From positions 142,786,001-142,850,000 of the forward strand of contig OZ024742.1 in assembly GCA_964016885.1 (NCBI GenBank): a stretch of DNA of 64,000 nucleotides, written 5' to 3'. Below, piece after piece: positions 1 to 64,000 of the stretch. The notes under the pieces are model-generated. The model ran no database searches, had not been told where the DNA came from, and worked only from the letters and a program-made list of their open reading frames with translations. The position numbers and the translations under genes are program-made. Position 1 is the first letter of the stretch, and each line of letters begins with the position of its first letter. This DNA is from Eledone cirrhosa (Eukaryota).

Positions 1-265
1 CAGTCTGATAACATTGTTAGCAGAGCTGATTTCTTGCATGAATGAAAACATTTTAGAGTATTCTAAATATAAAATGCATCATTTTGGAACGATTTTGTCA
101 GATTGTGTTACTCATATTACAGACAGACAGAAAATACATCACAATCATTATAATTGTTTATACATTTGGCACTAGGCCAGCAATTACCCAGTACATTACT
201 GGTACTTTATTTTATGAGGTATTAGTTACTTTAAAATATATCTGTTTATTTATTGTTTGATTCAG

Positions 266-388
266 GCTTGAATGGAAAAAAGGCCCTTTGGAAAGTTGTT
301 CCTGCTTCGTTTTTCCTCTATTTTGCTTGTATTCTTCCAAATATTGCTTATGGAATGATAATCAGCAATGACACACATGGAGCAATTG
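266..388 (+). CDS. SLC4A11: SLC4A11-like transporter, first coding exon in window (TM1); gene starts upstream of window
   Basis: ttcag| acceptor and |gtaag donor; encodes GLNGKKALWKVVPASFFLYFACILPNIAYG...GAI, matching the SLC4A11 TM1 motif LFLYFACLLPTIAFG. Confidence 0.9.
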
Positions 389-943
389 GTAAGGAGAGAA
401 AACATAATTTAAAAAAACAACATCAAAATATTCTTTTTTTAAGTTTTTTGCTACCAAAACGCCATAACCTACAAGATGTATTTTATAGTGTTTATAATAT
501 TGTACCATAATTTATGTAAGAACCTTTGTTAAGTCATGCTCCAAATACCAGCTTAGTAATGAGAGTTAGTTACATTATTAAATCCCTTAAAATTCTTGAT
601 AATTTTCTAAATTATTTGAAAAGCATAGGCAATCTTTTATTAAATATATGGTGATAAAAGGGTTTAAAATATCTAAATTAATGTAAAATTCGAAATGTTT
701 ATATTCTCTTTCAACTCTTCTGATACTAAACCACCTGAAACTACCCTTGGTTTTCTTATACAAAACTATTTGTTTTTAAAGTGTTACTATTTAAAATGTA
801 ATCTTCTACCATATTTTTATGTAAAAACCAGCTTTAAAATGACAATGTTAGCTATATTACTAAATCCTTTCAAATCTTGATTATTTAATTGAAAATCATA
901 AGCAGTGTCTTTCGTTAGAAATATAGTAATTAAAACATAATAT

Positions 944-1440
944 CAGTGCTGGGCTTACTTATAAACCAAATAAGCTATAACTTAGGGCCACACACCCTTA
1001 GGGTGCGTATAAAGTCTTTCCCTGATTATAAACCTTTATTAAGCAAACATAAACAAGATTGAAAAACAGTTTTTGGCACACTTATGACATATGTATAGAA
1101 GTTTTGTTTATTTACACATGAACTTCAGTTCACTGAAATTCATGTATGAATAAACAAAACTTCTAGACATATGTTATAAGTGTGCCAAAAACTGTTTTTC
1201 TATCTTGTTTATGTTTTGCTTAATAAAGGGAAAGATTTTATGCTCACTCTGTATATCTTTTATTTTTCTCACTGGTAAATGGAATTAATGAATTAATTAG
1301 TTTAAAGGAACCTTTTGTAACTAATTTAATTTTGTAATCATTAATAAATAATAATCAAGCATATTTTTTTTACCCAAATTGTTTTTAGAGAAAGGCCTCA
1401 AATATAGCCTAGGGCCTCAGCAGGTAAAAGTCCAGCTCTG
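944..1440. mobile_element. hAT-type MITE containing a large palindrome
   Basis: TIRs CAGTGCTGGGCTTAC / GTAAAAGTCCAGCTCTG; degenerate 8-bp flanks cataatat/gttaatat. Confidence 0.55.
1033..1229. repeat. Long imperfect palindrome (~97-bp arms, 2-nt centre)
   Basis: cctttattaagcaaa...cttcagt-tc-actgaaatt...ttgcttaataaagg. Confidence 0.9.
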
Positions 1441-1472
1441 GTTAATATAATTTCTCCTGTGGTGTATGCAAC

Positions 1473-1790
1473 ATGGCTGAATGGTTAAGAAGTTACTTTG
1501 AAATCATAAGGTTCCAGGTTCAATCCCACTGTATAGCCTCATGAGCCAGTGTCATTTACCATAACCTCCAACTGAGCCAAGCCTTGTGAGTAAAATTGGA
1601 TAAACAGAAACTATCTGGAAACCCATCAGATGAACTGTACCTGTAATTCAATTGACCAGCTTTATCCCATGTTGAATCTCCCTAAGAATTATGTGAAGGA
1701 TACAGGGTACATATGTCTGTGGAATACTCAGCCATTTATATGTTAATTTAGTTAATAGACCACACTGTTGATCAAACAACTAGAACACTT
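1473..1790 (+). mobile_element. tRNA-derived SINE (decayed)
   Basis: A box TGGCTGAATGG, B box GGTTCAATCC; related bodies elsewhere (about 44950-45190 minus, 49180-49650). Confidence 0.65.
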
Positions 1791-1832
1791 ATCAACAAAA
1801 TAAAAAATAAAAATAATACAAATCCATTTATC

Positions 1833-2058
1833 TTAACTCTTTAACATTTAAACAGGCCACATTCGACCAGAATTCTCTCGCCTATTTCTGTTCAAACCGG
1901 CTGTAACCAGCTACTCATACTCATGTTGTATTGTTCTCAAAATAAATAATATCAAAATCTTGTAGATTCAATATTATGTGAGATAATTATCTGAGATAGA
2001 GTGTTTACCATGAAAATACAATAGTAAATATAGAGTAATATAAATGCTAAAGGGTTAA
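1833..2058. mobile_element. TTAA-flanked piggyBac-type MITE family (other copies 6075-6247, 17346-17510, ~18167-18340, ~49213-49414, 52488-52631, ~55680-55854)
   Basis: TTAA-CCCTTTAGCATTTA ... TAAATGCTAAAGGG-TTAA termini and shared internal sequence. Confidence 0.75.
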
Positions 2059-2661
2059 ATTCCCCACCAACAGCATCAATCTCTCGGGTCTTGTGGAATG
2101 GGGAAAAGGGGGGGGGGGGTAAATGCCATAAGCACTGCCCCTTTCCCCAGACATAACAAATAAATACTAAAGAAAAGTCATGTAATAATAATAATGATAA
2201 TAATAATAATAATAATGAAATTATTGTGTACAGTGCTCAGGTGCACTACAAATCATCAAAGGTGCATGTATAGTACATAGAATAATGTACAAATATCAGG
2301 AAAGTGAACAGTGTATAAGTCATAATATGCATGTGTGCATGTGTATGGAGGGGGGATAAAGATTCCTGAAACCCATTTTATATTAAACTGCCTAACACTG
2401 CTATATTTAACCTCACAGGGATTTGAATTCAGAGCTCAGAGAGCTGAAACCAATACCTAAAAATATTTTATTCAGCCTTCTAATGACTCTGCTTTCTACT
2501 CTTTCCCATCATTGAAATAGGTGTCTTACATGTACTCACAACCTTGATAAAGCGGGCTCTAGCTAGCTAAATATTTTCTTTTTCTCTATTTGCTGTGTGT
2601 TGCTAAAAAAAATTGTATTGACATTTCTTTGTTACATACTGTGTTTTAGTGTTATCCTATT

Positions 2662-2713
<52 letters not shown>

Positions 2714-2716
<3 letters not shown>

Positions 2717-2911
2717 CGAAGGAAATGTGGTAAGGAACCAGATGGACCATAACGCACCAAAGTACTCAATACTTAGGGTAATAGAGTGGGTAATAGGAAC
2801 GAGTAGGACCCCGATGGCTGAGCTCAAGCCGTTTCGACGGCTAATTCTGGAGTCCAGAATTAGCCGTCGAAATGGCTTGAGCTCAGCCGTCGGGGTCCTA
2901 CTCGTTCCTAT
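2714..2911 (-). mobile_element. (TA)n-inserted element: ~80-bp tail plus palindrome with 59-bp arms
   Basis: (TA)n on both sides; 2714-2795 recurs inverted at 30304-30385; palindrome 2793-2911. Confidence 0.75.
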
Positions 2912-2960
2912 ATACATATATATATATATATATATATCCTTCCATCCATCTTTTCTATAT

Positions 2961-2996
<36 letters not shown>

Positions 2997-2998
2997 AG

Positions 2999-3112
2999 AT
3001 ATACCTCATGTATTGTTGGGTCAGTTTCTGGCTGGAATTCTCTTTAGTTTGATAGGAGGTCAAACCATGAACATATTGCTAACTACAGCACCACTGACAT
3101 TATTCACCAGAA
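2999..3112 (+). CDS. SLC4A11: SLC4A11-like exon (TM2-TM3)
   Basis: gttag| ... |gtaag; phase fits previous exon; DIPHVLLGQFLAGILFSLIGGQTMNILLTTAPLTLFTR resembles GQPLVILLTTAPL. Confidence 0.92.
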
Positions 3113-3136
3113 GTAAGTAGGGCTAGAAGTCCAATT

Positions 3137-5700
3137 CACACACACCACCACCACCAGTAGTCCCACACACATAGACACCACCACCACCAGTAGTCCAATA
3201 CACATACACACACACCACCACCACCACCACCACCACCACAAGTAGCCCAATACACACACACTACCACTACCACCACTGCCACCAGTAGTTCAATACACAC
3301 ACACCACCACCACAAGTAGCCCAATACACACACCCACCACTACCACCACCACCACCAGTAGCCCAATACACACACACACCACCACCACCAGTAGTCCAAT
3401 ACACACACCACCACCACCACTACCACCAGTAGTCTAATACACACACATACCACCACCAGTACCCAACACACACACACCACCACCACCACCAGTAGCCGAA
3501 TATACACACCACCACCACCACCACCACCACCAGTAGTCCAATACACACACCACCACCACCACCACCACCAGTAGTCCAATACACACACCACCACCACCAC
3601 CACCACCAGTAGTCCAATACACACACCACCACCACCACCACCACCAGTAGTCCAATACACACACATACCATCACCTGTAGTCCAATACACACACATCACC
3701 ACCACCACCAGTAGCCCAACACACACACCACAATCCACCACCACCACCACCACCACCACCACTACCACCAGTAGTCCAATACACACACACCACCACCACC
3801 ACTACCACCACCACCACCAGTAGCCCAGCACACACACACCACCACCACCATCACCACCACCAGTAGCCCAGCACACACACACCACCACCACTGCCACCAC
3901 CACCAGTAGCCCAGCACACACACACCACCACCACTACCACCACCAGTAGCCCAGCACACACACACCACCACCACTGCTACCACCACCAGTAGTCCAATAC
4001 ACACACACCACCACCACCACTACCACCACCACCACCATCACCACCAGTGCCCAGCACACACACACACACCACCACCACTACCACCACCACCAGTAGCCCA
4101 GCACACACACACACACACCACCACCACTACCACCACTACCACCAGTAGTCCAATACACACCACCACTACCACCACTACCAGTAGCCCAACACACACACCA
4201 CCTCAACCACTAGTCCAATACACACACACCACCACCACCAATACCACCACTACCACCAGTAGTCCAATACACACACACACCACCACCAATACCACCACTA
4301 CCACCAGTAGTCCAATACACACACACACCACCACCAATACCACCACTACCACCACTAGTCCAATACACACACACACCACCACCAATACCACCACTACCAC
4401 CAGTAGTCCAATACACACACACACCACCACCAATACCACCACTACCACCAGTAGTCCAATACACACACACACCACCACCAATACCACCACTACCACCAGT
4501 AGTCCAATACACACACACCACCACCACCACTACCACCACTACCACCAGTAGTCCAATACACACACACACCACCACCAATACCACCACTACCACCAGTAGT
4601 CCAATACACACACACACACACCACCACCACCACTACCACCACTAGTCCAATACACACACACCACCACCAATACCACCACTACCACCACTAGTCCAATACA
4701 CACACACCACCACCAATACCACCACTACCACCAGTAGTCCAATACACACACACACACACCACCACCACCACTACCACCACTAGTCCAATACACACACACA
4801 CCACCACCAATACCACCACTACCACCACTAGTCCAATACACACACACACCACCACCAATACCACCACTACCACCACTAGTCCAATACACACACACACACC
4901 ACGACCACCACTACCACCACTAGTCCAATACACACACACACCACCACCAATACCACCACTACCACCACTAGTCCAATACACACACACACCACCACCAATA
5001 CCACCACTACCACCACTAGTCCAATACACACACACCACCACCACCAATACCACCACTACCACCAGTAGTCCAATACACACACACACCACCACCACCACTA
5101 CCACCACTAGTCCAATACACACACACACCACCACCAATACCACCACTACCACCAGTAGTCCAATACACACACACACCACCACCAATACCACCACTACCAC
5201 CAGTAGTCCAATACACATACACACACACCACCACCACCACCACCAATACTACCACCACAAGTAGCCCAATACACACACACTACCACTACCACCACTGCCA
5301 CCAGTAGTTCAATACACACACACCACCACCACAAGTAGCCCAATACACACACCCACCACTACCACCACCACCACAAGTAGCCCAATACACACACCCACCA
5401 CTACCACCACCACCACCAGTAGCCCAATACACACACACACACCACCACCACCAGTAGTCCAATACACACACCACCACCACCACTACCACCAGTAGTCTAA
5501 TACACACACATACCATCACCTGTAGTCCAATACACACACACACCACCACCACCACCAGTACCCAACACACACACACCACCACCACCACCAGTAGCCCAAT
5601 ATACGCACCACCACCACTACTGGTAGTCCATTGTGGACACACACCAACAAGGGTAAGTAATCCTAGTAGTCCAGTAGACGCACACACCAGCACCACTACC
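3137..5700. repeat. Compound minisatellite, ~35-50-bp unit TAGTCCAATA(CA)n(CCA)n
   Basis: Directly visible tandem units; source of the spurious V/W/G-rich ORFs. Confidence 0.95.
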
Positions 5701-6719
5701 AATTTTCATGGAGATTCTTCAATCACGACAACCTCTCTTATTTTGATTCCACAAAAAATACATCCAATATATTCTGTAAAGTGGTTGGTGCCAGGAAGGG
5801 CATCTACCCATAGAAAACCTGCCAAATAAAGGATTGAGAAGACACTTTAGTTGTGACAAAGGCACCACAACCTACCTAGTGCAAGTGCCATGATAAAATG
5901 CATACAGTCTGCCAGGAAAGACTGTAATGCTGAATAAGTATTGAAAACCCGTCTGACCCCTGCCAGCATGGGAAAGTAGACATTAAATGATGATGATGAT
6001 GATGATGATGTATATGTATAGGAAAACATTTCAACTTTTTTCTAATATTTCTTATGTCAAACCTAGCTAGAGGCTTAACCCTTTAACATTCTCTCATCTC
6101 TTTCTGTTCAAACCAGCTGCTCATACTTGTGTTAAGGTATTATTCTCAAAATAAATTATATCAAAATCTCATAGATTCAATATTATGTGAAATTTATCAT
6201 GAAAATACAATAGTAAATATAGAGTAATGTAAATGGTAAAGGGTTAAAGCCACTCTGAGCATTCTTGTATATGTGCTATCTAGTCTTTTCTCAACGTGCT
6301 TAGTGAGTGTCCACATAGTACACCAGTACAGCAGGATTTACTCCACTGTCATTATGTGAGATAATTAAGTTAGGTAAAGTCTTTACTGTGAAAATGTAAT
6401 AGTAAATATAGAGTAATGTAAATGCTAAATGTTTTTAATTTTCTTTAAAAAATGGCAATGTTGCTTCTGTTTCTTTTTTTTTCAACAGGGATTCTTTACC
6501 TGATTTTCTCAACTATTATTTATAGTGATCAACTATTATTTATAGTCATCTTTGTTAGGACGACTACAATTCAAATTTCCCAATGTAAACCAGATGGTCA
6601 CACTTCTAGCTACAGGCTTAAAATCAAAAAGATTGCAATTTATAGCCAGAGACGTTTTAGCATATCACTAGTAATAGTTACTGTTCTGAGAGAGAGAACA
6701 CAATACATAAATAGAATAT

Positions 6720-7363
6720 ACTAGCTGACGTACCCAGCTTCGCCCGGGTAAACAGATGAATTGCTTTTATTATCAGTATTCATTTCGAGCAATTGTCAAA
6801 AAATGACACAATAATAAATATAAAAGATGTCCGTCAATGTAAAAAAGGTCCCTATTTACTCCCTTCACAACTCTGTGTATGTTAGACTGACAGACAGGCA
6901 CACAGACAGATAAACTGCGCGGCGATTGTGGAACGCCGCACGTACACACACATACATGCATGGAAACGCGCACATGCACGCAAACTTACACACACACCTG
7001 TGCACTTACACACACGCACACATGTTGATAGTTTTTACTTTCTGTGGAACGCTGCATGCATGCACACACACATAAACATATGCGCACGTACATACACACG
7101 CACACATGTTAATAGTTAGTGCTTTCCTTCCCCTCTTATTTCCACACATCTCTACACTGACACATATACATAGTGTATCCAACACAGCGTTCACTTTGCC
7201 TCTCTGTTTCTTACTCTCCCCTCTCACTCCCTCATTGGCATTATGCATATTAATTTAAGTTTTGCGTCGTTGAGGTGGGCGGAGTCGTTTGAAACCTATG
7301 AACCAATGATAATCGAGAATTATGACACACGGAATACTGACATTGTTGAAATTAATATATAGA
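6720..7363 (-). mobile_element. Non-autonomous Helitron-like element
   Basis: Minus strand begins TC(TATAT) and ends CTAGT with a GC-rich subterminal segment (cccagcttcgcccggg); internal CA-rich repeats; no TSD. Similar remnants near 23885-24015 and 51660-51910. Confidence 0.6.
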
Positions 7364-7388
7364 TTTTTACTGATGATATAAAAGGTCT

Positions 7389-7435
7389 CGCAGTTACTGA
7401 TCAGTTTTATCTCAATGGAGATTCATCAGACCATA
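7389..7435 (-). ncRNA. Degenerate minimal hammerhead motif (GAAA reads AAAA)
   Basis: Minus strand: TATGGT-CTGATGA-ATCTC catt GAGAT-AAAA-CTGATCAG-TA-ACTGCG. Confidence 0.55.
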
Positions 7436-9368
7436 CTAGTTTTTAATACACACACACATACAAATTTGAGGTATCAGAACATATATATTATGTATGATAT
7501 TTGTGCTTCTCGGTAAAAAAGCACAATGGACATTTGTTTAGAGCATCAATAATTCAAAATTAGAGATATATGTATATATACATAAAGAGAGAGGAAGGGC
7601 CATATATCTTATGAGAAACACAGTATTTTGTACACACACAAAAACCACATATGTATGAAAAGTACGTACTTCAAAATGGAAAAAGTTCAAATTTGTATAT
7701 AACAGGCTCCAAATTCATTATTTGTTGAGCTACCCACACTGACTAATATTTTGCACCTCTTTCTAGCAGAAATGACGTCTAGTTTTGCTTGTATCTGTCA
7801 CCATGGGTTTAACGTTATTACACCACGCTGTTTCTTGTGTTGTAATAACTCATAGATCCTGGCAGATATAGATAAGTATTTTGTATAATATACTTTATTG
7901 AAACTTTATTTAATTGACGTAAATTCATCTGATTGATTCACGTCTCCCTAACTTTACCAAAATTAATAGTTGGCGATCAATGACCAATTACTTAGATCAA
8001 TTTTAAATTATGGTTCTTCGAATCATGAAGTGGCAGCGTTAGAAAATAAGAACTTTTTCCATTTTGAAATGCGTATTTTTCATAAATATTATGTGCTTTT
8101 TGTGCTTTTTTTACTGTGTTTCTCAAAAGATATATGGCTCTTTCTTTCTCTATACATATAGCTCTAATTTTGAATATAAATTATATATAGCAAAGGTAAT
8201 ACAATATATAACTCAATTTGTATGTAGAAAGTTATATATGAAAGTATATAATTGGCAAACATTTTCAAAGTGAGCTCAATGTGTTTATGTAATATTGGTT
8301 AGAAGAATAAGAGATGTTTTTAACATTATTTTTAATGGCAAGGAAATCAACTCTCCAGAATTTTCCTGATGTGGTCTGTAATTCTTATCAGGCTATTGAC
8401 TTTAGTCTTTATTTGTAATATTTTACTTTCATTTAAAACACTTCTGACAACATTGTGGTATACAATAATAAATGTTTTTGGTTTTTTTTCTCTACAAGTT
8501 ATGTGTAACATCCCAATTGTAACTAAAGGTGTGATATTTATACCACACATGAAACCTGTAAAGTATTAAACTCATGTTGTTTGACTCCATCCTTCTTTTT
8601 TTTAGATACATATATGTGTGTGTGTGTCATTAAATTATCATTATTCCAGTTCAGTACAATTCCATTAGTACACACACAAACACATGCATCTAAAGCTTTA
8701 CCTTTATTATCATCTATGTTTCATCATTATTGTTATTGCTCTTTTTATCTATAATTAACCACCTCATATTTCTATCTATATTTGCTTATACTTCTATACA
8801 TGTTAACAACTTTGATACTAAACTACCCAAGACCACCACCTCTGGTTCAATGATATATTTAGAAAAAAACTTGATATCATAGTTTTTTGTAAGACTCATT
8901 TATTAATAATATATGTTACAAAAACAAACTTAACAAAAATGTTAGTTATTTTATTAAATCCTTCCAAATTCTTAATTATTTTCAACATTAACTGAAATTC
9001 CTAGATAGAATATTTTATTAAGAAATATGGTCATGAAAGTGTTAAACTGGACTTCACTTTCATGAACAGTTTTGCAATATTTTATATTCTGTAAATTTTG
9101 TCTGCATTTTTGAGATGAGAAATTATAATTATTTTACACTGATGCATTTGAACAAGTACCTTCTTTTTGGTTGTTATAATCACAGCATTTTTGGACCTTA
9201 TATAATACCTGATCTTTTGCCAGTGCCTTTTATGTTCTCAGAATTTCAAAACTAAATACTTTATTCAAACCATGGAGATAGATTGTTTCCATTCCATTGT
9301 CCAAGCATTTTAATATGTTCTTTAATATATTTTTAATTATTATTTGCTTATATTTTCTCTGGTTTCAG

Positions 9369-9501
9369 TTGTAGCCAACATATGCGATGACTTCAACATC
9401 AACTTCCTTGGAATGTTTGCTTGTGTTGGTATTTGGAGTTCAATTTTCCTCATTTCATATGCCTTATTTGATTTGTGCAACTTACTGAAATGGTCAACCA
9501 G
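9369..9501 (+). CDS. SLC4A11: SLC4A11-like exon (TM4)
   Basis: tttcag| ... AG|gtgtgt; IVANICDDFNINFLGMFACVGIWSSIFLISYALFDLCNLLKWSTR in phase. Confidence 0.9.
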
Positions 9502-12500
9502 GTGTGTTTAATCAATGATACTAGCAGATTGTATTTCTTAAATTAATCCAGCATCACATTTTCAGATAATACAGTCACATGCCTGGCTAAATGTTTCATA
9601 ATATTTATAGCTTCAGACCTCACTCTTTTTGGCCAAGGGAAACTTCACCTTCAATTCTTTCAGGGTTGGTAAATAAAGTACTAGTAGACATGCTGGTGGA
9701 TTGATAGAATTGTTAAAGCATGAGACACATTGTGGTATCTGTTCAAAGTCTGAGTTCAAATCCTGCTTCTTGTCACTGGGAACATAGTAACATAATAAGA
9801 CAGAAGCCCCAGTCCTTAAAACACCATAGAAACCTCCTATGAGATGTAGCCTTCACAACAATAATCACCTTACTTACTGTTTTGACTTCAAATCTTGTCA
9901 GCATTGACATAACATGTCCCTCTAACCCATCAACCCCACCATTTATAAATACCAGTAATACTCTTGTATTAATTCAATCCCTTCGTTCTGTCACACCATT
10001 GATGTTCCCATTTCCATTCTTTACATATTGCTGATTTGTCTAATAGAAGATACAATTTAGAGAAGGTTTCCTTGTACACGAGGGAAACATTTGATGAATA
10101 TTTCTTCTACGGGGATCTTTGATCTGCTAGAAACATCAGCCAACACCCTACATCTTGCAAAATAGGATATATTGAATAAAGAAGCCTAAATATACAGAAG
10201 ATATTATGGTTATGGCTTAAATGCCTTTGATTGTATGTTCACTCAGCTAGGGATGAGTTGAAGCTAAACAACACCAACACCAGCAACAATACAAACAACT
10301 TCAAGAAAATAAGTGAACTAGAAATGAAAGAAGAAATATCAGATAGAAAATTATGAAGGGTGTTTGAGGGACTTATTAAGAGGAAAGGCAGTAACCATGA
10401 CCCTTTTCAAGCACTCTAGGAGTGGATGGAAACAAAGAATAAGGCATTCTCAAACCAGAGCCTTGGTCTGAATGCTTGTGGCAGAGGATGCCATTAAAAT
10501 CAGTCTAGAGCCAAGTAGTGATGTTAAAACTAATCAATTAAGTCTAACCATCAAATAAGCCTCAATGGAATTTAAATACAAGGAACCTAAACAAATACTC
10601 TAACAACTTTACCTCTTCACTGCCCTAAGACTGGTACTTTCTTTTATCAACTCTGGTAGGATAAAAAGCAAAGTTAACCTCAATAACATAGATACTGCAA
10701 AGCATTTCATCTGGCAATACCATGCTTCTGCCAATTTATCACCTGTCTTGAGACAAAGCACATAATTGAATTAATATCATTTACAATATCTTTATTATTC
10801 TTATCATCTTGCATAGTTTTGTGCATCTTTTGTCTTTTTTCCATGTTGCTACACATTCGTCCATTTAGATAAAGTTGGTAATCTACATGGCATGGGGAGA
10901 TGGGAATACTGACGTTTCAAGCATAAAGTGGGTATAACTGGATAAGTCCCCCACTTGTCATATACCATGTGTGCATCTGGTTTTAGAATAGGAACACCAA
11001 TATCCTTTATGCCCCAATAAACAATTAAAAGGGTAGGCACCAGAAAGGGCTTCTGGCCATTAAATAATGCCTCAGAAAGGACTCAATGATGCATCTGAAG
11101 CCTGTGATGGGGCCCAAAAGGCTAACGCCTGCTTTGGCAGGGAAAATGGCCTTAATACATTTCTTTCTATATTGCTACATCTTCCCTATTACCTGTATTC
11201 TTCCTCATGCTATCTAGGTGAGATTCGTAAATTTGGATAACTTCTCGTTACATGGGGAGATGAGAATACTGGCATTTTGAGCATAAAGTCCTTTGTCAAA
11301 GAAAGAAAAATCTTTTAAGTGTCTATGCAAGCACTAAGAATATTTGTTTTGATAAACTATAAGGACAATAAATTTTTTGTTATGCCTATGCAGCTAAATA
11401 GACTAACATAAAAGAGGTCACTATGTGTTCAAATATATTCTTCAGTCACACTTTACTGCAGATATACAATCAACAGGTGTCACAGAGACTGTCACCAACA
11501 TCATTGCCACCTACTACCAACACCACTGTCACTAATTCTATTACCATTAATATTACCAACGCCATTGCCACCTACACTACTATTACTATCAACATCACTG
11601 TCACTAATACTACTACTAATACTACTACTGATACTATTACCAACACTTTACAGTAGCACTTGGAAGATAAAATGTCAGCAAAATACCTAAGATCTCCTGT
11701 CCCTTTATTGATCCCTAACCTGCATATTTCCATATTTCTTTGTGTTGTTCAAAGTTTCTGTTCTATGTTTATAGACATCAACCATGTCACTACTCCATGA
11801 GTTATTGTTGATATGACACCCTGGTCAAACATTCTGCACTTCAGGCTTCACAGCATCTTATTTTTCAGGATGTTATTTGATTTACCAAAAGCACATATTC
11901 CAACTTGGATTCACCTTTTTACTTTCTCTATGTAGCTGTTTTCTATGTTTACCATCTGTCCAAGATAAATAGATTTGTTTCCTTGATGTATGTAGTAAAT
12001 ACGTCTTTGTGCTATTGAAAGTTGATAAGGCTGTCATGTTCACATTAAAGGTTCTTCTCAAGGGCATTATCCATGGTTTAGAGAACAAACAAAAGTACAA
12101 GATACCATAGAATATATTAAAAAGAGAAAATTGAAGTGAGCAGGGCATGTAACATGAACAAATGACGACAGGTGAATAGCTTCACATAGTCAAAGAAGGC
12201 AGAGGAAAAGATGGAGAGATGAGATTGGTAGATTTGGGAGCATTACATGAATGAGATTGGTGCAGGATAGGACTAATTAGCACCAGCATTGGAAGGCAGT
12301 GGAAAGGTAAATAATGACGATGATTGTCAAAGATACAATGCTGTACATCTTCCTCTCTAGACATGAACAATGCACAACTAAAACCCTCAAGGTCATTTCA
12401 AATGTTAGGTATCACAATTTTTATGATCTCTCATGGTGACCTCAAATATGTCAAAATTGCATTGCAAAGACTAGTCTTTCTTGTTTTTTTTTTTTTATAT

Positions 12501-14344
12501 GTATACATATCAGTGGCGTTTTTTGCATGAATGGAAAGAATACTTACGATATAAAAATGAATGCAAATAGCAAATCTAATTTTAATTTTCAGAAAAAACT
12601 TTCATTTTCATGAGACAGGTGGAAGGTTACATACACACTATCTGTGTTCTATTTCAAATATATGGCATTGATATTTTCAAATTGTACTCTAGCTTAATAA
12701 TCAACGGTTCCCTAACTTTTTACTATCAATGAGCCCTTTTATTTAAATTAATTTTCCCATGGATCCTAGGCTTTTGAAATGTGTCTACTTAATAAGCTGA
12801 TTTTATCAAATAAAACAACAAACTTGTTTTCTCACCCGAAGGATATATATAACTAAATAAAGCAGTATTGAATTAAAAAAAAAATTACTTGTTTAAGAGG
12901 GTTGATACTGCTTTGTTAATACTATGTTCCAAACTGCAGGTTCTATTCAAGAGCTTTGAGTGTTAGTCAGTTTTTAAAAAACTTCTAAAAATATGAGATT
13001 ATTCCTATAGATATGGAAATGATTTTGAAAGTGTATTTTTTATCAGCCATATCGTGATTACTTACACGTTTTGCTCAATACCCACTTGAAATTTTGAACT
13101 TAACCCACATACACTCCCAGGAATCCACTGACAACAAGCTGAGAACCATTGTTATATATACTATGACTGTAAGTTTCATAAAAATATTTTAAACACGAAA
13201 AAAAAGAGAGTTGTCCCCCTTAGGCATTAAGATTATTTGTTTCCTTTTTCATTCTCCGGTAAAAGCTTTGTTTTCGTTTACACTAGATAATCGAATGTTC
13301 TGGGGTTTTTTTTTTTTTTAAATAAGGAAAGGGAAGAAATTGGGCCATCTTACAATAACAGACTCGTCTTTAATACAGTGATTGACACAAGAATGAATGA
13401 ATACCTTCAATGGACCCCTTAGCTCCAGGTGGAGTCGTAGGATGCGCCGTTATAACGTCTTGGGCATGTTAAAACATGGTGGAGCCCATCCCATCTCATG
13501 TCTGAAAACTACTGATTTCTTCCCAGAGAAATAGAGGAAGACAAAGAGAAGAGAGAATCGATCCCAGTATTGGTTGGTGCAAGTCGCCGCCTTCGAATGA
13601 ATGAATACATATAGTTTTAAGCCTAGTCATTAGGAACGAGGAAAAAATGCCTCGTAGCATTTGTTCCGACTCCCTGCGCTCTGAGTTCAAATCCCGTCTA
13701 GACACTCATACGTTGTTTTCGGTGGGAGAATCTATCATATACATGTGTGTGAGAAAGAGAGAGAGAGAGAGTCATATTTCGATGCCCTGATCCCCACCTC
13801 ACGCTACTATACAAATATTTTACCTATTTATAAATACTTGCTGTAACTGTATTAAAGTTAACTTTATATGTTAACAGGCACTTGCTGCATGTCTCGTTTC
13901 ATTGATTTTCAACTTCACTGACATGTAAACATTTATTGTACTGGACTGAACACACATTTTAGAAAACAGCTTCTAAATTTCAAGTTCAGATAAAAGCATT
14001 TTAATATAAAATAGTTGAGTAAGCAAACACAATAGTCAAGTGGATGTGATTGAGTATCAGCATTGCAGTTGAATTATAGTTTCTTTTATTAAGTGTGGTG
14101 TCTTACCAACTTACCTTGATCGTAGAGAGAAAAGTGGGCGGTACGCCCACCAAAGCCTCCCTCTGAGGGAGGGGGGTTCGTAAGGAATGGAGACGGAAGA
14201 AGAGAGCAAATATTAGTAGTTGCTTGTAAAGTTTGTTGCATATAAATGATTAAATAAAAAAAAATAATAAAAACAAAATTATTAAAGTATAATTTTTTAT
14301 TAACTTTACAGTTGGGGGTCTCTAGTCTAAAGTCTGTCACAAGC

Positions 14345-14590
14345 CAGGAGACTCGTCGGGCTGGTGTTTATCCCGGTTTCGTGGCGTGAAGCGACTGAGA
14401 GTACAAGACTCCACACGGGACAGGTCGCAGGGTTAAACCCCAAACTAGTTGGTACTCATTTTCAGCTGAGTATACTGGAGCAACGTGAAATGAAGTGTCT
14501 TGCTCAAGAACACAACACAGCCCAGGAATCGAACCCAAGACATTATGATCATAAGTCCAACACTGTTACCACTAGGCCACACGCTTCCAC
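14345..14590 (-). mobile_element. tRNA-derived SINE
   Basis: Minus strand TGGCCTAGTGG A box and GGTTCGATTCC B box followed by ...ttcttgagcaagacacttcatttcacgttgctccag body. Confidence 0.75.
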
Positions 14591-16105
14591 AGAGGGGGGG
14601 GGGGGGGCTAATGAAATATGTTCTCTAAAATGAACGCAGTGATGTTAGTAATCTAAGGAAGATTGAAAAACTTTGGCATGAAGAGAAGACCTTTGCAACT
14701 AAATCGAACTGATTTATTGTATAGCCCCACGTCAGCTTTGATTGAGCAGCTCTCTAGAACACAGGTAGTGGTCCAAACGATGAAATACAATCCCCAGATG
14801 CTATAACTCTTTTTGATACCAAACCACCACTAGTTCTGATACAAAACTATCTAAATATGTTACTGTAATTTTATGTAAGGACTTCTTATGTTCCAAATAC
14901 TAGATAAATTCAGATTTTACTAAATCCTTCTGAATTCTTATTTTCAAAATCAATTGAATATCATAGGGAGTGCCTTTCATTGAAAATATGCTAACAAAAA
15001 GGTTAACCAGCTATACCATACATAGCTGAGGAGACAATACTGTAGTCTTCAATATGTAGTGAAGTGAGGTAACAAGCTGAATACATCACTCTGATACCCA
15101 TTCCAAGTGCACTCAGTCAGAGAAACATGTGTTCATCTCTCGTTATTCTCAGTAGTCTACAGGTTTTAAAAACGTTCAACAATTATTGTAGAACATCAGA
15201 TAAAATGCCATTGCAGTATTTATTGTGGCTCTACATTCCAAGTTCAAATGTTGCCTTTTAGCCTTCTAGTAGTCAATTAAATAAAATACCAGTCAAGTAC
15301 AGAGGTTGATTTAATCGACTTTGCCCCTCACTGAAAAAATTATTTAAAATCGATTTAAATAATTTATTCATTTTTATATTGGCTTTATCAATGCTTGTAT
15401 GGGTTCGACAAGATCTTTTCTGCAGTTGAATACCTTTCCCAGTACCAACCCATAAGTATATATTTTGTTGAACTGTTATGCTGACACACATTGTTTACAA
15501 GCAATATAAGGATGTCTCATGTTACAAGTGTTGATATGATGTTCACACAATGTATTCAACTCAGAGCTAGTGAAAGCTACTTGCACAAATTGTCACAGTG
15601 AGACTAAGCCCAGAATAGCAGCTCCATTGGAGCTTTGCCTCTGTTGTATAGTAATGAAGCCTGGATGATGAATAAAATGAGATTTACATTGTTCAACTGG
15701 CAATTCAAGTTGTGACCATGCCATCTCTTCTGAATATCCATAAGTTTTAAAAGATTTGGTGGTTATTATTAAACCTCCAAGCCAATTTCTTGTGACATCA
15801 TCGGAAACAATTTTTATCCAACTTAATTTCACAGCAAGGGCTTTATTTTCAAAGATATTGAGTATTTTTATCCTAGGTCATTATTTTCCAATATAGAGTG
15901 CTTTAATAATTTAAATATCATCCCACCTTGGACTGAAATCACATTATCACTTGTCAGAAGCTGAAAGTTTATTTCACTAAACCATTAATTATTGGTTACT
16001 ATAAAACACAAAAGTAGTATATTCTTGTTAGAAAGTCACATTTAGAAAAGCATTTCACAGAAAGACAATTTGAAGAAAATACAAATTCAATTTTTTTAAT
16101 TGCAG

Positions 16106-16179
16106 ATCCACAGAAGACATTTTCTACACATTTGTTTCATTAATATTTTTTACAGATGCTATGAGAGAGATGCATAAAA
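16106..16179 (+). CDS. SLC4A11: SLC4A11-like exon (TM5)
   Basis: ttgcag| ... |gtaag; STEDIFYTFVSLIFFTDAMREMHK resembles the RSTEEI motif. Confidence 0.9.
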
Positions 16180-16671
16180 GTAAGTTTAATTTAGATTTAT
16201 GAAAACTTTTTGTTAGTTGTTAGAGTTAACACTTCTTTTACATTTATCAAATTGAGAATTTCTTTTAAATAAACTGAGGTGGCCATTTATAAATTTAAAT
16301 ATACATTAAAGAAAGAAAAATATTTACTTTCCATATGAGAAAGCTATCTGGAAAACAATTCAAATTTGTATATTTAGTGCTTTAGTAGAAAAATATAAAA
16401 CAGTTCACAAGAGTGAAATGTATGTACCTGCTATGATCAAGTTAAACTATTTAAAAGATTTCAACTACTTAATAGTTTTACATATAGCAAACCATTCTTG
16501 CTCTACCACATTAAGCTGTTTTAGTGTTTAAAACCTCCCATCATAACTTAAGTTGTTCCAAACACTAGTTTAATGCATAAATTAAATTTTCAAAATAAGA
16601 GGCAGTGTAACACTAAATACAACTGGATATGAAATACATAAGTATTTTCACCAAATACTTTCAATTTGCAG

Positions 16672-16909
16672 GTTTTCAACAAAATTACTCTCCTTGTCAA
16701 ATTGATACACTACAGCCAAGTCATTGGAACACATCCTTGATCTCCTATTCCAATGGTCATCCACGATACAGTGCCATTCCTAATCATAAACAGCTTAACT
16801 CAAATACTCAAGTGGATCAACAGTGTCAGAGAGAGACCAGCATCCTATTCTTGTTCCTAATGACAGCCACACTATGGTTGGCAACAACACTTTCCAACTT
16901 CACAAAAAC
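16672..16909 (+). CDS. SLC4A11: SLC4A11-like exon (extracellular loop 3 + TM6)
   Basis: ttgcag| ... |gtgag; FQQNYSPC...NTS sequon...CQRETSILFLFLMTATLWLATTLSNFTKT. Confidence 0.9.
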
Positions 16910-17188
16910 GTGAGCTTAACAAAATTTCACTTATCTTGCCTATCATACAAGCTGTGTATCACTACATATTGTAAGGGACTAAGAATTGGTATTCAACCAT
17001 AAAATAGAACACATTTCATTATCTTATTAGCTATGCATCCCTACATATAAGACTGAGAGTTGGAACCAGGAAAAGCATGACTTCCAAATATTTATTAAGC
17101 CCCACAAAGCTAACTCCAGCTGTATGTAAAACTGACCTTTGTATCAGTCACTAAAGACACACTTTAAAAGAATTTTCTTGTATTCCAG

Positions 17189-17292
17189 ACCTTATTTAAG
17201 TGCACAAAAAAGGCAACTGATGGCTGATTATGCAATTCCACTGACAATTCTGATTATGACAACAATATCAACAATATTCTCAGATATCTACA
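17189..17292 (+). CDS. SLC4A11: SLC4A11-like exon (TM7)
   Basis: ttccag| ... |gtaag; PYLSAQKRQLMADYAIPLTILIMTTISTIFSDIY. Confidence 0.9.
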
Positions 17293-17590
17293 GTAAGTTA
17301 TTTTAACAAAAAAAATCTTTTAGCCACTGGTTCTACAAAAGTTATTTAACCCTTTAGCATTTAAACTGGCCAGAATTCCCTCACCTGTTTAAACCAGTCA
17401 CTTATACTTATGTGAAGTTATTATTCTCAATATAAATATCAAAATCTTAGATTTGATGAGGTAAAGCCTTTACCATGAAAATATATATAATGTAAATGCT
17501 AAAGGGTTAAAGTATAATCAAAATTATAATTTTATGCAGGATCCTTAGAAATTGATTCTTCTCCATTGTTTAAACATTATTATTTTACAG

Positions 17591-17756
17591 TGGAACCACT
17601 AATAGTACCATCAAATGTCACACTTGGTCCAGCACCTTTACACAAACTCTCAGCTGGTGCAGTTGTTACATCTATTTTCCTGGGCTTCAGTCTTTCATTA
17701 GTGTTTTTCATCAACCATAACATTTCAAGCACACAAATTAACATGGCAACATACAA
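17591..17756 (+). CDS. SLC4A11: SLC4A11-like exon (TM8)
   Basis: tttacag| ... |gtaagt; ...GAVVTSIFLGFSLSLVFFINHNISSTQINMATYK. Confidence 0.9.
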
Positions 17757-17847
17757 GTAAGTTACCATTTTAGCACTAGAAAAAATATAGAAATTATTAC
17801 CAAAAGGGTGAAAAAAAAAAAAAAAAATTAACAGATTCTATTTTCAG

Positions 17848-18021
17848 ACTTAAGAAAGGAACAGCCTATCACTGGGACTTATTAGTCATAGCTGTTATAA
17901 ACATCATGCTATCAATCATTGGATGTCCATGGATGCATGTAGCCCTCCCAGTTTCTTCCCAACATGTCAAGACTATGGCTCAAGTGGAAGAAAGAGTTGA
18001 ACAAGGAAATATACATCAAAT
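17848..18021 (+). CDS. SLC4A11: SLC4A11-like exon (TM9-TM10)
   Basis: tttcag| ... |gtaag; [53 protein letters not shown]; KGTAYHWDL and VEERVE are characteristic of SLC4A11. Confidence 0.95.
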
Positions 18022-18381
18022 GTAAGTGAAAGCTAATGTAATCTAGCCCTTTTGACACCAAACCAATGATTCCATGATTTAAAGCCATTTTATATTAAAT
18101 CTCTAAATACTTAATTTGAAAATCACAGGCAGTAAAATATGTAATGCAAGGATGAAATATATACTTTAACCCTTTTGCATTTAAACTGGCCATAATTCTC
18201 TTAGCATCAGTTACAGCTGCTTTAAACAAAGAGGGAAGGTATTGTTCTCATATCAAAATCTCAGATTCAATATATAAAAAAAGCCTTTACCACAAAATAC
18301 AATAGTATATATATATATAGTAATGTAAATGTTAAAATAACTTATAACCACCAAATATTAATGATTACTTCCAATTCCCAG

Positions 18382-18577
18382 CATTGTACAGGTCAGAGAA
18401 ACCCGTGTAACCAGCCTCCTCTGCTACATGATGCTTGGCCTATCACTTTTGCTGCTGCCTCATCCACTCGCAGATATCCCCAGACCAGTGTTGTGTGGGT
18501 TTTTCCTCTACATGGCAATCACATTTCTTTCAAACAGACAACTAATCGACAGATTTCTACTCCTAATAACAGAACAG
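18382..18577 (+). CDS. SLC4A11: SLC4A11-like exon (TM11-TM12)
   Basis: cccag| ... CAG|gtcagt; IVQVRETRVTSLLCYMMLGLSLLLLPHPLADIPRPVLCGFFLYMA...LLITEQ. Confidence 0.93.
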
Positions 18578-18664
18578 GTCAGTTTTCTCAACCAAAACTT
18601 CAAAAAATATTTATAAAATCAAAATATCTGGTTTCTAACTAGTTTCTTTTCTGGTTCCTTTCAG

Positions 18665-18834
18665 TCATCATACCCACCAAGTCATTACATCAGACAGGTT
18701 CCACAGAGAGATATCCACAAATTTACATTTTTCCAGATGGCTCAACTTCTTTTTATATGTATTTTTGGTCTTGTTCCGATTCCCTACATACAAATGTTCT
18801 TCCCACTGGCTGTGCTCTCTCTTGTCTTAATCAG
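18665..18834 (+). CDS. SLC4A11: SLC4A11-like exon (TM13-TM14)
   Basis: tttcag| ... AG|gtaag; SSYPPSHYIRQVPQRDIHKFTFFQMAQLLFICIFGLVPIPYIQMFFPL. Confidence 0.93.
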
Positions 18835-19235
18835 GTAAGAAATTTTTCTTGTACACAAAATGAAAAAAAAAAAGTAAACCCAAACAAATTTTTGCAAAAG
18901 TTGCTTATTCTTAATTACAGTAACCCATTTGATATTAAACTGCCTCTGGTTCTAAAAATATAAAGCTGTCTACAATTATCTAAAACTTTAATGGAGGAAC
19001 CTATAAGTTTACACTATGCTTATGTCATTAATTACTGAAAATTATAGGCAAAATACCATTAGAAATATTGGTAACAAAATCTAACCTCCATTAGGAATGG
19101 CCTTTCAGGTAAAAATTCTTTCATTTTACATTTAAAAAAATACCATAAACGAAGCAACAAAAACTGCTTTTCTACAAGTTCTATTAAGCTAAATCTTTAC
19201 AAAATGCAACATAAAGCTTTCATTCTCTATTACAG

Positions 19236-19290
19236 ACACATGCTAGTACCCAAAGTTGTGGAGAAGAAACATCTTGCTGTACTCGACTAA
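19236..19290 (+). CDS. SLC4A11: SLC4A11-like last coding exon
   Basis: tacag|; RHMLVPKVVEKKHLAVLD-TAA; AATAAA follows at 19331-19336. Confidence 0.9.
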
Positions 19291-20339
19291 CTACACCTGC
19301 TGGGCATCAACTGGAAAAAAATTTACTGAAAATAAATGTATATGTAAAAAAAAAAAAAAAAAAAAAAAAGAAAACATCTCACTGTTGTTTGTCTTTAATT
19401 TTTTTTTTTTAAGTTTGTACATGACAGCTGCATAGGTCAGAAAGTGCTTGCCAGGAGAGGAGGCCGCAGCACCAGCGACATTTGCTACAGGGTGGGCGAG
19501 ATTATAGTGGCGTAATCAACAAATAGAGTTGTCAAGAAATACAAGACTTTAAAATTGTCAATTTTTATTCTCCAAGAAAGTGACGTCCAGCTTTTTTTTT
19601 TTTTGAACACATCTGACATCACATGCTGCTACTGTTGCTGCTGCTGTGGAAAAGATTTTTTAAACTCCAGGTTATAAGTACTAGGAGAGAAAAAAGGGCA
19701 GAAAAATGCCCACAGCGGCTGCATGAATGGTCCATAAACATCTCCCTCTTCCCAACAGCAGGTCAACCAGAACAACAGGGGAATGATGGAAATTTAAAAA
19801 AAATAAAAAACACACACGCATTACTCTTCTTTTAATGATGGAAATTGAGAATAAGTTTTATCTCTTCCACACTGAATGGAAAATTGCTTCCATTACACTG
19901 TAGCAGTCACAACAACAACCACCAATTAACAGGGGGGTGGGATGGGGCAATTTCCTTTCAAGGAGTAATAAATATTCACAAAATAAGCAGTCCATCATTA
20001 ATAAGACCACCAGGGTTGATGGCAATTTTCTTTTTTTGTTTTTTCTTTTTGAAGCTGAAGAGTCAATAGCAGCTGCTTTGAGAAGCAGCCTGGACTTCAT
20101 GAGAAGGAGAGTTGGAGGAGAGAGCTGCTGGCAGACCAAACTTCATGCAGTACTGAGTTCAAGTGAAAAATTTTGGTAATGAAACCATAGAAAAAACTTG
20201 CTGGAGATCTTGGCTCAGTTTCTATCAATAGTTGAAGTACAAACGTTCAGTATTCCATGGCAAATCCAACAAGATGATTTTTATGTTTACATAGCATTTT
20301 CAATTCCCATGAATAAAGAGAAAAAAGCCATGAAAAAAA

Positions 20340-20597
20340 TCATGCTGCAGTTTGGAGAAGACTAGGAAAGTCATTCTCATCATCCATGCATGGAGCAGAT
20401 TCACGTGGTCCACCTTTCTTCTCTGCTCTGCTGATTGAACGACCACCACCGCGGCCACCTGTGCCTCTTTCTCCGCCACCTCTCTCTGCACCACGCCCAC
20501 GTCTGCCTCCACCACGTCCACGACGCGGGGAATCATTGAATGTAATCTTGATGTTATGGAGGATGTTCTTGCCACGACGAGGTTCATCTTCATAACC
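20340..20597 (-). CDS. SERBP1: SERBP1/HABP4/Vig family, last coding exon (RGG box, C-terminal DFPSL motif)
   Basis: aaag| acceptor; GYEDEPRRGK...RRGRGGGRRGRG...APCMDDENDFPSLLQTAA-TGA. Confidence 0.93.
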   Translation of the reverse strand, partial: GYEDEPRRGKNILHNIKITFNDSPRRGRGGGRRGRGAERGGGERGTGGRGGGRSISRAEKKGGPRESAPCMDDENDFPSLLQTAA

Positions 20598-20964
20598 CTT
20601 TTAGTGGAAAACAAAAGGAAAAACAAACTTGCTATTAGAAACTAATAAAAATCTAAACGTGTTTATTGAAATATATTATTTCTTACAATAAATCCACTGC
20701 CCATATTAAAATATTTACACCTAAATTATAAACAACTATGTCAACATAATATACCAAGTTAGATATTTCAAATTCCATCAAAATCTAGATTATATTGAAA
20801 AGTTATTTGAAGTTAAGTCATGAATAGGTTAATATTATACCTAAAAATTTATAATCTAGCAACTTCACTAGAATTCAATGAACTGAATAAACAAACAATA
20901 GCCTCAAATGCATCCACACATTCAGATAACTATTACACTTATTCAATTGAAGATCAAAACTCAC

Positions 20965-21196
20965 TTCATCTTCATCTTCATCCTCATCCTCATCTTCAGA
21001 TTCTTTCTTTTTCAGAACGTAGGTTTTCTTCCACTGAGACTCATCAACCCCTTCGTTGGGCTTACGGATATTGAACTCCGTTTTTACACGGTTTTTCTTC
21101 TCCAGAGCCTTCCATTCATCCAGGGTCATCTGCTTGACGATTTGTTCTTCGTCAGGCACTTCAGGATTGGCCTCTGTGGTCTCTGCAGTGGTTTCA
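20965..21196 (-). CDS. SERBP1: SERBP1 exon 6
   Basis: ttcag| ... |gtgagt; KQMTLDEWKALEKKNRVKTEFNIRKPNEG, matching the conserved MTLDEWKA...FNIRKPNEG block. Confidence 0.95.
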
Positions 21197-21283
21197 CTGA
21201 AAACACAAATCACAGCTATCAGCTCAGATTGTCCATTGTTATTTGTAGAATGCAGTTAAGAAAATATTTTAAATTTTACTTAC

Positions 21284-21370
21284 TTAGGATCCTGGTTTTC
21301 AGCATCCTCTGCTTGGGCACTCCACTCTTGAGTCTCAGTCTCCTTCAGCTGCTCCCTAGAATTGGTCGAA
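21284..21370 (-). CDS. SERBP1: SERBP1 exon 5 (alternative in-frame acceptor would start it at 21355)
   Basis: ttag| or ctag| acceptor, |gtaagt donor; (DSTNSR)EQLKETETQEWSAQAEDAENQDPN; phases fit both neighbours. Confidence 0.8.
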
Positions 21371-21467
21371 CTAAATAATTAGACTTCTATTGACCAGAAC
21401 ATAGTTGGACACACAAACTTAACAGCACTATAACTAACATTATAATACACTGCAATCTTATACTCAC

Positions 21468-21539
21468 TCCATATCATCTTTCATTGTTCCCCAATTATGG
21501 GAGCCACCACCTTCCTTTTTCTCAACTGCCTTTACACCA
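21468..21539 (-). CDS. SERBP1: SERBP1 exon 4 (HABP4 domain)
   Basis: tacag| ... |gtgagt; [23 protein letters not shown], the GGSHNWG motif. Confidence 0.95.
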
Positions 21540-21922
21540 CTGTAATGCAAAAATATACATTGACAGATGATTTTAATGGAGTTGAATACAAACAGACGCT
21601 ATTCTCATATTGGTTTAATAATTTAACTATCACCACCTACTCAAACAATTCAACTGTTATAAAATATGAATACATAAATCAAAAAAAAAAATTTTAAAAA
21701 AAAAAAAATGAACAGTTCAATCGATGAGAGAAACTTGAAAATTCAAACAAAGGACCAAATACATGGTAGAGGAAGGTTCATCTGATATTCTTAAACAACT
21801 GCCTTTAACCTAAAAGTTAAATAAGCTATTACCATTCAATGTCCAACAATTATTAGGACATGATACTGATCGAATCATTATTAACATAAAAACATTAATA
21901 ATAGCGGTGATAGTATACTTAC

Positions 21923-22198
21923 GTTTTATCACTGCCACTGTGTCGTTCAAACTCTCTCTTTCCACCACGATCACTGAAACTAACTCCACGACCTCCCCGG
22001 CCACCGCCTCGGCCTCCACGCCGACCTCTGCCCCGAAAGCCATCCGATCGTCCAAAGCTCCCCTCTTCCGAGTTGCGATTGAAACCGAAACCTTCAGAGC
22101 GACCACCGCTAAAACCTTCCGACTTGCCAGATCCACCTTCTGGGCGGCCGAAACCGTCAGAACGTCCACTAGATCGGTTAAATCCGTCTGACCTCTCC
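21923..22198 (-). CDS. SERBP1: SERBP1 exon 3 (RGG box + KREFERHSGSD)
   Basis: tgcag| ... |gtaagt; RGRGRRGGRGGGRGGRG...GGKREFERHSGSDKT. Confidence 0.95.
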
Positions 22199-22433
22199 CT
22201 GCAGTAAGATGGAAAAACACAAAACAATAATAATAAAACAAAATGAAGGGAAGGGGTGAAGTTAAAACGTGAAACCTTCATTGATGGTGGAAGTATACAC
22301 ACACGTTATTACATGTATAGGAACGATGAGAGAAAACTCCAAGACGACATGAAGCATCATCATAAAACTGAAGTACATGACCATGTCATTTTATTTCTCT
22401 CTCCGTATTTCAAAAACGATCTATGGTACTTAC

Positions 22434-22596
22434 CGATTATCAGAGAAATCATCTCTTTGCCGGGGAGGTCGACGCTCTGTTTCATTGTCCCCAAATTCAT
22501 TAGAATCTTTGGATTCGGTCTCTCTATTCGGCCGGAAACTTCTTCGTCCTTTATTCTGGCCGCGAGGGGCACTGTCTCTCCTATTGCTTTCTACCA
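22434..22596 (-). CDS. SERBP1: SERBP1 exon 2
   Basis: attag| ... |gtaagt; open in phase: VVESNRRDSAPRGQNKGRRSFRPNRE...DFSDNR. Confidence 0.85.
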
Positions 22597-24298
22597 CTAA
22601 TCGGGGAGATGGGGAAGTAGAGAAAAATAGAACAGTTTCAGAGACGTAGAAGAGGAGAAAAAATTACACACACCACCTTACTGGAGAACAAATATAAATT
22701 AAAATAAAACAAGACATGGTAATGAGCACAAACAAAACGAAAACAAACTATAGGTCAACATTAAAAATATATAAATAGTTTTTTATTTATCAAGTCAGAC
22801 ATTCAGAATAGCCCGATTTCGTCCGACTTTATACAATGTATCACATAGTCTTATATGGTAATGAGGGGGAAATATCGCATTACAAAATAAATCTTTATTT
22901 AAAAAAAAAAAAATCACTAACACTTTTTATTATTCACACGACAATATTCTTTACAGCTTTTAGTTTATAAATTAAAATTTATTTCTACACGGGAGGGAAA
23001 AATAATTGTCAGTATGAAGTAGTAGGCTGGAGCGGCAGAAGGCGAGTGGCGGGGCAAGGCAGTCAAGATGGCGTCCAGCATGCTAAAAAGATGGCGGCTA
23101 AGAACGAAAAAAGCACATGGACCACCATACACATTCACACACACACACACATCTCTATGTATAGATATATATATATACATATATCTATACCTACATGTAT
23201 TTATAAATATATATACATATATGTATAAAACATTCTTAGGTGACAGGACAGCGAGACATGCACGTGCAGACAAATGGGGGGGGGGGGGATTGAAAACATC
23301 AGGTGGAACAGTTTGTCGATAATTTCATAACCATTAAATTAATTAAAGGTTATCGTCTTATTCTACTTTTCATCGATTACATGTATATATTTTTTTTAAA
23401 AGAAATTACAACATTAAAAATAACAGCGATGAAGAAAAGATGACTACATTGAAGAGATCACTCCTTTAAAAAAAAATCTAATATACTAATTGCTTTATTT
23501 CTTAATGTAGCAACAATAACATGTAGAGATCTCGCGCCTGTGTGTGTATATGTATGTGTAAATATATATATATTGTTACACACACACACACTGAGAACAA
23601 AAACTCAATTCCCACCAACAAAGATTTCTTGCTAGTGTTAAATTCTTTTAGGCACGTTCAGATAGATACATTTGATATATATATAAAACGGTAAAAATAT
23701 ATAACGATATATATCTATAAACACACACACATGTATATATAAACGCCAATCGGTAGTTAGTGAGAAGCGATGGCGGCGGGAATGTCTTATCCACTATTCG
23801 CCATGTTATCGCAAAACCAAGAAATTTCATTTCAACGATGTAGATCATGGGGAAAAAGCACTTGATATCTAGCTTAATATAAAAACTAGTAGCGGCCAGT
23901 CGTGCTTAATACTTAAATAGCAATGCCTAGATAGGTGACCTTCACCTAATCATTACTGTACACCAACCAGCGACACACTGATAGACATAGACAGACACGG
24001 CCATTCTATTTATGCACAATGCAGTTTAGTCACCTCGTGTGTTCACTTAATGAATTTTTTTTCTTTTCTGTGGGCCATTTTTATTTCTAATCTTTTTTTT
24101 TTTTAACAGTATTCATTGGTAAATGCAAAATAGTAAGATTTAGAATACGGTGTTGAAATAGAAATTGCAGGCAAATGAAACATAAAGAAGATGAATCGTA
24201 CCATGTGGAAGCTTCCATGGAAGATTAGAAAAATAACGCTTTGAAAACTATGAATACAAAATATCAAAATTCAAGCACAATAAAATATTTTGATTTAC

Positions 24299-24533
24299 CA
24301 TCTCTCCGCTGTGAATTCTGTTCTGGTGCTTTGGACTTGGATTCCTGCGGACTGGGTGCAACTGGCTTTTTGGTGGATTTTGCTTTATTAGCTTTGGACT
24401 TATCCACTTCCTTTTTAACTGTGTCCTTCTTTTTTACTTTAGCTTCCTGCTGATGAAGCATATCCAATGGATCAGCATCATCATAGAAAAGCGCATACTT
24501 GTTGGAAACAACTATGCCGTACTGGTTCTCCAT
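24299..24533 (-). CDS. SERBP1: SERBP1 exon 1 (start codon)
   Basis: ATG at 24533; MENQYGIVVSNKYALFYDDADPLDML resembles the Vig/SERBP1 N-terminus; |gtaaat donor. Confidence 0.92.
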
Positions 24534-25019
24534 CGTTCCTCTGATTGAAGAGGATGCCAATGGATTCCACACCTGACGGCTGCCCTCCTGCTCTTAGCTC
24601 TCCAATATGGCGTGTTAGTTTAGATACAAGCAATGCATCTCGGGCACATCTGACGTCACTACCCATATATGGTAAAGCTGGCGGGAAGGGCGTCAATTAC
24701 TTATTTCTAGACCACTATATTTAATATATTTTTTTAACCCTCTCACTTTATTTATATATAGATCAAAATATCAAAATTTCAAGGTGTAAATACAAAAATT
24801 TATTCTTTAGAATGCTAAATTCAAAGTTAACTAATTTACCCATCGTCCTTATATCGCGGGAAATTGCACTTAGCTGGTTGCTATGGGAAGGAGCGGAGGG
24901 GGGGGGGCTTGTATGGCCGGTTTTAAACACGTAAACACGTTCAGGCATGCTTTGCAGTGGTAATTACCTGCCCTCCGGCTGGAATTCTATTGGTATATTC
25001 CCATATTTTCCAGGGAAAA
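24534..25019. promoter_or_regulatory. Bidirectional promoter/5'UTR region between SERBP1 and ZNF367
   Basis: 486 bp between divergent ATGs; TGACGTCA 24651-24658, CCATATATGG 24663-24672, GGCGGGAA 24680-24687, CGCGGGAAA 24855-24863. Confidence 0.75.
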
Positions 25020-25401
25020 ATGCAATTTCAATCATCAACTTCTCAGTTAGGACTTGCGATCCCTCAACTGATGAATGGCCACTTCGCTACCGATGATGAT
25101 GTGCTTATGGTGCCTTGGAAGTGGTCCACAGATAATAATGTATCTGTAGCGCGTATTCAGTTCAGCCTAGATACAGCTTCTCTGGAACAACAAACTGAAT
25201 ATACTAAATGTGAAAGGAAGTGCGTATATGGCGAAAACGAAGATAGTGAGAACTGTGTACGCCGTGGACGTCCTCGAGCAGACAGCATTTCGTCCCTGAT
25301 TTTGGAAGGCTATTCCTCACACAGTGACATACGCTGTCAGTTGTGTTGGCGAGTGTTTCCCAGAGAAAAATCTCTCCAAGCTCATCTCAGGACCCATACT
25401 G
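25020..25401 (+). CDS. ZNF367: Zinc finger protein 367, exon 1
   Basis: PWKW motif and RRGRPRADSISSLILEG...IRCQLCWRVFPREKSLQAHLRTHTG, characteristic of ZNF367; |gtcagt donor; start ATG inferred (25020 or 25071). Confidence 0.92.
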
Positions 25402-26748
25402 GTCAGTAAACTTCCCTTATACGAACAACATACATCAGCATCATTTTTTGTTTTTTTTTTCAATTTTTTTCATTTTTTTATTTTAAATTTCATTCATTAA
25501 AAAAAATATGCTCTGCTTTGATTACTATTTTGAGTTGTAAACATACGTTCTATTTCTGCAATAACCTTTCGGCGTATGTGTGTGTGTATGAATGAATGTT
25601 TATTATTGTATTAAAGGTCCAAATCAATAATATATATATATATAATTTATCTCACATTAAACGAAAATATTCGCAAAATTAATTCAGTGAAAAATCGAAA
25701 TCTGTAATATTCATTTACAGATTGTTTATTCTTTAAATAAACTATTTAGTTATTTTTCTTCATTCGATTTCTTGTAGACTATCGCGCAAAGTGATCTTTA
25801 TATAATAAATTATTTTGTCTTTCCTTTTGGTATTTTTAGCAAACAAACAAAAAACATTAAATTATAGGTTTTGATAATGATTATTTCTCCATGAGATAAA
25901 CTATTAAATTTGGTATTGTTGCTGTAATCCAATTGTTATTGTTGTTGTTATTGTTAATTTTGATCATGTTTGAACAAAACCACTAATACATAGAGGCTTG
26001 TGCGTGGTTGCTTGACTTTGCTAAAACAGCAGCCAAATTTCCCTTTAAATCATACTCGGCCACCACTGAGGACACATTCAATAAAAAATTATGGTATGAT
26101 CATGCCAGCCAGAGCTCCCTCAAATCAGACACCACCACTACCACCAGAAAAGACGATATCATTATTTTAAAGACAACAGTCAAATCTTCAAAATGCACAC
26201 AACACCAGAAAAGACGGTATGATCATCCTTAAAATAACAGCCAAATCTCCCCCCCCCCCCATCAATGCACCACAACCACCACCACTATCATCTTAAACAA
26301 GTATGGGCACATTAGATTGAAAAACAGCAGCCAAATGTCCCTCAAATTACACACCACCATTATCCTCTTTTAAACAAGTAAAGATACATTTGATAGAAAA
26401 AAAGGTATGTAATCTTCAGCCAAATATCCCTCAAATTACACATCCCCACATATTATATTTTAACAAAGAAGGCTACACTAGAATGTTTTTGATTATAGGT
26501 TTGCTCAGAACATCTACTGATCGATCTACTATGATAGATCTTAGCTATTGGCTGATATTATTAAGCTATTCTGTTTACAAATAACTTTGTAACAAATGTT
26601 ACAAATAGTATTTGTTTTGAACAATCATGTGTATATTCATTTGTTGTGTTTGTCTCGTTATTCTTGAACTAATATATATAAAGCGTGAAACTAATAATAC
26701 TCTTTGTACCTCTGTTGTTTCTGGTGTCAAATTTTCACTACGTTTATT

Positions 26749-26841
26749 CAGGTGTGACGTGCGTTTCACGATTGATCAGCTCAAGAGTCGATCTGTATCG
26801 GCCGAGCCCGACTCTGGAATCAAAAGCTCATCAGATTTCTG
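26749..26841 (-). ncRNA. Hammerhead-like motif with intact core but poor stem I
   Basis: Minus strand: CTGATGA, long interrupted stem II (TTGAT/ATCAA, AGAGTCG/CGACTCT), GAAA-C-GCAC-G-TC, then AATAAA and a tail ending in (TA)n. Confidence 0.5.
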
Positions 26842-26883
26842 TGAGTGCGTGCTCACTTTGGTGAACCAACAGTAACTTGACGT

Positions 26884-27830
26884 TTGGAGCTGGGTTGTTG
26901 GGTCCTTCACGTCAACAGTTCCAAATGCGAGCTCTGGCTCCTCAACCACCCAGCTTCACATCAAGAGAATGTTGACCTGTTCACAGAGTCTTTCCCCTCC
27001 ATTGCAGTTCCTCTTCCATCAGCGTGGCGATCCCTTCGAGCCCCAATTACTGACCAATCCTTTGTGTCCACCTTATCTAAGTTGGGTAACCTCAAGCAAC
27101 TTTTTAAAAACTTCGAAGTCGTTGAGCCTCACCAAGGTTTTTTTATTCTTCGGAATTATTTGTCAATCCCTAAGTTGTATTTCCTTAGAGTTAGTCTCTC
27201 TTACAAATTCTCGTCGTCTCTCCAACACCTCCTCAGTCAAGACGAACTCTGCATCCCCATTGCGATTCGAGTGGGAGCCGACGTCTGTGGGGGTCTGAGA
27301 TGCCGCTATGGTAGCTCCCTCGATTCCACAGGTTTACATAGTTTGTCCTGTCGCCTGAATGCTAGTCGTTTTGCCCGTCACACCGAGTTAAACCTATTCA
27401 TCAAACGGGCCCTGGCTCGGGTAAATATCCCCACAGTTCTGGACCCGGCTAGTTTATCCAGAAGTGAAGGGACGAGACCAGACGGTCTTACCCTTTGTCC
27501 CTGGGTGAGAGATAGGTGTCTCATCTGGGACGTCACTGTCAGTGACTCTTTTGCTCCCTCCCACATCCCCGGTGGATGTGGGGGGGTCTCTGCTTCCATT
27601 GCCGAACGGGATAAGATTCGGAAATACCTGGATTTACCAAATAATTATTTTTTCCAGACTGGCGTTCGAGACGTTTGGTGGAGTTGGGCCGCTGACAGTG
27701 AAGTTCTTGTCATCATCACTGGCGGCTGCCCCACAGGTGATGCCCCTGAGGGTACCTGGTTATTTCAGCCTTGCCATAACCTGTGGTAATGCTGCGAGCA
27801 GGTTGGCTTGCCTCAAAGTGTGTACTTAAC
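26884..27830 (+). mobile_element. CRE-clade-like non-LTR retrotransposon fragment (end of RT + restriction-like endonuclease), internally deleted
   Basis: VNSSKCEL (RT end), LRNYLSIPKL, decayed zinc knuckle GLHSLSC, RH, RPDGLTL-PW...LIWDVTV; frameshift near 27655. Confidence 0.75.
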
Positions 27831-27873
27831 CCCTAAGGTGTGAGGTGCGGCCTTGTCGTACTTGGTAGGGAAC

Positions 27874-27904
<31 letters not shown>

Positions 27905-29819
27905 ACCTTTTTCTTTCCTTTTACGAATTATATTTTATATCTTTGCGTGTGTGGATATATACACACACACACACATATATATATATATATGTGTGTGTGC
28001 GTAAGTACAGGGTAGCAAAGGGAGCAATTGTCCTGGGGCCCCACCAGTGACGGCCGTAGCAGTTTTATTAGTGCACTCTGCTGGACTTTTTAGTTTATCC
28101 CTTTGGCAACGAGAACTATATTTTTAACAAAAAGTATTTAATGCCCTTACCTTGGCAAAATTCATCAAATTTCCCAACTCTAAATACACCTCTATTTTTA
28201 CAATTATGTATAGTTCCATGTTAGATTTATGTATAACTGCTCAGAATAGATAAAAGAAAACATGGGAGGAAGTTGTGAAGAATGACATCAGGAAAATGAA
28301 CCCGACAGGAGATGATACGCCATAATACAAAAGACATGTCCACCAGTACAAACAGTGAGACACTAAAAGTACTCGTAAGTGTGGTGAGGGATTGGGAGCT
28401 ATAGTGTTTGGCAGTCGAATGGAGACTTGGTGAGTCAGTTTTAAACACTGGAACAACTATTAGGACCATCAATATTTATTAAGCACTATTCCAAAGATTT
28501 ACCACAACTTCTTTCTATAACATGGAACTGGAAAATTATAACACGCGTAACCCTATCATTAAAGCCCTTTAGTATAGGTCAACTAACAGAAAATTGTATT
28601 ATGGTAACGACAAAATTTCTAAATAAGCCTACAAGATAAAAATTAAAAACGGCCATCGCGGGCCTCTCTGACTGGTTTGGCGAACCGTCTGTTGCACGCC
28701 CCTGGTCTAAGGGAACGCTCTAGTCAGACTGAGCATATGACGACCTCTTTAGTACTAGTGACACAATAAAATGCACTCAGTACATCCTGTAAATTGTTAG
28801 TGTCGATGTCTTAATAAAACGTACCTAGTCAACTGTGTAAAGTGGTTGTGCTGGTATCGCAAAAACAATGCACCCAGTATACACTCTAAAGTGGTTACGT
28901 TAGGAAGGGCATCCAGCCATAGAAACCATGCCAAATATGTAATGTATGAGCAAGATGAGGTCGCACCGATATGTCTGGTTTCGGACTGACAATCCGTCCA
29001 ACACATGCCAGTGTGGAAATTGTATGTAAAATGATGGTTAAATTTTTATGTATAACTTTTTGATACCAATTTCTTGCGCCAGCCCGATTTTGATATTTAA
29101 AATTTGGAGTTTGCCGTGGGTTCTAATTTTTTGGTGTATAAGACCTGAAGTGCCTCGGGCCCCAAAGTCTAAACCCGACCCTGTATATATGTATATATAT
29201 ATATGTGCGTGTGTGTGTGAGCGGCTCCAAAAACGTACAATGCTATGTGTACGTTTCAAAGTATAGGCTTAATCTACACACCTGTTGTTACGTTATTTTA
29301 AATATTTTTCCTAAGTTATTTCGTCTAATGTGCTGGATGTGAGAAGGTACGACAGTATTGTAGAAAGAAATACTACGATCTCTATATAATTTCGGTAACT
29401 ATTTCATAGGTAGTATTTACCAGTATGAATAAGCGAGACTAAGTAAGTACATATTGGTACTTGCCTTTAAATTAGTCTCATTACCAGACCCAAGTTAGAT
29501 GTGAAATATAGGGCTATGCAGACCCGGTAATAGCCTCGGCCAAATGCAAAATGTAGAACCATGTAAATCTGGGGATAGGACCAGGTTAAAAGTAAAATGT
29601 AGGCCTGTACAAAGGGGGTGATAGGCCCATGCCAGATGTGACATGTAGGCTCAATTTCAAACTGTTCATTAAGTATTTTAGTAATTGGTACGAAGTATAA
29701 TTTGTGTATAGTTTACAGGTATATACATGTACAAGTAACAGAACTAAAACTTGAGACGAGTAGGCCCATGCAATTGACCGACCTAGTGCCCCCTTTTCTG
29801 TTCTGGTCTGCTCGTTTCT

Positions 29820-30200
29820 AAAAGGTTTTTCGAGTCAATATACCCTCAATTCTAGAGCCAGCTGGATTATCCAGAGTTGATATGAAGAAGCCAGATAGTC
29901 TTATTATCCTTTGTCACTGGGTAACAGGGAGATGTCTTATTTGGGACGTCACAGTCAACGACTCGTTTGTTCGTTTCCACGTTCTTAATGTTGCGGTAAA
30001 TGTGAGAATCGCTACATCCGTAGCAAACTATTCTTTTCAGGACTGTGCTGTTCGAGATCTTTGGGGGAGCTAGACCACTGACAACAAAGGTCTTGTCATC
30101 GTTAACGGCTCCCCTTATCGGGCTATTAGGTGATGTCCGCGGGGATGCTTGGTTTTTCTAGCGTCGAAGCTCCTCTATCACCCTCGGCAATTCTATGAAT
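29820..30200 (+). mobile_element. Decayed CRE-like RLE fragment
   Basis: KPDSLIILCHWVTGRCLIWDVTVNDSF, homologous to the RLE at 27470-27560. Confidence 0.65.
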
Positions 30201-31210
30201 GTGTTGGCTTGCCTCAAAAATTATTAGAGGAAGGCTCCAGCGCCTCTGCGGGGTCTTCCCCCCACCCACCTCTCTCTCTCTCTATATATATATATATGTA
30301 TCATATTATCCACTCTACTACCCTAAGTATTGAGTACTTTGGTGCGTTATGGTCCACCTGGTTCCTTACCACATTTCCTTCGTTATATATATATATATGG
30401 CATAGGTTAATTATAACGTTCGCGAAACTGAAAGTGGATTTCTTAAATTAGTTTCTGGTCGAAATACACTATAGTTTTATTTGCTAGGTTGTTCTAGGAG
30501 CCAGTCACTTTCTGTGAGAAGAAGTACACTCCGGTGTTTTGATCTTGTTCCTTAAAGATCTTCTCGTTTCCTTTGTATGTCCATCAAAGAATTGAGAGAT
30601 GGTCATATTTTCCGATCCTATAATTATATAATTATTGTTTCTTTTTTCAGTATGTTCAAATTAAGCCTTTGTAGTCGTATATATATATATGTGTGTGTGT
30701 GTCATGTTTCTTTATTTGTGTGTGGAACTTCAGGTATCATTGACAAAAATTTCCTGTGGTGGAAATGAAGATATGTTGTCCTATTTACCGGGTTCATTGG
30801 ATTATGGTTAATGTCCATTAGAATCAGTTTAGAGTTCGTTATGAATTCGGTAAATCAGACGAGATATTTTTAAAGGAGACCAATTGACAATGATACGTTT
30901 TTCTATAGCATCTACCTTTCCTTAAAACCAGAGACCATGACTGAACAGCAAGCATATTCTATAAGTAGTCTGACAACTTTTGTATAATATCATGAATGAT
31001 TGTAGATAGATATAATCGTTAGAGCATGGCCCAGTCTGCGAATATTCATAGAGGAAAGTAATGAAAATCTCACTCTAGCATTGTAGTCCCCCATGCAAGC
31101 AATACACTGGGACCCCTACATGCACAACCATAGCATACATAAATTGCCATTAGGACCCTACACGACGGTAGCCCCCGTAGCAACTGCCTAGTTTGCCCAT
31201 ACCTCTAAAT

Positions 31211-31348
31211 CAGGGTTTCCCAACATTTTCAAACGCGGAACCTTTTTTTGGTTCAGAAACTTTTGGGGAACCCCAAAGTCTAATACTGTCATATGATCGT
31301 AATATACTCCTCTGCCCTTTTTCACGGAACCCCCTTTGGGAATCACTG
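31211..31348. mobile_element. hAT MITE
   Basis: TIRs CAGGGTTTCCCAA / TTGGGAATCACTG; 8-bp TSD ctctaaat/ctctagat. Confidence 0.7.
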
Positions 31349-31403
31349 CTCTAGATCAATGATTCCCAAATATAATTGTGGTGAGTTGCTTTTCTTGTTA
31401 TAA

Positions 31404-31518
31404 TTATTAAGGGTGACAATTTATTTCGGAGTTTTACCGACATTATTGGCTTATCAAAACCGTTTTGTTAAGTTAATAATGTCGGCAAAACTCCGAAATA
31501 AACTGTCGCCATTGATAA
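31404..31518. repeat. Imperfect palindrome, 57-bp arms, 1-nt centre
   Basis: ttattaagggtgac...caaaac-c-gttttg...gtcgccattgataa. Confidence 0.85.
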
Positions 31519-32818
31519 GAATCATTGAAGTGACTCTATATACATATAAGATCTTAATGTAATGCATGTTTAAGTGTGTTTATCACACAAACCCATAAAA
31601 CAAACACTTATTGATTATAGTCTTTTTTTTTATATTATTGATTTTAATTTTATTCACAGTTGTGTAAATAACATTACGAATTGTTTATAATTCTTACAGA
31701 ATGAAAAATTAAGGGTGTCGGACTTGGCTATCATTTCTAGCTGGCCGGGGCGATCGCATTGGCTTGTTTCACTTTATCGTTTAGCCGTCTTGGGCAAACA
31801 GCGGCTCGTTAGGCTTTCAAAATTGCCTTGAATTTTATATTTTCCTCGATGCTCACTACAGTAAATCTGTTAACATTAACTTAACTTGTTTTCCGTGCGA
31901 GTGGTGTCTCTCTGTGATTTTTTTTTAAAGTATCCGTGATGACTATCGAATGTACTCTTTTAAGGCAGTAGGGCATGGTTTGAGGGAAATTTGGCTTCTA
32001 TTTCTTGCAAGTTGAGTCGACTCTGATACACCACATCAGTGGATCAAAGGTGCTTAAACCGTAGACATAAGACGGTAGGGTGCGATTTTGCTGGTAATTG
32101 TATCACGTCGGGTGGTGATCGGGCATAATGTCAATAATTCTGGTTACATTTTTAGGAATATCACTGCACTTGTGAGATTATGTGTTTAAAATTAGCGTAT
32201 TTGGCCACAAAGACAAGTTTTATCAAGCAGGCCTCTAAATAAAAGTAACCCAGCCATGACCATCCTTTTTGTTTAGTGGTATCATGGACATTATTTGATG
32301 TCTTTCCTTTTCTTTATTAAGACGGTGGAGTATTATTTGAAGGATATTTGGCTGTTATTTCTAGCACGTCAGGTGTTGAGCTTGTAAAGTATTTTTGTCT
32401 GCTCCATAAGTAGCGAGTAATAAACTAACTAAACTATATACGGTTTTTATTCGTGTGTATCGAAAATAAAAGAGTGATATAATTATATATATATATATAT
32501 ATCCTGGTGGTTTCATACGAATGAGACACTTCTAGTCATCTAGAAATTATTTCTTTATTAAATAAAAATGCATATACTCTACCAACGTATTGAGTTTTTT
32601 TTTTTATCTGTAGTCATTTCCCGAGCCCCGATTACCTTAAACGATATCTCGTTAACTTATATATATATATATGTGTGTGTGTGTGATAGTGAAAAATCAG
32701 AAAATTATATCCAAAGTTGATAGAGCACTCAGTCCAAAGGACGAGTTGGGTATGTGAAACACGTGTTATTAAGTATGGTTTGGTAATTGTTGTGGAATTA
32801 ACTCTAGCTCATATATAC

Positions 32819-32851
<33 letters not shown>

Positions 32852-32926
32852 AAAATGGAAGTACAGCATAGTCGAAGCTCGAGCCGCAGCTAAGCCAACG
32901 AATGCAATTTATATATATTTGCAATT

Positions 32927-32961
<35 letters not shown>

Positions 32962-33280
32962 TGCATTCCTTTACATGTCATTCATTGTAATTGAATGTTT
33001 ACAGACGATAGTTTGCTGTGTGTGTGTATATATATATATATTCTTTATTGTTATTTAACTGGACGTTTCATTTTCTTTGTGCATAATCGGACATATTCTT
33101 TACAATTCGTTTGTAATTTTGTATGAGTTAAACCTACAAAATGTTCATTCTTACTTGTGTATGAGTGTGATCGTCCTAAAAAAACATGACATGATGTCGA
33201 TGTAAAGTGAACAATCTTCGGTGTTGATATTTTGTTGGTGGCTTTTATAACCGATTGTTATAGAAGCCGCGATGTATTTA

Positions 33281-33325
<45 letters not shown>

Positions 33326-33384
33326 GTTGTTTATACACTACCTTGCTCACAAGTGTCTTTTTTAAGCTTCATATCATGTCTCCC

Positions 33385-33455
33385 TATTTTATCTGATGAG
33401 AACGCAAATATCGTCCCTGGATGATATTTGTTTTTGAAATACGCATAATAAAATA
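33385..33455 (+). ncRNA. Minimal type I hammerhead ribozyme motif (Penelope-like type)
   Basis: Stem I TATTTTAT/ATAAAATA (8 bp), CTGATGA 33393-33399, long stem II 33400-33435, GAAA 33436-33439, T-ACGC-A mini stem III, AUA triplet. Confidence 0.8.
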
Positions 33456-33490
33456 CATGGAACTTTTTTAACCATCTTTTAATTTCTTCT

Positions 33491-33533
<43 letters not shown>

Positions 33534-34054
33534 TGTGTGTAAACGAGCAAGTTTAGACTCAGTCAAAACGGCTTTACTAGCATTATTAATGATAATGTTG
33601 TTGCTTTAGATTGTAGCGAATATCACAGCATCCCATATTTCTTTTCCTATAAATTCTGATGTTTTCATATCTGATATCTAATTAAATCAATATTTTGTAG
33701 TGCGTTTTTGCTTAAACGTAACAAAATCCTTTTGACTTCGTATAATGGAGATTTTTATGGGACATCTCTCTCTCTCTTGTTATTTACATAATACATCTCC
33801 GTGTTGGAATTTAAAGTGTCACAATGTAAACAATGGATTCTTAACTTGTATACACACAGAAACTGACTGGGGTAGCAGCAGCATAAAAAGAAACTTTCTA
33901 ATTCCTAAACAGTGTTACAATGATTAAATAAATGTGTATAGCAAAAGCAACCGTTGTACTCTGATCGAATTCTCACCTTGCCTGCTTCTTACCGTGACCA
34001 ATACTAGAACACAGGCGAAACGACGAGCTAGCCTGTTTCTTTATGGTCGCTCGT

Positions 34055-34136
<82 letters not shown>

Positions 34137-34140
<4 letters not shown>

Positions 34141-34280
34141 AATGAGTTAAAGACTTCGTTGATATGTAATCAACAGATATGAAGCACTCGACAAATAAAA
34201 TTTATCTGGAGTATTATGCGAATAACAGTAATAAACGGAATAAATAACGATGCTATAGTGCTATATATTCCGTTTATTAC

Positions 34281-34346
<66 letters not shown>

Positions 34347-34676
34347 AATGAGTTAAAGACTTCGTTGATATGTAATCAACAGATATGAAGTACTCGACAA
34401 ATAAAATTTATCTGGAGTATTATGATAATAATAGTAATAAACGGAATATATAACGAAATAAATAACGATGCTATAGTGCTATATATTCCGTTTATATATA
34501 TATATATATATATAAACAATGAGTTAAAGACTTCGTTGATATGTAATCAACAGATATGAAGCACTCGACAAATAAAATTTATCTGGAGTATTATGATAAT
34601 AATAGTAATAAACGGAATATATAACGAAATAAATAACGATGCTATAGTGCTATATATTCCGTTTATTACTATTATA
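34137..34676. repeat. Three tandem ~150-bp units separated by (TA)n
   Basis: Units start aaacaatgagttaaagacttcg at 34137, 34343 and 34514. Confidence 0.92.
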
Positions 34677-35984
34677 TAACATCTAATATAGAATATTTCT
34701 ATATTAAATTTTGTTGTATATACTCTACGAATATATTGAATACCTTACTTACTGTAGTTACCCCCAATTGAACCTGGGACTCACACACACATATATATAG
34801 AGTGAGAAAGAGAGCAGGCAAGTATCTTCCTCAAATCAAACCCTACAGTTATTTCGTAGTGTAGTCCTGGATGCTCAGAGGCTAAATAAAAACCAGAGAG
34901 ATACTGTAGGAATGGTTAGACGCAGAAAAAGAAAACTCACTGGTTATTCCAACCTAGAACGTCTTTGGTTATAGGGCTTACTTTAAGCTGAGGGACACTG
35001 CCCATAACCTTTTGCAGGGACTCCCAGATTAATGATTAAATTCATGCAGCTGATATGCAGTTTTGAAGTTAAAACTATTGCATTGTGTTAGTCTTGTAAA
35101 TCGTTTAATATAAATATAGGCTGTTATATTTACACTGTCCATGCTGGTATGGGTTTTGGACTACGATCATCTGTCCAACATATGCCAGCATGGAAAACTT
35201 ACAAAAAAAAAATGATGATAATGATGATTCTTTGACCGTTTTCAATAGTTGGACTGTTGCTGTGCTGTGACACTGCCTTCAAGGGATTTAGTCGATTATA
35301 TTGACTCCAGTGCATATAATTGTTGAAGTTATTATTTCATTGCGCTCTTTGTTGAACAACTAAGTTACATGACATGAACAAAATGAAAACATAAACACAG
35401 TCATATCAGCACAGTTTCCATCTACCAAATGTCACTCATGAGATATTAGTTGACATCAGGTTATGGTAGAGGACACTTGCCCGAAGTACCAGGCAGTACA
35501 ACTCAACTTGAAACAGACCAGACTAACTGTTGTATCAAAAAACTGTGCTGGAAAGATTGAATGTATTATTATAGGAAGAGTAACATTGAGGTCTTCAGTG
35601 GGATTAAATCCGAAACCAATTGGTTGCAAAGTGAACTCCTTAACTTTAGTTTACTGCAAATTTTCACAAAGACCTCTCTGCTAGTGAAGATGCTATAAAC
35701 ATTTAAATTAACAAACCCATTTTAAAATATTTTCAACTGTCATGTTGAGAGTTAACCACACAACCATATCAGCATCATGATCATCATTTAAGCCTGTTCT
35801 TCATATAAATACCAAACTTTTTTCTTACACGTTTACAACCTGGATGGTGATACTCAAATCTACTGAATTAGTGAGGTCATAAAGAGTTTAGCATGCAAGC
35901 TGGGGTCCACCAGGAAAACGTCCTTAGTTCTCTCCTGTTTATTATTGTCTTCCAGGCTATAACAGAAAAGTTTAAAACAGGATG

Positions 35985-36850
35985 CGCTTGGGAACTCCTG
36001 TATGCCAATTATCTAACTCTCATAGCTGAATCTATTGCAGAACTACAAAAAGATTCCTGACCTGGAAGGATAACTTGGAATCAAAAGTCTTAAAGTCCTA
36101 GTAAGTAGAAAGGTAAACAAGGCCCTGTTCCCTTCAGAGAAATGGCCCTGCTCAGTGTGGAGGAAAGGGGTAGATAGAAATTCTAGCCTCTGTTCCAAAG
36201 CAAACTATTGATACACAAGAAATGTAACAGAATCTCAGGTAAGCTACCAAAGAGAATGTAGGTTTTACATGTGGTCGTTGCACAGGAGCAGTAAGCAGCA
36301 AATGCTCATAGGAAACAAGCTCTATCAAATTCTCAGAGGATTCCGTAGAAGCAGTTGACAGATTCTATTACCCGGGTGACCAAATTAGCAGTGGAGGTAG
36401 CTGTTCTGAAAGTACAGCAACCAGAGTGAGGTTTTTTCCCCTCAAAACGAAGGGCAGATTGTTTGATGTGTGTATATGAATAGCAATGCTGCATGGTAGT
36501 GAGATTTTGGCACTGTGTTCAGGGGGGGCTACAAAGATTGGAAAGAAATGAAGCTTGCATGCTCTGATGGATGTGTAATACATGACCAACAAAATGAAAT
36601 GACAGAGAAACTGGGCATAAGAAGGGTCAGATGCAGTGTGTAGTAGAGGAGATTGTGGTGGTATGGACATGTGATACATATAAAGGATAACAACTGTATA
36701 AAAGGTGCAGGGCACTCAACATTGATGGAAGCTATGGAAGTGGAAGACCTATGAAGGCTTGGGATGAAGTGGTAAAAGCGTACAATTGCACCTCTCAAAG
36801 GTGATGAAACAGGATCGATATCTCTGGTGTTATGTAGTACTGCAGAAAAC
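35985..36850 (+). mobile_element. Decayed RTE LINE 3' fragment
   Basis: Colinear with the RT/C-terminal part of the 60750-62036 ORF (GCxWELLYA, SEKWPCS, HGSE); many stops and frameshifts. Confidence 0.75.
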
Positions 36851-37130
36851 TGCCTTCCCATGTGCACAGACTGAAGCAAACATCTAGGGGTCTCTAGTAT
36901 GCACCTCCCACTTCCTATCACTCCACTCTTCACCAGCTAAGTACCCCAACCTACATACATGCACCCCCACTCCACCCCACCTTCCCAATTTGATGCACCC
37001 ATCTTGACCAACCCATGCGTGCAAGCATGGAAAGTTGAACAAACTCTCCCACAAAGCTGTTGAAATGGCTAAAAGCTCTCAGTTCACTCGGAAGGTGGTT
37101 GTGTTGATGACACAGCAAAAGCCCCCTATA

Positions 37131-37505
37131 TGGTTAGAGCATTGGCCTTGCAATCGAAAGGTTGTGTGTTCAATTCTCAGACCGGGTGATGTGTTGTTTC
37201 CTTGAGCAAAACACTTTATTTCACATTGCTCCAGTTTACTCAGCTGTAGAAATGAGATGATAGGGACTGGGGTCCCTATCATTCCACTGCAAAGTGGTCG
37301 TGGAGGTGCCACGGCAAAAAGGCACCCAGCCCACACTGTAAAGTGGACGTGTAGGCACCACGAAAAAAAAGCACCCAGCACTCTCTGTAAATGAGGTTGG
37401 TGTTAGGAAGGGCATCCAGCTGTAGAAATCAAGCAAGAATCAGTTCCCGTCCCACCCTTGCAAGCAGGGAAAAGTGGACGTAAAATGATGATGATGATGA
37501 TGATA
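37131..37505 (+). mobile_element. tRNA-derived SINE with (GAT)n tail
   Basis: tRNA-like head, TTAGGAAGGGCATCCAGCTGTAGAAA core, (GAT)n tail. Confidence 0.85.
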
Positions 37506-37933
37506 TATACACATATTACTCTGTCACATGTTTCAGCTGACAAGCTGAGGCTATGCTGGGGCACCACCATTGACGGCTACACTTACTACAGCCAGCTTTC
37601 CTTGGCTGGCCATCGATGCAAAAGGTGGTTTGTTGCTGTCACCTTTATTTGCGCTTCACCTCATATTGTGGGTTCATCCGGGATCTTGGTCAGCAGGATG
37701 TCAAGATGTCTCTTGAAAACATCTATATACACACCATGTAGATCTCTCAGATTGTTTGGCAGCTTATTAAAAATCTGGGGTCTTACATTTAGAGGCAAGT
37801 TGGGTCGGGTGGGTGACCATCTCTTGCTCATATAGGACTGTTACTGGCTGGTTTTCTACGGCTGGATGCCCTTCCTAGTGCCAACCACATTTACAGTATG
37901 TGCTGAATGTTTTGTGGTACCAATGTAACATAT

Positions 37934-37986
<53 letters not shown>

Positions 37987-38306
37987 TATATCATGATAAA
38001 GGTATATATATATATATATCTGTGTGTATATACATATATCATCATCTTCTCCGTCTTACGTCGATTTTCACACTAGCATGGGTTAGACGGGTTGTCCTGT
38101 TGTGGGCAATGTTAGGTCAGGTGACTATGTCTTGCTCATACAGGATGGATTCTGGCTTGGTTTCTACAGATGGATGCTCTTCCTAACGCCAACCTCATCT
38201 ACAGTGAGTACTGGGTGCTTTTTGTTGTGACGCCTACACGACCACTTTACAGTGTGGGCTGGGGGTGTATGGGAGGGTGGGTTGGGTCATATATATATAT
38301 ATATGT

Positions 38307-38640
38307 ATCATCATCATCATCAATATTTTACGTCCGCTTTTCCCTGCTTGCAAGGGTGGGACAGGAACTGATTCTGGCTTGATTTCTACAGCTGGATGCC
38401 CTTCCTAACACCAACCTCATTTAAAGTGAGTGCTGTGTGCTTTTTTTCCGTGGTGCCTACACATCCACTTTGCAGTGGGATGATAGGGACCCCAGTCCTA
38501 TCATCTCATTTCTACAGCTGAGTAAACTGGAGCAATGTGAAATAAAGTGTCTTGCTCAAGGAAACAACACATCACCCAGTCTGAGAATTGAACTCACAAC
38601 CTTTCGATTGCAAGGCCAATGCTCTAACCACTAAGCCAAT
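38307..38640 (-). mobile_element. tRNA-derived SINE, inverted close relative of 37131-37505
   Basis: Reverse complement aligns over head, core and tail. Confidence 0.85.
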
Positions 38641-41600
38641 ATATATATATATATATATAATTATCATCATCATCATCCTCGTTTAACGTCCACTTTCCAC
38701 GCTTGCATGGGTTAGACGGGAGTTGTCCCACTTGAGGCAAGGTTGGTCGGGTGACCGTGTCTCGCTCATATAGGACTATCTGGCAGGTTTTCTACGGCTG
38801 GATGCCCTTCCTAACACCAACCACATTTACAGTGTGGAACTGGGAACTTTTTACCGTGCTACCTACATGGCCACATTACAGCATGGACTGTGTTTTTTTT
38901 TCTCGTGACACCTACACGATCTCGATCTCATTTATCTCATTTATTTGGATTGGATGTTGTGGTACCAACTTTATAGAGAGGGGGTGGTGTTGGTGGGAGT
39001 GGGAGGATAGGATTGGGGTGTATATTTGGTTAAGAGATGCCTATTGGCTGTAGGTTTCGCTTTGTACATAGGCAAGGCGGGACTTCTGTATATATATATG
39101 GAAGATAGAAGTTAAACGATGATGATGATGATATATAATGTGTGTGTGTATTTATTTATATATATATATATATATATAAAGTATAAATCAAAGTTGTAGC
39201 CACAATATAGCAGATACTAATCGAATTATTCGAGGCAGACACAAAGCACTCACTGAAGCTAAAATTTTTGTCCTTATTAAACACAAAGTTAAGAAAGTGT
39301 GACACCAAGGAAAATGACCAAAAGCAGTGGCCATACTTATACCACAACAACAATAAATAAAAATATGTTGAAGACTAACCTAGACCATCTCGAATCGATT
39401 AGAATCAATAAAAATCTTCGCTAGCTCTGGGGCGCTGCACTACAAGTTGCATAATGCATATGCAAGTCAATGTGCATTTTCACTACATAATGTGTGTGTA
39501 TGTAAAAATTTATCATTAGAGCTCATTTTGCTTTGGGGTGTTTTTTTTATAGAGCTGTTTGTCCATGAAATTGGAACAGAAGCCTATATTTTAGATAAGT
39601 AGGTTGAAGCAGGTGAACAATGTTATTTGTCTATTGATAGAATGCAAATAAATCTTGTTTTAACTTGCCACCTTTAGGCCTGTTATTCAACACCTTAACT
39701 ATCATGATTTTATGGAAAATATCTGAAAACGAGTTAATAATAAACTGTTTATAATAATACCTTTACTTGTGTATTTGCAGTAAAGTAAAAAAAAATTTAA
39801 TTTTCAATGTGATGCAGTCATAGTGCTGGTTTGTATTTATAAAGAATATCTTGTTAATGTGGTTTCATTTGGTACAGTACATTGATTTAACTTGTGTCAC
39901 AATACCTCAACATTACTAAGAGTAAAACAACAATTTTCATTTATTTTAAACTTTTATTATCATATTCCTAATGAAAGATACTGCCTAAGGTTCACAAATA
40001 AGTTTGAAAATAATCAAGAATTTTGGCAGTGGATTGATAGAATCATTAGAACATTGGACAAAATACTTTTGTGTATATATCCCAGCTCTTTATGTTCTAA
40101 GTTCAAATAACACCAAGCTCAACTTTGCCTTTCATCTTTCCAAGGTTAATAAAATAAAGTACCAATCAAGTACTGAGGTTGATTTAACTGTCTTTTCCCT
40201 CACCCTAAAATTGCTGGCCCTGTGCCTAAATGAGAAACCATTATGAAGCTGGTGTTTGAAATATAATTTAAGAAAGTTTCATACATAGAATTATGATGGG
40301 AAGTATTTAGATAAAAATGAACACTTTAGATCAAACAGTTTTGTTTCACAGAACCAGGGACAGTTTCGGACAGTTTGGTATCAAGAGTTAAAGACAATCG
40401 TACATACATACACTATTAGTTAGACATAATAAAAAAAACATCTCTTGTTAAGCTGAGAGTGAAGCTCTAGATAATCGTGTAGTGTTTTAATAGATAGTCA
40501 TGTAGTGTTTTAAAGTATCAAGTGGACTGAATTTTGCTAACTATTAATATGGTTTACAAAAAATATCTTTTTGTATAAAGAGTAGAACTGTATGATGAAT
40601 GTGTTATTGTAAAACTTGTGCATTAAAGACAGCAAGGTTTAATATAACAGTAGGGATACCAAGTGTGGTGTAATCATCATCATCATCATCTCATGTATCT
40701 GCCTTTCCATGTTGGCATGGGTTGAATGAGAATTTGTTTTTAGGTAGTATTCTAAGGCTGGATGCCTTTCCTGATGCCAGTCTTTTTGTTGTTTTTGTTT
40801 TTTTTGTTAAAGTTAGATCTTTGCATGTCAAACCACTTAGCTGCCAAACATAAACAAACGTCACTATCTGTCCAAGTGAAGACACTAGAGACAAACCTAC
40901 TCATACACACACACATGCATATTTAGCGCCCGCTGACCTTTTTTAAACAACAAACAAATGGTTCTGATTAATAACAACGCATATCAGCAGGCAGACGGCA
41001 GAATTCTGTCGCTGCCAAACAACTCCCCCTCCTTGGTCACCTATGAACCCACAATGCATAGCATTGTTGAGTGTGTGGCACGTGCTGTCTCTGAATCAGT
41101 TCTATTCTCTGTTTATGTTTACTGTAATCTAGTAATTGATTACTTAATCTTTGCAATTAACACAATGACATCACCAAATGTCTTGTGTCATGATCTGATT
41201 ATGTAACCAGCCCATAGAAATACGTATTGTGATTTTTGCAATAATAAAATTACAATTTAGTATTGTAAAACCAAGAGCTGTTTAGAATCAAAAAAGTTAA
41301 GTTATTAACAGGCTGATTGAAAGTGGCAGGAGTAGGGCTGAATCATTAAAGCATCAGACAACAAAATGCCTGGCAGTATTTAGTTATGACACTGTTTCTC
41401 AGTTGAAATTCTGCATAGGTCAACTTTGTTTTTTATCCTTCCGAGGAGTGGGAGGCCAATAAAATAAAATATTGGTCCAGGTGGGGGTTGGAGTTGTGAT
41501 ACCATCATTGCCAAATTCCTGGTCTGTTCTTAGGTTGGTTTCGCTTCCGTAGAAACCATTGTTATTGTCTAGTTAGTCCTCCATTATCACATATACACTT

Positions 41601-42909
41601 ATAAAAGATTTTTATTTAAATAACTGGTTGCCTTCAGAAGTGTTGGGAAAATTTAAAACTTGAAACGTAATGTCCCCCAATGCAAATGACTACCATTATA
41701 ATAGTCAATCACTATAAATAATAATTGAGAAAATCAGATAAAACTACCGCTGGATATGTGGAAAAACATGGACAGACACCTGTCAAATTTCAGTTGTTTA
41801 TTTGTTTTTATGATTATATTTTTTAATAACTTTTTATATGGAGTGTAGAATAGGCACACCGTATCCCTGCATATCATTCTAAGCAACTAAAAGGGTTGGT
41901 GTCTGGAAGGGCATCTGGATGTAACACGCTGCTGCAAAAAGTTCTGTCTAACTCATCCCAGCAAGGAAAAGCAAACAGAAAAACGATGATGATTCTAGAC
42001 TGAGTGATTTTGACAATTAATTATTTGTATGTGTATATCTAGTTAAAAATAGGTATACTATACGTTTGTGTGTCATATGAGATGACTAAAAAGATTCTCA
42101 CCAAGAAGCATATCCAACTGTGAAACATTACCTCTAAAAGATATGTAACCTGTCATGAAGCCCACAAGATTAGCCCTGCTTTAGCAGAAAAAATGGCCTT
42201 AAAATGTTTGTGTTGTAGGTATAATTACAATTTTAAATTTCACAAGTCCCAACCGCCGAAAACCCCATTGGAGGCCGTGCCCTGGTCCTTGTAGCTCCCT
42301 TTATTTGTGGCAACTTGTCAACATACACAACAAAAGCACACAACAAATATTTTAAACCTTTCGTGGTTATATTTCTAATGAACTGGTCTCTATTTCAATT
42401 GATTAATGAAGAATTTGGGAAGATTTATTAAAATTATTAATTATTTCATTACTAACATAATAACTTAACATGGTTCTTATATAAAATTATTGTTTCTACT
42501 TTTGGCACAAGGCCAGCAATTATCTAAGTGCATTACTGATTACTGACCCCGTAAGGATGAAAGACAAAGTTAACCTCAGCTGGATTTGAACTCATTATGT
42601 TGGAAGATTTTATTTAAAATACAAACCCTTTAGAATGGGTGGTTTGTTTAGAGAGCATTAGCAGGTTGGTATCAAGAGGATTATGGTCATTTTTCCCGCT
42701 AAATCAAAGGTTAGCCTAGTTAGGCTCCATGATATGGGGTCTATTTTGAGGCAATGTTTTACAGCCAAATGGCCTTTCTAGCACTAACACTTTTAGGAAC
42801 TTCTTACTACATGCAGGAATTCAATGTACTTATTATAAACCAGATACACACACTCAGGTACTTAAATGTATATGACATACAATAGAATGATTAACTCAAC
42901 CTTAATTAA

Positions 42910-43224
<315 letters not shown>

Positions 43225-44026
43225 TAACTTAACAAAGATTCTTACATAGAATTATGATGGAAGATTTTTAGATAAATATAAATACTTTGAAACAAAAACT
43301 GGCTGCTTGCTATCAAAAGGGTTAATTTTTTTAAATTTTACTGTTTAGTCCAGGTAGATTTACAAGATTTTGTTAGAGCATTGAACAAAGTGCCTTACAG
43401 AATTTGTTCTGGCTTTTTGTATTCTGAATTCTAATCCCATTGTGTCCTAATTGAGGGGTAAACATTCTGTTATCTGGTTCCACACTGCCACTTTTGCTAC
43501 TCATGTTTGTATTCAGACCTGTTTGAGGATACCTTCCAGTGTTAGAGACCCTCAAAAGGGCCATGAGTAGACACATATGATCAAAGGCATTCCAGCTGTA
43601 ACTATCCTCTCTTTTTAGGTTATATTATCTCATTATCTAGTTCAAATCCTGCCAAGGTTGACTTTGCCTTTCATCCTTACGGGGTCGATAAAATAAAGTA
43701 CCAGTAATGCACTGGGTAATTGCTGGCCTTGTGCCTAAAGTAGAAACAATTATCTCATTATCTAATTTGTTTTATCCTTATCTATGATTATTGGAGAGAA
43801 TTTGACTGTTGTTTCTAGCAAGCAAGGAACCCCCCCCCCCCACACACACACACACAAAACAGTGCTTACCATGTCATATTTATTCTGCCTGTGTTGCACA
43901 GGCACTCCCGTATCACTCTCACTATTGTTAAATGCTGTGAATGAATGATTGCCCTGTAGCCAATGACACTATTCACTAAATTTTGTTTTAAAAAATGTAA
44001 ATGTAGTCTATTTCAATCAATTAAAG

Positions 44027-44165
44027 GTTGTAAAAGTGAATTTGCCCATTCTAATCGCCAATGCCCAATTCATCCTTATGCATCTTTGGAAAGAGTGTTT
44101 ATGCCAACCAATATCTCCAACCATTCTACCTGTGTGTCTAAAACAGCTAATCACATAGAAACAAG
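44027..44165 (+). CDS. ZNF367: ZNF367 exon 3 (atypical third finger)
   Basis: taaag| ... AG|gtaag; CKSEFAHSNRQCPIHPYASLER resembles ZNF367 FTHANRHCPKHPYARLKR. Confidence 0.92.
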
Positions 44166-45248
44166 GTAAGTTGAAGACTTAATTTCATCTCTGTTTTTCC
44201 ATGCTTTCATGGGTTGGATAGGTTATCATGGTCTAAGACAAGACATGATTGAAGGATCTACGTCTTTCTCATACATTCCATATTTTGGTGAGGTTTCTAT
44301 GGCTGGATGCCTTTCCTAATGCCAATCACCATACAGAATATGCCAGATGCATTTTATCATGGCACCATCACTACCACTTTATGGGTGTTCCGAGTGTGTT
44401 TTATCATGGCACCAGCACTACCACTTTACAGTGTACTGGATGCATTTTATTGTAACATCAGCACTACCATTTTATAGCATGTACAGAATATATATACAGA
44501 AGTTGTCAAGTCTCTAGTAAAACTATAGACTCCTTTCTACCCTATGTTGACTTGGTTCATTCATCAACCACTTTACAGGGGTAATTCGTACATTACATTA
44601 TGTCCCATCCACTGCAGGCTAAATGGGAACTCTCTCCTCTCCATACTGTCTCTGATCTCTCATCACTTTTGTATAATCATTGTGGCGTTGCACTTGTTTA
44701 GTAAATGACCAGGCAGCGGATCAGCAGTGTCGTTAGAGTATTAGATTAAATGCTTTGCGATATTTGTTCTCCGAGTTGGAATTTTGCTGAAGTCATCTTT
44801 GCCTTTCATCCTAAATAAAAGTACCAGAGCTGGAGCAGTGGATTAGTGGAATTGTCAGAGCATCGGATAAAATGATTTGATGTATCTGTTCCAGCTTAGA
44901 ATCTGCACCCTTTTCAACCAGCATAGTTGTTGAGGCTTCATCCAACAGTGAATTGAAAAGCAGCTAGGTATTCCACAGACTTGTGTAGCTTTTATGGCAT
45001 TTTCAGACAAAATCAGCATATGTGACAAGGCTAAGCCTTTGAATTAGCAATACAATCCACCCATTGAACACAGACTGTTTCCACCTATCTAAATTTCACT
45101 CACAAGGCCTCTGGAGCAAGTGTCTTTTACTATAGTAAAATACACTTGTTTCAGAGGCCATGCAATGCAAACTTCTTAACCACTCAACCATGATTGTGTC
45201 TACAGACGGTTAATGACTATTAAGATTGATGTCTTTTTTTTTATCCAG

Positions 45249-45459
45249 AAGGAAAAATAAAAAAATGGACAGCTCAACGCTCTCTACCAGTTTAAACCAT
45301 CAATCATTATCATCGCGGGAAGATTATTGCCTGAACAGTTGCAAAGTTGATGGAAATAGACTTTCAAGGGAACAGACAGACAAATTCATTTCAGCACTGG
45401 CTCTTGTGGAATTGGCCCAAGGTTTCTTGAATCATGATAGTAAGAATACTCACATATAA
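45249..45459 (+). CDS. ZNF367: ZNF367 last coding exon
   Basis: tccag| acceptor (CAGAAG NAGNAG); DKFISALALVELAQG resembles the C-terminal ALALIELA motif; TAA; AATAAA at 45867 and 46143. Confidence 0.88.
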
Positions 45460-46199
45460 TCAACACCAAGAGTCATCTCCAAGAAAATAGGAAACTTTTC
45501 AAATATCACAAACTATAAAAATAATTGTTTTTTCAATACCTAATTGTAAACACAACAAGCATTTTAAGGCCATCTTCCCTGCTAAAGCTGAAGTTAGCCT
45601 TGTGGGCTGCATGTCTAGATGCTTCAGAAGTTTATTTTTGAAGCAATGTTTACAGCCTCTTACAACATGCAGGGATATATGTAACAATTCTAAACTGGAT
45701 ACACACAATAATAATATTTAATATCTATAATTGGAACAAAATCATTTTAAATATGAACTTCATCAAGCAATTATTTTAAAACCACCAAAATGTTATTTTG
45801 TTTCAAAAATTCTTGCATCTTTTTTATTTTCTCACAAAGAAACTAAAAAATTGAAAAAAATGTTTTAATAAATGAAATGTTATGAATTTTAAAATGAAAA
45901 ACTTAATCCGTCCAAAAACAAAAACAGAGAATACATATTTTTCTTAACTATTTATCACACTAGCCAAAGCTTGTCATCAAACATTTACCTCTTGTAACAT
46001 TCCATATTTAAGAAAACTTGTTTATTTCATTCCTATTTTTATTTACTAAAAAATATATTTATACTTGAGTTATTAATTTTTCTATTTTATTATTTGTTTG
46101 TTATTTGCCTTTTAATTTTTACCATCTTGACATATTTATTTCAATAAAATATCTAATTTTGACTTAACTCTTGCTTTAAATCTTACATATATAAACACT

Positions 46200-47510
46200 T
46201 TTACGACTTCAGTAACAGATGACAAAGACCTCAGCATCCTAGAAGGTAACTTCAATGGACATATTGGGCAACACCTGGATAGCTATACTGGAGTACATGA
46301 TGGTTGTGGTTATGGATCAAGAAATCAAGGAGTGAGGCTCCTAGAATTCTGTGTTACAAATAAATTAACCATTTGCAACACTAACTTCAGGAAACCAGCC
46401 AACCACCTGTCCATCTATTAATCAGGCAAACAGATTGACTTCTTGTTAGAAGATGAGGTAGACAGATGGTTATAAATGTTAAAACCTTCCCTGGAGAAGA
46501 ATGCACTGCCCAACATAAGTTAGTTATTAGTGATATCCGAATAAGCACAAGAAATGCAGGAAAATCTGGAAGAGGAGAGTTTGGAAGTTAAAGAACCTTT
46601 CTGTTAAGTTCTGTATTAGCAAGACATGGTCACCTGACTTAGCATTGCCACAACAGGACAACATGTCTAACCCATGCTAGTGTGGAAAATGGACGTAAAA
46701 CGGTGATGAGGATGATGATGGCAGATTCAGGCTCTATATGATGCATATGATGAGAGAGACAAGTAAGATATGTATGACATAGAGGACAACTGGAAGTTCT
46801 TATGTGATAACCTACTACAGATGAGACTTGTGACTGGAACAAAGCACTCGGGATATAGCCATTAAAGCCAAGAGACAGGCATTGAAAGGCTGGAAAAATG
46901 GGGGTAACAGAGACCAGTACTAGATAGCTATGAGAGAAGCTAGACAACAAGTATACATAATGGACAATAAGGCTCAAAGAAGGAGATTCGCCAATGTCTT
47001 GTTTTGTGAAGATCAGAGATGTGAGGTGTTCTGCATTGCAAGGCAATGTGTCAGTGTGAATCAGGATATTGTTGGGGAAAAGTGTATTCGAATTGACACC
47101 TGTGCCCTTAGCATCACTGCTGCTCAAAAGAAAGAGGCCTGGAAATGCTACTGTGAGTTGAGGAAGAGAGATTATCCTTAACAGATGGACTAGCTATTGA
47201 AATTGAGAGTTATAGGGTCAATGAAGTAATGAACGAGATGAAAAATGGTAAAGCCACTGAACCATCAGAGATAGTCACTGAGATGCTGTAGTAAGAGTTG
47301 AACTGGTCACCCACATAGTCCATCAGATAATATAGGACAGACTCATATCTAATGACTAGTTACAAAGGAAAAGGTGATGTTCCAGAAAGGAGCAACTACA
47401 GAGGAATAAAACTAATGGACCAAGTTATGAAAGTGACAGAAAGAGTTCTAGCATAACTAATTAGAGGAAAGAATCAAATTAGATGAGATGCAGTTCAGTT
47501 TTGTGCAATG
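46200..47510 (+). mobile_element. Decayed RTE LINE fragment (EN to start of RT) with an inserted SINE tail near 46610-46720
   Basis: GNFNGH, TFPGEECTAQHKLV, REARQQVY, NYRGIKLMDQVMKV segments. Confidence 0.75.
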
Positions 47511-49077
47511 GTAGGTTTAAATTTGAATATGAACATTTGAAAATTCAAGGTTTTGTATTAAAAAACCAGAGATGATTCCAGGTAGGTTGATGTCAAAAGG
47601 GTTAAGACTACAACAAGGAAAAAAAGTAATTTCAAATGTTAGCATTTGAAACAAGGTAAAAATATGAACACAAGCAAATATATTTACTACTACTTCACTG
47701 TCCAACAGACAACAGCTATAACCATCATGATTGCTTCTGCGTCCATTTTTTTCCATGCTTGTACAAGTTAAATTAGATCCTTTTCTGGCAGGTTTTCTAC
47801 AGCCAAATGTCCTTTTTGATGTCAACCTATACCTTATTCTAAGTATGGCACTTGTCAAACTGCTACACTGCAGGATGGGGGGGGGGGGGGGGGGTTATGG
47901 AGGACATTAACAACTGTCACCATAAGTTCTATAAGTAGTATTAGTATGACATTTGTACGACTAGCATATGCTCACACATATATATGATGGTGTTGATGCC
48001 ATGATAAAATGTATCCAGTACAGTGTGTAAAGCAGTGGTGTTAGGAAGGGCATCCAGCCATAGAAACCACTTTACTCTAGTCTTCACTCCTTTATTTCTA
48101 ACTGGTATTTCACTGGATTTCCCAAAATAACTATGCTATTTTTATTTATAAAAATGTGGTTGGCATTAAGAGAAGCATTCAGCATAGAAAACATGCCAAA
48201 CAAATGGATTTAGGTAGGTAGGAAGACCATCCATCTGTAGAAACCATCCCGGTACGACAATAAAATGCACACAGTGTACTCTGTAACATGGTTGGTGATA
48301 GGCAGAGCATCCAGCTGTAGAAAGTGTGTAAGCAAGATGTAACCTTCAACCCATCTGAGAGGACAGTAACTCCGATTAAGTACTGACTTGGTCTGTAACA
48401 ACCTATCTAACCTATGACATCATAGAAAAATGTACATTAAATTATGATGATAATGATGATGACATGCAACCAGTGGTCCCTCGAGTCATAAAAAAAATTC
48501 TCAGCCTAAAAGAAGTTGTTGAAATAGCATAAGCCAGTTGATAAGGACTGTAAAATATTTCAATGTAATTAACAACAATAGGGAGAATACATTAAAAGCC
48601 GTTTTTTTTTTTAAATCAAATTAAATGTAAAAAAGAATAAAATAATTCTTCATTAAAAACAAACAAACAACACCAGCTGTTAATTACCAATTAATTATAA
48701 ACAATAAATAATCAATGGTATATGTTATTTGGCCTTCTGTCTCTACCACTACCACCATTAACAACAGCAACACCACCATCAATGCCATCAATACCATCCC
48801 AACACCAACACCACCACCAAGTCTGGAATAACAAAATGTCTCAAGCTGGAGGTGTTGCATTATTATATACTACTAGAAGGTAGCAACATGAGGTAAACTA
48901 CTTTGTTATTATGTTCAACATGTTAAGTTATTCCAGACCTTTCAGCTAGCAGAATTAAACTGACACACTCAGAGGTCAACCCAGCAGCAACATATATTAT
49001 ACACCTTCTTTCTCACTAACTAATTAATTGATGTCAATTATACAGTCTATATAACACACTCTCTCCCACAGTCCCCC

Positions 49078-49124
<47 letters not shown>

Positions 49125-50239
49125 CTTACCACCCCTCTCTTTCTCTGTCATTCAGTACAATGCTATTGTGAAGCAGCATCGCTTAGTGGTTAGGGTGATT
49201 GGTACACAATCTCAACCCTTTAGCATTTACATTACTCTGTATTTACTACTGTATTTTCATTGCAAAGGCTTTATCTCACATAATATTGAGTCTATGAGAT
49301 TTTGATATTTATTTTGAGAAAAATACCTTAACATCAGTATGAACGACTGGTTTGAACAAAAAGAGGTGAGAGAATTCTGGCCTGATATGGCCGGTTTAAA
49401 TGCTAAAGAGTTAAAGTCATGAGTTTGATTCCCAAGGCACTGTACATTGTTTCCTGGCATAAGACACTTTCTTTCCTGTTACTGGAGCCCAGTCAACTAG
49501 TAAAAATGAATTGTACCTGCAATTCAAAAAGACAGCCTTGTTATAGTTATACACTATGTCATACTGAATCTCTCTGAAAATGACGTTAAAAGTACATATC
49601 GACTGCCAACTGCATGTTCATTTCATGAACAGTTTGTTCTGTTGTTTGAATAACTGTTAGATTTATTAGATTGTTCTTTCTTATTATATTATTTGGGATT
49701 TAATACTCTTCAATAATAACATAGCCAAAACTACTTCTGATTCTATGAAACAAAGCCACCCATTTAAAAAGAGTTTCTATTTAAATCAAAATCTTACATG
49801 ATTTTATATTAGAAGTCATGTTATAGATACCATCTTAATCATGAAATAATTAATAGCTTTAGTAAACACTTCCAAATTCTCTATTAATTAATTGAAATAC
49901 AGTGTATCTCATTAGAAATATAGTTGTGAAAGGGTTTCAATTGAGTTTTAGCAACATACGGTTTTACATAAGATTATGACAGAAGGTTTTATTTTATATA
50001 TTAATACTTTAAAAACAAAACAAGATTTTGGGTGCTTTAGTACCAAAAGAGTTAAAAAAGAATATGAACATTTAAAATTTTACAATAATTTAGATATTTT
50101 TAACCCTTTCATTACTATATTCCTAAAGAAAGACACTGCCTATGATTTTCAAATAATTTTGAAAATTATCAAGAATTTCAACTGGTATTTGCGTAACATT
50201 ATAATGGAAGGTTTTTAGATGACTATAAACATTTTAAGA

Positions 50240-51420
50240 TGAATAGATTTGTATCATAGAATCAGTGCTGCTTTTAGTTGGTTTGGTGTCATAAGCCTCC
50301 TTTGCTTGGATTGCATCTTTGGCCTCTTGATTGAACCAAGGGATCCTCCTGCCATCCAACACCAGTCCAAGCCTCTTTTTCCCACAGCAATTAAAAGCAG
50401 AAGCAGAAACTGCTGCACTGCACAATTTGCTCAGGAAGTTCTCTGAATTTGGATGCAATAGTATCTGCATATCTGGTCCTGACATCCTTATCCACCAATA
50501 CTTCCCACATTATCCTGTAGGTCGCCCTAAACCTGCCAGTTTTGAGGGCTTCTTTGGCTTTAAGTAGTCTCAAGTTGCAGATAACTAGATGGTGATCAGT
50601 TAACAACTCAGCTCATCTCTTAACATGAACATCTAGCACAGCACCAAAGAGATCACAGACAATAACAGTTTCTGATTTAGGCCAACAATTTTGGGGGAGG
50701 GGGAAGTCGATAAGATCAACCCCAGTGCATTACTGGTACTTTATTTTATTGACCCTATAAGGATGAAAAGCAAAGCTAACCTTGGCAGCATTTGAACACA
50801 GACCAGAGACAATAACAAAATCAATTATTAATCTCTGTCCTTGGTTCCCCTTATATCATTTATATTTATGGATGTCTCTGTACTGGAAGAAGGTGCTTAT
50901 AATAGAGAGTCCATTGCTAGAACAGAAGTCTAGCAAGGCCTCTCCCTTTGTATTTAGATCAGGGTCACCATTCCTCTCCGTGTCAGGTGGTCAGTGCCAA
51001 CATGTCCATTGAAGTCACCCATCAAGATATATGACTCAGTCTTAACTACATCTAATACTTCAGTGACTTCATCAATGATGGATCTGTATTCAGACTCCTG
51101 TTTGATGCATAAACTTGCACCACCCACAGAGACTTATCTTTCAGCCTAAGCTTCAAGAGGCAAATCCTTCCCCCTAATGGGATCCAGTCCATAACATATT
51201 CTGACAGCTGGGGACTTGTGAATATCTCCACTCCCACCTGTGCAGTCATTTCTAGAGTCACACATGAATAGTGGAGTTTCTATCCTCCAACCAAATCTAC
51301 AGTATCAGAGCCACGGAACTTTGTTGTAAACCCTGACTATATCTAGTTGGTAGCATCTAACCTTCTCCACTAGTTCCTTACCTGTGTTCCAATTGTCATG
51401 GCTTGCTCCCTTCCGGACCC
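50240..51420 (-). mobile_element. Decayed LINE (APE endonuclease region), interrupted by a SINE-like repeat
   Basis: LKLRLKDKSLWVVQVYA, GDFNGH, TDHHLVICNL, PWFNQEAKDAI segments. Confidence 0.65.
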
Positions 51421-54299
51421 TCTTTGGGGGTCTCAGGATATGCAATCTTTGTGCGTCCATCCCATGCCTCCCAGGTCCATTGCTAGTTTGTACAGCATGA
51501 AATGGAGACTGCAATATATTTTTCGAACAGGCCCTTCTCTCATTCAATGTGGGAGTCGGACTGCACCAAAGGTGCATACTGTGCATATTATTTACATGAA
51601 CAGGATTGACATGTGCAGCTGGGCTGGAAGTGGAATCATGACTGGCAGATATAAAACCTTCCTATAGATCAAAGGATCTATAGTTTAAGTCGATTCTAGA
51701 CTTTGTGGGATGTTACTCTCTCTGAATATCTAACACTTTAATTGTATCTCTCTCTGTATAATGGCCTATCTCTCTCTTTCTGCCTCTCCCTCTGTGTCTC
51801 TCTCTCTTTAGATGTGTGTGTATGTATTTGTGTGTGTGTGTACATGTGTAGCTTTTGTGATTCAACCAACCAACCAATAAACATCTCTCTTTTATATTAT
51901 ATATAGATATAGATTAGTTTTTATTGCCTATTTATATTTATTTACTGTTTTATTTATTTATTTAGTTAGTTTATATATGCTTGAGGTTAATGAGTGGGGG
52001 GGTGTCAAGGATTCTACAAAAGTGATCAATGTCTAAAAGGTTTGGGAATCTGTAAGCTATGCAAATCAAATCAAACATGGGTTCTAGCCATTTGCCAGGA
52101 ATTAGTAGTGCCTGTCTATTAAGAGTAAGTGAGGAATTTATGTTACATTCTTTGTATCTGCAATGGTTATTAACATTGTTTAATGTGAAAGTAAATTCTA
52201 GAAAGTATGGATCTTGTTTTCAGCTACACAGTAATTTAATTCTTTCTAACATTGACACAAGGTCATCAATTTGGAGGAAGAGGAAAGTCAATTATATCAA
52301 CGCCCCCGTACCTAACTGGTACTTTATTTGATTAAAAGATGAAAGGCTAAGTTAACAGTGAACTGAGAACATAGTAAGTCATAACTAAATACCACAAAGC
52401 ATTTTATCCAGCATTCTACCAATATTGCCAATCCACCACCCTAGCTGTTCAATAATTTAATACAAACCTATTGTGTCAGACACTCCATTAACCCTTTAGC
52501 ATTTAAACTGGCTGTATCCAGCCAGAATTCTCTCACCTCTTTTTGTTCAAACAAGATAAATGTGTGAGATAAAGCCTTCATCACAAAAATATAATAGTAA
52601 ATATAGAGTAATGTAAATGCTAAAGGGTTAAAGCATTTTTATCATAATCATCATTTTATATACACTTTCCATGCTGGCATAGTTTGAAGAACTTTGTCTT
52701 GCTTGTACATTCCATTTTTGGCATGGTTTCTACAGCTGCATTCCCTTACTAATGCCAACCACATTACAAAATGTACAGGATACATTTTATCATGGCAGTA
52801 GTACAACTGCTTTACAGAGTGTACTCCATGCACTTTATCATGACACCAGAATTTGCACTTTACTGCTGAGGTCAATTTTGCCTTTCATCCCTTTGGGACC
52901 AATAAAATAAATTAAGAACCAGACCAGAGCAGTAGATTGGTAAAGTTGTTAGAGCATCAAAGAAGATGCATTGTGATACTTGTTTTAACTCACTGGTCTC
53001 TGAGTTCAAATTCTGCTGAAATCAACTTTACCTTTCATCCCTCCAAGGTTAATAAATAAAGTACCAAAAAAGACAATGGAATGCAGAATTGTTAGAACTT
53101 CAAACATATTCTGGCTTTGTGCATTCTTTGTTTAAACCCTGCCTCTTCTCACTAGAAAAATAATGACACGATAGAATTGGAGTTCTTGTCAACAAAACAC
53201 TCAAGAAACCTTTTATGAATTGTAAGCTCATTGAAGGCTTGCTAAACCTGCACTGGTGTAATAACATAATAATAATGGTTTCTGATTTAGGCAGGATTTG
53301 AACTCAGAATGCAAAGGGCCATAACTCTATGCTGTAAAGCATGTTGTCCAACATTCTACCAATCCACCGCCCTACACTTAATAATGATTTCTGATTTAGG
53401 CACAAGGCCAACAATTTTAAGGGGAGGGGAAAGTCGATTAAATCGACCCCAGTGCATTACTGGTGCTTTATTTTATCGACCCCATAAGGATGAAAGGCAA
53501 AGCTAACCTCAGCAGGATTTGAACTCAGAACGTAAAGGGGTGTAACTCTATACTGCGAAGCTTAATAATAATACACCTTACTGTCATGAACATATTTTTA
53601 TGTCTACAAATATGACAACTGCTTAATAACCAGAGAGAGTGAGTGCATAGTAACTGTTGTTTTAAACATTTATACAATAGACTATTGACGAAGGGGGTCC
53701 TTCTGCTCAACACCAGATGAGATATCCCATTGATTCCGACTTGAACTCATTCTTGTAGTTCACTATCCACTATGTTACAAAGACATCACCTCACTGTAAC
53801 CCTGAGTGCTAGGTCTTGCCAAAGGGTCATGCGTGGTTTGGTCTGGTACTGCTTATTTACATATTTGCAGCTAATCCCAGTGAAACTATTCCCCTATCTG
53901 CAACCTGCTAGTACCTATCTCTCTTTCTCCACAACTATTATAAAAATCTTGTCTTTAAATCAGTGAACTAATTTATCTATAAATCCCGGAGAACTGTACA
54001 TCAGGTATTGAAATAATGTTTCTTCAAATTTACCTTATTCTATTTTCAAAGAAACAATATATAACATTTAATCCTGTAGTGAAATAATGAGCCTTTAAAT
54101 CCTGGAAATGGTAAATCCAGTTAGTGAACTACTGCAACTCATCTACAGATGAGAACTTAGCCATTGAAAGATTAACATTATTCAAGCTCAAGTCAGATAT
54201 TCTTAATGCATTACCCGTCGCACAGGTTAACAAGAGTGCATTCTGATGAGGTACTGACTCTGATCAGTGTTCGATAAATGAGCTACACAGCCAAAACCA

Positions 54300-56110
54300 A
54301 GCTTACTTAAATGTAAAAAATACACTGCTATATCAACTGTTAACATTGGTATCTTGAATTTAATCAACCAACTACCGGAACTTACCATATCTGCTATTAA
54401 ACAGAATGTTGACATTATCTGTATTCAGAAACAATGTTCTAAATATAGCGAACTTGAACTTAAATATTTTGATGCTGGAAATAGATGGGCTTTTATAAAG
54501 ACTTGTCAAAATTCAAGCTAAATGCCATGCGTGAGGAGAGATCACTTCAAAATTCTTCTTGGAAAACTACCTGGGATCTCTATTAATCCAATCAAAAAGA
54601 TTATTCACAATCAATCAACTAGACATTCAGCTTGGAGCATTCTTTTAAGACAAACTAGAGACAGTTATGAAGTCAGCTGGACTGGATGAAATTCCTCCTG
54701 AGGTGTGGGAGATGAGAAAATTTGATGACATTCTTTCTGCAATGTCATTTACCATCAAAGCTATGAGAAATGGACAAAATGATGCATCCTTCTCCCAAAG
54801 AAAGGTGACGTGGATGTCATAAAGAATTATAGAGGAATTACCCTTACAGCTAAAGCCACCAACATTTCTAATGCAATGCTACTCAATCACATGAGGTTGA
54901 AAAGGTACAGAGGAAGAACCAAAATGGTTTCTGCAAGAACAGCTCTACATACATCCTCAAAGATTTTTGCAATTCAGTGAATCCTAGGTGTATGAACAAG
55001 AAATCTCAAAGCAATTTTTCAAAGGCTTTTGACTCCAAATGGAGGAAATAAGCCTGGCATATAGCATACCAAAAGAAATTTTGAGTGCAATAATACCCAA
55101 GTATGGGTACAATTTCTGAACAGCCACATTTTTTGACATTGTAGCTGGTATGCTACAGGGTGATACACTGACTCCTTACCTATTCAGAATCTGTCTGAAT
55201 TGTGTGCTTTGAATGTTAGTTGACAAGATGAAAGAGAACAGCTTCACTCTGAAACCAGCAAGAAGCAGATGCTATTCAGCTGAGATCATTACCAATGCTG
55301 ACTTTGCAGATGATCTTGTAATGATATTGGATACAGTACATGAAGATTTGGAGACAGCAGACAGAGGTATCAGACCCTATGTGAATGAAGTTAAAACAGA
55401 ATACATGTTACAACCAGGATGATGGTATAAATTCACAATTTGGTAAACCCCTGAGAGAAGTTGACCAGTCCACCTATCTTGGAAGCAAGATCTCGAAAGC
55501 AGATTTCACTGAAAGCGATGTAAATACGTACACCAGCAAAGCTTGGGATACTTTGGAAAAGCTGATTACAATCTGGAAATCAAAGCTCCTCAAAATTTTT
55601 CCAAGCGACAGTGGGGTCAGTCCTGTTGTACTGATGTACTATGTGGACACTCACGAAGTACCTCGAGAAGAGACTAGATAGCCGTTACATTATTCTACAT
55701 TTACTATTGTATTTTCACAATAAAGGCTTTATCTCACATAATATTGAATCTGAGATTTTGATATTATTTATTTTGAGAACAATACCTTAACATCAGTATG
55801 TGTGGCTGATTACAGAGGTGAGAAATACAGCTGGTTTAAATGCTGAAGGGTTAAACATATTCTGGAAGCAGCACCCTACAAAAAAGCAACGTAACCACTA
55901 CCTACCTGCAATCTCTCATCTCATCAAAAAGAGACGAACCAGATTTACGGGACACTACTAGAGAACACAGGAAGATATTGTTATGGACACCAAAGCATGG
56001 GCATTCCAAAGTGGGCAAAATCACAGAATCTACATCAAACAGCTATGTGAGGATGCTGAGTGCAATCTGGAGTGTCTGAACAATGGACATCCGAGATTGA
56101 TAAAGAGTGA
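54300..56110 (+). mobile_element. Decayed RTE-type LINE (EN and RT remnants)
   Basis: VDIICIQ, NYRGITL, GMLQGDTLTPYLF, DFADDL, YLGSKI motifs. Confidence 0.75.
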
Positions 56111-56829
56111 GTCATGGTCATCCATGCAACCAGCAGGAATTTGTAACAACTGAATGCTATTCCTACAAGCAAGGCTGCAAGTTGACAGAATTGCTAGTTT
56201 TTGACAAAATGCCGTGATATATGCTGGCTCTTTGTTTTGAGTTTAATTCCATCAAAGTCAGCTTTGCTTTCCATCCTTTCATGGTTGATAAATAAAAGTA
56301 CCAATCTAGCATGGACTAGCAGAATCAGAGAGGATGTTTTGCAGTACTTTATTTGGCTATTTGGGTTCTGAGATTAAATTCTGTCTTGATACTTAGATGG
56401 CAGGCTTAATCTGTCACCCAGTTTAACACTACCACATAGCCCCTCTGTTGCAAGCATTCAGACCAGATCTCATAAGTTTAGAAGCCCTGACATTACCCTT
56501 ACTTTTGGCTAACTAATAATAAAGAACAAAACTGTATCAAAGATCCTGATTACTGATCTCTTAACTTCTAATGAAGTTGTAGGAACAGCATTGACTTACA
56601 GTGTGTCTTGGGCAATATAAAGCCTGGTGGCACCTGTCTCTAAAGTTTTGCCTACAGTTGATTTCTACCTGTATGTGTGTGAGACAGAGAGAGAGAGATT
56701 CTCTATCACTTTATTTACCAACTCTGAAACGATGAAAGGCAAAGTTGGCAGGATTTGAACCCAGAATGCAGAGAACTGGAGTGAATACTGCAAGCATTCT
56801 ATTCAAAACCCTAATGTATCTGCCAATTC

Positions 56830-57110
56830 TCTGCTTTGTGTCAAAGTACCTTGTCCAAATTACAAGCGGCAACATGGTGCAGTCTGTGACTAACCCAGGC
56901 TCTGATGCACTTCGGGCTGAGAAGGGTAAACTCCAAATATTGGTCGCTCTCCGACAGGCTTGCGGTTGATCCTGTGGCAGTGGAGATTTCTGGTGCCCTT
57001 GGCCCTAGGGCCACCTCACTGCTCACCACAATCAGCACAGAGTTGGCTACTCACAGGTGTGAGCCTCATACGCTGGAATGGCTCTTCCAGCACATCTCCC
57101 TCATGCCAGG
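56830..57110 (+). mobile_element. Decayed CRE-like RLE C-terminal fragment
   Basis: AEKGKL...KY..L...PVAVEISGALGPRA...WLFQHISL. Confidence 0.6.
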
Positions 57111-60100
57111 ACTGCCAGCGTGTGGGCCTCCATTTTCTCACAATAGTGAGAGATGGATAGAGTGGGAGAGACGGAGACAGTGGGAGTTTAGACCTGGTGT
57201 ATATAAGAGGGAATGAGTCTAAAAGCTGTTTCTTGTACAGTAAACATTATTAGTAACTTCGTCATCATTGTTAACAAGATGGATTCTTCAGTAAAATTCT
57301 AACCCTTGTTTGTGAGTATATCTACTTCAGAGGCAGTAAAATGTAAAAAAAAAATAATAATAATAATAATAAAATAAATGAAAAAAAATCAATAAACCTT
57401 ACTGTTGTAAAATGAAATCAATAACAATGTAACACAAAGCTACCATTTCTTTTAATATAGAAAATGTAGATTTAATGATTTTTAATATAACAAATGTAAA
57501 AACAGAACCATGTTATGTAGATGTGTATGTAAGGAGATAAAGTTAAAACACTTTATCTAAATCATTGTCTTCCGTGTGGTAAAGTTCACTAAGTAACCGG
57601 TATACATAGGAAGGGGCATTGCCACCTCTGCAAATAGAATAAAATGACATGGGATTTAATTAGATTTAAAAAGAAAACAACATATGTTTGTGTTGTTAAA
57701 TCAATATCAAACATAAATTAACATACATCATCATCATGGGTAGATATGTAGTACAATGCTTACAACATGGTAGTGAGACATGGGAAATGAATGTTGTGGA
57801 TAGATGACGGCTATAAAGAAATGAATTGAGCATGCTCTGCTGGAAGTGTTATGTTAGTAACCATGAATGACAAAGTACAGATGAATTGAGAGAAAAACTG
57901 AGTATAAAATAGATCATATGTAGTTTGCAGCAAAGAAGATCAATACAGACAATTGTTTCTACTTTAGGCACAAGGCCAGCAATTACCCAGTGCATTAGTG
58001 GTACTTTATTTTATCGACCCCGTAAAGATGAAAGGCAAAGTCAACCTCGGCGGGATTTGAACTCAAATCGTAAAGGGACGTATAATGAATATAGATGATG
58101 ATTGCTAAGTGAAAAAGTGCCAGGAATTCCAGGTGAAAGGAAACCACGAAAGAGGAAGACCAAGGAAGATTTGGGTGTAAAAGCTAAAAGCTGGTATTAG
58201 GATACCGAGCCTCACAAAGGAAAGAAATAAGAAATGTTGCAATGCAAAAAAGAGGACATGTCTAACTCATGCAAAGATGGAAAAATGGGTGTAAATATGA
58301 TGATATTGATCATGATCATCTTTTTACATGTTTTTTTTTTCAATCTGGCTTGGGTTGAACAAGTGTGGTATATATACCACTGATGTTTGGGGAAATGGGG
58401 GGCATAAATGAACAAGCTTTAAATATCATCTATATAAAGATGCACATACACACATATATGTTTATATAAAGAAGAGGATGTTTTATGAATATGTGTATAT
58501 ATAACAATCTATCTTGTCATGGACTTTGGAAAATGGATGTAAAATTACAATGAAAATAGAAAACTGCAATTCGATGTGTGAAATGATGCCAACAGACTTA
58601 ACAACCACAAAGTTAACTCCCAATATGATAGAAGACAAAGAAGAAAATGAACTTACATGTTAGAAATAAACAAAGTAACAAGTTCTGGTGGAACGTAGTC
58701 AAAGACAGGGTTGCAAATCTGTACCTTAGATACAATGGCACTCTCAGAAAATTTCACAACATCATTGGGACTCACAAAACGATTGAAAGCATCCTGAAGG
58801 AGAAAGGAGGATTTATACAGAAACTGGATTATATTTTCAAAATAACAGGATCAATATAAATCTGTACAGTACAAGTGTTTCATCCTTTATCAACACACAA
58901 CCCAACAATCTCATTATATTTCTCTTAACAACATTCATCACTGGTTCTATTTCCATCATCCTCTGCAATTCATTGTTTGATTATCTTTCTTTTAGTGATA
59001 CTCTACTCATCCACCAGACCAATCTCATTTCTGTTCTTTCCAGCCATGTCTGTTGCTTCACATTCATCACCCATAAATCACATGGTACTATTCACACATG
59101 CAGAATACAATTTTCCTCTCAGCTTCAATGACACTCCCCTCCTCATTAGCTCACCACTCAGTTCCAGGAACTTCTTCTATGCATATCTCACTTGAGATGG
59201 TTGCAGAGTCTGATACACCCTCTCCATTCAACATATCTTCAAGGTAACAAAACATTTTCACATTTTCCATCTTCACATCATTTTCAAGATCTGGCTCAAC
59301 ATCCTCTCCATTTGTAGCTCCCTCCATACACACTTTACACTTAAATGTAACCACCACATTATTTTATAAACCCTTTACAACACATTTTTTATATACATCT
59401 GATACAATAAAAATAACAAAATCTCAAAACACCAAGCGCACGACTTATTATGTTAAGTGGTGACAAATTAGCAGAAGCATTTGAATATCAGACAAAATGT
59501 CTTGCAGTCTTTAGTTTGGCTCTTTGGTATTCTAAGTTCAAATTCCATTGGGATTGATAAATAAAGTAGCAGTATAGGGTGGTGGAGGCAGTGAATTGGC
59601 AGAGTTATTAGAACGTCGGATAGAATGCTTTATGGTATTCATTCCAGCTCTCTGCTCCCTGAGTTCAAATCCCACTAAGGTCAACTTTGCCTTTCATCCT
59701 TTCGAGGTCGATAAAAAAAATACCAGTCTAGTACTGGGGTCGATTCTTCCTCTATTTGGAAGAAATCTGCTGTACCCAGGCATGGAGTGGGATGGGCTCT
59801 GCCAGGTTTAAAATGCCCAAGAAATGCCATATGTCAATACGACGCCCCTACAACTTTAACAGGAGTTACGGGACCAGACCATAGGGTGGTGAACTGGCAG
59901 AGTCATTGGACAAGCTGTTCTGTGGTGTTTATCCTGGCTCTTTCTGTTCCAAGTTCAGCATTGCCTTTCATCCTTTCTGGGTCGGTAGAAAATGAGTGGA
60001 ACTACATGGTGGCTCTATTTTCAAGCATTTATCCAATTGTCAGTATGCAGAAATACATATAGTGTGAATATGGATTCGTAAAAAGAGCATATAATACAGA

Positions 60101-60397
60101 AATACATACCTGATCATATGAACACAAATACTGAGGAGATAATTTAAACATAGCAGCTACTACAATCAGCTAAAAAATATAAAGAAAACAAAATAAAATC
60201 ACATGATATATTTAGACATTAAATTTCTGTATTTGATGGAATATAAGACACATTTTCTCATTACCCACCCATTAATACACACACACACACGTATTAAATT
60301 TATGTCAAAATTTCAATTTGGGGGGAATATAAGCCAGACTGATTAAAATAAGTAACTCTAAATAATAAAAAAGCCTCCCTATTCGTTGGTCTGGCTT

Positions 60398-63300
60398 ATC
60401 ATCATCATCACCGTTTTACGTCCGTTCTTCCACGCTAGCATGGGTTAGACGGGTTGTCCTGTTGTGGGCAGTGTCTGGTCGGCTGACCATGCCTTGCTCA
60501 TACAGGAACTGATTTGGCTTGATTTCTACAGCTGGATGCCCTTCCTAACACCAACCTCATTTACAGTGAGTGCTGGGTGCTTTTTCTGTGGCGCCTACAC
60601 GTCCACTTTACAGTGTGGGCTGGGTGCTTTTCTGCTGTGGCACCTCCACGACCACTTTGTGGTGGGGGGTGTGGGGGCATATTGTCTATATGCTTCAGCT
60701 TGTACCCATGGGAGGTCGGATACTCTGTATTACTGTGTGACGCCAGAGGTCACGGTCGTGTCATTGCCTTTGAGAGGTGTAATTGGGTAAGGTCGGCTTT
60801 TATCACCTCATCCCAGGTCATCTTGGGTCTCCCCACTCCGCGGTTTCCATCGACTTCTAGTGCTCTGCACCTTTTTATGCAGCTGTCATCCTTCATACGC
60901 ATCACATGTCCATACCAGCGCAACCGCCTCTCCTGCACACAGCATTTGATTCCTCTTATGCTCAGTCTCTCTCTCAATTCATTTATGCTTTGTCGTTCAC
61001 GTATATTACTGTTACACATCCATCGGAGCATGCAGGCTTCGTTTCTCTCTAATCTATGTAAGTCTTCCACCTTCAGCGCCCAGGTCTCACTACCATGCAA
61101 CATCGCTGTTCGGATACACGCATCATACAGTCTGCCTTTCATTCTGAGAGAGAAGCCTTTTGCAGCTAGCAGTGGTAGTAGTTCCCTAAACTTCTTCCAT
61201 CCCGTTCTTACCCTAGTTATTGTACTTTTTGAACACCCACCTCCGCTGCTAATTCGGTCACCTAGGTAGCAGAAGCTGTCTACTGTTTCTACAGAGCCCT
61301 CCCAGAGATTGGTGGTACTTGTTTCCTGTGGCTGTTTGCTGCTTGCTGTCCCAGCACAGCTGCTGCATGTGAAGCTTACATTCTTAATTAAGCTTCCTGA
61401 GATCCCGTTACATCTGTTGTGTACCCATTGTTTGCATTTGGGGCAGAGAATGGAGTTCCTACCTACACCTTTCCTACATACTGAGCAAGGCCATTTCTCT
61501 GAGGGGATCTGGGTTCTGTTTTCTCTTCTACTTACAAGGACCTTAGTCTTTGTCATGTTGACTTTGAGACCCTTTCTTTCTAGTCCCTGCTTCCAAGTTT
61601 GGAATTTATTCTCTAGTTCTACCATAGATTCAGCTATAAGTGCGAGGTCATCAGCATACAGGAGTTCCCATGGGCATCCGGTCTTAAACTCCTCCGTTAT
61701 TGCCTGCAGGACTATGATGAACAGGAGGGGGCTAAGAACAGAGCCCTGGTGGACCCCAACCTGTACGCTAAATTCCTCGCTATACTCATTGCTAATCCTA
61801 ACTTTGCTGACTGCTCCCCTATACATGGTTTGAACCGCTTTCACAAGCCATTCATCTACTCCTAGTTTTCTAAGAGCCCACCAGATTACAGCACGTGGAA
61901 CTCTGTCAAAGGCTTTCTCAAGGTCGACAAATGTCAGGTAGAGTGGCTTACTTTTAGCTAGGTACTTTTCCTGTAACTGCCTCACAAGGAAGAGGGCATC
62001 AGTGGTCCCTCTTCCTGGTACAAACCTAAATTGCATCTCGTCTAGTTACACCCGGTCCCTAATCAACTGTGCTATAACTCTTTCTGTTACTTTCATGACC
62101 TGGTCCATCAGCTTTATACCTCGATAGTTTCCTCTATCTAGTGCATCACCTTTACCTTTGTAGCAGTTGACAATGATGCTACAGCACCAATCTTTTGGTA
62201 CGACACCTTCTAGTATTACCTGGTTAACAATATGTGGTTATAGTGTGACCTACAGACCCAGATGCCTTCAGCATCTCGGCAGCTATACCCGATGAACCGG
62301 TTGCCTTCCCCATCTTCATATCTTTGATTGCCTTACTTACTACGTTGCTGCTGGCCCCTCTATAGGGTCTACTTGGGGTAGGGTCTCTTCTTCCCATGCA
62401 TTCTCCTCATTTAGTAATCTATCATAATGACTCTTCCATGCATCTTTCTTCTCAGCACTCGTGAGGGCAAGCTCACCTTTATCATTCCGGATACACTTCT
62501 CTCCAATGACATCACAACTCTCTCTGACACACTGCCTCGCAATCTTGAACACCTCCTGTTTCTGGTCCTCACGTTGCAAAACATGCTTGAATTTTCTATC
62601 CTCTGCTTCCCTCCTAGCTAAGTATACTTGTCGCCTAGCTTCCCTCTTGGTCTCTATGAAATGTACCCTGCTCCCCCCATTCTTCCATTCTTTCCATGCC
62701 TGTCTCTTGGCCTTAACTGCCTCATCTACCTTATTGTTCCACCACCAAGTCACTCTCCTCCTGCTTGAGGTCTTACTCCAGCCACAGACCTCATCCGTCG
62801 CCTCTAGTAAGTTATTTTTTAGGAACTCCCAGTTCTCTTCTACATTGAATGTCTCTATCTGTTCTTCTTTACTGTCGTAGACGTTGAGTAAAATATCTTT
62901 AAATCTGTTACTGGTTGAGGGGTCTTTCAGCTTTTAGATCTTTCTTCTCCAGGTTGGCCTGTGTTTCCAGGTTCGTCTAGTTCTGACTGTGAGGTCGCTG
63001 ACAACTAAGTTATGTTGGGAGGTACATTCCTCACTAGGGAAGGCTTTTGTGTTTACGACCGAGACCTTTGGCAGTACTCAGTAATAGAGAAGACCCGCCT
63101 AACCTAAATACAAAGTAAAACCTACTACAGTCAGTAGGCATCTCTAACAAAATACCCCCCCCCCCCCCATCCACACCGCCCCTTTCAATCTTTCAATGTA
63201 AAGTTATGTTGGTGCCACAAAATCCAGGCCGAAACAAATGAGATCGTGTAGGTGTCACGACAAAAAACACACAGTCCACGCTGTAATGTGACCGTGTAGG

Positions 63301-64000
63301 CAACACGGTAAAAACCTCCCAGTCCCACACTGTAAATGTGGTTGGTGTTAGGAAGGGCATCCAGCTGTAGAAAACCTGCCAGACAGTCCACGCTGTAATG
63401 TGGCCGTGTAGGCAACACGGTAAAAACCTCCCAGTCCCACACTGTAAATGTGGTTGGTGTTAGGAAGGGCATCCAGCTGTAGAAAACCCGCCAGACAGTC
63501 CACGCTGTAATGTGGCCGTGTAGGCAACACGGTAAAAACCTCCCAGCCCCACACTGTAAATGTGGTTGGTGTTAGGAAGGGCATCCAGCTGTAGAAAACC
63601 TGCCAGACAGTCCACGCTGTAATGTGGCCGTGTAGGCAACACGGTAAAAACCTCCCAGCCCCACACTGTAAATGTGGTTGGTGTTAGGAAGGGCATCCAA
63701 CTGTAGAAAACCCGCCAGACAGTCCCATGCGAGCAAGACAACCACTCTTGCCTCAAGTGGGAAAACTCCCGTCCAAACCCATGCAAGCGTGGAACATGGA
63801 CGTTAAACGATGATGATGATGATGATGATGATGACCGTCCATCTGTCACGTCCTCTGATGAGGATAAAATCTATCTGACTAGAGTGCTCCCCTGATCTAT
63901 AGGTGATCAGATGGTTGTCGGGTTTTTTAAAGTTTGTGTACATATCGACATGTCATTGGCATCGCAGAATTCCAGAAGTCTGAATCCTTCCTCATTTCTT
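60398..64000 (-). mobile_element. Relatively young RTE LINE (EN-RT-C-term) with a few disruptions; runs off the window end; interrupted at ~63061-63833
   Basis: FVDLEKAFDRV, GVHQGSVLSPLLF, YADDL, FCYLG in ORF 60750-62036; EN motifs QIDFIL and SQHNLV flank the insertion; (GAT)n 3' tail. Confidence 0.92.
63062..63832 (+). mobile_element. SINE-like non-autonomous element with four internal 112-bp tandem units, inserted in the RTE
   Basis: Units start at 63271, 63383, 63495, 63607; (GAT)n tail; GACCG duplicated at both junctions; relative at ~38663-39090 (-). Confidence 0.85.

Follow-up and report, generated by a model that had tools for sequence, protein, structure and literature searches.

Structure and surroundings of the insertion

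The analyzed stretch of Eledone cirrhosa DNA (64,000 nucleotides of contig OZ024742.1, positions 142,786,001–142,850,000 of the forward strand; hereafter, the window) contains a nearly perfect palindrome. The arms described in the initial annotation, 2793–2851 and 2853–2911 around G2852, were confirmed: they are 59 nt long and 97% complementary. The two reported mismatches are G2831/T2873 and T2815/G2889; both form G-U on the plus strand, and both proved to be of the CpG type, being CpG-to-TpG changes relative to the majority of the closest copies. The folding z-score was −16.4, and 0 of 200 shuffled sequences were equally stable, so the palindrome is not a product of chance.

It belongs to a 193-bp unit (2716–2908), the smallest insertion form, in which the 3' parts of two pLTRs stand head to head between (TA)n runs and one of them carries an 80-nt tail. 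The short arm (2851–2908, plus strand) corresponded, by alignment to a parent copy (L132), to element positions +1 to +58, that is, from the inferred start A to a point designated site A. The long arm (2716–2851, minus strand) matched the parent pLTR and tail from about +3 to +138, comprising the hammerhead 3' half plus the tail; 2716–2792 is the part of the tail beyond the palindrome, and the complete tail spans 80 nt between sites A and B. As claimed, the minus arm ends in (TA)n: it extends to 2716 and is followed by (TA)16 (2684–2715). The target run on the short-arm side occupies 2909–2937, and (TA)n adjoined all 30 of the closest copies that were read. At the head-to-head junction (2850–2852), 1–2 nt are common to both arms; G2850 either belongs to the long arm or derives from the cap. 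The window also contains, at 30305–30383 (plus strand) and again between (TA)n runs, a copy of this Penelope-like element reduced to its tail.

All the motifs named by the initial annotation were located on the plus strand: GAAA (2869–2872), stem III, GTC (2889–2891), and GGGGT (2892–2896). Judged by the fold of the parent, the 3' strand of hammerhead stem II would occupy 2858–2868, and the GAAA core, stem III with its palindromic loop (TGAGCTCA, 2878–2885), the GUC triplet, and the 3' strand of stem I would occupy 2869–2896, mirrored on the minus strand at 2835–2808. The predicted cleavage site follows position 2891. Each arm is thus the 3' half of a type I hammerhead, as proposed, but GUC is not found on both strands: the minus arm has AUC, because both mutations strike one stem III pair. 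The central 16-bp hairpin, taken earlier for stem II, is something else: it consists of the 3' strand of stem II and 5–7 nt of that stem's loop, pairing with their own mirror image.

The 5' core strand of the hammerhead (positions 3–9) was absent from both arms, and the window copy is not a ribozyme. With neither the TATA-like box nor the catalytic 5' half left, it is most likely an ordinary dead insertion. An Rfam scan of the window and nine parent loci returned no hammerhead, only microRNA models on hairpins and (TA)n.

Several other features were noted in the window. A second long palindrome lies within 1000–1250 (85-nt arms 1045–1129 and 1132–1216, 93%, AT-rich, with outer 24-nt inverted ends); it is unrelated to the Penelope-like family and resembles a DNA-transposon derivative of the fold-back type. 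Immediately downstream of the insertion, 3140–5620 is taken up by a degenerate tandem array, rich in CAC, whose units measure 38 to 48 bp. Two open frames at 60750–62933 (minus strand) encode a LINE-type reverse transcriptase, RTE-like by eye, and a 302-aa frame at 26881–27789 (plus strand) shows cysteine/histidine and PD..D motifs reminiscent of those at a non-LTR retroelement's endonuclease end. A frame at 24927–25409 (plus strand) ends in a C2H2 zinc-finger motif and is possibly a host gene exon. A weak tRNA-like match (29.6 bits) at 38580–38639 (minus strand) is probably a SINE head.

Parent element and its hammerhead

The initial annotation derived the palindrome from Penelope-type retrotransposition, and this was borne out by the finding of a parent, a 3,118-bp unit at locus L142 with a 719-aa ORF encoding a reverse transcriptase (RT) together with a C-terminal GIY-YIG domain; the locus contains a tandem plus an inverted pLTR copy. 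In tandem parents, the tail continues past the site B point into the 5' region of the ORF. Of 12 tandem loci examined, 9 have the subfamily of the window upstream of the same ORF, and 3 are truncated. The protein carries YRDD and VIY...YIG motifs and had 2,054 homologues at E ≤ 0.001, while Pfam and PDB sequence searches with it gave no match; its assignment to EN+ Penelope-like elements (PLEs) rests on these motifs and on the alignment with Hydra elements. Features of the Hydra clade were found in it: DKT, the CxCX5C linker, no CCHH, and CxxC plus CxH near E/N, with (TA)n as the target; the RWK motif of the clade reads RWR. By the motifs described in PMC8557442, the parent is a Hydra-clade Penelope-like retrotransposon, and the unit in the window is a minimal insertion of a new family with a known clade and a known arrangement.

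A described member of the clade is Hydra-1_Obim of Octopus bimaculoides, a different family, which shares DKT, CxCX5C, the lack of CCHH, CxxC/CxH, the (TA)n target, and a length of ~3 kb (PMC8557442); its RT stretches in the supplementary alignment of that paper resemble the parent protein by eye. It differs in having RWK where the window's family has RWR. Its hammerhead, as given in the supplement (Hydra-1_oBim), has CUGAAGA and a short stem III, unlike the UUGANAA and 6-bp stem III found here. That supplement contained none of the peptide and DNA words tried for the window's family.

A DNA-transposon MITE was considered and rejected, as the ends are unequal, the centres variable, and the parent a retroelement. 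A non-LTR retrozyme, described in the accessible part of 10.64898/2026.07.22.740005 as tandem short monomers each with a complete hammerhead, was likewise rejected; here there is a single inverted pair and no complete core.

The hammerhead 5' half that the initial annotation expected in non-palindromic relatives is present in 3,381 longer copies, but its core is not CTGANGA. Both strict searches for CTGANGA followed by GACGGC gave 0 matches, because the relatives have a U3–A8 swap and read ACCCC-TTGANAA-G. A loose CTGANGA search gave 36 matches, of which 30 were read: these were fillers at junctions or joins with other families, and none was a parent. The fillers and longer arms among these matches led to an upstream pattern with 2,246 matches in older subfamilies. 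Most of the 30 of these that were read run on into a conserved 3' region, which holds the missing half: the stem I strand ACCCC, the core TTGANAA, G, and the stem II 5' strand. In younger subfamilies, the 3,381 matches contained the full hammerhead motif; L113, L115, and L116 belong to the subfamily of the window.

The core read UUGANAA in 61 of the 66 distinct cores parsed and CUGAGAA, with a C3–A8 mismatch, in 5. A group of tandem copies of the window's subfamily (L133, L134, L138, L139, and L140) has CUGAGAA, for which weaker cleavage is predicted, yet these copies spread as a group. The hammerhead was the minimum-energy fold in 4 of 7 parents and, when forced, lay within 0.7 kcal/mol in a fifth; the window-subfamily copies L132 and L135 misfold. 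Across these 7 parent copies, 91% of cells were paired, with no two-sided change among copies so close. The parent copy has the core residues and the three helices of a type I hammerhead and is predicted to be a ribozyme.

The U3–A8 hammerhead is known from PLEs of Schistosoma mansoni (Cervera and De la Peña 2014, PMC4209133), where it is likewise of type I, located in the pLTR, changed from C3–G8 to U3–A8, and provided with a palindromic loop 3. Compared with the description given there, the family of the window differs in its full stem III and in a loop II of about 35–36 nt in which the promoter likely lies. Searches based on CUGANGA miss this abundant U3–A8 hammerhead.

Every arm of the insertions crosses the hammerhead cut site; therefore, the templates were uncut. 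The description of the palindrome as a substrate-only half-ribozyme is fair for the inferred 5' end of the element RNA but not for a transcript of the palindrome itself, which would hide this half in one long hairpin with a predicted energy of −120 to −133 kcal/mol.

Ends, junctions, and extra bases of the insertions

The 193-bp unit is a young dispersed repeat. In the 3.0-Gb genome, 3,482 first-look candidates for it were found, and the 40 that were scored, which had been selected for likeness, were 96–100% identical over the full length. Genome-wide, 11,800 palindromes matched the pattern GACGGCTAATT-N0-30-AATTAGCCGTC. Of these, 342 have the exact centre of the window copy; they belong to different subfamilies, and the tail may be on either arm. 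The palindromes read closely were the first 50 of the 11,800 (L158–L207). There were also 334 tail-only copies and 210 copies in which the tail alone is joined to an arm starting at +1; the latter have no duplicated part, each RNA base being copied once. Both classes fit two primers on one RNA, although some could come from deletion in palindromes.

The arms end in a narrow zone. Although the search pattern allowed it, 0 of the 100 arms in the 50 palindromes passed 12 nt into the stem II loop, and the modes of the ends were at 1, 3, and 6–7 nt. Genome-wide, 38,372 arms matched just below the loop, 5,229 reached 14 nt into it, and 3,381 reached the core; longer patterns lose some copies by divergence, too few to explain the drop from 38,372 to 5,229. 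Contig depth in an independent run stepped up ~20-fold at the arm-end place in loop II and fell ~300-fold after site B. At the other side, the ends are fixed at two sites bounding the 80-nt tail, site A (TTCC|TAT, +58) and site B (CGT|TAT, +138), and contigs of independent runs break into (TA)n at both (L142:3409 and 3489).

Position 7 of loop II is the A of TTAGTCC or TCAGTAC (L142:3349). This A fits the initiator (Inr) consensus, and a TATA-like octamer starts at −29 or −31 from the +1 A in 6 of 6 parents. The pLTR promoter would start the RNA at this A within the stem II loop. The arm ends are scattered over 0–12 nt and not piled on +1, so such a model needs trimming or several starts.

A total of 4,427 arms start at the +1 A after a purine that is foreign to the parents, which have T or C there. 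This purine was G in 83 and A in 17 of the first 100 of the 4,427 matches, and G in 92 and A in 8 of the first 100 of 3,329 matches in an older subfamily. The control two bases upstream gave 6 G, 29 C, and 65 A, and the control at another A gave 30 G, 27 A, and 43 T (Fisher test against the latter, p = 8e-5 for 83:17 and 3e-8 for 92:8); all these ratios are hand counts of the first 100 matches, from one contig. From 40 fetched loci, 43 arms had 35 G and 8 A before +1, of which the partner arm or the flank could supply 16 G and 1 A. In the remaining 26 arms, where the partner was excluded as a source, 19 G and 7 A were counted by hand (binomial p = 1e-4 against base composition). In L223 and L242, the extra G immediately follows (TA)n; in L164, L240, and L243, both arms have it. 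An untemplated 5' G has been read as a copied cap in L1 and SVA (PMC4859970), and the extra G is, by analogy, what a copied cap would give.

All 50 short palindromes had the tail on exactly one arm; a script flagged 48 of them, and the partial tails of L200 and L207 were recognized by eye. Among the 25 long inverted pairs, 24 followed the same pattern, and L093 had no tail. In 48 short palindromes, the arm reaching further was the tail arm in 18 and the tail-less arm in 21, with 9 equal. In the long pairs, the tail-less arm was longer by more than 1 kb in 4 and the tail arm by more than 0.8 kb in 6. At the junctions of the 50 palindromes, the overlap was 0–2 nt in 33 and 4 nt in 2, and filler was present in 15. 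The central loop was shorter than 3 nt in 24 of the 50, 0 nt in 7, and 1 nt in the window, and therefore too tight for a fold-back primer; tight centres could partly be products of later deletion in palindromes. Both arms belonged to one subfamily in 46 of 47 cases, three loci with deletions or duplications being left out.

Arms joined to other hammerhead-bearing families were found in L031, L047, L053, and L040; therefore, two RNAs are sometimes used. In L031, L047, and L053 (minus strand, ~1520–1750), arms of the window's family stand head to head with a second family, which is short, ends in (TA)n, and has a minimal hammerhead with CUGAAGA. The same Inr-like AGTTCC start was seen in all three, where the search pattern forced a start nearby. 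In L040 (minus strand, ~1520–1800), a third hammerhead-bearing family with its own palindrome is joined to a short arm of the window's family.

Proposed integration route and known systems

The parent and its U3–A8 hammerhead, sites A and B, the clustering of ends in loop II, and the extra G, together with the restriction of the tail to one arm and the independence of the arm lengths, make it probable in our view that both ends of a cut (TA)n run prime near the 5' end of the RNA, likely reach the cap, and are joined head to head. In this model, drawn from sequence comparison, the element RNA would start at the A in the stem II loop and so carry just the ribozyme's 3' half at its 5' end. Both strands of (TA)n would be cut by the element protein, whereupon site B (+138) would serve as the priming point for one target end and site A (+58) for the other. 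As RNase H is lacking, a second reading of the RNA would be possible. Each cDNA would run to the end of the template at +1, in many cases adding one base copied from the cap; an overlap of 0–2 nt or a short filler would then join the two 3' ends, and filling-in would follow. The long inverted pairs would result when priming takes place in the RNA's downstream pLTR copy, in which case an uncut hammerhead site would have to be passed. The model needs strand displacement for +1 to +58 to be copied twice from one RNA, and it predicts one exact RNA start site.

The published reading of PLE junction palindromes (PMC3846280) is self-priming by fold-back. Applied to the window's family, one cDNA, or an antisense RNA as in the rotifer proposal, would end in the loop, fold, and extend, and the endonuclease would trim one tail. 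The head-to-head geometry fits it, and arms of one subfamily in 46 of 47 palindromes are also what it predicts. We regard it as improbable for this family, since the centre is too tight for a hairpin turn in 24 of the 50 palindromes, where the loop is below 3 nt, either arm may be the longer by kilobases whichever bears the tail, and some copies have the extra G on both arms; moreover, arms of different families are joined, and the 210 copies mentioned above have no duplicated part. The snap-back at stem II proposed in the initial annotation, in which a cDNA extended past stem II would fold there and acquire a mirror image in place of the catalytic half, could draw on the parent's long stem II, which might fold as DNA. 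Its product, a mirror arm running into the natural 5' strand with the ~36-nt loop kept in the centre, was represented by 0 copies in the younger subfamilies, which refutes the proposal for them; instead, the centres of the 11,800 palindromes fall within the 12 nt at the loop's 3' end, and such an event is extremely unlikely.

Two ends might also prime and be joined as we propose, with the ends in the loop reflecting an RT stall or another RNA cut and the G being a non-templated addition or an overlap. The scatter of ends over 12 nt would suit this, as would a stem II loop that is structured and possibly protein-bound. Against it, the excess of G is position-specific with respect to the controls and falls on an Inr-like A with the TATA-like box 29–31 nt upstream in all six parents, and the hammerhead's own cut site, ~40 nt downstream, is crossed by both arms; we think this version unlikely. 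That the 193-bp palindrome is a fixed non-autonomous unit, MITE- or SINE-like, spreading as such, might seem to follow from the identity of the 40 best matches, but these had been chosen for likeness, and the centre of the window copy is shared by 342 of the 11,800 palindromes. Since this centre occurs in different subfamilies and with the tail on one arm or the other, the centres vary freely, and the ends are the two priming sites of the parent rather than terminal inverted repeats, a fixed unit is very unlikely.

Returning to joined cDNAs primed from both target ends, we think the balance tips slightly towards this twin priming being the normal route of PLE integration. A single complex would prime once at each of the two sites that bound the tail on one capped RNA, and the second cDNA, run to the cap, would be the inverted pLTR. 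In the present family, with the promoter in loop II, transcripts would begin with a half-ribozyme unable to cut itself and end with a whole one, and about twelve thousand palindromes would record the start to the base. A genome can gain more than ten thousand nearly perfect 120-bp palindromes as a by-product. How PLEs form inverted repeats and tails was named as a remaining task in PMC8557442. Our search of the literature, with subscription papers (e.g., early ones on the Penelope promoter and classification) outside its reach, returned no paper on cap-terminated twin priming or on a promoter inside a ribozyme loop.

Inverted pLTRs, tails, and U3–A8 cores have already been published. In rotifer PLEs, an inverted pLTR beside the direct one, a tail at one end, and a junction palindrome were described and read as self-priming on antisense RNA (PMC3846280). 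The insertion units of EN+ PLEs (Arkhipova et al. 2013, PMC3846280; Craig et al. 2021, PMC8557442) resemble ours in the head-to-head inverted and direct copies, the tail at one end, the overlap of the pLTR with the 5' region of the ORF, and TATA/Inr-like motifs in the pLTR. As far as these two papers describe them, they differ in that here the unit goes down to 193 bp, this being the commonest product, and the tail is 80 nt, not 30–40 nt; furthermore, the junction statistics obtained here favour two joined cap-ending cDNAs over self-priming on antisense RNA.

For Poseidon of Anolis carolinensis, both strands of an AT-rich target were cut and extended in vitro, and the protein started reverse transcription at two sites bounding the tail, with uncut RNA as the template (Frangieh et al. 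2024, PMC11167929). The window's family shares with it the two tail-bounding start sites, the AT-rich target, the extension of both strands, and the uncut RNA. Poseidon belongs to another clade, and in the accessible portions of PMC11167929, the steps after priming are left open, the inverted arm is not derived, and no cap is mentioned.

In the twin priming of L1, which gives 5' inversions, the RNA serves as template for primers at both target ends, and end joining links the resulting cDNAs (PMC4859970, PMC11702581); the 210 non-duplicated copies look like its product. In L1, twin priming is occasional, with internal priming at chance sites, whereas here it is apparently the rule, with two fixed sites and the common part copied twice. 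The family offers young natural products by the thousand, and three of their signatures favour a route other than self-priming: the single tail, arm ends that vary independently, and the extra G at a fixed A.
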